Notes under the pieces: model-generated
What the model was told of the DNA's origin: nothing
Seen by the model: the letters and a program-made list of their open reading frames with translations, nothing else
Database searches by the model: none
Source: an uncultured Chloroflexia bacterium
GTDB lineage: Bacteria > Chloroflexota > Anaerolineae > CG2-30-64-16
Direction of reading: 5' to 3'
Length of the DNA: 64,000 nucleotides
Assembly: GCA_963810095.1 (NCBI GenBank)
Contig: CAWEMM010000009.1
Span: forward strand, 1 to 64,000
In this document: positions 1-64,000 of the stretch, piece after piece
Position numbering within the stretch: position 1 is the first letter of the stretch
Layout of the letters: every line of letters starts with the position of its first letter
Made by a program: the position numbers and the translations under genes

Positions 1-1
1 C

Positions 2-439
2 CACAACCCCTTTGGTATGGTGACCGGGGCGCTGCCGAACGGCAAGAAGGCCGGCGTGGCGCTCACCGACGGAAGTCTCTCGGCCATGCCGGGCACCGAC
101 GTCAACGGACCGACTGCGTTGGTGATGTCTGCAGCAAAAGGTATTGATCCAGTTGCATATTGCGCAACGCATATGAATATGAAACTCCCGCCCGATCAGC
201 TTCAGAGTCGCAAGGGCAGGGATAATGTGCTGCGTCTGGTCAAGACCCTGTTCGATAACGGTGGTTATCACATTCAGTTCAACGTGCTGGATACCGAGAA
301 GCTAAGAGACGCCCAGAAGCACCCTGAAAACTACCGCGACCTCGTGGTCCGAGTCGCTGGTTTCAGCGCCTTCTTCACCCAGTTGCATGTGGGTGTGCAG
401 AACGAGATCATCGAACGGACCATGCAGCGTTGTGAGTAG
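2..439 (+). CDS. Glycyl radical enzyme (PFL superfamily), C-terminal part; 5' end lies outside the window
   Basis: Open frame from base 2 (HNPFGMVTGALPNG...), YHIQFNV and the glycyl-radical loop DLVVRVAGFSAFF near the C-terminus; activase gene downstream. Confidence 0.95.
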   Translation, partial: HNPFGMVTGALPNGKKAGVALTDGSLSAMPGTDVNGPTALVMSAAKGIDPVAYCATHMNMKLPPDQLQSRKGRDNVLRLVKTLFDNGGYHIQFNVLDTEKLRDAQKHPENYRDLVVRVAGFSAFFTQLHVGVQNEIIERTMQRCE

Positions 440-443
440 CCTG

Positions 444-494
444 CAACGGGCCCGGTGCGGCGTGGCCCTGCGTCACGCCGCACCGGGCCCGTTG
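444..494 (+). other. Long GC-rich stem-loop immediately after the GRE stop codon
   Basis: Perfect 21-bp inverted repeat caacgggcccggtgcggcgtg (444-464) / cacgccgcaccgggcccgttg (474-494); no U-tract follows. Confidence 0.8.
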
Positions 495-556
495 ATGAGC
501 CAGAACCTGAGGGGCCATTAGGATGCGCCCGAGCCGCACCGAAAGGAAAGTACGTG

Positions 557-1740
557 ATGAATACTGAAACAAGGCACGCCAGTTCAGCGAGACGGATTGC
601 CATCATGACGGGCGCCGGGTTTGTGCCAGGCATGAACGCCGTAGTTACAGGTGCAGCCATGGCGGCGGGCGAACTGGGATGGGAGCTGGTCGGCATCCGC
701 GATGGCTTTGAAGGCGTGTTGCACCCGGAGCGCTATCCCGACGGCGGGTTGGTGGCCCTCAGCCCCCAACTGGCCGAGAGCCTGGATCCCGGGGGCGGGG
801 GCATCCTGGGACAGTCGGGCCGGGTCGATCCGTTTCACGTCCGCACGATTGACGAAGATGACATGGTTCAGGAAGTGGACATGTCCGATGATCTGCTGAA
901 AGCGCTGAGGGCAGAGCAGATCGATGCCGTGATCTCCGTCGTTGGCGGCCGCGGGCTGAGCATTCTCTACAAGCTCCACCGCAAGGGCCTCAATGTCGTC
1001 TGCATCCCCCGCTCGATCGAAAACGACGTTGCCGCCACGGCCGTGTCCTTTGGCTTCAACAGCGCGCTCAGCTTCACCATCGAAATGCTGGACCGGGCTC
1101 GTGAGGCCGCGCAGTCTGCCCGCAAGATCGCCGTCGTGGAGGTGCTGGGAGACCAGGCCGGATGGATTGCCCTGCAGGCCGGTATTGCCGCGGGCGCGGA
1201 CGCGGTGTTGATTCCCGAGATTTGCGGCGATCTGCAAACGGTGGCCGCGAAGCTAAAGGCCAAGGTGACACCCGGCAGACCCTGGGGGCTGGTGGTGGTG
1301 GCCGAAGGGGCGCAGTTCGCCGATCATCCGCACGCCGGGGCGGACAAGCCGGCCGTCAACCCACTCCAGGCTTCGCTATCGCCGCTGGCAACGGGTGACG
1401 CCGGCGAGCACGTCATCTTGCGATCGGGCCGGGCCGCCGAGACTGTGGCGACCAGGCTGCAATTGCTGATTGCCGAGGAAGTCCAGCCACTGGTCGTGGG
1501 CCTTGGGTCAGGGGCGGCGCACCGACCGCGGTCGACCGCCAACTGGGGTTGGCTTACGGGGCCGGGGCAGTACGGGGCCTCAATGCCGGCAAGAACGGCG
1601 TGATGGTTGCGTTTGTCCCGCCAGACATCCAGTTCGTGCCGCTGGCGGACGCGCTCAACAAAGTCAGGACGGTGCCTGCGGACAGCCTGTTTATCAAGAT
1701 TGCCCAATCGCTTGGCATCAGCCTGGGGAGGGAAGTATGA
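557..1740 (+). CDS. PfkA-fold (6-phosphofructokinase-like) protein with divergent active-site motifs; one frameshift near 1500
   Basis: PGMNAVV, GIRDGFEG, GGGILG, GFNSA, VEVLG..AGWIAL, VLIPE, VVVAEGA. Continues in another frame as GPWVRGGAPTAVDRQLGLAYG to the stop at 1740. RBS-like gaaagga precedes the ATG. Confidence 0.88.
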
Positions 1741-2699
1741 ACGCCCCATCCGTCAACCCGGCCGGTCTGACAGGCATCGTGCTCAATATTCAGCGCTATT
1801 GCAGCCATGACGGTCCTGGCATCCGCACGAATATCTTCCTCAAAGGCTGCTCGCTGCGCTGCAAATGGTGCAGCAATCCCGAGAGCATCCACTTCAAGCC
1901 GGAGCTTGGCTACGCCCCCAACCTGTGCACGGGCAAGAGCGCGTGCGGCCTGTGTCTGAAGCCGCCTTTCCCTGAGGGCGCGTTCTACGTGGTCGAGGGC
2001 GCCGATGACAAAGTCAGAGTCAACTGGGATCTGGCCACGGACGTCGACGAGGCGCTGGTATCGCTCTGCCCGACGAAGGCGCTGGACATGTACGGCAAGC
2101 GGATGACCGTAGAAGAGGTGCTGAGCGAGGTCGAGAAGGACGAATCCTTCTACCGCTCAACCGGCGGCGGCATGACCCTGAGCGGCGGCGAGTGCCAGCT
2201 TCAGCCCGACTTCGCCGCAGCCTGCTCGATGGCGCGCACAAGCGCGGCTACAACACGGCCATCGAAACGGCGTTCAACGTGCCCTGGTCTTTCTGCGAGA
2301 AGGTGCTGCCCCACGTCGATACGGTGCTCCACGATCACAAGCTGACCATCCCGGAGCGCCACAAGAAGTGGACCGGCGTGGGCAACGAGCGCATCCTGGC
2401 GAACATGAAGAGGGCCTACGAGACCTTTCCCGAACACCGACTTCATCGCCCGCACGCCGCTGATTCCCGGCGTGAATGCCGATGAGGAGCATATCCGGGC
2501 GGTCCTCGCCTTCATACGCCCGTACAAGAACGTGATCGACTACGAGCTCTTGCCGTATCACCGCTTTGGACTGGGCAAGTACGAGAGCCTGGGCGTGGTG
2601 TACGAGCTGGACGACTACAAGACGCCGTCTGACGAGCTGGTGGCGCACCTGCAGGCCATCATCGACGAGGCCTTCGGCCGCAGTGAGCCCAAAGCCTAG
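1737..2699 (+). CDS. Glycyl-radical enzyme activating protein (radical SAM); frameshift near 2221
   Basis: NIQRYCSHDGPGIRT.IFLKGCSLRCKWCSNPES (CxxxCxxC), TLSGGE, TAIET, RTPLIPG, ELLPYHRFG; ATGA overlap with the upstream gene. Confidence 0.95.
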
Positions 2700-2790
2700 C
2701 GGTCCGACCCGGGGATAGTAACCGGCGTCACTCTGAGTTACCCATGTCGCCCCCTGCAGGTTGCAGGTCACACAAGAAAGGAAAAAGACA

Positions 2791-3177
2791 ATGCGCAAGC
2801 CCATCTATGAGATGACCCCCAAGCACAGCCACTTCACCGAGGCCTTTGACATCCAGATCTGGGGAGAGGAGCACGGCGGTATGATCTGTGCTGTTCACCA
2901 CTTCGCTCCGGGCACGGATATCACGCCCGCTTTCGAAACGTTTGGCGGTTTCTGCCCGGTTCCGCACTGGGGCTACTGCTTCAAGGGCGAGGCGACTATG
3001 CGGTACGCCGATGGGGCTGAAGAAGTGATTCGCGCCGGGGACATGTTCTACTTCCCCGCGGGTCATACGATGATCATCGACAAGAACGCCCCGGTCGCCT
3101 GCGAGATCATCGAGTTCAGCAACGCCGCTGATTTTGCCCAAGGCGAGGCTGAGGTCGCGGAGGCCGCGAAGAAGTAA
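2791..3177 (+). CDS. Cupin-domain protein
   Basis: CPVPHWGYCFKG ... AGDMFYFPAGH cupin motifs; purine-rich RBS aaggaaa upstream. Confidence 0.8.
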   Translation: MRKPIYEMTPKHSHFTEAFDIQIWGEEHGGMICAVHHFAPGTDITPAFETFGGFCPVPHWGYCFKGEATMRYADGAEEVIRAGDMFYFPAGHTMIIDKNAPVACEIIEFSNAADFAQGEAEVAEAAKK

Positions 3178-3212
3178 GGATCTTCCGGGAATTCTCAGGA
3201 GTTGAGGAGAGC

Positions 3213-3267
3213 GGCGCAGCCTCGCTATAGTGGGTTGAAGGCAAACTCATCATAGCGAGGCTGCGCC
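3213..3267. terminator. Stem-loop downstream of the GRE operon (terminator or stabilising hairpin)
   Basis: Perfect 16-bp inverted repeat ggcgcagcctcgctat / atagcgaggctgcgcc with partial pairing inside; no clear U-tract. Confidence 0.55.
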
Positions 3268-3535
3268 AGTCCGAAACACGGTGCCACATGGCCGCAGTGG
3301 AGACCGTTTGACTGCGATGGCCGAAGGGGAGCACAGAAGACGACATCGGACCCGACAAGGCCGCCTGACAGACTACACCCTTTTTGGCCCAATCAGTGTC
3401 TGGTCGTGCGCGGCGCGACTGCCTATACTTCAGATATAGGCTGCGATTCGATGAGTCACCCGAGACTGTGCTCAGCGGGTGCCTGCATCGCAATGTCTCG
3501 GCCACTCAGATACGGCGCAATGCTGGAGGCGTGCT

Positions 3536-3688
3536 ATGAGCGATGTCACGAGCTTGATCTACGCCATGTTGCTAATTGTTATGGGCCTTAGCGTGATCAT
3601 CATGTCGAAGCCGCCCGCTGGGGAGGAGGCGGCCGTTCGCGTCCCGTCAGAGACGCCAACCAATGAGCATGGAGGTTACGATGGGTAA
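3536..3688 (+). CDS. Small single-pass membrane protein (50 aa)
   Basis: GGAGG RBS, then MSDVTSLIYAMLLIVMGLSVIIMSKP...; stop overlaps the ppk2 start. Confidence 0.55.
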   Translation: MSDVTSLIYAMLLIVMGLSVIIMSKPPAGEEAAVRVPSETPTNEHGGYDG

Positions 3689-4583
3689 GGACAAGGCCAA
3701 GAAGAAGGACAAGAAGGATACCGGGGCCGCGCCGGAGGCGGAGGGTGCTGCAAACCCGTCCGCGGCCCTGTCCTCCGTCGCGCCCCAGGAGGCTGGCTGG
3801 GACAACAAGCCCAAGATGAAGAAGAAAGAATACGAGGAGGAACTGGAGAAGCTCCAGATCGAGCTCGTCAAAATGCAGGAATGGGTGAAGGCCACCAACG
3901 CCAAGGTCTGCGTGCTGTTCGAAGGGCGCGACGCGGCCGGCAAGGGCGGCATCATTAAGGCCATCACCATGCGCACCAGCCCACGCGTCTTCCGGGTGAT
4001 CGCGCTGGCCTCGCCGACCGAGCGCGAGAAGTCGCAGATGTACTTCCAGCGTTACATGCCGCACCTGCCGGCCGGAGGCGAGGTGGTGCTGTTCGACCGC
4101 AGCTGGTACAACCGGGCGGGCGTCGAGCGGGTGATGGGCTTCACCCCGGAAGATCAGGTCCAGAGCTTCCTGAAGAACGTGCCGCCCGTGGAACGGGCTA
4201 TCATCGCGTCCGGCACCATCCTGCTGAAGTACTGGCTCGAAGAGACGATGGAGGACCAGACCGAGCGGTTCGAGGAACGCATCCACGACTACAAGAAGAT
4301 CTGGAAGCTCAGCCCGATGGACCTGGAGAGCCACCGGCGCTGGTATGACTATTCTCGGGCGCGGGATGCGATGTTCGCGGCCACCGATTGTCCGGACACG
4401 CCGTGGTACGTGGTGGACTCGCACGATCAGAAGCGCGGACGCCTCAACTGCATCAGCCACCTCCTGAACCAGGTCCCGTATCACGAGGTCCCGCATGAGG
4501 AGGTCAAGCTGCCGAAGCGCCAGCCCAAAGGCGACTACGAGGGGCCGAACTACCCATTCCGCTGGGTGCCGGCGAAGTTCTAA
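3681..4583 (+). CDS. ppk2: Polyphosphate kinase 2
   Basis: FEGRDAAGKGG Walker A, LFDRSWYNRAGVERVMGF, WKLSPMD; GGAGG RBS. Confidence 0.95.
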   Translation: MGKDKAKKKDKKDTGAAPEAEGAANPSAALSSVAPQEAGWDNKPKMKKKEYEEELEKLQIELVKMQEWVKATNAKVCVLFEGRDAAGKGGIIKAITMRTSPRVFRVIALASPTEREKSQMYFQRYMPHLPAGGEVVLFDRSWYNRAGVERVMGFTPEDQVQSFLKNVPPVERAIIASGTILLKYWLEETMEDQTERFEERIHDYKKIWKLSPMDLESHRRWYDYSRARDAMFAATDCPDTPWYVVDSHDQKRGRLNCISHLLNQVPYHEVPHEEVKLPKRQPKGDYEGPNYPFRWVPAKF

Positions 4584-4619
4584 TCCGCCGACGGCGGGTC
4601 CGAAGGGAGGGTTTTGGAC

Positions 4620-7412
4620 GTGGCAGAAGGAACCACGGGGCCGAAGGCCCCAGAACAACAGAAGTGGTACGCCCTGACTGCGGAGGCCGTCGCGCAACAG
4701 CTGAAGGTCGACCCGGCCAAGGGCCTCACCTCCACCGAGGCGCAGCAGCGCCTCCAGCAGTACGGCCCGAACCAGATGGCCGCCAAGAAGAAGGAATCGG
4801 GCCTGCAGGCCTTCCTCCGCCAGTATAAGGATTTCATGCAGATCATCCTGGTGGGCGCGGCCGTCATCAGCCTGGTCGTCACGCGGGATCTGCCTACGAC
4901 CTTGGTGCTGCTCGCCCTGACAGTCTTCAACGCGCTGCTCGGCCTGCGCGGGGAGTCGAAGGCCGAGGCCAGCCTGAGCGCGCTCGAGAAGATGATGAAG
5001 AATATCGCCCGGGTGCGTCGCGACGGCCAGGCGATCGAGATCGAGGCCGAAGGGATCGTGCCGGGCGACATCGTGCTGATGGAGGCGGGCAACCGCGTCC
5101 CGGCCGATGGACGGCTCTTCGTCACTGCGACCCTCGAGATCGAGGAAGCTGCGCTGACGGGCGAGAGCGTCGCTTCGCCTAAGGATACCGAGACCATCAC
5201 ACCCTTGCCCGGCAAGGCAGCCGATGCCGCACTCGGCGACCGCCACTGCATGGCTTACATGAACACTGCGGTCACGCGCGGTCGCGGCGAGATGATCGTC
5301 ACGACCACGGGCATGGGCACCGAGATGGGCCACATCGCCGACTTGCTCAACAAGACCGAAGCGGACAAGACCCCGCTGCAGAAACAGCTCGACCGGCTCA
5401 CCGTTATCATCGCTGCCCTGGCCGGCTTGGCATTCGTCCTCATGGTAATCCTGGGTCTGAGCCGCGGCGATACCTTCGAGACAATCTTCGTCGCCGGCAT
5501 CGCCCTGGCGATCTCAGCTATTCCGACCGGCCTGCCCGCGGTCGTCACTACCATGTACTCGATGGGCACACGGGCGCTCGCCGCGCAGGGCGCGATCGTC
5601 AAGCGGCTGCCGTCCGTCGAGACGCTGGGCTCAGTCTCAGCGATCTGCTCAGACAAGACCGGCACGCTGACACTGAACAAGATGACGGCGCGCGAGTTCA
5701 CGATCCCCGGCCAGAACCGCTACAAGGTAACCGGCGAGGGCTACAGCACGGTCGGACAGCTGCAACACTCGGGCGGTGCGAAGATCGACCTCGATGCCGT
5801 GCTGCTGCCTATGGCGCTGTGCGCCGATGCCCGGCTCGACGGCGAGAACCTCATTGGCGACCCGACCGAAGGCGCGTTGATCGTGCTGGCGGAAAAGGGC
5901 GGCATCAGCGTGGAAGGCGCGCGGGAGATGTATCCGCGCATCGCCGAGGTGCCCTTCGACTCCGACTACAAGTTTATGGGCACGTTCCACAACATGAGGA
6001 ACGAGCAGGGCCAACCCGTGGTGCGCTGCTTCGTCAAGGGCGCGCCTGACGTGCTTATCGCACGCAGCGGCTCACTTTTGCTGCCGGGCGGCGAGGTACG
6101 CGTTGGGACGCAGGAACTGGGCCAGTTAGCGCTGCAGGAAAACGAGCGCATGGCGAAGGCCGGCGAGCGCGTCATGGTCGTGGCACGCCGCGACTTCGAC
6201 CCCGCCACCTTCGATCCGAAGGGCCCGGCCGGCGACGGGAAGCTGATCGGTCTGATGACCGACCTGACCTTCCTGGCCATGGTGGGCATCGTCGATCCGC
6301 CGCGGGCGGAGGCTAAAGCGGCCATCGCCAAGTGCCACAGCGCGGGGATCGCCGTGCGCATGATCACGGGCGACCACGCCGTCACCGCCGCGGCCATTGG
6401 GCACGAACTGGGCATCGAGGGCAAAGCCCTGACGGGTGCGCAGTTCGCCGCCATGCCCGATGACCAGCTCAAGCAACAGCTCGACGAAATCGGCGTGGTG
6501 GCACGCGTGGCGCCGGAAGACAAGATCCGGCTGGTGCGCTTGCTGCAGGAGAAGCAGAACATCGTCGCCATGACGGGCGACGGCGTGAACGATGCGCCCG
6601 CCCTCAAGAAGGCCGACATCGGCGTGGCAATGGGCATCACCGGCACCGAAGTTTCCAAGGGCGCCGCCGTGATGATCCTGACCGACGACAACTTCGCCAC
6701 GATCGTCAAGGCAGTCGAGTTCGGCCGTGCGATCTACGAGAATCTCGCTAAGTTCATCCGCTTCCAGATGACTGCGCTGGTCGCATTCATCCTCAGCTAC
6801 CTGGGCGCGGCGTTCCTGTACATTCTCGGCGGCGTCCCATTCACACCCTTCGTCGTCCTATGGATTAACTTCGCCGTCCAGATCCCCGTCGCCATCTCCC
6901 TGGGTTTCGACAAACCCGCGCCCGGCCTGATGGAGAAGAAACCGCGGCCGCTAAGCCAGCCGGTGCTCTCGCGCTCGCAATGGGTGCGCATCGCCTTCAT
7001 GGGACTCCTCGTCACCATCGGGACCCTGATCCTGGAGAAGGTGACGCCTGATCCCGCCCTGGCCGCCACGATGGGGTTCGTCGTGTTCTCGCTGTTTACC
7101 GTCGTGATCGCTCTCACCGTGCGCGACGAAACCCGCACTGCGTTCAACCGGGACATCCTGTCCGACCGGCACCAGCTGCTGCTCTACGGGTTATCCCTGC
7201 TGTTCATCATCGTCCCGATCGAGTTGGGCTTCCCGCGCTTCCTCGGCCTGACCAGGCTGAACGGCAACCAGTGGCTGATCTGTATCGCGTTCGCTATCGC
7301 CTACCTGCTCATCGACGAAGTGGTCAAGGTCTTCATGCGTGCCAGGCGGCATAGCAGCGCGCCTAAGGAAGAGGAAAAGGCAGCACCTGTGGCAGGAGCG
7401 GCGTCAGCCTGA
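4620..7412 (+). CDS. Cation-transporting P-type ATPase (type II, HAD-IC)
   Basis: LTGES, ICSDKTGTLT phosphorylation site, KGAPD, MITGD, MTGDGVNDAPAL, about 10 TM segments; GGAGG precedes GTG at 4620. Confidence 0.95.
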   Translation: MAEGTTGPKAPEQQKWYALTAEAVAQQLKVDPAKGLTSTEAQQRLQQYGPNQMAAKKKESGLQAFLRQYKDFMQIILVGAAVISLVVTRDLPTTLVLLALTVFNALLGLRGESKAEASLSALEKMMKNIARVRRDGQAIEIEAEGIVPGDIVLMEAGNRVPADGRLFVTATLEIEEAALTGESVASPKDTETITPLPGKAADAALGDRHCMAYMNTAVTRGRGEMIVTTTGMGTEMGHIADLLNKTEADKTPLQKQLDRLTVIIAALAGLAFVLMVILGLSRGDTFETIFVAGIALAISAIPTGLPAVVTTMYSMGTRALAAQGAIVKRLPSVETLGSVSAICSDKTGTLTLNKMTAREFTIPGQNRYKVTGEGYSTVGQLQHSGGAKIDLDAVLLPMALCADARLDGENLIGDPTEGALIVLAEKGGISVEGAREMYPRIAEVPFDSDYKFMGTFHNMRNEQGQPVVRCFVKGAPDVLIARSGSLLLPGGEVRVGTQELGQLALQENERMAKAGERVMVVARRDFDPATFDPKGPAGDGKLIGLMTDLTFLAMVGIVDPPRAEAKAAIAKCHSAGIAVRMITGDHAVTAAAIGHELGIEGKALTGAQFAAMPDDQLKQQLDEIGVVARVAPEDKIRLVRLLQEKQNIVAMTGDGVNDAPALKKADIGVAMGITGTEVSKGAAVMILTDDNFATIVKAVEFGRAIYENLAKFIRFQMTALVAFILSYLGAAFLYILGGVPFTPFVVLWINFAVQIPVAISLGFDKPAPGLMEKKPRPLSQPVLSRSQWVRIAFMGLLVTIGTLILEKVTPDPALAATMGFVVFSLFTVVIALTVRDETRTAFNRDILSDRHQLLLYGLSLLFIIVPIELGFPRFLGLTRLNGNQWLICIAFAIAYLLIDEVVKVFMRARRHSSAPKEEEKAAPVAGAASA

Positions 7413-7557
7413 GCGCCGGTTTGGGAGTGCGCCTGTGCCAGGCGACGGCTGAGGGGAATGAACGCCCCCTCCAGCAACCATAACAAATGCGCGTCCCGTT
7501 TCCCGGCCGTTGCGACAGCGCGACGGCCGGCATTCACACCCCCACGGAGGTTTGGTC

Positions 7558-7884
7558 ATGTTACTCATCGGATGTCTGTTCGCATTTGCCCTGGCCGTTG
7601 CGCCTCGCGTCGTTCTCGTGTTCGCCTGGATCTTCAGCGACCGCTGGCAGATCGTGTGGGGCGGCCAGTGGCTCTTGCCCTTGCTGGGGATCATCTTCCT
7701 ACCCTTCACGACAGTTATGTACATGCTGACCTGGAAGCCCACCGGCATTCAGGGCTGGGATTGGATGTGGATCGGCCTGGGCGTGTTCATGGACATCATG
7801 AAGTGGGCCCAGATAGCGGCCAACCGCAAGGGCATCCCAGGGTACCCGCAAGGGGAACCGTCCACAACTGCGCCCGTAGCGTAA
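7558..7884 (+). CDS. Small multi-pass membrane protein, paralogue of 16737-17153
   Basis: GGAGG RBS; hydrophobic; shares LG.xFLPFTT.MY, IQG.DW.W, MD and AANR..IP.GYP with the paralogue. Confidence 0.8.
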   Translation: MLLIGCLFAFALAVAPRVVLVFAWIFSDRWQIVWGGQWLLPLLGIIFLPFTTVMYMLTWKPTGIQGWDWMWIGLGVFMDIMKWAQIAANRKGIPGYPQGEPSTTAPVA

Positions 7885-7911
7885 GGCTGCTCGCGCCGGT
7901 TTACCTTGACC

Positions 7912-7944
7912 AAAGGCGATCGGGGTTGACCCCGGTCGCCTTTT
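7912..7944. terminator. Intrinsic terminator, possibly bidirectional
   Basis: aaaggcgatcgggg-ttga-ccccggtcgcctttt. Confidence 0.75.
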
Positions 7945-8049
7945 GAGCCAGCGCCTGGCCTTCCCGGCTTCTCTTGAGTCAGTGCCGGCGACTCCACGAC
8001 GGACGCGTCATCGCGGGACCGGCACGAGACTCACACGGGGGATCGTAGC

Positions 8050-9837
8050 ATGGAACTACAAGGGCCCAGTCCAATTACACGCACGGCGCAGCCAAAGGGC
8101 GCGAGCCGCTGGATCCCGGCGTTGGGTGCACTGCGCGCCTATCAGCGCGCCTGGCTGCCCAAAGACATCGTGGCCGGGCTCGTGCTCACGGCAATCCTCG
8201 TTCCGGTCGGCATGGGCTACGCCGAAGCGGCCGGGCTGCCTGCAATCTACGGCCTGTACGCGACGATCTTTCCACTGATCGGGTACGCCATCTTTGGCCC
8301 AAGCCGCATTCTCGTGCTCGGTCCAGATTCTTCGCTGGCCGCCATTATTGCCGCGACCATCGTGCCGCTCGCCGCGGGCAACGCCGAGTTCCTGGTTTCG
8401 TTGGCCGGGATGCTGGCGCTGTTCACCGGCGCCCTGTGCATCATCGCAGGCCTGGCGAAGTTCGGTTTCATCACCGATCTGCTCTCAAAGCCGATCCGAC
8501 TGGGTTATTTGAACGGTATTGCACTCACCGTCCTGGTCGGCCAGTTGCCCAAAATCCTCGGCTTCGATGCGAGCGGCAGCGGACTGATCCAGGAGGCCAT
8601 CAGCCTGGTGCAGGGCGTGGTACAGGGCAAGACCAATCCGGTCACCTTCGCCATCGGGGCCGCCTCGCTGGCCCTCATCCTCATCTTCAAGCGCCTATGG
8701 CCGAAAATCCCAGGCGTGCTGATCGCGGTGATCGGGGCAACCATCGTCGTCGGCGTGTTTGACCTGGCGGCGCGGGCCGGCGTTTCGGTGGTGGGGCCGC
8801 TGCCGCAGGGGCTGCCATCTCTCAAGCTGCCACTGGTGCCGCTGGAGTATTGGGGTCCGCTGCTGGCCGGCGCGCTGGCGATCACGCTGGTCTCGTTTGC
8901 GGATACCAGCGTGCTGTCGAGGACGTTTGCCTTGCGCGGCGGCTACAAGGTGGACCAGAACCAGGAGATCATTGCGCTGGGTGCGGCGAACGTGGCCTCA
9001 GGGCTGTTCCAGGGCTTCTCGATCTCGAGCAGCTCGTCGCGGACCCCGGTGGCAGAGCAGGCGGGCTCCAAGACACAACTGACCGGCGTCGTGGGCGCCC
9101 TGTGCATCGCACTGCTGCTGGTGTTTGCACCGACGCTGCTGCAGAACCTGCCGAACGCAGTCCTGGGGGCCGTGGTCATCTCGGCGTGTATCTCGCTGGT
9201 GGACATCCCGAGTGTCCTCAACTTGCGCAAGGTGCGCCCGGGCGAGTTTTGGCTCTCGGTGGTCTGTTTCCTGGGCGTCGCACTGGTCGGTGTCATCCAG
9301 GGCATCTTCATCGCGGTCATACTGGCCCTGTTCGGCTTCATTTGGCGTGCCTGGCGGCCCTACGATGCCGTGCTGGCCCGCGTCGACGGATTGAAGGGGT
9401 ATCACGACGTCACGCGCTATCCGGAGGCAAGACGGGTGCCGGGGCTGGTGCTCTTCCGCTGGGATGCGCCCCTGTTCTTCGCGAACGCCGAGGTGTTTCG
9501 GGAACACGTGCTGGAGGCGGTGGCCGACGCGCCCACGCCGACGAAATGGGTCGTCGTCGCGGCTGAGCCTGTGACCGATATCGACACCACCGCGGCGGAC
9601 GCGCTTTCAGCGCTCGACGACGACTTGCAGAGGGCCGGCATCGAGCTGTGCTTCGCCGAGATGAAGGATCCGGTGAAAGATCGCCTCAAGCGCTACGGGC
9701 TGTTCACCAAGCTCGGATCGCATCTCTTCTTCCCGACACTCGGCCAGGCCGTCGATGCCTACCTGGAGATGCACCAGGTGGATTGGGTAGATTGGGATGA
9801 GCGGGGCGGAACGGGCAGCGCGAAAGGAAGCGGCTGA
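8050..9837 (+). CDS. sulP: SulP/SLC26 anion permease with STAS domain
   Basis: DIVAGL, PVGMGYA.AAGLP.IYGLYA, NQEIIALGAAN, SSSRT; C-terminal APLFFANA...DIDTTA STAS domain. Confidence 0.93.
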   Translation: MELQGPSPITRTAQPKGASRWIPALGALRAYQRAWLPKDIVAGLVLTAILVPVGMGYAEAAGLPAIYGLYATIFPLIGYAIFGPSRILVLGPDSSLAAIIAATIVPLAAGNAEFLVSLAGMLALFTGALCIIAGLAKFGFITDLLSKPIRLGYLNGIALTVLVGQLPKILGFDASGSGLIQEAISLVQGVVQGKTNPVTFAIGAASLALILIFKRLWPKIPGVLIAVIGATIVVGVFDLAARAGVSVVGPLPQGLPSLKLPLVPLEYWGPLLAGALAITLVSFADTSVLSRTFALRGGYKVDQNQEIIALGAANVASGLFQGFSISSSSSRTPVAEQAGSKTQLTGVVGALCIALLLVFAPTLLQNLPNAVLGAVVISACISLVDIPSVLNLRKVRPGEFWLSVVCFLGVALVGVIQGIFIAVILALFGFIWRAWRPYDAVLARVDGLKGYHDVTRYPEARRVPGLVLFRWDAPLFFANAEVFREHVLEAVADAPTPTKWVVVAAEPVTDIDTTAADALSALDDDLQRAGIELCFAEMKDPVKDRLKRYGLFTKLGSHLFFPTLGQAVDAYLEMHQVDWVDWDERGGTGSAKGSG

Positions 9838-11996
9838 TGAGCGCGCAAATCCTACCGGGTTCTCCCTACCCCATCGGTGCGACACCGGGCACGGAAGGGG
9901 TCAACTTCAGCCTCTTCGCAGATAAGGCAGACGCGATCGAGCTGCTCTGCTTCGATCGCGTCGACGGTCCGCCCACCCGCGTCATCCGGCTCGATCCGCA
10001 CGAACCAGCGGGAGCCCATCACCACACCTACCACTACTGGCACGTGTGCGTGCCCGACGCGCAGCCCGGGCAGATTTACGCCTACCGCGCGATCGGGCCG
10101 AACGCGCCGGAACGCGGCCTCTGCTATGACGCGGATAAGGTCCTGCTTGACCCCTACGGCCGCGCGGTCGCCGTCCCGGCTGCGTACAGTCGCGAAGCAG
10201 CACGTGCGCCTGGCGACAATGCGGCCACGGCCATGAAGAGCGTCGTGGTCGATTCTTCCGCGTACGACTGGGAAGGTGACGGGCCGCTGCGCCGGCCCAT
10301 CCCGCAGACGGTGGTCTACGAGATGCACGTAGCCGGCTTCACGCGCCACCCCAACTCGGGCGTGACGCCGGAGAAGCGCGGCACATACGCCGGTCTCGTG
10401 GAGAAAATCCCCTATCTGCAAGACCTGGGCATCACCGCGGTCGAGCTGCTGCCGGTCTTCCAGTTCGACCCCTCGACCGCGCCGGCCGGACAGACCAACT
10501 ATTGGGGCTACCAGCCGATCGCTTTCTTCGCGCCGCACACCGCCTACAGCTCGCGGCAGGACGCGCTCGGTGTGCTGGACGAATTCCGGGACATGGTGAA
10601 AGCGCTTCATCGGGCCGGCATCGAGGTGATCCTCGACGTGGTGTACAACCACACCGGAGAGGCCTTCGGCTGGACGCCAGGTGGCGCACATGCTTCCCTG
10701 AGCTTCCGGGGACTGGCGAACGACGTATATTACATCGTGGACCCGGCGGACAGGTCGCGGTACCTCGACTACACGGGCTGCGGCAACACCTTGAACGCCG
10801 GCAATGCTGTGGTACGCCGGCTTATGCTCGACAGCCTGCGCTACTGGGTGCAGGAGATGCACGTCGACGGCTTCCGATTTGACCTGGCATCCGTGCTGAC
10901 GCGTGACAGCGACGGCCGGCCGCTGGCCAACCCCCCAGTGATTTGGGACATCGACTCAGACCCGGTGCTTGCGGGCACTAAACTGATTGCGGAGGCGTGG
11001 GACGCGGCGGGCCTGTACCAGGTGGGGGCGTTCGTCGGCGACGTGTGGAAGGAGTGGAACGGCCGGTACCGCGACGACGTGCGCAGTTTCATCAAGGGCG
11101 ACAACGGCACGGTCCGCAACCTCGCTCTCCGGCTGACCGGCAGCCCGGATATCTACGGCAACGTCCAGCGCGAGCCCGAGCGAAGCATCAATTTCGTCAC
11201 CGTCCACGACGGCTTCACGCTCAATGACCTCGTCTCCTATAATGACAAGCACAACCAGGCCAATGGCGAAGACAATCGGGACGGCAGCAACGACAACCGC
11301 AGTTGGAACTGTGGCGTGGAGGGGCCAACTGACGATGGGGAGATTGAAGCGCTGCGGAACCGCCAGGTCAAGAACTTTTTCGCGCTCCTGCTGGCCTCGA
11401 CCGGCGGCCCGCTGATCCAAATGGGTGACGAGGTCCGCCGAACACAGCGGGGCAACAACAACGCGTACTGCCAGGACAATGAGATCAGTTGGCTCGACTG
11501 GGCCTTGATCGAAAAGCACCAGGACGTCCACCGCTTCGTCAAGATGATGATCGCCTCCCGCCTGCACTACGGCGAAGGGCGATCCGAAGTGGACACGCTG
11601 CCGGAACTGCTGAAGAGCCTGGGCATCGAATTCCATGGCGTCGACGGGGGTGCGCCGGATGAAGGCGTCACCTCCCATACGCTGGCCATGCTTCGTAAAA
11701 CGTTCTCGGGGCGCGAGTGGATCTATTTGATCTGCAACGCCTACTGGGAACCGCTCGACTTCGTGCTCCCGACGACCGGGACGCCTGCGGTAGGGGCGCC
11801 CGTAGTCCACTCGCTCTCAGCTGCGGAGCCCCCTGCAGAGGGCCCAGGGCAGGGGTGGCAGGTATGGATCGATACCACTTGTGCTTCGCCCGACGACATC
11901 CACCCCTGGGACCAGATGCCACCGGTCACCGGAACGTCATATCGCGCCGGCCCGCGCTCGGTCGCGGCGCTCGTGAAGAAGTCAGGCGCGCTTTAG
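9837..11996 (+). CDS. glgX: Glycogen debranching enzyme (isoamylase, GH13)
   Basis: [55 protein letters not shown]. Confidence 0.95.
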
Positions 11997-12012
11997 AGAG
12001 AAGGAGCTAAGC

Positions 12013-14755
12013 ATGTCAACAGATAAGACGAGTACGGGCACGGGGTTTGTGGACGTGACCGAGCAGAAGCGGCTGAACGATGCCCGGGAGAAGGGCATCC
12101 CCTGGAAGAAGTGGGGACCCTACCTTAGCGAGCGGCAGTGGGGCACGGTGCGGGAAGACTACAGCACGGACGGCAATGCCTGGGCCTACTTCAGCCACGA
12201 CCAGTCTCGCTCGCGCGCCTACCGCTGGGGCGAGGACGGCCTGGGCGGGATCTCCGACGACGAGCAGCGGCTCTGCTTTGCGCTCGCGCTCTGGAACGAG
12301 CACGACGCGATCCTCAAGGAACGCGCCTTCGGTCTGACCAACAGCGAGGGCAACCACGGCGAAGACGTCAAAGAGTACTACTTCTATCTCGACTCGACGC
12401 CGACGCACTCGTACATGAAATACCTGTACAAGTACCCGCAGCGGGCGTTCCCCTACGGCGACCTGATCGAAACGAACGGACGCCGGGGGCGGCAGGATTT
12501 CGAGTACGAGCTGATCGACACGGGCATCTTCGACGACAACCGGTACTTCGACGTCTTTCTGGAATACGCCAAGGCCGGGCCGGACGACATCCTGATCCAG
12601 GTCACAGTCCACAACCGCGGGCCGGAAGCCGCCAGGCTCCAGGTGCTCCCGACGCTCTGGTTTCGGAACACGTGGTCGTGGAAAAAAGGGACAGCCAAAC
12701 CGAACCTGCATGAAGCCGGTGGGGCGGTTCGCGCGTCACACAGTGAGCTCGGCGAGTACACCCTGTACTGCGATGGCGCACCGGAGCTTCTCTTCACCGA
12801 GAACGAGAGCAACGCTCAGCGCCTCTGGGGCCAGCCGAATGCTTCGCCCTGGGTCAAGGACGCGTTCCACCGCTACGTCGTGTCGGGCGAGAGTGGCGCG
12901 GTCAACCCGGCCAGGACCGGCACGAAGGCCGCCGCCCGCTACATCCTGGATGTGCCCGCGGGCGGGCTCCTCCGTGGTGCGCCTCCGCCTGTCTGCCTCC
13001 GCGCAGGCGGCCCCGTTCGGCGACTTCGACGCGACATTCGCCGCGCGCCTCACCGACGCGGACGAGTTCTACCAGCGGATCACGGCCCGTTCGCTGAGTG
13101 AGGACGAGCGGCTGGTTCACCGGCAGGCGCTCGCCGGCATGCTCTGGGGCAAGCAGTATTACCTGTTCGACGTGGACACCTGGCTCAAGGAGCACGACGC
13201 GCACCCGCTGCTGGGCGGCCTGAACAAGGTGCGGAACGCCGATTGGTTCCATATGTTCAACGGCGACGTGATCTCGATGCCCGACAAGTGGGAGTACCCC
13301 TGGTACGCGGCCTGGGATCTGGCGTTCCACACGATTTCGCTCGCGCTGGTGGACTTCGACTTCGCTAAGGAACAGCTCCTGTTAATGCTGCGCAGTCTCT
13401 ATTTCCACCCCAACGGGCAGATTCCCGCCTACGAGTGGAACTTCAGCGACGTGAACCCGCCCGTCCACGCCTGGGCCACCCTGTACCTGTTTAAGGTCGA
13501 GCAGACTCTGGGCCGCGAGGACGTCAAGTTCCTCGAGCGCGCGTACAACGGCCTCAAGCTCAACTTCAACTGGTGGGTCAACCGTAAGGACCCGCAAGGG
13601 CGCAACGTCTTCGCCGGTGGTTTCCTGGGTCTCGACAATATCGGCGTCTTCGACCGCAGCGCGCAGCTGCCCACGGGCGGCTCACTCGAGCAGGCCGACG
13701 GCACCGCCTGGATGGCCTTCTACTGCCAGAACATGATCGAAATGGCCCTCATTCTGGCCGAGCACGACCCGCAGTATGAGGAAGACGCGTTCAACTTCCT
13801 GCAGCACTTCATGTGGATCGCCTTTGCGATGGACCGGATCGGCGACCATCACGATGAGATGTGGGACGAGGAGGACGGCTTCTTTTACGATGTGCTGCGC
13901 CTGCCCGACGGCTCAGCCACGCGCCTGAAGGTTCGCTCCATGGTGGGGCTGCTCCCGCTGTGCGCAAGCACGGTGTTCGAGCCAGACTACACGACCAAGT
14001 TCCCCAGGTTGATGGAGTTGATCAAGCTGTTCAGCGAGCGTTACCCCGAGGTGTTGGCCCAGGTCGCGCCTTCTCCAGACGGCTACATTGGCTACGGCGG
14101 GCGCCGCTCGCTTTCCCCGCTGTCCAAGACGCGCCTCGAACGAGTCTTGCGCTATCTGCTGGACGAGAACGAGTTCCTCGGTCCGTACGGCATCCGGTCC
14201 CTCTCCAAGTATCACCAGGAGCACCCATTCGCGGTCCAGGCCGGCGGTCAGACCTTCGGCGTGTCGTATGTACCGGCCGAATCAGACACGGGCATGTTTG
14301 GCGGCAACTCCAATTGGCGGGGACCCGTCTGGATGCCGGTCAACGTGCTCATCGTGCGCGGGCTGCTGAACCTCTACGGGTTCTACGGCGACGACTTCAC
14401 GGTCGAGTGTCCAACGGGTTCGGGAGTCCGGATGACGCTCTTCGAGGTGGCTAAGGAGATCTCCCGGCGGCTCGCCAGCATCTTCCTGCGGGACGAGAAG
14501 GGGCGCCGGCCTGTCTACGGCGGCGCTGCGAAGTTCCAGGATGACCCGCACTGGCGCGACCTGATCCTGTTCTACGAGTACTTCCACGGCGACAACGGCG
14601 CGGGGCTGGGCGCGAGCCATCAGACCGGTTGGACGGGGACCATCGCCCGCCTGCTGGACTTGTTTGGCCGGGTCGGGCCGTCTGATGTGCTGCTTACGCC
14701 GAAGGAACGCACGATTGAACGCCTCGTCCGCGAGCAGGTCGGCGGGAACGAATAG
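12013..14755 (+). CDS. GH63/MGH1-like glucosidase; frameshift near 12965
   Basis: [70 protein letters not shown]; split over ORFs 12013..13101 and 12710..14755. Confidence 0.9.
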
Positions 14756-14846
14756 GAGGCCACTATTTCGCGCACGAGCACCGGTGGCACATGCCTGGAA
14801 CCGCTCAGAACTGAAGGACCCACATCCTTAATGGCTCTTTGAGAGC

Positions 14847-14875
14847 CTGACAAAACGACGGCAATAGCGTATGAT
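14847..14875 (+). promoter_or_regulatory. Putative sigma70 promoter for DUF6325-SHOCT
   Basis: CTGACA-17 bp-TATGAT; both hexamers are conserved in the diverged copy (40465-40494). Confidence 0.65.
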
Positions 14876-14947
14876 GAGTAAGTTGCGGCTGGCCGCAGCC
14901 CGGTACCGGGCTGAAAGCCCGTTCGTACCTGCGAAAGGAGAAACCCA

Positions 14948-15382
14948 ATGTCTTTAGGACCCGTCGATTTCATCGCCCTCGAGTTCCCCGGGAACCGGTT
15001 CAAGGGCGAGATCGTGCCCGACCTGCTTGATCTCGTCGAACGTGAGGTAATCCGGATCTACGATCTGGTGATCGTCACCAAGCGCGTGGACGGCATGGTC
15101 GAGGTGCGCGAGCTGCAGGAGCTCGATCCTGCGGAACTGTCCATTGTCGATCCGTTCAAGGCCGAGGTCAGCCACATGATCACGGAGCTGGACATCCAGG
15201 CGATCGCCGAGAAGCTTGACGACAACAGCACGGCCGCGCTGATGCTGATCGAAAACCTCTGGGCGAAGAAAACCAAGCAAGCAATGGAAGACGCTGATGG
15301 CAGGCTGGTCCTGTTCGAGCGCATTCCGCACGACGTGGTCGAGGAAGCACTGGCGGAAATCACGGCGCTGTCCGCGGCCTGA
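14948..15382 (+). CDS. DUF6325-like acidic protein
   Basis: MSLGPVDFIALEFPGNRFKGEI...ENLWA...FERIP; AAGGAG RBS. Confidence 0.85.
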   Translation: MSLGPVDFIALEFPGNRFKGEIVPDLLDLVEREVIRIYDLVIVTKRVDGMVEVRELQELDPAELSIVDPFKAEVSHMITELDIQAIAEKLDDNSTAALMLIENLWAKKTKQAMEDADGRLVLFERIPHDVVEEALAEITALSAA

Positions 15383-15402
15383 ACAGACACGGGAGGTCTA
15401 TT

Positions 15403-15789
15403 ATGATGAGAAGAGGACGAGGAGCGCCGCTGCTACGCAGGACGGTCGCCGTCGCAGCTACGACGGCGGTTGTTGCAGGGACGGCGGGCGCGGTCCACCA
15501 TCACCAGGATCAGAAGTACGCCCAGCAAAACGCGGCTGCCCAGCAGCAATATGCGGAACAAGACGCGGCCGCACAGCAGGAAATGCAGGCGGCACAGCAA
15601 CAGGCCTACGAGCAGGGTCTGGCCGACGCCCAAGCGCAGCAGCAAGCTGCCCCCACGCCTGCGCCCGCACCGGCCGCTGCCGGGTCTGACCTGACGGCGC
15701 AGCTGCAGCAGCTGGCGCAGCTGCACGATGCCGGTGTGCTGGACGATGCGGAGTTCGCAGCGGCCAAGCAGAAACTGCTGGCCGGCTGA
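15403..15789 (+). CDS. SHOCT-domain protein
   Basis: Ala/Val-rich N-terminal helix, Gln/Ala-rich linker, C-terminal QLQQLAQLHDAGVLDDAEFAAAKQKLL. Confidence 0.9.
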   Translation: MMRRGRGAPLLRRTVAVAATTAVVAGTAGAVHHHQDQKYAQQNAAAQQQYAEQDAAAQQEMQAAQQQAYEQGLADAQAQQQAAPTPAPAPAAAGSDLTAQLQQLAQLHDAGVLDDAEFAAAKQKLLAG

Positions 15790-15897
15790 GAAACGTCAGG
15801 TAGTTCGCGTGCGCAGGCACGGCTATATGGACGCGGGAGTCAGCAGACCGAAAATGACCGTCTAGTGGCTGCCGATAAAGACCAAGGGAGAAAGCAA

Positions 15898-16398
15898 ATG
15901 GGCAACCAACTCGTACTCGCATTCTTCACTAACGAAGATGAGGCCGACTACGCCGTAAACGAGATCAAGGGCTGGGACAAGGCCAGCAAGGACGTCAAGC
16001 TCGGCGCGATCGGCGTCCTGGTCAAGGATGAAAAGGGCAAGATCAAGACCCACAAGCTCGGTGCGCGCAAAGGCAAGACCGGCGCGGTCCTCTTCGGGCT
16101 GGTTGGCCTCTTGAGCGGCGGCATGACCGTCCTCGGCGGCGCGGTGCTCGGCGGCATCCTGGGCTCCCTCTTCCACAAGGGACTGGGGATGTCGAAGGAG
16201 GACCTGGCGCGCATCGACGACGACCTGAACGGCGGCAAGGCGGCTGTGGCCATCCTGGCCGACACAGATGAGGCGGCCGCCGTCGCCGCCAAGCTGGCGG
16301 AACTGGGCGGCGTGCCAGAATCGCACGACGTCTCTGACGAAGCGGTCCAGGAAGCGACTGCGGCCGCAGAGGCGGCGCCAGAAGAGCCTGCGGCCTAG
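15898..16398 (+). CDS. DUF1269-like glycine-zipper membrane protein
   Basis: LVLAFF.NEDEA...GAVLFGLVGLLSGG..VLGGAVLGGILG; GGAG RBS. Confidence 0.75.
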   Translation: MGNQLVLAFFTNEDEADYAVNEIKGWDKASKDVKLGAIGVLVKDEKGKIKTHKLGARKGKTGAVLFGLVGLLSGGMTVLGGAVLGGILGSLFHKGLGMSKEDLARIDDDLNGGKAAVAILADTDEAAAVAAKLAELGGVPESHDVSDEAVQEATAAAEAAPEEPAA

Positions 16399-16450
16399 CC
16401 TGTCGTCATCGGGTGCTGCAAAGCGCCCGGCGATCGCTCTCTGTATCAGC

Positions 16451-16489
16451 GCCGGCGCATGAACTCCGTGAGGGGGTTCGTGCGCCGGC
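16451..16489. terminator. Intergenic hairpin
   Basis: gccggcgcatgaactcc-gtga-gggggttcgtgcgccggc with G-U pairs. Confidence 0.45.
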
Positions 16490-16736
16490 CCCCGCAGCAG
16501 GTTATTCCCAAGCGTCGCTGTCTTCACCAACTAGCCGCGACCCAGGTCACTGCTTCGGACTTTTCCGGCAGTATGATGCCGACGTACATGTCGATCGCTC
16601 CCATCGTCACGCCGTTGATCTTGATCCCCACCATGCGTGCTCGGGGGAAGCGTGGGCAAGGCGAGGGACCTGCACCCTTAATAGATCTTTCGGATGCTCC
16701 CCCGCATCTCACTGTCGGAAAGGAAAGGGTGTCAGT

Positions 16737-17153
16737 ATGCGAAACACGAACAACAACTCAGGGTGCCTGACCGCCTTCATCGCATCGTTCTCACGCATCA
16801 CGCTACTGTTTGCCTGGTTCGCCCGACCTGCGTTGATGAATGCCGCCTTCGGCTCGGTCATCATCCCGTGCCTGGGCTTCCTGTTCCTGCCGTTCACGAC
16901 GCTGATGTACGTCATCCTCATCCAAGGTCCTGGCAAGATTCAAGGCCTGGACTGGCTGTGGCTCGTCCTGGCGGCCATCATGGACCTGGCCAGCATCGCG
17001 GGCGCCGGGGCAGCCAACCGCAATCGCATCCCTCCCGGCTATCCGGGCTCCTACCAGGAGAAGGAACTCTATGACCCGGTGACCGGGCAACCGCGTGCGG
17101 AAACAAGGGCCGCTGCCCCTGCCCCGGACCAGTCATCGGAAACGAAGCAATAA
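16737..17153 (+). CDS. Small multi-pass membrane protein, paralogue of 7558-7884
   Basis: GCL...LGFLFLPFTTLMY...IQGLDWLW...MD...AANRNRIPPGYP. Confidence 0.8.
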   Translation: MRNTNNNSGCLTAFIASFSRITLLFAWFARPALMNAAFGSVIIPCLGFLFLPFTTLMYVILIQGPGKIQGLDWLWLVLAAIMDLASIAGAGAANRNRIPPGYPGSYQEKELYDPVTGQPRAETRAAAPAPDQSSETKQ

Positions 17154-17219
17154 GCTCAGTTGCGTCCTCGATTCTTGCTGGCCGCAATGGTCTAGCATGT
17201 CATCGAAAGGAGACATTGG

Positions 17220-19583
17220 ATGGCCATAAAGACGTACAAAGACGGGACCCCGTTCACCGGCGTCATCGGACGCACGACAGAAGAATCATCGCCGGCCTGG
17301 CCCGAGCCGTCGCGCCCCCGGAAGGTGCACCCAACGTGCTGTTCTTCGTGCTGGACGACGTAGGCTACGGGCAGTTGTCCAGCTTCGGCGGGCTGGTGGA
17401 GACGCCCGTGCTGGACAGCCTCGCAGCAGATGGTCTGCGCTACACCAACGTGCACACCACGGCGTTGTGCTCGCCCTCGCGTGGCTGCATCCTGACCGGG
17501 CGCAACCACCACTCGATCGGCCTGGCCTCGATCACCGAGACCTCCACGGGATACCCCGGCTACAACGGCATCCTGCCCTTCGACAAGGGCATGCTCAGCG
17601 AGATGCTGGCGCCGAAGGGCTACAACACCTTCTGCGTCGGTAAGTGGCACCTGACCCCCCCGGAGCACATGACGCCCGCCGGCCCCTACGACCGCTGGCC
17701 GCTGGGCCGAGGCTTCGAGCGCTATTACGGCTTCATGGGCGGCGAGACCAACCAATGGTATCCGGAGCTGACCTACGACAACCATGAGGTCGAGCAGCCC
17801 AAGTCACCGGAAGAGGGCTACCACCTGAGCATCGACCTGGCCGACAAGGCGATCGAATTCATCCAGGACGCGCACGTCAACGCGCCGGACAAGCCGTTCT
17901 TCCTCTACTACGCCACGGGCGCCGGCCATGCCCCGCACCACGTGCCCAAAGAGTGGGCGGACAAGTACAAGGGCAGGTTCGACATGGGCTGGGACGAGTA
18001 TCGCAAGATCGTGCACCAGCGCCAGCTCGAGATGGGGATCATCCCGCCGGGCGCCGAGCTGTCAGCGCACGATCCCGACGTTCCGGCTTGGGACACGCTC
18101 GAACCGGACGCCAAGCGGCTCTTTGCCCGCATGATGGAAGTGTTCGCCGGCTTCATGAGTTTCACGGATTACCACTTCGGGCGCATCCTCGAGTTTCTCA
18201 AAGAGATCGGCGAGTTGGACAACACGCTCATCATGGTTGTCTCCGATAACGGCGCCAGTTCGGAGGGCGGACCGGTCGGGTCGCTCAACGAGATGTTCTT
18301 CTTTAACAACGCCAAGGAGACGCTGGCAGATAACCTCGCAATGATCGACAAGTTGGGCAGCCCCGACACGTTGAACCACTACGCGTGGGGCTGGACGAAC
18401 GCGGGCAACACGCCGTTCCGCCGCTGGAAGCGCGAGACCTATCGGGGCGGCACGACCGACCCGTGCATCGTGTCCTGGCCCAAGGGCATCCAGGCGCGCG
18501 GCGAAGTCCGGACCCAGTACGCTCATATCATCGACTTTGTGCCGACCGTTTTGGAGGCCCTGGGCACCGACGCACCACAGAGCATTCGCGGTGTAACGCA
18601 GGCGCCGCTCGACGGCATCAGCTTCGCTCACACCTTCAACGACGCGACTGCCCTTAGCAACCACCACACGCAGTACTTCGAGATGTTCGGCCACCGGTCG
18701 ATCTACCACAACGGCTGGCGAGCGGTTTGTCCGTGGCCCGGACCCAACTTCACGGAGGCCGCCAAGAAGGGTCGCGCGTTCGGCTCCCCGATCCCCAACG
18801 ACGTGCTACAAGATATCGAGGCCAACGACTGGGAGCTTTACCACATCGACGAGGACTACTCGGAGTGCCATGACGTGGCCGCCGCAAACCGCGACAAGCT
18901 GATCGAAATGATCGGCCGCTGGTGGGCCGAGGCGGGCAAGTACAACGTGCTGCCGATCGATGGCGATGTTCGCAGCCGGCTCAACGTGGAACGCCCGACG
19001 ATTGCCAAGCCACGGAACAAGATTGTCTATTACCCGGGCGGGTCGTCGGTCCCCTTTGCTGCCACGCCCAAGATCTATAACCGGCCGTGGAGCGTTACAG
19101 CCGACGTCGTGATCCCGGAGGGCGGCGCCGAGGGCGTGCTGTTGGCCCAAGGTGGCCGCTCGGGCGGTTTCTCCTTCTTCGTCAAAGATCACAGACTCTA
19201 CTTCCTATACAACTGGCTAGGCCACGACAGGTTCTGGCTCAAGTCCGAGGCGCAGATTCCCGAAGGCGAAGTTGAGTTACGCTACGAGTTCGAGCCATGC
19301 GGTGCGCCCAATATTGCCGAGGGGAAGGGAGTTCCCGCCGCGGGGTCAGTTGTACATCGACCGCAAGCTGGTAGCCAGCATCAACATGCCTTTCTCGATC
19401 CTGGTCATCTTCGGCACTGAGGGCCTAACCTGCGGCTATGACGGCGGCGATCACGTGGCCGCCGAGGAGTATAGCGATGAGTTCCGCTTCAGCGGGACCA
19501 TCAAGCGCGTCACCCTGGATCTGTCCGGCGAGTTGATCGAGGATAGTGAGGCTGACCTGAAGGTCGCCATGGCGCGGCAGTAG
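17220..19583 (+). CDS. Cytoplasmic arylsulfatase (Cys-type) with C-terminal beta domain; frameshifts near 17316 and 19340
   Basis: MAIKTYKDGTPFTGVIGRTTEESSPAWP, then PNVLFFVLDDVGYG, CSPSRGCILTGR (CxPxR), GKWH, GHAPHH, SDNG, ...KVAMARQ; AGGAG RBS; no signal peptide. Confidence 0.92.
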
Positions 19584-19647
19584 TCATCGGCGCCCGAAGG
19601 GTTCCCAAAGGACGCTTCGGGCGTCACTCAACTAAAGGAGTCAGACG

Positions 19648-20338
19648 ATGTTTGACCTTCCACTGGAATACGAGCCCGCCCACCAGCTGCATGCCCAGCG
19701 TGTTTGGCTCCTTCTTCTCACCCGCGGCGGCCGCCGAGCTCGCGCAGCCGTATGATCTGCCCCTCAGCCAGGCGCGCGTGCTCATCGCGCAGGGCGACCT
19801 CCAAGCCGCGCTGGCGTTGCTCGAAACACGGCGGCGGGAAGTGGAAGCCTGGAATTGGGTCGACGAACGGCTGAAGGCGCTGGTGCTGCAGGCCCTTGCG
19901 CTCCACCCTTGCGGCGAACACGCGGCTGCGCTGCAGGTGCTCCGCGACATGCTGACCGCGGTCGAAGGGGGCGGCTTCGTTCGGCTCTTCCTCGATGAAG
20001 GGCCGTCGATGGCCGAAATGCTGTCGGCCGCAGCCGACCAGGGCATTTACCCGGCCTATGCGGGGAAGCTGCTGCACGCTTTCGGCGCGCAGAAACAAGC
20101 TGACGCGGCTGCGGCCGCGGCCACCACCTCCACCGCCTCGCCGGTCGAGCCGCGCACATCGCGCGAACTGGAAGTCCTCCACTTGATCTCCGAGGGTCTC
20201 TCGAACCAGGAAATCGGCGCGCGCCTGTTCCTCGCCCTGGACACCGTCAAGGGGCACAACCGCCGCATCTTCGACAAGCTGCAGGTGCAGCGCCGTACGG
20301 AAGCCATTGCCCGCGGCCGCGAGCTGGGATTGCTGTAA
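19648..20338 (+). pseudogene. C-terminal part of a MalT-like LuxR regulator (TPR tail plus LuxR HTH); ATPase domain absent
   Basis: FVRLFLDEGPSM, RELEVLHLISEGLSNQEIG..LFLALDTVKGHNRRIFDKLQVQRRTEAIAR; AAGGAG-ATG at 19648 is in a different frame from the HTH-coding ORF. Confidence 0.75.
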
Positions 20339-20502
20339 TCTCCACCTCTTGGCACTTCCCCGTACCCGCGCAAGATAACACTTCAGCCCACACCAAAGTG
20401 TCTACCCAATAATACCGGCGCGCCCTTATACTGCTGGCATATCAAGGAAGCGACTCGGACAGTGACCGCCGCTGCGGGAGTGCATCGGGAACGGAGGTGG
20501 AA

Positions 20503-21216
20503 ATGCGACGCATCTGCATCGTCGGCGCTTCGGGGAAGCTCGGCCGGTACATGGTGCAGCACGCGCTGGACCGCAACTACGAGGTCGTCGGCGTCTGCCG
20601 GGAGCGCAGCGTCGGGAAGCTGGACGCCTTCCATGGACGCATTACCGTTGTGCCCGGCTTTACGAACGATCGGGCGGTGATCCAAAAAGCGGTCGCCGGG
20701 TGCGCCGGCGTGCTCACCGTGCTGGTGCCGTGGGGCGTGAATCACTACGCCTCGGGCACTGCGCAAGCTGTACTCGACTACGCCGAGCCCGGCGCGCGCT
20801 TGATCTTTTCCTGCGGCTGGCACATCACACGCGACGGCCTGGATGTGTACCCAGCATCCCTCAAGCGAGAGGAGCTGGTCGCCCGCTGGCTGGGACGGCT
20901 GACCCACATGGTGGACATTGACGACCAGATCGCAGCCTGCCGCCGCATTTTCGCCAGCGCCGCCCGCTGGACAGTCGTGCGCGGCAGCGACTTGGAAGAG
21001 GGCGAGAGCCAGGGCCTACCGGCGTGGAGCGAACACGTTGGCGATCCCATCCTGGCCAGCAATATGACCCGCCGCGTGGACTATGCCCTCTTCATGGTGG
21101 CAGCCCTGGAAAACGACGCGCTCGTGCGCGAGGCGCCGGCGATCGTCGGCTGCCAGACCCCCTCGGCGCTGGCGGCCAGGCAGGGAGCCGGAGTTGGAAA
21201 GGCAAATGAGCGATGA
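20503..21216 (+). CDS. NAD(P)H-binding oxidoreductase (flavin reductase/BVR-B-like)
   Basis: ICIVGASGKLG Rossmann motif, WTVVRG, TRRVDYA; GGAGG RBS. Confidence 0.85.
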   Translation: MRRICIVGASGKLGRYMVQHALDRNYEVVGVCRERSVGKLDAFHGRITVVPGFTNDRAVIQKAVAGCAGVLTVLVPWGVNHYASGTAQAVLDYAEPGARLIFSCGWHITRDGLDVYPASLKREELVARWLGRLTHMVDIDDQIAACRRIFASAARWTVVRGSDLEEGESQGLPAWSEHVGDPILASNMTRRVDYALFMVAALENDALVREAPAIVGCQTPSALAARQGAGVGKANER

Positions 21217-21458
21217 CGACTCACCGGCTGGCCAACTCAGAGGGACCGCTGGTGTATGAGATCAGGATCAAAGGCCAGCTTGACAGTCGATGGGGAGACT
21301 GGTTCGAGGGCCTGACCATCACGCTGGCCGAGGAAGGCGATACGCTGCTGACCGGCCCCGTAGCTGATCAGGCCGCGCTGCATGGGTTGCTCAAGAAGGT
21401 GCGCGATTTGGGAATGCCGTTGCTCTCGGTCAATCAGGTCGCGGACAAAACGTCGTAG
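21213..21458 (+). CDS. Small conserved hypothetical protein
   Basis: YEIRIKGQLD..W.DWFEG...TLLTGPVADQAALHGLL.KVRDLG.PLLSVN; ATGA overlap. Confidence 0.8.
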   Translation: MTTHRLANSEGPLVYEIRIKGQLDSRWGDWFEGLTITLAEEGDTLLTGPVADQAALHGLLKKVRDLGMPLLSVNQVADKTS

Positions 21459-21506
21459 AAACCGGATGAGTTGGCGCAAAAGAACAGGTGAAGAAGGAGA
21501 CATAGA

Positions 21507-22221
21507 ATGAGCTCAGCTCGAAAGACAGCGGTCATCACAGGCGTGCTGTTCATCCTTGCAACCCTCACAGGGCCTTTGCTGGCGACGCCGCTGATGCCGG
21601 ATCTGACCGGTGCGGATTACCTCGCCGAGGTCTCTGCGCAGCCGAACCAGGTGGCCGGCGGCGTGTTGCTCTGGATCGTCGCCGCTTTTGCCAGCGCCAG
21701 CATCGCCATCGCGCTGTATCCCGTCCTGAAGGAACTGAATGTGGGCGTGGCCCTCGGATCTGTCGTTTTCAGGGCGCTGGAGGCAACCTTCTATATGATC
21801 GGCCTCGTGTGCCTGCTGTCTCTTCTGACGCTCGGCCAGCGGTTCGTAGCAGCGGGAGCCGCTGATCGTGCGGTGCTGCAGGCTATCGGCGATTCGTTGG
21901 TGAGCGTGCGCGACCACGCCGGGCTGTTGGCAGTGTTCGCTTTCTGCGTGGGCGCATTCATGTACTACACCCTGCTCTTCCAATCACGGCTCATTCCCCG
22001 TTGGCTGGCGGGCTTTGGGATCGTCGCGATCATCTTGATGCTGGCGGCTTGCGTGCTGGCCACCTTCAGCGGCACTCGGATTACCAGCTACATTCCGTTG
22101 GCTGCGCCGATCGCCGTGCAGGAGATCGGTCCTGGGGGTCTGGCTGATCGTCAAAGGCTTCCATCCAGCGACGACCGCTTCCGAGCCGGCCAGGCAACTG
22201 TCACTAGGAGGACTGACGTGA
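21507..22221 (+). CDS. DUF4386 membrane protein; frameshift near 22127
   Basis: RKTAVITGVLFILAT, LYPVLK, SRLIPRWL..FG, QE-MVLGVWLIVKGF in the shifted frame ending at TGA 22219-22221. Confidence 0.85.
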
Positions 22222-23169
22222 AGGCCGTCGTCTACACACGCTATGGCCCGCCGGAAGTGCTGCAACTGGCGGATGTGCCCAAACCAGCGCCGCGTGACCA
22301 CGAAGTGCTGGTGAAAATCCATGCCACTACCGTCACTATCGGCGATACCATCATGCGCAGCTTCAAACTACCGAACGTCTCTGGCTGGCAAAAGTTCATG
22401 GCGCGCCTGATCCTCGGCTGGAACAAACCCAGGCGTCGCATTCTCGGGATGGAACTGGCCGGGGAGATCGAAGCGGTTGGCAAGAAAGTCACCCGCTTCA
22501 AGCCCGGCGACCCGGTCTTCGCCTCCACCTTCGCCGTCAATTTCGGCGGCCATGCCGAATTCAAGTGCCTGCCCGAAAACGGGGTGATCGCGTTGAAACC
22601 GGCCAACCTTACCTTCGAGGAGGCCGCGGCGGCGCCGGGCGCAGCGCAGACCGCCTGGCGCTGTCTGCGGCAGGGGCGCCTGCAACCCGGGCAGAAGATC
22701 CTGATCTACGGCGCATCCGGCGCGGTCGGCACGAACGCGGTGCAGCTTGCCAGCCGTCACTTCGGCGCGGACGTGACCGGCGTGTGCAGCGGCGCGAACC
22801 TGGCGCTGGTCCGTTCGCTGGGCGCCAATCAGGTCATAGATTACACCCGGCAGGACTTCACTCAGGCCGGCGCGGTCTACGACGTGATCTTCGACGCCGT
22901 CGGCAAACTGGCGCCGGCGCAGGGCAGGGTGGCGCTCAAGCCGGGTGGCATCTACCTCAACGTCCACGCCAACTCGGGCGGCGACGAAAAGCCGGAGACC
23001 CTGCTGCTGATCAAGGACCTGATCGAGGCGGGCAAGCTCAGGCCGGTCATCGACCGGGTCTATCCGCTCGAAGCAGATCGTCGAGGCGCACCGCTATGTC
23101 GAGCAGGGACACAAGAAAGGCAACGTTGCGATCACGGTGGGAAACACCCACCCAGCACCGGAAGGATGA
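22218..23169 (+). CDS. Zn-independent MDR-family NAD(P) oxidoreductase; frameshift near 23072
   Basis: [61 protein letters not shown]. Confidence 0.88.
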
Positions 23170-23174
23170 GCAAG

Positions 23175-24159
23175 ATGAAAGCGATTGTCTGCACCCAGAT
23201 ACGGCCCCCCTGAGGCACTTCACCTCCAAGAGGTGGCAAAACCTGCGCCCACGGCGGATGAGGTGCTGGTGAAGATTCATGCGGCCTCCGTCAATGCGTA
23301 TGACTGGCATCTGCTGACCGCCGACATACCCCTGGTGCGCCTCATGGGCGGCGGGTTGCGCCGGCCCAAGGTCGCGATCCCCGGCGTGGACGTCGCCGGG
23401 CGGATCGAAGCGGTGGGCAGCAACGTCAGGCAGTTCCGGCCAGGCGACGAAGTGTTCGGGGACATCTCCGCTTGTGACCGCGGCGGTTTTGCCGAGTATG
23501 TCGCTGTTCCAGAGAGTGCGCTGGCGCTGAAACCGGCCACGCTATCGTTTGAAGAAGCCGCGGCTGTGCCCATGGCGGCCACTACGGCGCTGCAGGGGCT
23601 GCGCGATGTGGGGCGCATCCAGGCCGGGCAGAGAGTGCTGATCAACGGGGCGTCGGGCGGGGTGGGGACGTTTGCGGTGCAGATCGCCAAGGCGTTCGGC
23701 GCTGAGGTGACTGCCGTGTGCAGCACGCGCAACCTGGACCTGGCGCGCACGCTGGGAGCCGACCGGGTCATTGACTACACCCAGGAAGATTTTACCCGCA
23801 GTGGGCAGACATATGACCTGATTTTCGCTGCCAACGGCTACCAGCCGCTCTCAGCGTACAAGCGGGCCTTAGCGCCCCAGGGCATCTACGTGATGGCTGG
23901 CGGCAAGCCGGGGCAGATTTTCCAGGCCATGCTCCTGGGCAGGTGGCTGTCGGAAAAAGGGGGTAAGCAACTGGGCGGCTTCACGGCGCGAGCGAACCAG
24001 GGAGACCTGCTTGTGCTCAAAGAGCTCGTGGAAGCGGGCAAGCTCGCACCGGTGGTTGACCGGTGCTACCCGCTGAGTGAGACTGCTGAAGCACTCCGGT
24101 ATCTTGGCGCAGGGCATGCCCGTGGGAAGGTTGTGATTACGGTGGCGCCCAGCAATTAG
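23175..24159 (+). CDS. Zn-independent MDR-family NAD(P) oxidoreductase; frameshift near 23196
   Basis: [41 protein letters not shown]. Confidence 0.9.
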
Positions 24160-24226
24160 CCCCGCCAGATTGCGCATTCGTTGCAGGCAGATTGAGACGG
24201 AGAAGCGCACGGAGAAGAGGGAAACG

Positions 24227-25077
24227 ATGGCAGTTGAATGGAAACCAAACCATATCAGCGCTGAGTACGATCCGCACGTTTCTGAGAGAGGGCACCTGAT
24301 CGCAGACGATCATGGGGGTCGTTGACCGCTCGTTCGATCAACCACTAAACCTCGAGGAGCGCGCCGCCATGCAACTCGCCGGCGGCATCCTGGGCAGCGG
24401 CTATCAATGCGGCATGCTGTGGGGCGGGGCGTTGGCTGCTGGCGCGCGGGCCTGTCGGCTCTATGGCGCTGGCGCTCGCGCGGAGTTCGCGGCATTGCTC
24501 GCAGCGCAGCAACTGGTGGCGGCGTTCCGGGTGCGGGCGAAGGACATCAATTGCGCTGAGATCACTGAGCTTGAGTGGAAGAAGTCGTCCGGTGGTCAGG
24601 TGGTCAAGTTTCTCGCCCGAGGTGGCCCGATCGGCTGCTTCCGCCTGGCCGGGGATTACGCCCAGATCGCGTTCGACACAATCAGCAATGCGCTTGGGCG
24701 ACCAGCCCACCGATCCGCCGGCGCGGCCGGTGAGTTGTACGGCGCTGCTGGCGCAGCAAATGGGCGTCTCAGACCTGCACGTTACCATGGCTGCGGCACT
24801 CGCCGGCGGCATCGGGCTGAGCGGCGGCGCCTGCGGGGTCTTGGGCGCCGCGATCTGGCTCGGGGCCATCGAAAGGCTCAAGAATGGCGGCCGCCTGAGC
24901 TTCGATCTCACGGCTCCTTCGCCGGAGTTGGAACGTTTCCTCGTCAGCGCCGATTACGAGTTCGAATGCGCCACGATCGTCGGCCGCAAGTTCGCGAACG
25001 CCGCCGACCACGCGGCTTATGTGCGCGCGGGCGGCTGCGCGCACATCATCACCGCATTGGCCGCGCCGGCAGCATGA
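24227..25077 (+). CDS. C-GCAxxG-C-C family redox protein (two domains), candidate selenoprotein with in-frame TGA at 24297-24299; indel near 24697, start uncertain
   Basis: TFLREGT*SQTIMG...LAGG...YQCGMLWGGAL...INC; second domain VSC...LAGGIGLSGGACGVLG...FEC; hairpin directly after the TGA. Confidence 0.75.
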
Positions 25078-25087
25078 AGGAACAACC

Positions 25088-25657
25088 ATGGACGCGAAAT
25101 TGATTGTCATCATCGGGTTCTCATACTTGTACGGGCTCTTCGAGGTCGTCATGAACCTGAGGCAGAGAGGCAGAAGCTCCGTTGCGACTTCGGGCGACAA
25201 AGGGAGTCTGCGGTTGTTGTACGCCCTCATCACCCTTGGCTACGCCCTATCGTTTGCGATAGGCGCAACACGAATCGGCAGGATGGCTCACTGGGATGTC
25301 TTCTTTGCGGTTGGCGTCGCAATAGCTCTGGCAGGACTGACGATCCGCGTGCTTTCCATGCTGACCCTTAAGCAGTACTTCACGTATTCCGTGGCCCAGA
25401 CCGAGAATCACCCGCTGATCGAAACGGGGCTATACAGGATCATCAGGCATCCCGGGTACTTGGGGCAGTTGATGGTATTCGCCGGGATCGCGATCGCTTT
25501 GTCGAACTGGCTAGCCGTGCTCCTGATGCTGGTTCCGATTGCGATAGGCTATGGCTACCGAATCCGAGTCGAGGAAAACTTCATGATCGAACACATGGGC
25601 GCGAGCTATCTGAGCTATCGCAAACGGACAAGACGCATGATCCCACTGATCTATTAA
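25088..25657 (+). CDS. Isoprenylcysteine carboxylmethyltransferase (ICMT/PEMT) family membrane protein
   Basis: GLYRIIRHPGYLG, RIRVEE, Y..YRKRT.RMIP. Confidence 0.88.
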   Translation: MDAKLIVIIGFSYLYGLFEVVMNLRQRGRSSVATSGDKGSLRLLYALITLGYALSFAIGATRIGRMAHWDVFFAVGVAIALAGLTIRVLSMLTLKQYFTYSVAQTENHPLIETGLYRIIRHPGYLGQLMVFAGIAIALSNWLAVLLMLVPIAIGYGYRIRVEENFMIEHMGASYLSYRKRTRRMIPLIY

Positions 25658-25669
25658 GGAGGTGTAGCC

Positions 25670-26374
25670 ATGGACCAGCCTATCATCGTGGCTCGCAACA
25701 TACATAAGACCTTCCGCAACGGCAAGATCGAGGTGCAGGCGCTGCGCGGCGTGGATCTGTCCATCGGGGCCGGGGAGATGGTGGCCGTGATGGGGCCTTC
25801 GGGGTGCGGCAAGACGACCCTGATTAATTGCCTCTCCGGCCTGGACAGCTTCGACTCGGGCGAGGTGGAGATCGAGGGCGCCTCCCTGCGGGCGATGAGC
25901 GACAGAGCCCGCACCAGCTATCGGGCCAGGCGCATGGGCTTCGTGTTCCAGACCTTCAACCTGCTCCCCGTCATCACGGCCGTGGAAAACGTCGAGTTGC
26001 CGCTTCTGCTCAGCCGCATCCGCCCCCGGGAGGCGCGGCAGCGTGCCCTGCGCGGCCTGACCGAGGTGGGCTTGCTCGATCGCGCGGAGCATCGCCCGGC
26101 AGAGCTTTCCGGCGGCGAGCGCCAACGCGTCACCATCGCGCGCGCGCTGGCCAGCCAACCCGCGATCATTTGGGCCGACGAGCCGACAGGCAACCTGGAC
26201 ACGAAGTCCGCCGCGGATGTGCTCACCCTGATGCGCGACCTAAACCGGGAACAGGGTCAGACCTTCGTGATCGTCACCCATGACCCCCATATTGGGGAGC
26301 TGTGCGACCGCGTCATCCGCATGCAGGATGGGGCGATCGTGGCAGATGAGCGCGATGCGGTGGCAGCGGAATAG
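25670..26374 (+). CDS. ABC transporter ATP-binding protein (LolD/MacB-like)
   Basis: [31 protein letters not shown]. Confidence 0.95.
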
Positions 26375-26382
26375 AGGCAGCC

Positions 26383-29300
26383 ATGTCTATTCCATTCGGC
26401 TCGGCGCCGCCCGCACAGGGGCCATCTTCCTCCTGGCCGCCGTGGCGCTGGTCCTGCTCTACCTGATCGTCATGGGGCTGAGCAACCGCACGATCGCGAA
26501 GCTCGGGGTGCGCAACATCCCGCGACGACGATCTCAATCGGCCCTCATCATTCTGGGGCTGACTTTGAGCACCATCATCATCGTCAGCGCGCTCAGCATC
26601 GGCGACACCCTCAGCTACTCGGTGCGTCGCCACGCTATCAATGCCTACGGCGACATCGATCAGGTGATCTCGCCGCCCTTGCTCTCCACGCTCGCCGGGC
26701 TCGCCACCGATGCGGCGGAGGGGGATAACCCTGCCGACGCGCTGGCCGGCACGGAACTGTCCGGCGTGTTGAACGGCGACCTGCTCAGCATCCTCAGCCT
26801 GCTCCAGCAAGGGTTGCCGGGCATCAGCGAAGCGCGCTACGCCCAGCTCCGCGATCAGGCCCTGGCCGACCCGGCCACTGCGGCCGTGGTGGACGGCATG
26901 GCGCCCTCTATCGCCTTCCCGACCATAATCCGGAACCGGAGCAACGGCCAGGGCGTCCCCCTGGGATTCATCGTGGCCGTGAACAACGAATACGACGAGC
27001 AGTTCGGGCTCACCACGATTGACGGCAGGCCCGTGCAGATGGAAGAGCTGCGCACGGGAGTGGGCAACATCTTTGCCGCGGCCGGCAATCTCTTTCGCTG
27101 GGCCGGCACCAGCGGGATCGATGTGGACAGCGTAGCCGCCTTCGTGGCCCAGGCCGGCGCGCTGATCACCCAGGGTCAGGCCAGGCCGGCGAACCGTCTG
27201 CGCCCTTGACCGGCACGCTGGAGTCCCCAGCGCCAGGCACCCCCACGCCGGGAACCCCGACCACGGGCAGGGGCCTTCCGGACCTGGCCGCAGCGGCGGC
27301 GGCGCTGGGCATCGACACGAACGCGCTGCTCAGCGCGATCAACCTGAACACCCTGGGCACGGAGATCGACCGTGTCCTGGAGCAGGTGGGACTCGAACTG
27401 CGCCAGGGCGATGTGTACCTTGAACCGGCTGGGCGCGGAGCAGCTCAACGCCCAACCGGGCGACGTGCTGGACATCTTCATTGGCCCCCTCCCCGTGCCC
27501 TTCCGGGTGCGCGCGATCGTGGAGCAGGCCGGCCCCCTGGGCGCGCTCAAGCCGGTGGTCATGCTGCGGCTGGATGAGGCCCAGGAACTGCTCTTCATGC
27601 CGGGGCGGGTGAACAATGTGCTGGTCTCAAATGCCGGCGATGCCGACACGGGCATGGCGAATACGCCTGCCGCGGCCCGGCAACTGCGGGCGCTGGCCCT
27701 GAACGACGATGCGCTCACAGAGTTGGTTGCCCTGCTACGGAAGCCGGACGTACTCGCTGCCATCGCGGCGGGAGCGGACGGCTCCGCCCCGCGCTCCTCG
27801 ACCAGGGGTTCAGATGAAGAGGACATGGCCACCTTTCTGGCCTTCCTAGGCGGGGGGATGAACAACCCAGCCCTGGGCGAGCGCACGCCCCGCCTGGTTG
27901 CGGAGTTGGCCGCGCCCGGCATCTCCCAAGAGCTGCGGGTGCTCGTAGCCCAGCCCGATATGCAGAACTGGCTGCGCCGCCTGCCCCTGTCGGGCGAGAC
28001 GAAGAATCGGTTGGAGGAGATCCTGGGCCGGATCAGCGACCTGGAAGTGCTGGATGTGCTGAGCAAAAACACGGTGGTCGCCGCGGCAGGTATCGGCGGC
28101 AGGGTCTTCACCACGGTCTTCAGCATCTTCGGCATCTTCTCCATCTTCGCCGGCGTGCTGCTGATCTTCCTGATCTTCGTGATGTTGGCGGCAGAGCGCC
28201 GCAGTGAACTGGGAATGGCCCGCGCCATCGGCATGCAGCGCGGCCACCTGGTGCAGATGTTCGTCTCCGAAGGCATGATTTACGACTTGGTGGCCGCGGC
28301 CCTGGGCGTCATCCTCGGGCTGGCCATCTCTTATGCCATGATCGGCTTTCTGGGTGGCCTCTTCAACACGGCGGCCCAGCAGCTCAACAGCGGACTGTCC
28401 GGCAGCCTCTTCACCTTCCGCTTCAACGTCGCCCCCACGTCTGTAGTGATCGCCTACGCCCTCGGCGTCCTGCTGACTTTTGCCGTGGTCATGGCCTCTT
28501 CCTGGCGCGTCAGTCGCCTCAACATCGTCTCGGCCATCCAGGACACGCCGGAACCGGACGGGGGCCGGCGGGGAGCCGCCAAGCTGATCGGGCGGGTGAT
28601 CACCGGCCCGCTGACTGTGGCTGTGGGGATATGGCTCGCCTTCGGCGCCAGGGGCGAACCGGCGGGCGCCCTGCTGCTGGTCGCGCTCTCCATGCTGCTC
28701 ATCGGTGGGCTGCTGAGCGTCAGCTGGGCGCTCACGGCAACATCCATGCGCACGGAACGCCGGCGCCGGCTGGTCTATTCGGCCATGGGCCTGGGCCTGG
28801 TGCTCATCTGGGGGCTGCCTTGGGCGAGCTTGCTGCCCGGCCGGGGCTTCGGCCTGCTGCAGCAAGACCCCCGCTGGACATTCCTCTCGCTGGTCATCAA
28901 GGGACCGGCGCTCATTGTGGGCGGGATCCTCGTCGTCATGTTCAGCGCAGACATCCTGTTGCAAGGAGTGAGCCGGGTGCTGGGCGGCATCGGCACGCTG
29001 ACGCCGGTGCTCAAGACCGCCATCGCCTATCCCCTCACCAGTCGCTTCCGCACCGGCGTGGCCATGGTCATGTTCGCGATGATCATCACCACCGTGGTGC
29101 TCATGTCCGTGGTCATCCAGGCGACGGAAAGCGTCGTCGCGCCAGACGCCAAGAGCAGCGCCGGGTTCGAGATCCGCACCTCGTTCGGCCTGCTCAGCTT
29201 CTTCGACCGCGTAACGGATCTGGCCGGGGAACTGGCGCGCATGGAGGACGCTCCCCGCGCGGAGGTGGCCGCCGTGGGGGGCATCGTCAACCGGTCGATC

Positions 29301-30368
29301 GACGCGCGCCAGGCAGGCCCGGGCCCGACCGGCGCGTGGCATTCTCTCTCGCTGACGGGCATGGACGAAGGCTTTATGGCCCAGGCCCGTGGGATCTACA
29401 CCTTCCAACAGCGAGCGGCCGGCTTTGCGGATGATGCCGCGATCTGGCAGGCGCTGCTGGAGCGCGACGACGTCGCGATCGTCACCCCGCTCCTGGTGGC
29501 GAATCCCGACAGCAGGTACGCAAGCCAAGGGGACGGCGGTGGCAACGATTTGATGGCCGCTCTCGGCGGGCTGGCCGGGGAGGCCGGCACTCAGGATGCG
29601 GCGCCGGCCACCGATGATGAGCTCAGCTTCCGGCTGGCCGGCTTCACCCGGGCGGACGATCTGCCCGAGGTGTGGTTGGAGCTACGGGATGAGTCGGGCG
29701 GACAGGTACGGATCCACCGGGTGCAGGTGATCGGCGTGCTGTCGGACATCACCACGGTGAGCATGAACGCGATCCACGTCAACAGCCGGGCGATCGCCGC
29801 CACCACCGGCCAGGCAGTGCCGCCGGACACCTTCTTTATAAAGGTGACTCCGGGCGCGGATGCGCGGGAAGTCGCCCAGGCAGTCGAGCGCGCCTTCCTC
29901 AACTCCGCACTGGACGCGACGGTCATCGCAGACAGCTCCGCGCAGGGCCAGGCATTGACCCGCGGCATTTTGCAGTTGTTCCAGGGGTTCCTGGCCCTCG
30001 GGCTGCTGGTGGGAATCGCCGCCCTGGGCGTCATCAGTGCCCGCACGGTGGTGGAGCGCCGGCAGCAAGTGGGCATGCTGCGCGCCATCGGCTACCAGCC
30101 TGAAATGGTCGCGCTCTCCTTCGTGCTCGAAGCCAGCTTCATCGCCCTGGTGGGCATCGGCCTGGGCACGGCCACCGGCATCCTGATGGGCCAGGCCGTC
30201 ATCGGCCAGCTCTTCAGCGTCATCACGGCCGGGCGCACCCTGGCCGTGCCGTGGGGCCAGATAGGGATCATCGTTCTGGCCGCGTACCTGTTCTCGCTGC
30301 TCACGACAATCCTGCCCGCCATACAGGCCTCGCGCATCTACCCGGCGGACGCGCTCCGCTACGAATAG
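26383..30368 (+). CDS. Large FtsX/MacB-type ABC permease; frameshifts near the 5' end, near 27200 and near 27420
   Basis: GVRNIPRRRSQSALIILGL, AAERRSELGMARAIG, VVERRQQVGMLRAIG, ASRIYPADALRYE. Confidence 0.85.
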
Positions 30369-30629
30369 GGCGCACCCGCCGCAGAGCGCGTCGCGGCTTC
30401 GCGGCTTCGGCGCTCCCGGTGTCGGGCACCGCGCTCCACGCCTCGCCGGCTTCTGCTCAACGCAGGGTGGCGAGGCTGGGGGACGCGGTATTGCAGTTAC
30501 GTCGGTTGGCCGCGGCTGGAACTCGCGCCAGGGCCGCGCGCCGGTACCCGCGAGGGCTTCCGGAGTCACCGTGTCGGCGTCGGGGCGTTCACCACCTCGG
30601 ATTCGAGCATGGCCACGGGGTAAGGACCG

Positions 30630-30830
30630 GTTACGTCGCATTTTCAGGCCGCCAGAGATAATGCCGCCCGGTCCGATGAGCCTGGTGGGCAGGCCCAGCA
30701 CGCGCAGCCCCACCAGGGCGGCGCCGCCTGTCCCGGCCACGATGAGGAACTGGCGGCGGGTGATCCGGCGTTTCTTCTGGTGCGGCTCGGTTGCCGCGCT
30801 TACATCGGTTGCGGCGGGCAGCTCGCTCAC
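30630..30830 (-). pseudogene. N-terminal remnant of a Tat-exported molybdo-hydroxylase large subunit (3' boundary approximate)
   Basis: Overlaps the 2Fe-2S gene stop; ITRRQFLIVAGTGGAALVG twin-arginine signal, after which the frame runs into unrelated or antisense sequence. Confidence 0.6.
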
Positions 30831-31312
30831 AGCCCACCCTCCTGGCCGGCGATCTCAGCCGCCCGCGCCACCGCGCGCTTGATGCGCGGGTAGGCGCCGC
30901 AACGGCAGAGGACCTGATCCACGCCGGCGACGATCTCGGCCTCGCTAGGTTGGGGATTGCTACGCAGCAGCGCCACCGCAGTCAGCATCTGGCCGGTCAT
31001 GCAGTAGCCGCACTGGTGGACTTGTTGTTCCTCGAAGGCCCGCTGCACCGGATGCAGGACCGGCGCGCCGTCCGGACCGGGGTGCGCGAGGCCCTCGAGG
31101 GTGAGGATGGCCTTACCCGCCACGGTCGAAACCGGGATGATGCAAGAGCGGGTGGGCTGGCCGTCCACGAGGACCGTGCACGAGCCGCACACGCCGATGC
31201 CGCAGCCGAACTTCGTGCCGGTCAGGCCCAGCTCATCGCGCAGCACCCAGAGCAGGAGGCGGTCGGGTTCGGCGTCCACCGTATACGCCCGGCCGTTGAT
31301 CGTTAGCTCCAG
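30827..31312 (-). CDS. (2Fe-2S)-binding small subunit of xanthine dehydrogenase/isoquinoline oxidoreductase family
   Basis: ELTINGRAYTV, GTKFGCGIGVCGSCTVLVDG, QCGYC, LCRCG; AAGGAG precedes an in-frame CTG at 31312. Confidence 0.92.
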   Translation of the reverse strand: MELTINGRAYTVDAEPDRLLLWVLRDELGLTGTKFGCGIGVCGSCTVLVDGQPTRSCIIPVSTVAGKAILTLEGLAHPGPDGAPVLHPVQRAFEEQQVHQCGYCMTGQMLTAVALLRSNPQPSEAEIVAGVDQVLCRCGAYPRIKRAVARAAEIAGQEGGL

Positions 31313-31394
31313 GACGACTCCTTCGTGGCCGGCGGCGCTCGTAAGCTCGCATTCGCCTGGCTGGCCCCTACTAACCGCCTGGCGGTGCAGCGGA

Positions 31395-32456
31395 TCACGC
31401 AGCCGCGCCGCCGACCTGCGGTTTCGCGTCCTCGTCCCTGGGCCGGCGCACTTTCTTCGCCACCCACAGGCCGCCGCCGAAGATCAGCGCCAGAACGACA
31501 ACGGCGAGATACTCGATCACCGGGATGCGGACGATCTCGTTGAGCTGGGCCCAGCCGCGCTGGCTGTACACCAGCGTGACGCTGACGATGTAGACCACCA
31601 GGATCAGCCACTTCTGCCACAGCCTCAACCCCAGCCCGTGCATCTGGGTGATCACGAAAATGCCGGCGAAGCCGAAAAGGAACATCGGCCAGATGCCATT
31701 GCCCTGCATCACGGCCACCAGCGTGCCGTGGATCATCACACTGAGTTCCATCAGCACCGTCCACCACCGGTTCACATGGATGCGGGTGAAGAACAGGCTG
31801 CCTTGCAGCATCAGCAGGAACATGTACAAGAAGCCGATCAAGTGGCCGCTGGTGTTCACCATGGGGTGATACCAGAAGGTGTAGATCGTCGCCCATGCGA
31901 AGAAGTAGCCGTGGTACTTCCGCGCGAAGCGGATGATCTCCTGCTTGATCGGCAGCTTCTTGCCGCCGAACATGCCGCGCCGGCTGTTCTCCATCAACAG
32001 GATCCAGACCAGCAGCACGATCACAGAACCCTGCGAGCTGAAGATGCTCACGTCCTGCGCCAGGCCATCGTACCAGATGTGGGTCTGTACGAAGTGCAGC
32101 AGGATGAAGAAGGCGCTTGCAGCCAGCGCCCACAGGTTGACCTTGTGCAGCCCGGTCGTGTAGCGCAGATTGCTCCTCTGCGCATACCAAATCAGGCCCC
32201 AGATCACGAGCTGGTGGGCCAGGTAGAAACCCCAGGCGGTCGCGCGCGTGAGCCACGTGGGCGCCGCCAGCTTCCAATAATACCAGGACGCGCCCTGGTC
32301 GGGCAGCAGGGTGATGCTGTTCAGCCGCTCGCCGGCCAGCCAGATGATGGCAACAAAGACAAAACTGAAGGCCACGCCGGCCCAGAGGGCGATCAGGTCC
32401 TTGCGAGGCGGTTTGGGCGGCTCGGCCGCGGCGATGGGTTGTGCGGAAGCTGTCAC
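31395..32456 (-). CDS. Uncharacterised polytopic membrane protein, His/Trp-rich
   Basis: About 10 hydrophobic segments; HQ, HFVQTHIWYDGLAQD, KYHGY, FWYHP, GH, IHG, QMHG. Confidence 0.8.
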   Translation of the reverse strand: MTASAQPIAAAEPPKPPRKDLIALWAGVAFSFVFVAIIWLAGERLNSITLLPDQGASWYYWKLAAPTWLTRATAWGFYLAHQLVIWGLIWYAQRSNLRYTTGLHKVNLWALAASAFFILLHFVQTHIWYDGLAQDVSIFSSQGSVIVLLVWILLMENSRRGMFGGKKLPIKQEIIRFARKYHGYFFAWATIYTFWYHPMVNTSGHLIGFLYMFLLMLQGSLFFTRIHVNRWWTVLMELSVMIHGTLVAVMQGNGIWPMFLFGFAGIFVITQMHGLGLRLWQKWLILVVYIVSVTLVYSQRGWAQLNEIVRIPVIEYLAVVVLALIFGGGLWVAKKVRRPRDEDAKPQVGGAAA

Positions 32457-32868
32457 AGGCTTTTCTCTCAGGGTAAGGCGAGGAGGTGTCCGGTTGGACG
32501 GTCGCTAAGTAAGTGTTCAGAAGTCCTTCGAACGAGTCACGGGCGTGTTACCCGTGGGCGGCTTGAGAGACTTGTGGCCACCTGCTTAGTTTAGCACACG
32601 TTCCAGAACCTGCCTATCGGCACCTCCGATCGGGGCATTTCACCTGCTGCGGACCGCTGCTCCGGCTTCATGGGCGCCTAGCAGGCGCCCATCGGCTCTC
32701 CATGCTGACACTCGGCCGTCAAGACCGCCACCGATCTTCACGGGCGGCAGGTTGCTGTCGCGGAGGATGGCGTCAAGATGGCGTCGAGCGGCTCAGTACC
32801 CCAAGGACTAACTGCGGGCCGCTGTGGGTTGAGATTGGATGCACGGTAACATCAAACCCTAGACGCGC

Positions 32869-32901
32869 ATGCATAATGAATGCATAATGTTTGTATAAGG
32901 A
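32869..32901 (+). promoter_or_regulatory. Three tandem 11-bp direct repeats upstream of the fasciclin gene (candidate operator)
   Basis: ATGCATAATGA ATGCATAATGT TTGTATAAGGA; TGYATA cores at 32870, 32881 and 32892. Confidence 0.55.
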
Positions 32902-32967
32902 ATGGAGCGACAGGTGAGCAGTTGCCTGTGCAACATCCATACAGGCTATCAGAAGGAGATATACCAG

Positions 32968-34383
32968 ATGAAAGTGACCATTCTAGCAGCCCTACTGGCT
33001 GTGATGGTGATTGCGAGCGCCTGCGTCCCTATAGCACCGACGCAAAGCGCTCCTCCACCGCAGCCCACCGCTGTACCTGCTGAGCCCACCAAGGCTCCTG
33101 AGCCGATGGCCAAGGACATCGTGGATACCGCCGTCGCTAACGGCAGCTTCACGACGCTGGTTGCCGCCGTTCAGGCTGCCGGCCTGGTCGACACGCTCAA
33201 GGGCGCCGGTCCGTTCACCGTCTTCGCCCCCACCGACGAGGCCTTCAAAAAGCTGCCGGCCGGCACGGTCGAAAGCCTGCTGAAGGATCCCGCCAAGCTC
33301 AAGGACATCCTGCTCTACCACGTCGTCGCCGGCAAGGTCATGGCCGCCGACGCCGCCAAGTTGACCTCGGCCGACACCGTCCTGGGCAAACCGATCACCG
33401 TCAAGGTCGTGGATGGTAAAGTCATGATCAACGATGCCACCGTCGCCGCTGCGGACGTGGCTGCCAGCAATGGTGTCATCCACGTGATCGACACCGTCCT
33501 CCTGCCGCCGGCCGAGGAGGCCATGCCTGCCGAGCCGATGGCCAAGGACATCGTGGATACCGCCGTCGCTAACGGCAGCTTCACGACGCTGGTTGCCGCC
33601 GTTCAGGCTGCCGGCCTGGTCGACACGCTCAAGGGCGCCGGTCCGTTCACCGTCTTCGCCCCCACCGACGAGGCCTTCAAAAAGCTGCCGGCCGGCACGG
33701 TCGAAAGCCTGCTGAAGGATCCCGCCAAGCTCAAGGACATCCTGCTCTACCACGTCGTCGCCGGCAAGGTCATGGCCGCCGACGCCGCCAAGTTGACCTC
33801 GGCCGACACCGTCCTGGGCAAACCGATCACCATCAAGGTCGTGGATGGTAAAGTCATGATCAACGATGCCACCGTCGCCGCTGCGGACGTGGCTGCCAGC
33901 AATGGTGTCATCCACGTGATCGACACCGTCCTCCTGCCGCCGGCCGAGGAGGCCATGCCTGCCGAGCCGATGGCCAAGGACATCGTGGATACCGCCGTCG
34001 CTAACGGCAGCTTCACGACGCTGGTTGCCGCCGTTCAGGCTGCCGGCCTGGTCGACACGCTCAAGGGCGCCGGTCCGTTCACCGTCTTCGCCCCCACCGA
34101 CGAGGCCTTCAAAAAGCTGCCGGCCGGCACGGTCGAAGGCCTGCTGAAGGATCCCGCCAAGCTCAAGGACATCCTGCTCTACCACGTCGTCGCCGGCAAG
34201 GTCATGGCCGCCGACGCCGCCAAGTTGACCTCGGCCGACACCGTCCTGGGCAAACCGATCACCATCAAGGTCGTGGATGGTAAAGTCATGATCAACGATG
34301 CCACCGTCGCCGCTGCGGACGTGGCTGCCAGCAATGGTGTCATCCACGTGATCGACACCGTCCTCCTGCCGCCGGCCAAGTAG
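32968..34383 (+). CDS. Lipoprotein with three fasciclin (FAS1) domains
   Basis: [19 protein letters not shown] lipobox, Pro-rich linker, 3x DIVDTA...[11 protein letters not shown]...ILLYHVV...[13 protein letters not shown]; AAGGAG RBS. Confidence 0.95.
33100..34377 (+). repeat. Intragenic tandem repeat, 3 x 432 bp (last unit lacks the linker)
   Basis: Units start at 33100, 33532 and 33964; only two substitutions seen among units. Confidence 0.97.
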
Positions 34384-34573
34384 AGCCGGACCGTCGAAGC
34401 CAGGCACGGCCATGGAAACGTGAGTCGTCCTTACACAAGCGGGCCGCCAACAACGGCCCGCGAGTTGTGCCTTTTGCACTCGGGTGCACAGAGATGTGCG
34501 CCTCATCGCCCGAGTTGCATTCCCGTTGCCCCGTACTATTATTCATCGTGTACGACATGATCGCAGGCGTCAC

Positions 34574-35056
34574 ATGGAGAATATGCTGAACACAGAGAAC
34601 AAGACCCCTCGGTCTGAACAGCCCAGTATGGGACAGAAGACCTCCCAGACGCTACAGACGGTCTTGCGCATCCTGTTAGGGCTCTTCCTGGTCTTTGCTG
34701 GAACCAGCCATCTCACGGTGGCGCGGGCCGAGTTCTTGGCGCAGGTGCCGGCCTGGCTGCCGGTGAATGGCGACCTGGTGGTCGTCCTGTCCGGGATCGC
34801 CGAGATTGCGCTTGGGCTCGCCCTGATTTTCCTGGTCAAGCAGCGTGTGCTGGCCGGCCTGGCCGCCGCGGCGTTCTTTGTGCTGATCTTTCCGGGCAAC
34901 ATCTCGCAGTACGTCAACCGGATTGACGGCTTCGGGCTGAACACGGATCAGGCACGCTTCGTTCGGCTGTTCTTCCAACCGGTACTGGTGATCTGGGCGC
35001 TGTGGGCCACCGGGGCCTGGCGGGCGTTGTTCACAAGAAATGCGGAGTCCTCATAG
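34574..35056 (+). CDS. DoxX-like membrane protein
   Basis: AGTSH, VP.WLP, LSGIAEI.LG, IFPGNI, RLFFQP. Confidence 0.8.
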   Translation: MENMLNTENKTPRSEQPSMGQKTSQTLQTVLRILLGLFLVFAGTSHLTVARAEFLAQVPAWLPVNGDLVVVLSGIAEIALGLALIFLVKQRVLAGLAAAAFFVLIFPGNISQYVNRIDGFGLNTDQARFVRLFFQPVLVIWALWATGAWRALFTRNAESS

Positions 35057-35089
35057 GACGCAAACCATCTTCAAAACAGGAGCATCAAC

Positions 35090-35586
35090 ATGCCACGTGT
35101 ATCCCTCAACCAATCCGCACCCGACTTCAGCCTGGCCGACTATCAGGGCAAGATCGTCGGTCTGGCCGACTTCCGTGGGGTGAAGAACGTCTTGCTCGTC
35201 TTCAACCGGACCTTTGCCTGACCGTTCTGCCCGCGCATATGGCGCAGTTGCGCCAAGATTACGCCCAGTTCGTCGCGCGTGACATCGAAGTGGTGGTGGT
35301 CGGGCCCGAGAACGCCCAGGCGTTCGCCGACTACTTTGCCAAGGAAGCGCTGCCGTTCGTCGGCCTGCCCGACCCGACGGCCAGCGTGCTGAAGCTCTAC
35401 GGGCAGGAGGTAAACCTGTTCAAGCTGGGGCGGATGCCCGCCCAGGTGCTGATCGACAAGGCCGGGGTGGCGCGCTACGTGCACTACGGACATGGCATGA
35501 GCGACATCCCCAAGAACGAGGAGTTGTTGGCCCTGGGTGATGAGATCAATGCCGCGTCTGATCCTGAACCAACACGGTCGCTCTGA
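35090..35586 (+). CDS. AhpC/TSA peroxiredoxin-like protein, candidate selenoprotein (UxxC); TGA at 35219-35221, indel near 35231
   Basis: AGGAG-ATG PRVSLNQSAPDFSLADYQG...LLVFNRTFA*PFC, then AHMAQLRQDY...GLPDP...MPAQVLIDKAG..RYVHYG..MSDIP. Confidence 0.85.
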
Positions 35587-35726
35587 TCTTGAAACGGGTG
35601 GAGGCGCAGGGGCTCATCACGAGGTCGGAGACCTGCAGAAATGGACGCACCCATTACCCCAATACGAAGATCATACGACTAGTTACGGATGGCAGTCGCG
35701 GGGTCGGATATCATAAACCGAGCAAT

Positions 35727-35935
35727 ACGAGGCGCCTGGCTCCAGCCAAGCTGCATGTCCGTTGGCGCCAAGGCCTGACGCCACAGGGGCCGATTTCTCC
35801 CCGGCGCTACACCTTGACGCACTCCGACGCCACGGGCGAACTGTTTCTGACGATCGGCGCCGATTATGATCGGAAACAGGTTGGCGGGCTATACACACGC
35901 TTGATGCGCGACGAGGTGCTGGCGGAATGGATGGC
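35727..35935 (+). pseudogene. Staygreen (SGR)-family N-terminal fragment
   Basis: RRLAPAKLHV...PRRYTLTHSDATGELFLTIG..YD......YTRLMRDEVLAEW, then similarity stops; ACG where ATG would be expected. Confidence 0.8.
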
Positions 35936-36295
35936 CGGTGCGACTACGCGGGGCGGCCCGTCCTCATCAATGCCGGGGCCACATGGTGCCCCCCGTGCAA
36001 GGCCGAGCTGCCCGACATCCAGCAGTTGTACCAACGGCACCAGGCACATGGATTTGTTGTGCTGGCAGTCAACGCGGGCGAAGACAGCGCGATCGTCAAG
36101 AACTTCGTCGGGCAGAACTTCTACACCGTCCCAGTGCTGCTTGACCCTCAGACTGCTCTGCTCGATGGCTTTGGCGTCCGCAGCTATCCCACGTCGATCG
36201 TCGTCGGCAGGGACGGCAAAGTGAAGCTGGTGCAGGTGGGCATGCTTACGCCCGACGCGATCAAGAGCGTCGTGGAGCCGATGATAAGCCAGTAA
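35936..36295 (+). pseudogene. TlpA/ResA thioredoxin-like protein lacking its N-terminus
   Basis: DYAGRPVLINAGATWCPPCKAELP...VLAVN...YPTS...DGKV. Confidence 0.75.
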
Positions 36296-36307
36296 GGGGC
36301 CCGACCC

Positions 36308-37204
36308 TCAGACGCTCTGCGTCTCGGTGAGTACATCGCGAAAAGCGCGCGCGGCCGGGCTGAGAGTACGACCGATAAGCCGCACCCGCGTAAAGGTGCG
36401 GCGCATATCGAGGCCTTTAACCGGCAGAATCACGAGTCTGCCGAGGCGGAGTTCATCGACGATCGTCGCGCGCGAGACGATCGCCAAACCCAGTCCGGCC
36501 GCAACTGTTTCCTTGATCGCCTCCGTGCTGCCCAGCTCCACCGTATGCTTCAACTGAATCCCTCTCTGGGCGAGCGCGGCTTCGCCGACTTCGCGCGTGC
36601 CTGAACCCACCTCGCGAATTAGAAACAGCTGGTCTTCCAGCATGCTGGCCGGCAACGGTTCTGCAGCCGCGGTGCGGACAAGGGGATGGCCTGGGGCTGC
36701 GATTAGGACCAACTCGTCAGGCCGCCACGCTTCACACTCGATGCGTTCGTCGGCGACCGGTCCCTCTACCAGCGCGACGTCCAACTGGTACTCGAGGAGC
36801 AGGCCCAGGATGGTCTGCGTGTTCTGGATCGTGAGGCGCAGGTCGATAGCCGGATGGCTGCCCAGAAAGGCCGCAATGACCGGCGGCAACAAGTAGGCCG
36901 CAATCGTCGTGCTCGATCCGACGCGGAGAGTGCCGCGGTGCAAGCCCCGCAGTGCCTGCAAATCCTCTTCGGCAGTCTGCTCGACAGATAGGATGGCCCG
37001 CCCCCGCTCAGCCAGCAGCGCGCCCGCCTCGGTAAGAGCCAGCTTGCCCGCGCCACGCTCGAACAACGGCACACCCAACTGGTTCTCGAGTTCCTTCACG
37101 GCCTTACTGACGGCGGGCTGGCTGATGTACAGAACCTCCGCAGCGCGCGAGAAGCTCATGTGCTGAGCGACGACGGTGAAGATCCGCAGCAGATGCAGTT
37201 TCAC
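36308..37204 (-). CDS. LysR-family regulator (CysL/CbbR-like)
   Basis: SFSRAAEVLYISQPAVSKAVKELE..LG..LFER, GSSTT, REVGSGTR, GSTEAIK. Confidence 0.93.
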   Translation of the reverse strand: MKLHLLRIFTVVAQHMSFSRAAEVLYISQPAVSKAVKELENQLGVPLFERGAGKLALTEAGALLAERGRAILSVEQTAEEDLQALRGLHRGTLRVGSSTTIAAYLLPPVIAAFLGSHPAIDLRLTIQNTQTILGLLLEYQLDVALVEGPVADERIECEAWRPDELVLIAAPGHPLVRTAAAEPLPASMLEDQLFLIREVGSGTREVGEAALAQRGIQLKHTVELGSTEAIKETVAAGLGLAIVSRATIVDELRLGRLVILPVKGLDMRRTFTRVRLIGRTLSPAARAFRDVLTETQSV

Positions 37205-37243
37205 GGTATAACCTCTTCTCATACCCTCATGAAAAAGATGTAT

Positions 37244-37272
37244 TTGAATTATAGCCGCAATGGGAGTAAATT
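37244..37272 (+). promoter_or_regulatory. Putative sigma70 promoter for the TSUP operon, divergent from LysR
   Basis: TTGAAT-17 bp-TAAATT in an AT-rich intergenic region; T-N11-A candidate at 37209-37221. Confidence 0.55.
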
Positions 37273-37320
37273 GTCACGAGCACTGCGAGTTGTTTGTAGC
37301 GAGTGAAGGAGTGAGTTGAC

Positions 37321-38151
37321 GTGCATCCGATACTGTTGTTTCTCGTATCGATTGCGGCAGGGTTCGTCGGGGCGATGAGCGGGATGGGCGGCGGCGTGGT
37401 CTTGGTGCCCGCGCTGACGCTTCTTGGAATAGATATCAAGCATGCCATTGCGATCAGCATCGTCTCGGTGATCGCGACCTCAAGCGGCTCAGCGGCGGCC
37501 TACGTGCGCGACCACATCACCAATCTCAAGGTCGGCATGTTCCTGGAGATGTTTACCATAGTGGGGGCGCTGGTCGGCGCGGCTATCACCGTGGCGATCA
37601 ACCCGAACCTGCTGTTCCTGGCCTTCGGCCTCGTCCTGCTTGCATCATGGACCGCGCTGTTCCTGCAACGCAACGTGGCGTGGACGCCCGTCGCTCACGT
37701 GGACGGCTTCTCGCGCTGGCTGGAGCTGAGCGGGTCCTATTACGACCAGGCCGCGGACGAGCAGATCACCTACCACGCCGGCCGGGCCTACTTCGGCGGC
37801 CCGTTGATGATGGGCGCGGGGCTCATCGCCGGACTGCTCGGCATCGGTGCAGGCGCGCTGAAGGTCTTGATCCACGACCTGGTGATGGGTCTGCCTCCGA
37901 AAGTCTCCACCACGACCAGCAACCTGATCATCGGCGTCACCGCCCTGGCCGGCACCAGCGTCTACCTGGCTGCGGGCATGATCGATCCGGGTCTTGCCGC
38001 GCCGATCATCCTGGGCATCGTCATCGGCGCATTTATCGGCACGCGGGTGCTGGTGCGGCTGCGCAATGAAGCGGTTCGCCGCTTCTTCCTGGTCGTGCTC
38101 TTCGTGCTCGGCGCGCAGATGCTGCTGCGTGGGCTGGGCGTGCGACTATGA
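37321..38151 (+). CDS. TSUP/TauE-SafE family sulfite exporter
   Basis: GAMSGMGGGVVLVP, VIATSSG, GLLGIGAG, STTTSN. Confidence 0.92.
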   Translation: MHPILLFLVSIAAGFVGAMSGMGGGVVLVPALTLLGIDIKHAIAISIVSVIATSSGSAAAYVRDHITNLKVGMFLEMFTIVGALVGAAITVAINPNLLFLAFGLVLLASWTALFLQRNVAWTPVAHVDGFSRWLELSGSYYDQAADEQITYHAGRAYFGGPLMMGAGLIAGLLGIGAGALKVLIHDLVMGLPPKVSTTTSNLIIGVTALAGTSVYLAAGMIDPGLAAPIILGIVIGAFIGTRVLVRLRNEAVRRFFLVVLFVLGAQMLLRGLGVRL

Positions 38152-38672
38152 AGGAAGAACGAACCGCGCCGCGGTCGGTCGAGCAAGACGAGGTCCGAGG
38201 ATCGGAGTGGCGCCCGCGTAACGGCCACGAGACGATCGGGCACGATAACGGCCATACCCCGGCCGCATCGGAAAGCGGCTGGGAGCCGCGCGTCAAGGAC
38301 AAGGGCCGCGAGCAGCTCAACATGGATGTGCTCGTGGGCTACGTACTGGCGGGCGGCGTCATCACGCGATGGTTCTCATTGCCGTCGGGCCTTGTCTGGC
38401 ATTGGGCTACCACCGGCTCCCTGGGGTTGGAGTATAGGTTGGGCGGGATGAACTTCTTCCGGTTCGTCGTGTCTGACGTGGCGACCGTCATCCGCACGGG
38501 CTTCGGCCCACGCCGCATGATCAATCTTGGCATTGCCGTCCTGATGCTCACGCCCTTCATCCGGGTGGCATCGTCTATGGTCTACTTCGGCGTGATCGAG
38601 CACAACTGGAAGTACACGATCTTCACAGGCTTCGTACTCGCCGTTCTGACGTACAGCCTGTTCCTGAGGTAA
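38148..38672 (+). CDS. DUF1634 membrane protein
   Basis: VGYVL.GGV...INLGIAVLMLTPFIRV...Y..FT.FVLAVL.YSL; usual partner of TSUP genes; a local compensated frameshift near 38365-38390 is likely. Confidence 0.78.
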   Translation: MKEERTAPRSVEQDEVRGSEWRPRNGHETIGHDNGHTPAASESGWEPRVKDKGREQLNMDVLVGYVLAGGVITRWFSLPSGLVWHWATTGSLGLEYRLGGMNFFRFVVSDVATVIRTGFGPRRMINLGIAVLMLTPFIRVASSMVYFGVIEHNWKYTIFTGFVLAVLTYSLFLR

Positions 38673-38679
38673 TTGACGA

Positions 38680-39573
38680 ATGAATCCGGTCTTGCTGCAA
38701 CTCGGTCCCTTCCAGGTCCACTGGTACGGGATCCTTATCGTATTCGGCGCCGTCCTGGCCGCCTGGCTCGCCACGCACGAGGCGCGGCGCCGCGGGGAGA
38801 ACCCGGAGCACGTCTGGAACCTGCTCACCTGGGTGCTGATCCTGGGCATCATCGGCGCCCGGCTGTACCACGTCTTCTCCACCCCTACCGGTGACTTCGC
38901 CAACTGGGCGTACTACCGCCAGCATCCAATCGAAATCATCGCGTTCTGGAACGGCGGGTTCCGCGGGCTAGGGATCTACGGGGCGGTGATCGGTGGGCTC
39001 ATAGCGGTCGCCATTTATGCGCAGCGCCACCAGCTCAAGCTCTTGCGCTGGCTGGACATCCTGGCGCCGGGACTGATCCTCGCGCAGGCAGTCGGCCGGA
39101 TGGGCAACCGCATCAACCAGGAGTTGTACGGTCCGCCCACTACCTTGCCCTGGGCGTTCCATATCAACCCGACCTACCCCTGCCAGGAACCGGCCGGGTC
39201 ACCCCAAGCTTGCGGGACGCCCGCAGGCTTGACGGACACCGCCCGCCAGTGGTATGCGACGCACGGCTTCCATCCCACCTTCTTCTATGAGGCGGCCTGG
39301 AACGTCGTGGGTTTCGGGTTGCTACTGCTCGCCGCGCGCAAAGGGCCGCGTTGGCTGCGCGACGGCGACATCTTCTTCCTGTACCTGATCTGGTATCCGC
39401 TGGGCCGTTTCTGGGTGGAGATGTTCCGGCCCGACGCCTGGCGCATGGGTACTTTGGCCACCGCGCAGTGGTTTGCGCTGGCCGGCATGGCGCTCGGCGT
39501 GCTGGGGTTGGTCCTCAACCACCGGGGCAGTAGGACGCAGCTGGAAGCAGAAGCCACGAGTTCGGGAGGCTGA
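38680..39573 (+). CDS. lgt: Prolipoprotein diacylglyceryl transferase
   Basis: HWYG, GARLYHV, GLGIYGAVIGG, QAVGRMGN..NQELYG, HPTFFYE, RF.VE.FR.D. Confidence 0.92.
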   Translation: MNPVLLQLGPFQVHWYGILIVFGAVLAAWLATHEARRRGENPEHVWNLLTWVLILGIIGARLYHVFSTPTGDFANWAYYRQHPIEIIAFWNGGFRGLGIYGAVIGGLIAVAIYAQRHQLKLLRWLDILAPGLILAQAVGRMGNRINQELYGPPTTLPWAFHINPTYPCQEPAGSPQACGTPAGLTDTARQWYATHGFHPTFFYEAAWNVVGFGLLLLAARKGPRWLRDGDIFFLYLIWYPLGRFWVEMFRPDAWRMGTLATAQWFALAGMALGVLGLVLNHRGSRTQLEAEATSSGG

Positions 39574-39714
39574 GACGAGAGAGCCCTCGCTTAGCGCTGG
39601 CAGGGTCTCGTTCAAGCTGACCGAAGACAGCGTCGCCGCTTCAGCACCTATCGCGTTGCTGAAGCGGCGATGTGATCGGCCGACGAGTCTCGCCTAAGCC
39701 CAATCGGCGCGCCC

Positions 39715-40203
39715 TCAGCCAGCCGCCAAGCGATAGAAATCCATCTGATCCAGTTCGATGTGTTCGACCTGAGAGAAGCCCGCCCGTGTCGCTAGGTCCA
39801 GTACCGTGGCTGGCGCGATGCGGTGCGCCAAGGGCGGCCCGTAGGGCTGCTCGCGGTACGGCCACTCGAGGATAGCCACCCGCTGCCGAGCCACCCGCCG
39901 GGCTTCCCGCAAGGCAGCCAGCGGATCGTCGGTCTCGTGCAGCACGTGGCCGAGAAACACCAGGTCGAATGCGCCGTCGTCAAAGGGAAGTTGCTCTGCA
40001 GGCGCTTCTTCGAACCGGGCGCCCGGGGCATATTCGCGGGCGTGAAGCAGCAGTTCCGCATTGGTATCGATACCGGTCACGACGAGCCCGTTGTTAGCGA
40101 ACGCCTCGGCGAAGATACCCGTGCCTGTCCCCACGTCCAATACGCTCTCCACAGCCAGGCCTTCCAGGCTGAGCGCCACCACTCGCGGCACCTCGAGCCC
40201 GCG
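39715..40203 (-). pseudogene. Class I SAM-dependent methyltransferase, 5'-truncated at the duplication junction
   Basis: VLDVGTGTG, LPFDDGAFDLV, VLHE.DD; no ATG or RBS, and upstream sequence is the antisense of the duplicated glucosidase tail. Confidence 0.8.
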
Positions 40204-40372
40204 CGGCGACAACGGCGCGGGGCTGGGCGCCAGCCATCAGACCGGTTGGACGGGGACCATCGCCCGCCTGCCGGACTTGCGTGGCCGGGTCGAGCCGTCT
40301 GATGTGCTGCTTAGGCCGAAGGAACGCACGATCGAACGCCTCGTCCGCGAGCAGGTCGGCGGGAACGAATAG
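40204..40372 (+). pseudogene. Duplicated C-terminal fragment of the GH63-like glucosidase
   Basis: [22 protein letters not shown]...REQVGGNE*. Confidence 0.92.
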
Positions 40373-40464
40373 GCGACTACTATTTCGCGCACAGCCAGCG
40401 GCTGGCACAAGCCTGGATTCGCTCAGCAGTGAAGGCCCTACACCCTTATTACGTCCTTAAGGGC

Positions 40465-40494
40465 CTGACAAGCGGACAGCAAGAGTCGTATGAT
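40465..40494 (+). promoter_or_regulatory. Putative sigma70 promoter, copy 2
   Basis: CTGACA-18 bp-TATGAT. Confidence 0.6.
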
Positions 40495-40565
40495 CAGGAT
40501 GCTGCGGCTGGCCACAGCCCGGTACACGGGTGAAGCCCGTTCGTACCTGCGAAAGGAGAGACCCA

Positions 40566-41000
40566 ATGTCTTTAGGACCCGTCGATTTCATCGCCCTCGA
40601 GTTCCCCGGCAATCGCTTCAAGGGCGAGATCGTGTCCGACCTGCTTGATCTCGTCGAACGTGAGGTAATCCGGATCTACGATCTGGTGATCGTCACCAAG
40701 CGCGTGGACGGCATGGTCGAGGTGCGCGAGCTGCAGGAGCTCGATCCTGCGGAACTGTCCATTGTCGATCCGTTCAAGGCCGAGGTCAGCCACATGATCA
40801 CGGAGCTGGACATCCAGGCGATCGCCGAGAAGCTCGACGACAACAGCACCGCCGCGCTCATGTTGATCGAAAACCTCTGGGCGAAGAAAACCAAGCAAGC
40901 AATGGAAGACGCTGATGGCAGGCTGATCCTGTTCGAGCGCATTCCGCACGACGTGGTCGAGGAAGCACTGGCGGAAATCACGGCGCTGTCCGCGGCCTGA
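40566..41000 (+). CDS. DUF6325-like protein, copy 2
   Basis: Two amino-acid differences from 14948-15382 (P to S, V to I). Confidence 0.88.
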   Translation: MSLGPVDFIALEFPGNRFKGEIVSDLLDLVEREVIRIYDLVIVTKRVDGMVEVRELQELDPAELSIVDPFKAEVSHMITELDIQAIAEKLDDNSTAALMLIENLWAKKTKQAMEDADGRLILFERIPHDVVEEALAEITALSAA

Positions 41001-41020
41001 ACAGACACGGGAGGTCTATT

Positions 41021-41407
41021 ATGATGAGAAGAGGACGAGGAGCGCCGCTGCTACGCAGGACGGTCGCCGTCGCAGCCACGACGGCAGTTGTTGCGGGGAC
41101 GGCGGGCGCGGTTCACCATCACCAGGATCAGAAGTACGCCCAGCAAAACGCGGCCGCCCAGCAGCAGTATGCGGAGCAAGACGCGGCCGCACAGCAGGAA
41201 ATGCAGGCGGCTCAGCAACAGGCCTACGAGCAGGGTTTGGCAGACGCCAAAGCTCAACAGCCCGCGCCCGTAGCGGCTGCGCCCGCACCGGCCGCTGCCG
41301 GGTCTGACCTGACCGCGCAGCTACAGCAACTGGCGCAGTTGCACGATGCCGGCGTGCTGGACGATGCGGAGTTCGCAGCGGCCAAGCAGAAGCTGCTGGC
41401 TGGCTGA
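41021..41407 (+). CDS. SHOCT-domain protein, copy 2
   Basis: Identical to 15403-15789 except in the Pro/Ala linker. Confidence 0.9.
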   Translation: MMRRGRGAPLLRRTVAVAATTAVVAGTAGAVHHHQDQKYAQQNAAAQQQYAEQDAAAQQEMQAAQQQAYEQGLADAKAQQPAPVAAAPAPAAAGSDLTAQLQQLAQLHDAGVLDDAEFAAAKQKLLAG

Positions 41408-41671
41408 GGGCAGGGGAAGGCTTGAGGGTCGCCAGTTCGCTTCTCAGTTCGTTGGAATCCAACGGGCGTCCCTCGAGCCCTCCGGGAGTTAGCGCCGAAG
41501 TTCCACCAAGGCTTGCGACCCTTTGGAGAACGAAACCATGGGTGCTACTTTGAAGGTCCCCCGAGGCAGCCAATCGTGCCGCTCTTCAAGCCGCTTGAGC
41601 CGCGCGCCGATAGCATCACAACAGCCGGCGGCGCCGTAGGGGAGTGAACAGGCACGGTCGTGAGATCGTTT

Positions 41672-42502
41672 CTATGCACGTAGCCCGGCATCCTTCAGGA
41701 AGCTCAGAACCTCACGGTTGAACTCAGCCGGCTTTTCCATATTCGGCACGTGGGCGGCGCCGGCGATGATCACTTTCCTCGCCCCCTGGATGCCTTTTTC
41801 CATCATATCGGCTGCCCGCAGCAATTCCGGGTGGTCCAAAGCGCCGGTGACTATCAGCGTCGGGACACGGACCTGGTTCAGCCGAGTCGCCGCCGGTGGA
41901 TCGAGGGGGTCAACCGGCTGAGTATCAAGCATGAATGTTCCGTGTTCCACCGGGATCCGGTTCATTTCTGCAGCGCGTTGGCGCACCTGAGGATCGACTT
42001 GCTCCGGCTGACGAAAAGAACCGTCTACCCACAGGCGTAGCTGCAATTCAGAAACCTGCTCGAGATCGCCCGTCTGCATGGCAGCGAACATGGCGAGCAG
42101 ATCGGGCGGCGGAGCTCCCTGCATCTCAAAACCGCTGGGAACGGCTGAGACCAGAACCAGCCCGTCTACCCTCTCCGGATGCTCGAGAGCAAAATCGAGG
42201 ACGGTGGCGCCGCCCATTGAGCATCCCATCAGCACGGCGCGTTGGATCTCAAGCCCATCTAGCAGGCCCTCGAGATCCTTGCGGCGCGAGAGCGGCCCCT
42301 GCGCCCGGTCAGACTTGCCGTAATCACGCATATCGAATCGAACGACGCGAAAGAACTCGCTTAGTGCCTCCCACTGGCTGTCCCACATTCCACTGTCCAC
42401 AAAGCCGGCGTGGCACAAGACCAGGGGTTCGCCACTCCCGGTCACTTCATAGTAAAGTTTCCCATCCCCAACAGTGACTGTTCCTTGATTCGTGTTCTTC
42501 AT
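41672..42502 (-). CDS. Alpha/beta hydrolase
   Basis: GCSMGG nucleophile elbow, G.LD, AAHVPNME. Confidence 0.92.
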   Translation of the reverse strand: MKNTNQGTVTVGDGKLYYEVTGSGEPLVLCHAGFVDSGMWDSQWEALSEFFRVVRFDMRDYGKSDRAQGPLSRRKDLEGLLDGLEIQRAVLMGCSMGGATVLDFALEHPERVDGLVLVSAVPSGFEMQGAPPPDLLAMFAAMQTGDLEQVSELQLRLWVDGSFRQPEQVDPQVRQRAAEMNRIPVEHGTFMLDTQPVDPLDPPAATRLNQVRVPTLIVTGALDHPELLRAADMMEKGIQGARKVIIAGAAHVPNMEKPAEFNREVLSFLKDAGLRA

Positions 42503-42796
42503 CTGGTTTGTTCGGGCTCCTCATGTGTGGTTCCCTAAGGGCGGCCGGAAATCGAGAACTCTCGGCCGGGCCTCTTCGGCGCGATGACGAGGCGCCTTTT
42601 TTACATAGCGGACAAACGCTTCGTCGCCGGCTTCACGTATCTGTGCGGTGCGATGGCTTTGAAACTGATTGCGGTGCGGAAAGCACCTGTCGAAGTACTG
42701 CGCCTTGCTGATTTGAACGCAGCGCTTGCGCGCAGGGCTGCCAGACGCTTGAATGACGCTGCGGAAAGAGCGCCGGTGTTGCGCGGCGCATCCAAG

Positions 42797-43258
42797 TTAT
42801 TGGGTGACAATCCGAGCCTGCATGCGAGCGATAAACTCACGCCAAATCGGGTAGTCACTGCCTTTCCAGATGGCCACGCGGAACTCGCCGGCCTGCGATG
42901 CTGACCATCCGAGATGCTTCTCCGCGTACAGTGAGTAAAAGGCAGTCACCCGGAAGTTGGCGGCGCAATGTATCAGAGTTTTGCCCCCCGAAATCTGCAA
43001 CATGGTTTGCTCAAATGTCGAAAAATCCGTCTCTTTCGGGTTTTCCCAGTCCACCGGGATATGGTAGTACGCTAGACCCTGCGAGCGTACCAGCTCGGCT
43101 TCGTTCGCCGGCGAGCGAGCAGAGTCGCCAGTGGCAAGATTGATGACTGCCGAAAAGCCCTCCGCCGCCAACGTTTTGAGTTGCTCCGCGGTTGGTTGTC
43201 CGCCAGTAACGATCTCGTCACTGACCTTTATGTAGTTGTAGATATCTTCAGAGGCCAT
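42797..43258 (-). CDS. PTP-like / DUF442 protein
   Basis: TGGQPT, VINLA, HIPV, LIHCAANFR (CX5R-like loop, shortened). Confidence 0.82.
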   Translation of the reverse strand: MASEDIYNYIKVSDEIVTGGQPTAEQLKTLAAEGFSAVINLATGDSARSPANEAELVRSQGLAYYHIPVDWENPKETDFSTFEQTMLQISGGKTLIHCAANFRVTAFYSLYAEKHLGWSASQAGEFRVAIWKGSDYPIWREFIARMQARIVTQ

Positions 43259-43659
43259 ACGTCCTATCCTCATCGTCTCTCTCAGCACCTGAGAAGCAGC
43301 TGTGCTGCACGGCCCGCAGCCTGTTGGGCGTGTTCAATTGTACCATCGATGTGCAGGTAAGTTGTAGCCTTTGCTGCAGGCAACGTGCAGGCGCCGACCC
43401 TGCAGACCACCCAGGAAACAATACTTCGGCTGAGGGGAACTGGGCTACAAGCGCCCGTGGGTCTATGTGAAGCTCGGTACGCATCCGACCAGCCCGGACT
43501 GGGGATGGCTGACGCGTCAGGGCTGACGCAGTGGCAGGTATGCAGAGTGTTCGAGGAGCGCGGCACGACGCGCGCAAGGATCGAGGTCGCTCTGCTGCGC
43601 GATGCACAGCAGGCAACGATCCCTACATAGTAAGATTCAGGCTGAGTCAAGTCAGTTGC

Positions 43660-43688
43660 TTGAATCTTGGCCTAGGCCGGGTTATACT
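43660..43688 (+). promoter_or_regulatory. Putative sigma70 promoter of the hybrid regulator
   Basis: TTGAAT-17 bp-TATACT. Confidence 0.6.
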
Positions 43689-43800
43689 TCGGCTGGCTGA
43701 AAGGCGTTGCTACATCCTCCAACTGCTCACATTGTTCCCTTCGCATTCTAGTCAGCCGAGAGCTAGCACCCTGACTCCACATGAAAGGCTTGCAGGCGAA

Positions 43801-46800
43801 ATGGCGAGAGCAACGAGGCTGTCCACTATTGCTCTCCTCGAGACGTCGCTGGCGGAGGTCCGGCGATCGCCTATGTGGGGCGACATGTCGGACATCTGTC
43901 GCTTGCGCGGGATGAATCTACGGGTAATTATCGGCGGTGCGCTCGCGTCGCCGATCGGCTTCGAAGCTCAGAGCAACGTCCTCTATCGCCTGGTCAACCC
44001 CACCAACACGGATGGCCTGATCGTCACCGGGGGCCTGGGACACTACGCTGGCCCCGATGGAATGCAGCGCTTCTGCGAAGGCTTCCGCCCGCTGGCCCTG
44101 GTCAGCCTCGAGGTGCGCCTCGACCGCTTCCCTAGCGTCGTGCCCGACTTCTACGCGGGCATGGCCGCGCTCGTACGCCATCTGATTAGGGATCATGGGT
44201 ACCGCCGAATCGCATTCATCCGTGGCCCGGCAGACTCGAAAACCGGGGAGGACCGCTACCGGGCCTACCGGGATAGCCTGGCCGAATCAGGGTTAGCCTT
44301 TGACCCCAACCTGGTTGCACCTGGCACCTTCTTCTCTCCCTCAGGGGCAGATGCGGTCAGCCTGTTGCTGGACGAGCGAAAAGCGACCTTCGATGCCCTC
44401 GTCGCCGCAAACGACATGATGGCCGTCGACGCGCTGCAGGCGCTGACCGGGCGAGGGATCCGCGTTCCCGAGGACATAGCCCTTGCAGGCTTCGACAATC
44501 GAGAAATCGCCCACGCCGTCGAGCCCCCCCTCACGACGGTCGAATTGCCCACCGACAAGGAAGTGCGCCTCGCTGCGGACGTGATCGAGCGCCTGCTGCG
44601 GGGCGAGGATGTTCCGCTGCGCACGGACATTGAGACGGAGGTCGTCCTTCGCCAGTCGTGCGGTTGCACGTCGGTTGCCCTGCAGCAACTCTCGGCCCCG
44701 TATCCACGCCCGCGCGCAGAGGGTCCGCAGGCGCAGGTCCTCCCACCGGAGCACGGCAGCGATGCGGTGTTAGGATGGCCGTCCTCCCTCGCCGCACACC
44801 GGCCCGCCGTCCTGGAAGAGATGGCCAAGGTGTGTGGGCCCTCGCGCGGGGCTGGTCGGGCCCCCCTGGAGTCTATCTGGGACGCGTTCGCCGAGGACCT
44901 CTTCTCGGGCTGCAGCACGCACCTGATGGCGGCGCTCGAGGAACTCGCCCGCGACGAGCCCGGCCACGGGATGGACCCGTACGAGTGGCAGGGCGTTATC
45001 TCGTCGCACCGGCGCCACACGCAGCCGCTGCTGCTGGGCACCGGTTTCCTGCAGCAGGCCGAAACGCTGTGGCAGCGCGCACGCGTGTTTCTCGCCGAAC
45101 GTGCACTGATTCTTGAAGCACAGCGGCAGTATGCGGCGGACCAGTTGAACGGGACCTTGCTGTCGGTGGGCGAACGGCTGGTCACCGCATTCGACCTGAC
45201 CGCGCTCATGGACGCAGTGGCACGCGAGCTGCCGCGCCTCGGCATCCCGGCCTGCTATATTGCGTTATACCAGGCCGCTGACCCTTTGTCGGCCGACTCG
45301 AGACTGGTGCTGGCTTACGACGAGCACGGACGCCTGCCCCTTGGGCCAGACGGCCTCCTCTTCTCGACTGCCGCCATTCTCCCGGCCCAAGTTCTGCCCG
45401 GCGACCGCAGGTTCACGCACTTGCTGCTCTCGTTGCACTTTCACGAGCAGCAGTTGGGTTACGTCATCTTCGAGCCCGGCCCGCACAATCCCGTGATCTA
45501 CGAGACCCTGTCGCTCCAACTGAGCACGGCGCTCAAGGGTGCGCTGCTCGTCGAAGAGATGCAAAGAGCGCGCGAGACCGCGCTGCAGGCGAAGGCGATT
45601 GCCGAGAGAGCCGATCAGCTCAAGACGCGTCTATTGGCCAACGTAACGCACGAGCTGCGCACCCCCCTCAATGTCATCCTGGGCTACAGCCGGATGGCGC
45701 TCGTCGATCCGAACCCGCACGGCTACGACCTGCCTCCCGGCTTGCGCAACGATCTCGAGAACATCCGGGGTTCCGCCGAGCACCTGACGCGGCTGATCAG
45801 CGACCTGCTGGACCTATCACGGGCCGAGATCGGCGAGTTGGACCTGTTTCCCGAGCCGCGTCACGCCGCGCACATTTCTGCAGCTAGCGTTTTCGACGAT
45901 GGCCGACAGCGTGCGGCCGAATCCCGCAGTTGCCTGGCGCCTGGAGCTTCCCCCGCGGCTGCCCATCATCCTGGCCGACCCCACCCGATTGCGCCAGATC
46001 GTGCTCAACCTCCTGAGCAATGCGCACAAGTTCACCGAGTCAGGCGAAATCGTTCTGGGAGCGGAGGTAGCGCCGCCTCATCTGCACATCTGGGTGCGCG
46101 ATACGGGGCCTGGCATCCCGATCGACCGCCAGGAACGCGTCTTCGAGCCCTTCTTCACGGAAGGGTACGCGAGCCGCCGGCCCGAGGGGATCGGCCTGGG
46201 CCTGACGATCACTCGGCAACTGGTCGCGCTGCACGGCGGCTCGCTCTCGCTCGAGAGTCAGGCGGGGAAAGGCAGTGTCTTCCACCTCTACCTGCCCCTG
46301 CCCAGCTTGGGCGGACGCCGGATTATCCCCCCTGCGCAACGCTCGGACACCGCGAAGGCCGGTCTCCTGCTGGTTTCGAGTAAGGATGCCACGATTGCAG
46401 AATTGGCAGCGCTTGCAGGGCCAGCAGGCTGGCCGGTGTGGCGCATCCGTTCTCAGGCAGACCTGGGCGGGCTCCTCGACGCAGTCGCCCCCGTTGCGAT
46501 TGTCTGGGACCTGACGTACGCCCGGCCAGGAGACTGGCCGCTGATCCAGCACATCCGCAACCATCCGCACCTGTGCAACGTCCCGTTCATCCTGTATGAG
46601 AAGGAAACCGGCGAGGCGTCCCGTCTCACCAACATCCTGATTAAGCCTCTCAACTCGAACTTGTTGGCCGACTTGATCCAATCCCTGCAGCCGCCAACGG
46701 CCGGCGGCGCCATCCTTGTCGTCGACGACGACCCGCAGGCCCGCGATCTGTATTCGCGGCTGCTCTCCGAGCGGTTCCCGGGTTTCCCGATTGTCATGGC

Positions 46801-47443
46801 CGAAGATGGACAAGCGGCCCTGGATTGGCTGGAGGATGCAGCCCCTGCGTTGGTTATACTGGACCTGTCCATGCCACACGTGGACGGCTTTACCGTGCTG
46901 GAACGGCTGCGGGGCGATGCGCGCACTCGGACCGCGCCGGTATTCGTGCTAACGGGGCGATTGCTGAGCTACGAAGACATCAAGCGCCTCGATCATTCGC
47001 AGGTTGTCGTCCACTTCAAAGAGATCCTGAGCGAGGAAGAGACACTCGCGGGCATCGAACGGGTTTTCGCCGGCCTGCACGTCGTGCCCCAACCTACAAG
47101 CCGAGTGGTCAAGCAGGCGCTGAGTTACATGCAGCGCAACTACTCGCATACCCTGTCGCGCGTCGAGATCTCCGCAGCCGTTGGCGTTAGCGAGGACTAC
47201 CTGAGCCGCATTTTCAGCCGCGAGATGGGCCTGTCTCCGTGGGAGTACCTCAACCGCTACCGGGTTCTGCAGGCGAAGCGGCTGCTGGCAGACTCGAGGG
47301 AGAGCGTGACGTGGATTGCCAGCCAGGTGGGCTTTGACGATCCCGCGTACTTCAGCCGCGTTTTTCAGAAGGTCGAAGGCTGCTCGCCGCGCGAGTACCG
47401 GGCGGGGCAAGATCGCCCGCCCTCGGGTTCGCCCGCCCCCTGA
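43801..47443 (+). CDS. Cytoplasmic hybrid regulator: LacI-type ligand-binding domain, GAF-like, His kinase, REC, AraC HTH; frameshift near 45858
   Basis: HGYRRIAFIRGP, AANDMMA, VPEDIALAGFD, PPLTTV; ANVTHELRTPLN, NLLSNAHKFT, DTGPGI, GIGLGL; ILVVDDD, ILDLSMP; YLSRIF, VGFDDPAYFSRVF.K..GCSPREYR; no TM segment. Confidence 0.9.
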
Positions 47444-47476
47444 CACTCGGCACCTCGCTCCCCAAAAGAGAACAGG

Positions 47477-47539
47477 ACGCATTTATCCAAGTAGCACAAC
47501 GCTTTTCTCCTGTCACCGCGCGATCCCTTGGCGTACACT
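47477..47539 (+). promoter_or_regulatory. Candidate AraC-type activator site and promoter of the glycan locus
   Basis: Direct repeats acgcatttatcc (47477) and acgcttttctcc (47499), 22-bp period, abutting a weak -35; TACACT at 47534-47539. Confidence 0.5.
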
Positions 47540-47589
47540 GCCTTTCAGAGTAGGGGCAAGGCATCACGAGCCTCCATCTGGCCCTTCCG

Positions 47590-48213
47590 ATGTCGTCGAT
47601 CAAAGGAAACACCGTGACAACCGTCCCGCTTACCGTTGCCCCGAGGGCACGGCCTGAAGTCGAACGCAGCATTGCTCGCTGGGCTGCCGGCCTCGTTAAA
47701 GACGGCGACACGATCGTGTTGGACGCCACCTCCGCCGTCCTGGCGATGGCACCGTTTCTGGCCTCGCGTCGCAACCTGGTCGTTGTGACGAACGGGATCG
47801 GAATCGGCCAGGCGCTGGCCTGGGTCCCGTCCAACAGAGTCCTGTTTATCGGCAACCTGCTCCGGGCGGACGGGTCCTCGGTCGTCGGGCCCATCTACGA
47901 GCCGGCTCTGCGCAGCCTGAAGTCCGCAACCGCCTTTGTCTCATGCGAGGGGTTTTCGCTGGCCGCCGGCCTGACGGATACGGCGGCGGACGAAGCCCTG
48001 GTGAAAAGCCAGATGGTCGGGCTGGCGCAGGCGACGGTGGCGCTCATCGAGTCGGCCACATTTGGTCGGGTGTGGCAGGCGCCTTTTGCACGGGCCGACC
48101 AATTGGCCCACATATTCAGCGACGAGGGCCTGGAGCCGCACTGGGTCGAGCAGGTTCAGGATGCCTCCATCGCGCTCACCCTTTGCCCCGTGGCGGGTAG
48201 GGCAGACGCATGA
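47590..48213 (+). CDS. DeoR/GlpR C-terminal sensor domain without HTH
   Basis: IARWAAGLVKDGDTIVLDATS, VVVTN, AFVSCEG.....GLTD, VKSQM. Confidence 0.78.
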   Translation: MSSIKGNTVTTVPLTVAPRARPEVERSIARWAAGLVKDGDTIVLDATSAVLAMAPFLASRRNLVVVTNGIGIGQALAWVPSNRVLFIGNLLRADGSSVVGPIYEPALRSLKSATAFVSCEGFSLAAGLTDTAADEALVKSQMVGLAQATVALIESATFGRVWQAPFARADQLAHIFSDEGLEPHWVEQVQDASIALTLCPVAGRADA

Positions 48214-49142
48214 CCGGACCGGCGTACCAACGGGCGGACTTCGGCAAGCTGCGCGACACCAAATACGGTGTCGGCTTCCACTGGACGACCTGGACCGCGC
48301 CCAGGGCCGGCGACCCAAAGCCATTCGAGGACGCGGTCGAGACCTTCGACGTGGACGCGTTTGTGCGGCAAGCCGTCGAAGCGGGCGCGGGTCACGTCCT
48401 TTTCACCACGACGCACGCGATGCATTGGCTGCCCGGCCCAAACCCGGTCGTCGACGCGCTGCTCCCCGGCCGGACCTGCAGGCGCGACCTGATCATGGAG
48501 ATCGCGGACGGCCTGCTGGCGGAAGGCATCCTGCTGATCCTTTACTACAACTTCGGGGTTTATTCCGGGGACCAGGCCTGGAGCGAGGCAAGCGGGCTCC
48601 TGGCGGACGACAAGACCGCCTTCTTTGTCAATTGCCAGAACATCCTCAGGTGGATGGGTGAGCACTACGGCGAGAAGGTGGCCGCCTACTGGTTCGACGT
48701 GGGGCTCGAAGCGTTCTCCGAGACGCCATTTGCGGCGATCACGGCCGCGGCGAAAGCCGGCAATCCAGGCCGCCTCGTCTGTTACAACCCTGCAGTCGAG
48801 AAGACGGACCTGGTCACGCCCTACCAGGACTATTGGGCGGGGGAGATTTGCCGGCTCAACTACCTGCCACGCGGACCGCTCACGCCTGGAGGATTGCCCT
48901 GGTATTCGTTCACGTCTTGGCATCCCGATGGGCGCCACCCGGCCGCGGGCACATGGGGCATGGACCTCGAGACGCGCGAGCAGGAGTGGCCCGCCCCCTG
49001 CGCGTGCAGCGTCGCCGCCTATTTGCAGCGCTTTCTGGAGCACGGCGGCGCGGTCACGTTCAACCTGCTGTGCTACCAGGATGGAACCGCCTACGAACCC
49101 GATCTTGCGGTCATGCGCAAGATCAAGCGACTATTCCGGTGA
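48210..49142 (+). CDS. GH29-like (alpha-L-fucosidase-type) glycoside hydrolase catalytic domain
   Basis: YGVGFHW, FD...F..Q..EAGAGHVLFTT.H, RDLIME.AD, YG.KV..YWFD. Confidence 0.7.
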   Translation: MTGPAYQRADFGKLRDTKYGVGFHWTTWTAPRAGDPKPFEDAVETFDVDAFVRQAVEAGAGHVLFTTTHAMHWLPGPNPVVDALLPGRTCRRDLIMEIADGLLAEGILLILYYNFGVYSGDQAWSEASGLLADDKTAFFVNCQNILRWMGEHYGEKVAAYWFDVGLEAFSETPFAAITAAAKAGNPGRLVCYNPAVEKTDLVTPYQDYWAGEICRLNYLPRGPLTPGGLPWYSFTSWHPDGRHPAAGTWGMDLETREQEWPAPCACSVAAYLQRFLEHGGAVTFNLLCYQDGTAYEPDLAVMRKIKRLFR

Positions 49143-49242
49143 CCATCGCCTGACCGTAGGAGGCGCCTGAAATCCGACCAACCCGGCACCAGGTTTATTC
49201 CGAGCGCAATCTACCAACCTCAATCAGCACCAGGAGGATGAG

Positions 49243-51135
49243 ATGTCAAGGAAGCTCTTCGTCGTGATTGCCGTCGTGTCGATGCTGGCGATGCTCGCCG
49301 GCTGCGCCGCGCCGGCACCTGCCCCGGCGCCGCAAGTCGTCGAGAAGCCGGTCGTCCAGACCCAGATCGTCGAGAAGCAGGTCGTCCAGACCCAGGTCGT
49401 GACCGTCAAGGAGACCGTGGTCGCACAGCAGACCGTCGTCGTTGAAGCAACCCCCGCTCCTGTCGTGGAGGAAAAGTCGGACGTGCAGGAACTGCGCGTG
49501 ATCGAGATGGCGGACTGGAACAGCGCCTTCCGCATCAACCCGCTGCAGTTTGGCTCGGGCGGCGCGGCGGGCCTGATGTGGATGCGCATGGCCGGCATGA
49601 ACGACAAGTTCGAATCAGTGGACACGCCGATGGCCCTGGCCAAGTCGTGGGACTTCAATTCGGACCGGACTTCGATCACCATCAAGCTGAAGGAAGGCCT
49701 CAAGTTCTCGGACGGCTCGCCAATCACGGCCAAGGACGCCGCTTGGTCCCTGGGCTACCTGATCATGACCGGCCACCCGGACCTGAAGACAAAGTTCTCC
49801 GGCTCGCAGGCGACACGCTACTTCCCCGCCCTGAAAGGCGCCAAGGACGTGTTTGACGGGAAGGTCAAGGCCGACGAATTCGGTGCGGCGATGGTCGAGG
49901 GCATCAAGGTCGTCGACGACTCCACCATCCAACTCGACTTTACCCAGCCCGTGATGACGCTCACCGTCGAGCCGCTGCAGTTTTGGCCGATCTTGAAGCC
50001 GGAATCCGTTATGGCCGGCACAGGCAAGGAGTACGGCCCGGATGCGTACTGGACGACTGAGAAGGACGTCGTTAGCTCAGGCCCGTTCATGCTGGAGTCC
50101 TTCTCGTCGGGTAACGGCTTCACAATGGTCCCGAACCCCAACTGGGCCGGTAAGAAGGCCGAGTTGAGCAAAATCCTCGTCACGCTGATGTCGGACTACT
50201 CCACTGCGCTCTCGGCCTTCGAGAACAAGGAAGCCGACGCCGTCATGATGGCGTTGGGACCCGAAGACGCCAAGGCGGCTGAAAGCTCGGAGTTCCTTAA
50301 GGCCAGCATCAAGCCGGCGACGGGCTACGACCTGGAACACCTCCTGATCACTGCCTTCAAGCCCATGGAGGATCTTAACGTGCGCCGTGCGATCGCGATG
50401 GCGATCGACAAGCAGGCGCTGGTCGACGTGCTTGGCGGCGGCGAAGGCCAGACCGGCTATACCAAGCTCGACTACCATCACATCCCCTTCTCGGTCCCAA
50501 CCTGCAACGAGCAGTTCGCCAAAATCGTGCCGCTGAAGTACGATCCTGAGGCAGCCAAGGCGGAGCTTGCAAAGTCGCCTTACGCGGACCAGATCAAGGA
50601 TATGGAAATCAACACGACCCTCGGCATGTGGGGCGAGCCGGTTTCGATGAACCTCGTCGAGATGCAGGCCATCCAGAAGATGCTGAAGGACAACCTGGGC
50701 ATCAACCTGACCATCCACCAGGAGCCCATGGCCGACTACACCAAGCCCACCTACCCAACCCACATGTGGCCGAACTCGCAGGGTGAGCACACCATGGACG
50801 TGTACACATACATGAACAACTTGGTTCCGCTCTCCCAGCCGCTCCCGGCGGATGAGAAGCAGATGACCATGTTGAACCTGCCCTACGTGCCCGAGCTGGT
50901 CGCGAAGATGAAGGAAGCCGGCGAGCAGACTGACCCGACGAAAGTCTGCGAGAAGCTGGCCGAGGCGCAACAGCTGTGGGTCGATAACGTCTTCACCCTG
51001 GATCTCTTCGCCGGCACGACCTACCGCCTCGAGGCGCCGTGGGTGAAGAACCTGAACCTCTTCGGTCCGGCCCGCCCGTCCATCAGCCAGATGGAAGGGC
51101 AGGATATTGCGGAAACGTACATCGCCAAGCACTAG
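49243..51135 (+). CDS. ABC substrate-binding lipoprotein (family 5, Opp/Dpp type)
   Basis: LAGC lipobox, LAKSW, KFSDGSPITAKD, SGPF, VRRAIAMAIDK; GGAGG RBS. Confidence 0.93.
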   Translation: MSRKLFVVIAVVSMLAMLAGCAAPAPAPAPQVVEKPVVQTQIVEKQVVQTQVVTVKETVVAQQTVVVEATPAPVVEEKSDVQELRVIEMADWNSAFRINPLQFGSGGAAGLMWMRMAGMNDKFESVDTPMALAKSWDFNSDRTSITIKLKEGLKFSDGSPITAKDAAWSLGYLIMTGHPDLKTKFSGSQATRYFPALKGAKDVFDGKVKADEFGAAMVEGIKVVDDSTIQLDFTQPVMTLTVEPLQFWPILKPESVMAGTGKEYGPDAYWTTEKDVVSSGPFMLESFSSGNGFTMVPNPNWAGKKAELSKILVTLMSDYSTALSAFENKEADAVMMALGPEDAKAAESSEFLKASIKPATGYDLEHLLITAFKPMEDLNVRRAIAMAIDKQALVDVLGGGEGQTGYTKLDYHHIPFSVPTCNEQFAKIVPLKYDPEAAKAELAKSPYADQIKDMEINTTLGMWGEPVSMNLVEMQAIQKMLKDNLGINLTIHQEPMADYTKPTYPTHMWPNSQGEHTMDVYTYMNNLVPLSQPLPADEKQMTMLNLPYVPELVAKMKEAGEQTDPTKVCEKLAEAQQLWVDNVFTLDLFAGTTYRLEAPWVKNLNLFGPARPSISQMEGQDIAETYIAKH

Positions 51136-51261
51136 GCTTGGCTTGGGCCGCCCGGCGGCTGATCCGAGGAAAAGCAACGCACCAGGGGCACACACGTGCC
51201 CCTGGTCGGGGCTACGCTCGGCGCTTCGCGCCAGCGCCCCCGCTACCAGGAGAAGAGCGCG

Positions 51262-52221
51262 ATGCTCCGATATCTCGTCCGGCGAATCCTCAGCATGATC
51301 CCCCTGCTCATCGTCGTAACGGCCTTCACCTTTATCGTGGGCCAGTACGGCGCGGGCGATTTGGCCGCCTACCTAACAGGCACGCGAGGCGATCCGGCCA
51401 AGGGGTTCGACGTCGAGCTGTATCAGAAGTTCCGCCAGGAACTGGGGATGGATGACCCCATTTTTGTACGTTACGGCCGGTGGCTCTGGAATGCCCTGCA
51501 CGGAGACCTGGGGAAGTCCTACGTGATGATGGGTGACCCTTCCGTTGCCTACCTGATCAAGAACGCGATCCCGCAATCGCTTCAGTTATGCCTGGCCGCG
51601 CTCTTTCTTGTGACAATTATCGGGGTGCCATTAGGGATACTGAGTGCGGTGTTCAGCAACACCGTGCTCGACCGGGTATTTGTCAGCGGCTCATCGGTTC
51701 TGTCATCCATCCCGTCGTTTGTCCTCGCACCCGTTGCGATCATCATCGTGGTCGTCCGGCTGCACCTGCTGCCTTCAGTTGGGGTGGGCTGGCACGGCCT
51801 CTTCGCCAAAGAAACAATCTTGCCCGCGTTCTGCCTCGCGATGGTGGGTCTTCTCAACGTCGTCCGCACGACTCGCGTCTCGATCCTCGAGGTGCTCTCG
51901 CAGGAATATGTGCGGGCCGCTCGTGCCCGCGGCTTGTCCGAGCGCCTGGTCGTCGCAAGGCATGTCGTGCGCAACGCCGCGCTCCCCATTGTCACTGTGA
52001 TTGGCATGACAGGCGCAGGGCTGCTCGGCGCAACCGTGTTCATCGAGCAAATCTTCAACATCCAGGGATTCGGGATGATGGTGAGCAAGGGGCTGCAGCG
52101 CGGCGACGTGATGACCGTTACCGGCGCAGTGCTGGTCTCCACCGTCATCGTGATGCTCTTCAGCCTGCTGGTCGACCTGTTGTACGGCGTCATCGACCCG
52201 CGCGTCCGGGTGACGAGATAA
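51262..52221 (+). CDS. ABC permease (OppB/DppB type)
   Basis: MLRYLVRR, HGDLGKS, EYVRAARARGL, HVVRNA, DLLYGVIDPRVR. Confidence 0.93.
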   Translation: MLRYLVRRILSMIPLLIVVTAFTFIVGQYGAGDLAAYLTGTRGDPAKGFDVELYQKFRQELGMDDPIFVRYGRWLWNALHGDLGKSYVMMGDPSVAYLIKNAIPQSLQLCLAALFLVTIIGVPLGILSAVFSNTVLDRVFVSGSSVLSSIPSFVLAPVAIIIVVVRLHLLPSVGVGWHGLFAKETILPAFCLAMVGLLNVVRTTRVSILEVLSQEYVRAARARGLSERLVVARHVVRNAALPIVTVIGMTGAGLLGATVFIEQIFNIQGFGMMVSKGLQRGDVMTVTGAVLVSTVIVMLFSLLVDLLYGVIDPRVRVTR

Positions 52222-52236
52222 TGGCGAGGTGACGCG

Positions 52237-53235
52237 GTGGACAACGCAAGTTTAGCTCCCACAGAAATCACCCCGGGCGGGGCGCCTGCTGCGTCGGGTG
52301 TGCGCCGGGCTGCAAAGTCCCGCAGCTTCTGGGACGACGCCTGGTACAAGTTCCGCCATAGCTGGGCCGGCATGGCCGGGCTGATCGTGTTCATCCTGCT
52401 CTGCCTCGCCGCCGTTTTCGCCAAGCAGCTCGCACCGTATGACTACCTGGACCAGAACTGGAAGGCCATTCTGCAGCCTCCATCCCCCGCGCACCTCATG
52501 GGCACCGACGATCTTGGCCGCGACGTTTTCAGCCGGGTGCTGATGGGTGGCCGGACCGCCCTGATGGTCGCGATGTGCATTACCCTGACGGGCGCCATCG
52601 TCGGCCTCCTTGTGGGCGCGTTCAGCGCCTTTGCAGGCGGCAAGGTAGATGCGGTCGTCGTTTGGATCATCGACGGAGTGATGACCTTCCCGAGCATCTG
52701 GCTCGCCGCATTCGTGAGCGTTGCGACCGCGCCCACACTCAAGACCTTGGCCGCGTCGCTCTACAAGAGCACCGGCTGGGAGTTCCTGAAAAACGAAGTC
52801 ATGATCAGCTATGCCGTGGTCGTGTTTGCCATCGGCATGATCAACTGGACATGGCCAGCACGGCTCGTCCGTAGCCAGGTGCTCTCGTTGCGCGAGCGCG
52901 AATTCGTCGAGGCGACGCTGGCTCTCGGCGGCTCGCCAAAGTGGATTACGATGAAGCACCTCGTCCCAAACGTGCTCGGCTCGATGATCGTGCTGGTAAC
53001 GCTCAGTTTCGGCAACGCCATGCTCTTCGAGTCTTCGCTGAGCTATCTCGGCATCGGCATCCGGCCCCCCGGCGCAAGCTGGGGTGCGATGATCTTCCAG
53101 GGCATGTCCAAAGTGCGCACCCACCCGTACCTGGTTCTGGCGCCCGGCATCACCCTGGCGGTCGTCGTCCTCGCCTTGCAGTTCATGGGGGACGCGTTGA
53201 ACGATGCACTCAACCCCAAGAGCCGGAACAAGTAG
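52237..53235 (+). CDS. ABC permease (OppC/DppC type)
   Basis: HLMGTDDLGRDVFSR, EFVEA..ALG, ESSLSYLGIG, GDALNDALNPK. Confidence 0.93.
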   Translation: MDNASLAPTEITPGGAPAASGVRRAAKSRSFWDDAWYKFRHSWAGMAGLIVFILLCLAAVFAKQLAPYDYLDQNWKAILQPPSPAHLMGTDDLGRDVFSRVLMGGRTALMVAMCITLTGAIVGLLVGAFSAFAGGKVDAVVVWIIDGVMTFPSIWLAAFVSVATAPTLKTLAASLYKSTGWEFLKNEVMISYAVVVFAIGMINWTWPARLVRSQVLSLREREFVEATLALGGSPKWITMKHLVPNVLGSMIVLVTLSFGNAMLFESSLSYLGIGIRPPGASWGAMIFQGMSKVRTHPYLVLAPGITLAVVVLALQFMGDALNDALNPKSRNK

Positions 53236-53245
53236 GAGGCGTGTG

Positions 53246-54283
53246 ATGATCGATTCTCAGACGCGCCTCGGTTTGCCCGGCGAGCCTTCCGCTCCCCTAC
53301 CGCGTCCGGTCCTAAGCGTAAAGGAGCTGCAGGTACAGTTCCCGACGCGCGAGGGCGTGGTTACGGCGCTCGACGGGCTCTCGATGCAGGTGATGCCCGG
53401 TGAGATCGTCGGCCTTGTGGGAGAATCGGGGTGCGGCAAATCAACCGCAGCGTTGTCGTTCATGCGCTTGATCCCCAAGCCGGGACGGATCACCGGCGGT
53501 CAAATCCTGCTCGACAGCCACGACATCGTGACTCTCAGCGAGCCGGCCATGCGCAGGCTGCGGGGACCCAGTGTGGCAATGATCTTCCAGGACGCACTCA
53601 CCGCGCTCGATCCCACGATGCCGGTCGGCAAGCAGATCGCGGAGCCACTTCAGTTGCACAAGGGCCTCTCTGCAGGCGCGGCCCGCGCTCGTGCCATCGA
53701 GCTCTTCAGCCAGGTCGGGATTCCTGAGCCAGAGCGCAGGTTCGGCCAGTACTCCCACGAATTCTCCGGCGGCATGCGACAGCGAGCGATGATTGCGGTG
53801 GCCCTGTCGTGTGGCCCGCGACTCCTTCTCGCGGACGAGCCGACCACCGCACTGGATGTCACGGTGCAGCGGCAGATCTTGCGTCTGATACGCCAGCTGC
53901 GGGACACTCTCGGTGCAGCAGTGGTCTTCATTACGCACGATGTGGGCGTCGTCGCAGAGCTGTGCACGCGTGTCATCGTGATGTACGCGGGACGGGCAGT
54001 TGAGAGCGGCTCGACCCGAAGCGTCTTCACGACTCCCGCACACCCTTACACCGCAGGCCTGCTCGGCTCTACCCTCGAGCTGACCGGCGATCGTAGCTTG
54101 CCACTTAACGCCATCCCTGGGCTTCCGCCCGAGTTGATCAACCTGCCCGCCGGCTGCGCGTTTGCGCCACGGTGTCCCCGAGCCCTCCCTCGGTGCCAGG
54201 AAGAACGGCCAGCCCTCGGGGCGGCGGGCCCCCACGCGCAGGCTGCAGAACACCAGGTCGCGTGCTGGTTGAGGGAGGCTTGA
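53246..54283 (+). CDS. ABC ATPase (OppD/DppD type)
   Basis: GESGCGKS, FSGGMRQR, DEPTTALD, HPYT, C-terminal Cys motif. Confidence 0.94.
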   Translation: MIDSQTRLGLPGEPSAPLPRPVLSVKELQVQFPTREGVVTALDGLSMQVMPGEIVGLVGESGCGKSTAALSFMRLIPKPGRITGGQILLDSHDIVTLSEPAMRRLRGPSVAMIFQDALTALDPTMPVGKQIAEPLQLHKGLSAGAARARAIELFSQVGIPEPERRFGQYSHEFSGGMRQRAMIAVALSCGPRLLLADEPTTALDVTVQRQILRLIRQLRDTLGAAVVFITHDVGVVAELCTRVIVMYAGRAVESGSTRSVFTTPAHPYTAGLLGSTLELTGDRSLPLNAIPGLPPELINLPAGCAFAPRCPRALPRCQEERPALGAAGPHAQAAEHQVACWLREA

Positions 54284-55314
54284 TGATGGTCACATCAAAT
54301 GTCCGCGGGCCCTTGCCCGGCGACGATCTGATCGTCAGCGTGCGGGGCCTGAAGACCTATTATCCCGGCCCTCACAGGAACGGGTGGCCCTGGTCGGGAA
54401 GACTGCCGGTGAAAGCAGTCGACGACGTGAGCCTGGATATCCGCCGCGGCCGGACGCTCGGGCTCGTGGGCGAGTCGGGCTGCGGAAAAACGACGGTCGG
54501 ACGCTCGCTGCTCCAGCTGGTTCGGCCCACTGCAGGCGAGGTCTTCTTCGAGGGACAGGATCTGTGCAAGCTCAAGAACGAGGAGTTGCATCCCCTCCGC
54601 AAGCACATGCAGATTATCTTCCAGGACCCCTACGCGTCCCTCGACGCGCGCTGTACCATCGGCTTCACCATCAGCGAGGGGCTGCTGATCCATAAGTTGG
54701 TGACCCAAGCGGAGCTGCGGGACCGTGTGGCCGAGTTGATGGTGACAGTCGGGCTAAACCCTGCCTTCGAGAACCGCTACCCGCACGAGTTCAGCGGGGG
54801 CCAGCGCCAGAGGGTGGGGATTGCCCGGGCGCTTGCAACCGGCCCGACCTTCATCGTCGGCGATGAACCCATTTCCGCGCTCGACGTATCGATCCAGGCG
54901 CAGATCATTAACCTGCTGCGGACGCTGCGCGACCGGTTGAACCTGACCATGCTGTTCATCTCGCACGACCTGCGCGCGGTCCGCTACTTGAGCGACAACA
55001 TCGCGGTCATGTATCTGGGTAAGGTGGTTGAGCTGGCGGCCACCGATAGCCTGTTCGCGACCCCGCTCCATCCCTACACGCAGGCTCTACTGGGTTCCGT
55101 GCCGACGCCGAGTTGGAGCGGCTCTGAGGTTGAGGCCGTCTCGCTCTCGGGCGACGTGCCCAGCCCGATCAATCCGCCGCGCGGCTGCTATTTCTCGACG
55201 CGGTGCCCGCGCGTCATGCCCAAGTGCCGCGAAACCCAGCCGGCCCTGGTTGAGGCCCAGCCGGGCCACAAGGTTGCCTGCTTCCTCGTCAGCGACGCGG
55301 CGAGCCCGATATGA
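54283..55314 (+). CDS. ABC ATPase (OppF/DppF type)
   Basis: [38 protein letters not shown]. Confidence 0.94.
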
Positions 55315-58148
55315 CAAGCGCCGGCGTGGGTAAGCCCAGCATTGTCGACCTGCGCTTCGAGCACCGGCGCGAGGCCCTCGGGATCGGCGTCGACCGTCCG
55401 CGGCTCTCTTGGGAGGTTGCGGACGCGGCTCAGGGTTGGCAGCAGGCTGCGTACGAGGTTCATGCGTGGGCTCTCGGCGGGGAGGTGTGCGGCGAGACAG
55501 GCCGGATCGAATCGGAGGATTCGGTGTTGGCGCCCTGGCCGTTCGCACCACTTCGCTCGCGCGAACGGCTTGAAGTGCGCGTGCGTGCCTGGGGCATGGA
55601 CGGCGAGCCCTCGGAGTGGAGCGAGCGCTATCCGGTCGAAGCCGGCCTGCTCGATGCGGGGGACTGGAGCGCCTCTTTTGTGACGCCGGGCTGGGATGAA
55701 GACACAAGCAACCCCCAGCCGGGCCCGTTGCTCCGCAAGGAGTTCCCGGTCGGGATGGGCGTGAAGCGGGCCCGGCTCTACGTCACCGCGCTGGGTGTTT
55801 TCGAGGCGCTGATCAACGGCGTGATAGTGGGCGATCACGTCATGGATCCGGGCTGGACCAGCTACCATCGCAGGCTCCGCTATCAAACCTTCGACGTGAC
55901 CGGGTTCCTGCATGAGGGCGTGAACGCAATCGGTGCGATGCTCGGCGACGGCTGGTATCGGGGGCGGTTGGGTTGGGATGGCGGCCGGCGCAACTGCTAC
56001 GGCGACCGCCTCGGGCTGCTCGCGCAACTGGAAATCACGTACTCGGACGGCGCGGTGCAGCGGGTGGTGACGGACGAGAGCTGGCGGTCCGCCGCGGGCC
56101 CCGTGGTCTGCAGCGACATCTACGACGGCGAGACGTACGACGCCCGCTGCGAGCGGCCCGGCTGGTGCAATGCGGGCCACGACGACGGCGAGTGGTCAAG
56201 CGTATCCTCCCTCGAACGGGACCTTCGCACGCTGGTCGCTCCCGTGGGACCGCCTGTGCGCGGCGTCGAGACGCTGTCTCCGGCGGCGATCACCACCTCC
56301 CCTTCCGGCAAGACCATCGTCGACTTCGGCCAGAACATTGTCGGCCGCGTCCGGCTCACCGTGTCGGGAGAGGCCGGGCAGACGGTTAGGATCCGCCATG
56401 CCGAAGTGCTCGAAGACGGCGAGTTGTGCACCAGGCCGCTGCGTACCGCCAAAGCCACCGACTGTTACATCTTGCGAGGCGGCGGGCAGGAAACCTGGAA
56501 CCCGCGCTTCACTTTCCACGGCTTCCGTTACGTCGAGGTCGAAGGATGGCCCGGTGTCCTGGCGGCTGTGGATATTTGCGCGGTCGTCTGCCACTCAGAC
56601 ATGGAGCGAACCGGCTGGTTCGAATGCTCAGAGCCTCTCTACAACCGCTTCTATGAGAACACGGTGTGGAGCATGCGCGGTAATTTCTTCGACGTGCCCA
56701 CCGACTGCCCTCAGCGCGACGAGAGGCTCGGCTGGACGGGCGACATCCAGCTTTTCTCGCCTGCCGCGTGCTTCCTCTACGACAGCGCCGGCTTCCTGGC
56801 TTCCTGGTTGGCCGACCTGGCGGCGGATCAGGGCGCGGACGGCGCGGTGCCGTTTGTCGTGCCGAATATCCTCATGGATCCGCCCGTTGGGGCCGCCGGC
56901 TGGGGCGACGCGGCCGTAGTTGTCCCCTGGACCCTGTACGAAAGGTTCGGCGACGCCAGGATTCTTGCGAGCCAGTACGATAGCATGGCTGCGTGGGTGG
57001 ACCACGTGGCGCGACTGAGCGGCGCGGCGCGGCTGTGGGACCGCAGCTTTCAGTTCGGCGACTGGCTCGACCCCGCCGCGCCACCGGACGACCCCGCCGC
57101 GGCGCGCACAGACCCGTGCCTCATCGCCACGGCCTACTTTGCCCGCTCTGCCGGGATCGTCGCGCGCGCCGCCGCCGCGCTCGGTCGGGACGCGGAAGCA
57201 GCGCGTTACCAAACCCTGGCCTCAGAGGTGCGGGAAGCCTTTGCACACCAGTTCGTCACCCCGGCAGGCCGGCTGCTCAGCGATACGCCCACCGCCTATG
57301 CACTCGCGATCCAGTTTGACCTGCTGCCCGGCGCTGAACAGCGCGCACAAGCCGGCGAGCGCCTGGCTGACTTGGTCCATGCGAGTGGCTACCGGATCAG
57401 CACCGGACTGCTAGGGACGCCGGCGATCTGCGACGCCCTCTGCGCGGCGGGGCAGCATGAGACCGCGCTCCACCTGTTCGATGCACGGAGATGCCCGTCC
57501 TGGCTCTATCCCGTCACCATGGGCGCGACCACGATCTGGGAACGCTGGGATAGCCTGCGTCCCGACGGCTCCGTTAATCCGGGGGCTATGACGTCGTTCA
57601 ACCACTACGCACTAGGCTCGGTCGCGGACTGGCTGTTTCGAACTGTGGGCGGCCTTGGACCGGCCGAGCCGGGGTACCATCGGCTGACCATCCAACCGAG
57701 GCCCCCCCGCAACCTCACTTATGCGGCCGTGCGGCACCGCACCCCTTACGGCATGGCCGGGTGCAAGTGGCGGATTGAGGGTGAGTGCATCGCCGTCGAC
57801 GTCCTCGTCCCGGCAAACACGACCGCCACAGTGAGTCTCCCAGGACGTGAGCTGAACACGATGGAGGTCGGTTCCGGCGTACATCACTGGCGTTACCCCT
57901 ATGTCAGGCCTGAGAGACGCCCCGCGCCCTTACTCGACAGCCCGCTCGACGACCTCTACGCCGACCCGCCGTCCTGGCACGCGGTGCTGGTGTGCTTGCT
58001 AACCTACGCGCCGGGGCTCATGGGACAGGTTGTCACGACCCAGCGTGCGAATGGCGGCATTTCTCTGCGGCAGATCTTGTCCTCGGCGCCCAACCGGACC
58101 GAAATCGGCGCGGCGCTTCTCCACCAACTCGAAGGCCTCGGGGAGTAG
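55311..58148 (+). CDS. Alpha-L-rhamnosidase (GH78)
   Basis: DFGQN, FTFHGFRYVE, PTDCPQRDERLGWTGD, FGDWLDP, GATTIWERWD, MTSFNHYA. Confidence 0.95.
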   Translation: MTSAGVGKPSIVDLRFEHRREALGIGVDRPRLSWEVADAAQGWQQAAYEVHAWALGGEVCGETGRIESEDSVLAPWPFAPLRSRERLEVRVRAWGMDGEPSEWSERYPVEAGLLDAGDWSASFVTPGWDEDTSNPQPGPLLRKEFPVGMGVKRARLYVTALGVFEALINGVIVGDHVMDPGWTSYHRRLRYQTFDVTGFLHEGVNAIGAMLGDGWYRGRLGWDGGRRNCYGDRLGLLAQLEITYSDGAVQRVVTDESWRSAAGPVVCSDIYDGETYDARCERPGWCNAGHDDGEWSSVSSLERDLRTLVAPVGPPVRGVETLSPAAITTSPSGKTIVDFGQNIVGRVRLTVSGEAGQTVRIRHAEVLEDGELCTRPLRTAKATDCYILRGGGQETWNPRFTFHGFRYVEVEGWPGVLAAVDICAVVCHSDMERTGWFECSEPLYNRFYENTVWSMRGNFFDVPTDCPQRDERLGWTGDIQLFSPAACFLYDSAGFLASWLADLAADQGADGAVPFVVPNILMDPPVGAAGWGDAAVVVPWTLYERFGDARILASQYDSMAAWVDHVARLSGAARLWDRSFQFGDWLDPAAPPDDPAAARTDPCLIATAYFARSAGIVARAAAALGRDAEAARYQTLASEVREAFAHQFVTPAGRLLSDTPTAYALAIQFDLLPGAEQRAQAGERLADLVHASGYRISTGLLGTPAICDALCAAGQHETALHLFDARRCPSWLYPVTMGATTIWERWDSLRPDGSVNPGAMTSFNHYALGSVADWLFRTVGGLGPAEPGYHRLTIQPRPPRNLTYAAVRHRTPYGMAGCKWRIEGECIAVDVLVPANTTATVSLPGRELNTMEVGSGVHHWRYPYVRPERRPAPLLDSPLDDLYADPPSWHAVLVCLLTYAPGLMGQVVTTQRANGGISLRQILSSAPNRTEIGAALLHQLEGLGE

Positions 58149-58149
58149 C

Positions 58150-61100
58150 ATGAACAGCGAGCAATTTCGTGACCCCGCGCAGGAGTACCGGGAGATTCCC
58201 TTCTGGTCGTGGAATGACCGGCTTGATGCGGGCGAGCTTCGCCGGCAGGTCAGGCTGATCAAGGAGGGCGGTTGGGGAGGCTTCTTCATGCATTCGCGTG
58301 CGGGCCTGCTCACGCCGTACATGGGCCCTGAATGGCTGGCCAGCGTTCGCATCGCCGTCGAAGAAGCCCGCTCGTGCGGGCTGCAGGCTTGGCTCTACGA
58401 CGAAGACAAGTGGCCCAGCGGCTATGCGGGCGGCGCGGGCATCGCCAGCAACCCCGAGCATCGCGCCAGGCAGCTGGTGTGCAAAGTCGACGCCCGTCCA
58501 AATCTGCTTGCCGAGCGTATCGCCACCTTTCGCGCCCGCGAAGTCGGCGGAATTCTGGTAGATATCTGCCCTGACCCTGCACCGCAGCTGACCCGGCCAG
58601 AGGACAGGCTCATCCAATTCTATCCCACTGCCATGGCGCTGGGGAACCAGATCTTCAATGACTATACCTACGTCGACCTGCTCAACGCCGGTGCGGTCGC
58701 TACTTTTCTCGATTCGACGCATGCGGTCTACGAAGCTGCAATAGGCGACGAGTTCGGGGGCGTGGTTCCGGGCGTCTTCACCGACGAGCCCTGCTTCCAG
58801 TTCCACCACTATACCTACGGTGAGTTCGGCTACCAGGCAGATGACCTGACCGTGCCCTGGACAGGCGACCTTCTCGAGTTCTTTTGTGCCGCAAACGGAT
58901 ACGACCTGCTGCCCCATTTGCCGTCGCTGTTCTTCGACACGGGTGACACCCACAAGGTCCGCTACGATTTCTACCGCACCGTCACCCGCATGTTCGTCGA
59001 GCGGTTCACCAAGCAGGTATACCGGTGGTGCGAGGCCCACGGCTTGCAATTCGCGGGCCATTTTATGGGCGAGGACACCCTGCTCTGGCAGATCCCGTGG
59101 GTCGGGGCTGTCATGCCCCACCTTGCCTCAATGCACATCCCCGGCGTCGACAAGCTCGGCCGCAGCGTCAACGACTTCGACGCCGGCATGGTGCTGACTG
59201 TCAAGCAGGTGGACAGCGTTGCGTGCCAGACGGGGAAACCGCGCACCCTCTGCGAAAATTACGGCTGTTCCGGCCAGGACTTCAGTCACGCCGGCCGCAA
59301 GTGGATCGGCGACTGGGCCTACGTCCTGGGCGCTAACCTGAACAACCCGCACATGGCCCTCTACAGCATGGCCGGCGAGCGTAAGCGGGATTGCCCGCCC
59401 AACCTCTTCTTTCAGCAACCCTGGTGGCCGGAAAACCGGTTGATTTCGGACTACTTCAGCCGGCTGAGCTACGCGCTCACTCAGGGCCAGCGCCAGGTCG
59501 ACATCCTGGTGATCCACCCCGTTGCAAGCGCGTGGGCCGTCTTCCGCCCCGGCGCTTCGGGCGAAGTGGTCCGGCTGGACCTCGGTCTGAACGACCTGCT
59601 GCTGTGCCTGATGCGATCCCAACGCGACTTCCACCTTGGAGACGAGATGCTGATGGAGCCCGGCGAGCCATGCGAAGCCCGAGTCCTGCTGGGCGCAGAG
59701 GGACCGCGACTTATGGTGGGCCAGGCTTCCTACCCGGTTGTGATCGTGCCTCCGGCGATCACCTTGTCCCGCAACACCGTGACATTGCTTCACGAGTTCG
59801 CGGCTGCCGGAGGCAGCGTGCTTGCCATCCAGCCCCTCCCGACTCGTATCGACGGCGAAGATTCCGGCCCGGTGCTGCCCGCCGGAACGCGCATCGTCTC
59901 CTGCGCGGCTGTGCCGGCTGCTCTGGACGATTGCCTCCCCTTCGACGTCAGAGTGGAGGGCCGTCCAACGATTTGGGCACATCACCGGAAATCAGGCAAA
60001 GCCGACGTCTATTTCCTCGCCAACATCGACCCCGACCAGGGGTGCGATGCGGCTGTCCAGGTGCGATCGAACGGCCGAGTGGAACGTTGGGATCCGACGA
60101 CCGGCGCCGTGACTGCGATGCTTGCGGATACGAAAGACGGGATCATGACGGTCGATCTCGCATTCCCGCCAGCGGGCTCGCACCTGATCGTCGTCCACCC
60201 CGGCGAACTTCCGCTAACCGACCGCATCCCACGACAACTGGAGGGCCATGCCATCGCGCTCGACGATGACTGGGTCATTTCGTCCTGCAGTCAGAACGCG
60301 CTTCTTCTTGACACGGCGAGCATCGAGATGGAGGGCATGACTCCGTCCGCACCGCTACCGGTGCTCGATGCGCACGGTGTGGCCTGCCGCGCGGGTCCGG
60401 GCGCCCATTTCCGCCTTCGGTTCCGGTTCAAAGTCGGCGAGCCGGTGCGAACGCCGCTTACGCTCGTCATGGAGCACCCCGAGCAATTCAGGACTTGGCT
60501 CAACGGGCGCGAAATCGAGTGGCCAACGGACGCATGCTGGTGGATCGACCCTGCGTTCCGGCAGACAGATATCACGGGGGCAGTGGTGACGGGCGCCAAC
60601 GAAGTCCTCGTCAGTGGCGTGATGACCCGTGCGACTGAGCTGGAGGCCATCTACATCACAGGGGCTTTCGGCGTCACGTCGCAGTGGATCTGCCGTGAAG
60701 ACGAGCTCGCGGGCCAGGCGTTCGACCGCTATGCCCCTGACTTCCGGCTTTGCACCTTACCGGCGACCGCCGGCCGCAGCGGGCCGTTCCACCCCCTGCG
60801 CTACGATCTGACGGCGGCCGGCTTTCCTTTCTTTGCCGGCCGTATCAAGCTGACGCGCCAGGTGGACCTTGCGATTGTTCCGCCTGGCCTGACCCTGGAG
60901 ATTCGTGGGCTACGGGCTGCGCTGGCAAACGTCAGCGTGAACGGCAAACTCGCCGGCACGTCGGCCTGGCCGCCGCATCGCGTCCCGATTGCGGCACTGG
61001 CACGGCCCGGGCGGAACGAGATCGAGCTCGAGCTCGTGGGGACGCTCCGGAACCTGCTCGGGCCGCACCATCTTGCCGGCGGGGATCCGAACCGGACGAA

Positions 61101-61188
61101 TCCCGAGCAGTTCCGGGACAAGACCCATTGGACGGCTGACTACCTGCTGACCCCCTTTGGGTTCGAGCAGGTCCGGCTGTGCTGGTAG
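58150..61188 (+). CDS. GH106-like glycoside hydrolase with GH2-type sugar-binding domain
   Basis: PFWSWN, GGFFMHSRAGL, WLYDEDKWPSG.AGG, FTDEP, GHF.GE, PGVD.L. Confidence 0.8.
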   Translation: MNSEQFRDPAQEYREIPFWSWNDRLDAGELRRQVRLIKEGGWGGFFMHSRAGLLTPYMGPEWLASVRIAVEEARSCGLQAWLYDEDKWPSGYAGGAGIASNPEHRARQLVCKVDARPNLLAERIATFRAREVGGILVDICPDPAPQLTRPEDRLIQFYPTAMALGNQIFNDYTYVDLLNAGAVATFLDSTHAVYEAAIGDEFGGVVPGVFTDEPCFQFHHYTYGEFGYQADDLTVPWTGDLLEFFCAANGYDLLPHLPSLFFDTGDTHKVRYDFYRTVTRMFVERFTKQVYRWCEAHGLQFAGHFMGEDTLLWQIPWVGAVMPHLASMHIPGVDKLGRSVNDFDAGMVLTVKQVDSVACQTGKPRTLCENYGCSGQDFSHAGRKWIGDWAYVLGANLNNPHMALYSMAGERKRDCPPNLFFQQPWWPENRLISDYFSRLSYALTQGQRQVDILVIHPVASAWAVFRPGASGEVVRLDLGLNDLLLCLMRSQRDFHLGDEMLMEPGEPCEARVLLGAEGPRLMVGQASYPVVIVPPAITLSRNTVTLLHEFAAAGGSVLAIQPLPTRIDGEDSGPVLPAGTRIVSCAAVPAALDDCLPFDVRVEGRPTIWAHHRKSGKADVYFLANIDPDQGCDAAVQVRSNGRVERWDPTTGAVTAMLADTKDGIMTVDLAFPPAGSHLIVVHPGELPLTDRIPRQLEGHAIALDDDWVISSCSQNALLLDTASIEMEGMTPSAPLPVLDAHGVACRAGPGAHFRLRFRFKVGEPVRTPLTLVMEHPEQFRTWLNGREIEWPTDACWWIDPAFRQTDITGAVVTGANEVLVSGVMTRATELEAIYITGAFGVTSQWICREDELAGQAFDRYAPDFRLCTLPATAGRSGPFHPLRYDLTAAGFPFFAGRIKLTRQVDLAIVPPGLTLEIRGLRAALANVSVNGKLAGTSAWPPHRVPIAALARPGRNEIELELVGTLRNLLGPHHLAGGDPNRTNPEQFRDKTHWTADYLLTPFGFEQVRLCW

Positions 61189-61200
61189 CCGGAGGCGGCG

Positions 61201-63523
61201 ATGCGCTCACAGCTCGACAGCTACAACGTCACATGGGCGATCCCGGCGGAGACCGACCGTGGTTCGATGCCCCTCGGCAACGGCGAGGTCGGCATCAACC
61301 TGTGGGTGCTCGCTGGTGGAGCGATCGAATTCTACCTCGCGCGCACCGACGCACGAACCGAGCTAGACCGGAGCGTCAAGCTGGGCAAGGTACGCGTCAG
61401 CTTCGCCCCCGACGCCCGGCTCACTGGTTCCGCCTTTCGGCAGACCTTGATCCTGGCTGAAGGCTGCATTGAGATCCGGTATGGCGACGAGAGCGGAAGC
61501 ACAGGCGTCGTCCACGTCTTCGTGGATGCTGAACTCCCGACCGTCTACCTGGCCGGCCGCTTTACGCATCCGCTCACCGTGATGGCGGAGTACGAGAACT
61601 GGCGAACCGGGCCGCGGCTCCACCCGGCTTCTGGCGCCTGTGAGACTGCTGATACAGTAGAACGGCTGGAAGGAGCGATCCTTTTCTACCACCGCAACGG
61701 TCCCACCATCATCCCCTTTCTGACCAAGTTGGAAGCCGTGGAGTCCGTCGCGTCCGCTATTCCCGACTGCCTGTCGGACCGCGTCTTTGGCGGACTCGTG
61801 CAGCTGGAGGGCAGCAAGCTGAGCCCTGAGGGCGGGCTGGTCACGACGGCGCCCGTTCAAGCGTTCAACCTCCAGGTCACGACACATAGCGAACAGGTCC
61901 CCGAGCTTCAAGTTTGGAAAGCCCGCGTTTCAAAACTCGCGGCCGAGGCTGCACCGCCCCCTGAAGCAAAGGAACGTACCGCGCGCTGGTGGAACGCGTA
62001 CTGGGACCAAAGCTGGATTTTCGTCGAGGGCGACCGCCCTGCCCCGCCTGAGATTGAGGACGCCCTGTTTCAACTGCGCCTCGAACCAGAGGGCGAGCGG
62101 TACGCGCCGGCCCCACCCTCAGCCGTAACTCGCGCTTACGTCCTGACACGCTTCATGTTCGCCTGCATGAGCCGTGGCGCATTCCCTATCCTGTACAGCG
62201 GCGGGTTGTTCAACGCAATGCCCGGTGGCTCGGATCAGCTCGAAGTACTGACGTTCAGCCGGCCGTTCACCGCACAGCCAGATAGCCAGCCGAACCTGGT
62301 GTGCAATCCGGACGAGCGCGGGTGGGGTCACTTCTATCTCTGGCAGAACACCCGCTTGCCCTATCACTCAATGCTGGCGCGCGGAGAAGCGAGTTGGCTG
62401 CACCGGCTCTTCGCGTTCTATCGCCGCTTCTGGGACCTGGACCGCGGCCGGGCCGCGCTCTACTATGGGGCCGAGGGCCAGTACAATACGGAGATCGTGC
62501 ACTCGTTCGGGCTGCAGCCGGATTGGGTCTACGGCCTCGAGCGCCAGGGCAAACCGGACGGCTACTCGGAAAACCGGTGGGGTGGCGCAGTGGACATTTC
62601 ACCCGGCCTGGAACTGCTCCACCTGATGCTCGACTTCTATGATTACGAGCAGGATGACGGGTTCCTGTGCGACGAGTTGATCCCTTTTGCCCGAGACCTG
62701 TTGCATTTCATCGAGACCCGGTTCACCGAGCGTAAGGCTGGCAAGCTGATGCTTCACCCCATCCAGTCCGTGGAAACGTACTGGGACACGACCGACGCGC
62801 TTCCGGTACTGGCAGGCATGACGGCGGTCGTGCGCCGAATTCTCGCATTGGCAGGCGAAAAGCTGGTCGACCGCGAGTTCTACTGCCGGATAGCGGAGAT
62901 GATCCCGGACCTACCGGTTGGGGATGCGGGCGGCGTCGACGTCCTGGCGCCCGCTCATGTATACGATTCGCAGCGTAAGAACTGCGAGGCGCCCGAGTTC
63001 TACGCCATTTTCCCTTTCCGACTCTTCGGTCCGGGCATGACGCTCGCCATCGACACCTATCGCCACGCGGCCACGATCGCGGGTAGCTTCAGGCCCTTCA
63101 CCCTCGGCCGCAGCCCTGAATACCCTAGCTATTCCGGCTGGCAGCAGCACGGGATGGTAGCCGCGCTGCTTGGACTTACCGATGACGTGCGCATCATCCT
63201 GGAGAACAACTGCGCGCTCGAGGAACCCGGGCTACCGTTTCCCAGCCATGTGGGGCCCCATCTACGACGCCGTCCCCGACATCGACCACGGGGCAAACGT
63301 CCTGACAACCTTGCAGCTAATGGCCTTTCAGGTGAATGGGGACGAGATTCGCATGCTGCCCGCCTGGCCGAAGGACTGGGACGTCTCCTTTAAGCTGCAC
63401 GCGCCCCGCGACACGACGGTCGAGTGCGTGTACCGGCGTGGCAAGATTGAGAAGCTGGCGGTAACGCCGGCGAGCCGGCGAAGTGACGTGCGCTGCCCGG
63501 CCTGGTGCCAGGTGGCAGAATAG
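61201..63523 (+). CDS. DUF5703 / GH95-like glycoside hydrolase; frameshift near 63220
   Basis: SMPLGNG, WQNTRLPY, N.E.PE.YAIFPFR, GWQQ, RFPAMWGP.YD.VPD.DHG, LPAWPKDWDVSFKLHAP. Confidence 0.8.
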
Positions 63524-63535
63524 GCGAGCAGGACT

Positions 63536-64000
63536 ATGAGCAGCGAGAGTATGACGCCGAGAGAGCGCTGGCTGGCCGTGTTGGCGCGGCAGAAGCCCGA
63601 CCGCGTGCCGATGGACTACTGGGCGACGCCGGAATTCAGCGCGAAGTTGATCCGTCATCTTGGTTTCAGCCGGCGGGGAGAGCAGGCGTTGATCGGGATG
63701 CTGAGCCGCGGCGAACGGATGGCGGGCCGCCTGAACGAGGGCCGGCTCGCCCTTCGGCGGGCCCTGCAATGCCTGAAAGTGGACTTCGTCGTGCAAGCCG
63801 CGCCGCGCTACGTTGGCCCAAGGCTGCCCGCCGATACGGACGTCTTCGGGTGCACGTACCGTGAAGTCGAGTATGGCACGGGAACGTATTCTGAAGTAGT
63901 CGCGCATCCGCTTGCACCGTACGGCTCGGTGGAGCAGATTGCCGCGAACTACCGCTGGCCCTCGCCAGATTGGTATGACTACCGAGGAATTCGGAACCAG
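63536..64000 (+). CDS. Uroporphyrinogen decarboxylase / MtaA-CmuA family protein, 3' end outside the window
   Basis: MTPRERWLAVLARQKPDRVPMDYWATPE...DVFG..Y..V.YGTG.Y.E...HPLA......I...YRWPSPDWYDY. Confidence 0.8.
   Translation, partial: MSSESMTPRERWLAVLARQKPDRVPMDYWATPEFSAKLIRHLGFSRRGEQALIGMLSRGERMAGRLNEGRLALRRALQCLKVDFVVQAAPRYVGPRLPADTDVFGCTYREVEYGTGTYSEVVAHPLAPYGSVEQIAANYRWPSPDWYDYRGIRNQ

Follow-up and report, generated by a model that had tools for sequence, protein, structure and literature searches.

We found that PFKL1, a gene for a protein with the fold of the phosphofructokinase (PFK) PfkA, lies upstream of a glycyl-radical activating enzyme (AE) in all 80 related genome loci examined. 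These loci come from more than 10 phylum-level groups, as judged from record titles, and the genome hits numbered 453. The tight link of PFKL1 is to the AE, not to one glycyl radical enzyme (GRE), and such a conserved gene before a GRE activase, with a product predicted to bind it, suggests that activation of the radical enzyme has a helper not yet described. We think it probable, with some reserve, that PFKL1 is a PfkA-fold pseudo-enzyme that does not transfer phosphate and is the dedicated protein partner of one AE clade.

The gene was recognized in a window of 64,000 nt, by which we mean the whole stretch of DNA analysed. The features of this locus are the following:

2..439, plus strand: 3' end of a GRE gene (last 145 codons, stop TAG at 437-439; Pfam Gly_radical, 4.7e-28)
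447..497, plus strand: GC-rich stem-loop just past the GRE stop, with no T-tract after it (best 60-nt fold, -54.1 kcal/mol)
557..1498, plus strand: PFK-like gene PFKL1, codons 1-314, first frame (Pfam PFK, 8.6e-54)
1498..1740, plus strand: last 80 codons and stop of PFKL1 in the next frame, matching columns 316-395 of intact homologues
1737..2699, plus strand: glycyl-radical activating enzyme AE (radical SAM; Pfam Fer4_12 and Radical_SAM on its first piece)
2791..3177, plus strand: small cupin-domain gene downstream of the AE (Pfam Cupin_1, Cupin_2)

The first-pass annotation had placed the PFK-like gene between a GRE and its activase, and this order stood, with the Gly_radical reading frame (2..439) upstream and the radical-SAM activase downstream. 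The GRE fragment carries the glycyl motif RVAGFSAFF and is 87% identical to residues 670-811 of the GRE of locus L067; the window begins where the contig does (contig C9, position 1), so that it includes only this 3' part. The ATGA coupling of the PFK-like gene to the activase was likewise found, as the stop TGA of PFKL1 (1738-1740) overlaps the start ATG of the AE (1737-1739). The gene had also been read as a single open frame from 557 to 1740 with variant motifs; the motifs are real, but the frame is not single. Within this span of 1184 nt, the frame changes near 1498-1503, with one base missing near 1499-1503; the first frame continues to a stop at 1601-1603 and the codons of the second run from 1498 to 1737. 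Four of the motifs lie in the first frame (GAGFVPG, nt 611-631; GGRGL, 944-958; SIEND, 1013-1027; LGD, 1145-1153), and GPWVRGG begins at nt 1498, in the second. Contigs of relatives have one additional C at 1500-1503, and protein P0001, 98% identical to the window PFKL1, shows no frame change at the break site. The AE is broken twice, near 2221 and near 2425-2434, into pieces that correspond to AE residues 1-161, 161-233 and about 234-320, and relatives' contigs carry frame-restoring indels at both sites. The cupin gene was found by tblastn in 2 of the 80 loci; it lies 3' of the cassette in L021, L028 and a second copy on contig C15.

These breaks could be real rather than errors of assembly, in which case the window cassette would be a remnant in decay from which no functional PFKL1, AE or GRE is made, a reading to which we give somewhat less than an even chance. 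Three frame breaks fall within 2.2 kb, against two clear breaks, or at most seven candidates, in the remaining 61 kb (Poisson P for at least three breaks, 6e-5 to 2e-3). Furthermore, the PFL-like barrel PF02901 was found nowhere in this assembly, and the second cassette, on contig C15, has just a 152-aa Gly_radical remnant fused to the start of an unrelated gene, with one of its PFK-like genes frame-shifted. However, the genome is 88.5% complete and the breaks sit at the extreme contig start, where polishing is weakest. Other genes of the window are split as well (a GH63-like gene near 12.9 kb, a hybrid sensor kinase near 45.8-46.0 kb), which indicates that the assembly carries indel errors. 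In addition, both GRE fragments start near the same residue (about 670 and 681), in keeping with a break or misjoin of the assembly at the border of the most conserved, repeat-like stretch. The contigs that cover positions 1-3200 belong to relatives that are 90-99% alike, and since these are other strains they cannot decide between decay and assembly error. The frame-shifted window copy thus allows no statement on PFKL1 activity in this genome.

Across the 80 loci, a GRE lies upstream of PFKL1 in 79. For 77 of the 78 called genes, the distance between the PFKL1 stop and the AE start is in the range of -15 to +14 nt, the 78th being at a contig end; 48 of these genes show the ATGA overlap. Synteny with GRE and activase holds in essentially all loci examined, which answers the synteny check proposed at the outset. 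In eight loci (L003, L011, L020, L024, L026, L034, L036 and L064) the GRE and PFKL1 are separated by a gap of 0.65-5 kb, and PFKL1-AE is intact. Among 13 metagenome PFK-like genes that are 54-86% identical, 11 have the AE directly downstream; of the two exceptions, L097 ends 33 nt past the gene and L138 has an AE tail upstream instead. The neighbours of these divergent genes are a GRE with a GACVG loop or, in L093, an IseG/IslA-like GRE (5.9e-225 to 5ymr), with an SDR neighbour in L094 and no GRE within 6 kb in L092. They precede the same AE clade, whichever GRE adjoins.

The shared history of PFKL1 and the AE was also seen in distance matrices of 40 loci, with r = 0.74 for PFKL1 and AE and 0.23 for PFKL1 and GRE. 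The partial correlations were 0.73 and -0.03, respectively, for locus pairs that are not independent, and physical adjacency lowers recombination between PFKL1 and AE and can itself yield such a correlation. A PFK-like gene was present within 1.5 kb at none of 28 loci of other AEs (at most 46% identity) in the same phylum. PFKL1 thus combines fixed adjacency, co-inheritance with one AE clade and absence at other AE loci, as a partner of the AE would. It had been proposed to ask whether the variant motifs define a clade linked to one GRE clade; they do define one clade, linked to GRE and activase, but its fixed partner is the activase. Only one protein, P0271, fuses a PFK to a radical-SAM domain; it forms a single-member cluster and is perhaps an assembly artefact, and so lends no Rosetta-stone support.

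Placement between GRE and AE in 79 of 80 loci would also suit a subunit that serves the GRE itself in structure or regulation, comparable to the small subunits found in benzylsuccinate synthase and HPAD. Accessory subunits of GREs are known: according to a review, BSS beta/gamma, HPAD gamma and MASS beta/gamma/delta are thought to modulate activation or activity (PMC13450708). PFKL1 resembles them as a further gene product of a GRE operon. They are, however, small HiPIP-like or rubredoxin-like metal proteins and bind the GRE, whereas PFKL1 is a 390-aa protein with a PFK fold and a predicted AE binder. It is not a small Cys-rich subunit, has no cysteine motifs and no Fe-S or rubredoxin domain in Pfam, and its linkage follows the AE. 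We consider the GRE-subunit reading improbable, given also that insertions or GRE exchange split GRE from PFKL1 and leave PFKL1-AE in place, that the distances of PFKL1 and GRE hardly correlate, and that the GRE stop is followed by a hairpin in 48 loci. PFKL1, AE and GRE may still form a ternary complex.

Of the 48 loci that pass the energy filter, 47 have a hairpin like that of the window 5-21 nt past the GRE stop, and L064 has one at 63 nt. RNAalifold on 37 sequences gave 14 pairs, and compensatory changes occur in 13 of these. Rfam returned no family above threshold for the region, only sub-threshold chance matches to eukaryotic miRNA and snoRNA models, and a promoter and terminator scan of the window locus found nothing relevant. 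Conservation of so strong a hairpin suggests that the GRE is expressed at a level other than that of PFKL1-AE.

The fold of PFKL1 is well preserved. Intact homologues of 385-395 aa are common, and match Pfam PFK at 1e-62 to 1e-66; the first piece of the window PFKL1 is 74-88% identical to at least 120 homologues. An AF2 model from an 89-row alignment reached a pLDDT of 91.3, and its top Foldseek matches were all PFKs, led in the PDB by PPi- and ATP-PFKs (TM as high as 0.93). Both the PF00365 profile and the two-domain fold therefore place PFKL1 in the PFK superfamily, with the same fold and domain order as PfkA (1pfk, 3pfk, 1zxx; phmmer 1e-31 to 1zxx; TM 0.91-0.93, target-normalized). Unlike PfkA, PFKL1 has an extra insert of ~40 residues (SLSPLATG...), modelled with low confidence, has the AE and not glycolysis genes as its fixed context, and has lost the GGD Asp, the GGDGS Asp, the MGR Arg, and the His and upstream Arg of GH.QRGG. 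All motif changes listed by the first-pass annotation were found in the sequence (GAGFVPG, GGRGL, SIEND, LGD and GPWVRGG), and the closest homologues carry not the canonical motifs but the variant ones, which are common to all 78 orthologues.

Residues were counted over 78 PFKL1 genes in a MAFFT alignment and are numbered as in E. coli PfkA, with numbers that we take to be those of the classic PfkA literature, mapped by motif equivalence. At the D12 position of the GGD loop we found Tyr in 41, Phe in 29 and His in 8 genes, and Asp in none. Neither GGDGS column holds an Asp in any gene (G 72 in one; R 46, Q 22, K 5, P 3 and E 1 in the other). The residue opposite the Mg-binding Asp depends on the alignment, being R/Q/K with HMMER, which puts R there, or Gly with MAFFT, with R/Q/K one column on; in the window PFKL1 the Asp is missing under both. 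The R171 position holds Glu in 41, Ala in 13 and eight other residues in the remainder, and the MGR Arg is kept in 3 of 78. At the R243 position Tyr and Phe each occur in 34 genes, and at H249 Pro occurs in 65. The catalytic-base Asp is replaced by Glu in 70 and, in the metagenome locus L093, by Tyr. Free variation of this kind is not what catalytic residues would show. All 11 NCBIfam PFK models score PFKL1 under cut-off (best, TIGR02483 with 246 against 430.6 and NF002872 with 235 against 253). By the acidic loop residues, by the base Asp together with the MGR Arg, and by the NCBIfam cut-offs, PFKL1 falls outside the functional ATP- and PPi-PFKs. The base Asp is kept in 8 of the 78, and Arg or Lys stands at the R171 position in 5; this counts against the partner reading, and some members may keep residual chemistry.

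Part of the sugar-phosphate pocket, on the other hand, is kept, with Arg at R252 in 78 of 78, Asp (69) or Glu (9) at D129 and Glu (69) or Gln (9) at E222. Conservative changes turn D127 into Glu and R162 into Lys, the latter being the Lys of 'SARK', present in 73 of 78. The Arg of 'DRAR' was considered as the R162 equivalent and dropped, because the Lys of 'SARK' aligns there. Taken together, the surviving residues (R252 Arg, R162 Lys, D127/D129 Glu/Asp and E222 Glu) suggest that PFKL1 probably binds a small anionic metabolite. They would also suit an enzyme with a new substrate, a further point against the partner reading.

We next consider whether PFKL1 could simply be a PFK of glycolysis, or a duplicate that drifts neutrally. 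Databases name its homologues '6-phosphofructokinase', and an Atlas search with PFKL1 returned only clusters named phosphofructokinase. A second Atlas search, with the N-terminal part of the Fe-S protein, gave hypothetical proteins only. Set against these names are the variant motifs common to the 78 orthologues, the NCBIfam scores and the fixed synteny, and PFKL1 homologues form one clade on a long stem, apart from canonical PFKs. The proposed dN/dS check gave a low median of 0.17, which indicates purifying selection (600 pairs drawn, 490 computable, 476 with dS below 3 used). Mean pairwise divergence is 0.267 for PFKL1, 0.227 for GRE and 0.210 for AE. Canonical PFKs with GGDG, TIDND and MGR motifs are encoded elsewhere in the genome, on contigs C6, C7 and C12, the nearest being 39% identical to PFKL1, so PFKL1 is not the genome's glycolytic PFK, as had been proposed. 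We therefore regard the glycolytic or drifting reading as barely credible. A second, more degenerate paralogue, PFKL2, is present in 19 of the 80 loci.

A more serious alternative is that PFKL1 is a true kinase or phosphotransferase that acts on the substrate or product of the GRE, for example a sulfo- or phospho-sugar, with a Glu base and Arg, Lys or Gln in place of Mg2+. The partly kept pocket speaks for it, as do the many organosulfur genes of the 80 loci (CoA-disulfide-reductase-rhodanese in 51, SsuA-like in 39, SBF transporter in 36, rhodanese in 24). A precedent is SqiK, a PF00365 member recruited to organosulfonate metabolism and described as the sulfofructose kinase of sulfo-EMP2 (PMC9594981). 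The loci of PFKL1 are likewise rich in sulfur-related genes, and in one subclade the adjacent GRE resembles isethionate lyase. SqiK, however, is described as an active kinase in a sulfoglycolysis cluster, whereas PFKL1 is without the catalytic residues and goes with the AE. Moreover, the would-be catalytic sites of PFKL1 vary (R/Q/K/P/E/A at GGDGS, ten residues at R171, a Tyr base in L093), and a bulky aromatic replaces the ATP-loop Asp in 78 of 78. The gene stays with the AE whichever of two unrelated chemistries the GRE has, and even with no GRE next to it, which is not expected of a pathway enzyme, and co-folding places the former ATP loop in a predicted protein interface. We thus judge a kinase unlikely. 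The options first put forward for PFKL1 were a sensor, an accessory subunit and a kinase with a new substrate; the evidence favours an accessory or sensor role, the kinase being the less favoured.

The AE that accompanies PFKL1 is itself distinctive. It passes the general GRE-activase model TIGR02494 and has its highest score with the HpsH model (344 bits; cut-off 430). Compared with HpsH/IslB-type activases, to which it is nearest by the HpsH model, it has lost cysteines and carries an NW.L motif: in most linked AEs the second ferredoxin-like cluster motif is short of three or four cysteines, and N96, W97 and L99 are invariant in 31 linked AEs, with NW missing at those columns in the 14 other AEs compared. 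The characterized HpsH and IslB operons are not known to carry a PFK-like gene, and 'phosphofructokinase' occurs 0 times in the papers on them that a full-text search listed.

Co-folding with the activase had been suggested, and the predicted contact passed its controls. Three runs of PFKL1 with the AE gave ipSAE values of 0.54, 0.65 and 0.66 (median 0.65), compared to 0.00 for the best of three controls. Of 80 solved complexes, 58 attained the 0.65 mark, as did 2 of 110 mismatched pairs; these counts are rough, since the alignments were our own. At least 54% of contacts recur between runs, with partner pLDDT of at least 82. The predicted interface comprises PFKL1 residues 91-106, 132-139 and 364-370 and AE residues 38-41 and 80-102, and it uses clade-specific features of both proteins; 4 of its 22 residues are among the 30 family-specific conserved positions, a weak enrichment over the ~1.7 expected.

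These data suggest a model for the partner reading. Because its stop codon overlaps the AE start codon, PFKL1 would be produced jointly with the AE. In the predicted docking, PFKL1 contributes its former ATP/Mg loop, meaning the ex-GGDGS loop plus the next helix, with a family-specific DPFHVR...E segment as a putative second docking piece. On the AE side, the predicted contacts are a degenerate ferredoxin-like insert with the invariant NW.L and the radical-SAM cysteine loop. A metabolite bound in the surviving pocket would let PFKL1 control or stabilize the AE while the radical is installed on the neighbouring GRE; from the pocket and the predicted interface we infer this ligand-sensing and gating or stabilizing role. 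More speculatively, and with considerable doubt, PFKL1 might be the first protein cofactor of a GRE activase, docking through the ex-ATP site, sensing a phospho- or sulfo-metabolite or an adenosine-type ligand in its pocket, and serving at least two GRE chemistries in soil and sediment bacteria, one of them that of a GRE with a Glu-less C-V-G Cys loop.

Known PFK-fold proteins offer a parallel. The plant PPi-PFK alpha subunit and the C-terminal half of eukaryotic PFK-1 are non-catalytic PFK-fold modules, and in the latter the old active site has become an effector site. Like PFKL1, they lost catalysis and kept part of the sugar-phosphate pocket, and they serve regulation, which makes them a precedent for PFKL1 as a ligand-sensing module. 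They regulate a catalytic PFK, whereas PFKL1 is paired with a radical-SAM activase. GRE activases have been described as acting alone. A full-text search of the main texts of openly available papers found no PFK-like gene with a GRE or activase. In the main text of the GRE review, 'phosphofructokinase' and 'PFK' appear 0 times and the one 'kinase' is propionate kinase in a reference (PMC13450708).

The neighbouring GRE falls below cut-off for all NCBIfam GRE equivalogs. Among 41 intact GREs, the Cys loop reads IGACVGS or a near variant in 36 and IGGCVPC in the remaining 5, with no Glu at C+2. The GRE thus lacks the C-x-E that, according to the review, is the Cys-loop motif of GRE 1,2-eliminases and isomerases (PMC13450708). 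The reaction of this C-V-G-loop GRE appears tied to sulfur metabolism.

In conclusion, PFKL1 occurs in many soil and sediment bacteria, and its genes, automatically annotated as 6-phosphofructokinase, call for correction, being probably an example of a central-metabolism enzyme fold reused as a pseudo-enzyme. They would also flag a widespread uncharacterized C-V-G-loop GRE in Acidobacteriota, Verrucomicrobiota, Bacteroidota, Desulfobacterota and others, which sits among sulfur-handling genes of soils, peat and sediments. If the partner reading is true, co-expression of the PFK-like gene would be a recipe to reconstitute this AE clade, and a conserved co-translated partner would add a layer of control to glycyl-radical installation.

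The window, which is the first 64 kb of contig C9, opens with a glycyl radical enzyme (GRE) cassette; its source assembly comprises 6.1 Mb in 16 contigs (65% G+C, 88.5% complete). The cassette genes in the window are as follows.

2..439: GRE 3' end, last 145 codons (Pfam Gly_radical, 4.7e-28; motif RVAGFSAFF)
557..1740: phosphofructokinase (PFK)-domain gene, PFKL1 (ATG at 557, stop TGA 1738-1740; Pfam PF00365, 8.6e-54)
1737..2699: radical-SAM GRE activase, AE (ATG 1737-1739; Pfam domain)

We observed the variant motifs that led the first-pass annotation to call PFKL1 a PfkA-fold pseudo-kinase (GAGFVPG, GGRGL, SIEND, LGD and GPWVRGG), and the coupling to the activase that it described, in which the stop TGA (1738-1740) shares bases with the AE ATG (1737-1739). 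Its single gene frame at 557..1740 had to be revised: these 1184 nt hold two frames and not one ORF, with codons 1-314 at 557-1498 and the last 80 codons in the next frame at 1498-1737. Alignment with intact homologues shows that the two pieces meet exactly between PLVV and GPWVRGG, so that one base is absent near 1499-1503. The window AE has two further frame breaks, near 2221 and near 2425-2434. In short-read contigs of relatives (90-99% alike; other strains), we found an additional C at 1500-1503, one additional base at 2221 and one base fewer at 2425-2434, and these indels bring all three broken frames back into register.

Two explanations fit the state of this cassette. Decay of the copy is favored by the density of breaks, with three in 2.2 kb of cassette versus 2 clear and at most 7 candidate breaks in the other 61 kb (Poisson P 6e-5 to 2e-3). 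The two clear breaks elsewhere split a hybrid two-component sensor kinase gene (43531-47440; periplasmic-binding and HisKA / HATPase_c, receiver and AraC HTH; break at 45.83-45.98 kb) and a GH63/MGH1-like glycosidase gene (12013-14752; apparently near 12.9 kb), and the assembly thus carries indels outside the cassette. The other explanation is an assembly break or misjoin. The same genome holds a second cassette on contig C15 (20261-29571; L089:8262-17572), which comprises a Gly_radical-only remnant, a PFK-like gene, an Fe-S protein, a frame-shifted PFK-like gene, AE, a cupin, a glucose-dehydrogenase-like gene and CoADR. The remnant is a 152-aa ORF, and its 5' part belongs to the beginning of an unrelated gene that follows a Schlafen/AlbA_2 gene and helicase genes; this copy was either truncated or joined as a chimera. 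The GRE fragments of the window contig and of C15 both begin at about residue 670-681, where the most conserved segment has its border, which fits a break or misjoin and decay equally.

Beyond this genome, intact PFK-like homologues are common. A word-indexed search gave at least 120 homologues among the matches listed (74-98% identity, nearly all 385-395 aa), named 6-phosphofructokinase where the source gives a name. Scanning a single genome for each species yielded 453 stretches encoding a relative, and we analyzed the best 80 (64-85% identity; all metagenome-assembled genomes, MAGs). Their record titles cover Acidobacteriota-type groups (29), Actinomycetes, Chloroflexia, Verrucomicrobiota, Bacteroidales, delta- and other proteobacteria, Nitrospiraceae, Gemmatimonadota, Kiritimatiellia and Hydrogenedentes. 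Among 1.84 billion library representatives, the family consists of one 70% representative and full-length members, likewise degenerate, at 52-53% and 43-48%; canonical GGDG, TIDND, MGR and GH.QRGG first appear at 41% identity or below. All cassette PFK-likes form a single clade in the tree, and a long stem separates them from the most similar canonical PFK in the source genome (39% identical). PFK-family matches fall at nine places in that genome; its contig C6 (86441-88636) encodes a 732-aa tandem two-domain PFK with both halves canonical, resembling the eukaryote-type fused architecture. A second paralogue, PFKL2, lies 3' of AE in 19 of the 80 loci (e.g. L067:10212-11327). It is more degenerate than PFKL1, with G(N/G)QG as its GGDGS loop and the R72-equivalent Arg often absent, and forms one group that nests, at a low support of 0.31, among the PFKL1 sequences of the tree.

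That the PFK-like gene is a decaying duplicate is less well supported. The dN/dS comparison of homologues, which had been proposed as a check, indicates constraint, with a median of 0.17 (NG86; 476 pairs with dS <3; 600 drawn, 490 computable) and 0.11-0.30 across the 12 lowest-dS pairs. Mean pairwise divergence of PFKL1 (0.267) is close to that of GRE (0.227) and AE (0.210). The PFKL1 model has a pLDDT of 91.3 (89-row alignment), with low confidence only at a family-specific insert at ~255-290, and a structure search with it returned PFK structures only.

We counted residues in 78 PFKL1 orthologues at kinase positions, named after E. coli PfkA and assigned via motif equivalence.

Residues at kinase positions in PFKL1 orthologues (n = 78)
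GGD-loop Asp: Y 41, F 29, H 8
GGDGS column one: G 72, A 4, S 1, R 1
GGDGS column two: R 46, Q 22, K 5, P 3, E 1, A 1
Base Asp: E 70, D 8; Tyr in the divergent metagenome locus L093
MGR Arg: E 41, A 13, eight other residues; R in 3
R243: Y 34, F 34
H249: P 65, L 9

None of the 78 has Asp in either GGDGS column. R252 is retained in all 78, R162 as Lys in 73, D129 as D (69) or E (9), and E222 as E (69) or Q (9); the R72-equivalent Arg is kept in the eight commonest variants (56/78). All 11 NCBIfam PFK models score PFKL1 below their own cut-off. Since the would-be catalytic positions vary freely, these data argue against phosphotransfer by PFKL1, and a kinase with a new substrate is less well supported.

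The position of the gene between GRE and activase, recognized in the first-pass annotation, recurs in related loci: tblastn placed a GRE in 79 and an AE in 79 of the 80 loci with the PFK-like gene in between, and L050 is too short for a GRE. For L072 and L078 the fetched match was the second paralogue, and the first PFK-like gene still lies between GRE and AE. Of 78 called PFKL1 genes, 77 have an AE start -15 to +14 nt from their stop, 48 with an ATGA overlap, whereas in eight loci the GRE is set 0.65-5 kb apart from the PFK-like/AE pair. A database protein (P0271; 712 aa, one member) joins PF00365 and radical-SAM domains as a PFK-like/AE fusion, and three long-read MAG loci (L016, L029, L040) have 717-729-aa ORFs of the same look; such fusions may be artefacts of indels where the two genes meet at ATGA.

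A metagenome scan queried with divergent PFK-like members gave 13 loci at 54-86% identity to the cassette type. AE lies directly 3' of the PFK-like gene in 11; L097 ends 33 nt past this gene, and L138 has an AE tail upstream of it. In the other 67 loci (46% identity or below), neither an AE nor a GRE lies close by, and their PFKs appear ordinary. In L093 (2-4553), an isethionate/DHPS sulfo-lyase-like GRE (5.9e-225 to PDB 5ymr, GCVE loop) precedes a divergent PFK-like gene (SIYND), after which come AE and an SBF transporter; a GRE of similar type lies 6 kb 3' of the L025 cassette. An SDR is upstream of the PFK-like gene in L094, and no GRE was found within 6 kb of it in L092. The proposal of a conserved variant clade syntenic with one GRE clade is thus borne out for the single clade and the fixed GRE/AE synteny, but the link follows the AE while the GRE type changes. 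Across 40 loci with all three genes intact, the correlation of protein distance matrices is 0.74 for PFK-like/AE, 0.23 for PFK-like/GRE and 0.33 for GRE/AE, with partial correlations of 0.73 for PFK-like/AE and -0.03 for PFK-like/GRE. The pairs are non-independent, and adjacency itself adds to the correlation. A GRE-bound subunit is a less well supported role. As a control, an AE search of 400 other genomes of the same phylum found 27 carrying AEs of at most 46% identity; none of their 28 loci has a PFK-like gene within 1.5 kb, and in most a GRE adjoins the AE.

In most linked AEs, three or four Cys of the second ferredoxin-like cluster motif are gone; the first motif is intact and the second is reduced to C...CP, or only CP in the window copy. 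One auxiliary [4Fe-4S] cluster is therefore probably missing from linked AEs; the L092 AE has all eight Cys. In the second-motif region, N96, W97 and L99 (NW.L) are invariant in 31 linked AEs, and NW is absent from these columns in 14 other aligned AEs.

Co-folding of the PFK-like protein (394 aa, 32-row alignment) with the activase (324 aa, 31 rows), also suggested at first pass, predicted a contact, with ipSAE of 0.54, 0.65 and 0.66 (median 0.65) versus 0.00 for the best of 3 controls. Of 80 solved complexes, 58 reach this ipSAE mark, as do 2 of 110 mismatched pairs (rough counts; custom alignments were used here). Runs shared at least 54% of contacts, with partner pLDDT of at least 82. The confident contacts of the predicted interface involve AE residues 38-41 in the radical-SAM Cys loop and 80-102 in the degenerate NW.L insert, and PFK-like residues 91-106, 364-370 and 132-139, the last covering the former GGDGS loop with the helix after it; 4 of 22 interface residues are among 30 family-conserved, non-canonical positions (~1.7 expected). 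No solved PFK-activase complex is known to us, so the score seems unlikely to reflect a memorized structure.

Among solved structures, the cassette GRE comes closest to HypD and glycerol dehydratase, with values of only 1e-111 to 1e-120, and it falls below the cut-off of every NCBIfam GRE equivalog. GRE eliminases and isomerases keep the Glu of a C-x-E motif, according to a June 2026 review (PMC13450708). In contrast, the Cys loop of intact cassette GREs is IGACVGS or a close variant in 36 of 41 and IGGCVPC in 5 (e.g. L002:5392-7881, L067:5456-7909), and thus lacks this Glu. Directly 3' of the GRE stop, 48 loci have a GC-rich hairpin passing an energy filter (447-497 in the window). Its consensus in L002-L080 is CCGGTACGGCGTGGC-loop-GTCACGCCGTACCGG, without a T-tract, and 13 of its 14 pairs show compensatory changes across phyla (RNAalifold). 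Where the GRE is split from the PFK-like/AE pair, the hairpin remains beside the GRE. Such a conserved, strong hairpin suggests that the GRE is expressed at a level other than that of the pair; it may be an mRNA-stabilizing or attenuating element that fixes the GRE:AE ratio.

Neighbors of the cassette (of 80 loci)
CoA-disulfide-reductase-rhodanese fusion: 51
390-aa protein with C-terminal 2x[4Fe-4S] domain: 42
SsuA-like protein: 39
SBF transporters: 36
sigma-54 activators: 24
rhodanese: 24

From these surroundings we infer a sulfur-metabolism flavor. Other sulfur-related genes in the window are a LysR gene divergent from a TauE/SafE sulfite exporter and DUF1634 (36311-38669), a SulP sulfate permease with STAS domain (8050-9837) and a 734-aa sulfatase (17216-19417). 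The cassette GRE is of an uncharacterized type that occurs widely in MAGs from soil and sediment, surrounded by sulfur-handling genes.

Full-text searches of openly accessible main texts found no paper that describes a PFK-like gene alongside a GRE or the activase of one. Accessory GRE subunits listed in PMC13450708 are HiPIP-like and rubredoxin-like only, whereas PFKL1 has a PFK fold. The best-supported explanation is that PFKL1 would be a non-catalytic PFK-fold partner of the activase, in which the former ATP site would form a protein interface, or lie beside one, and the remaining anion pocket may sense a metabolite.
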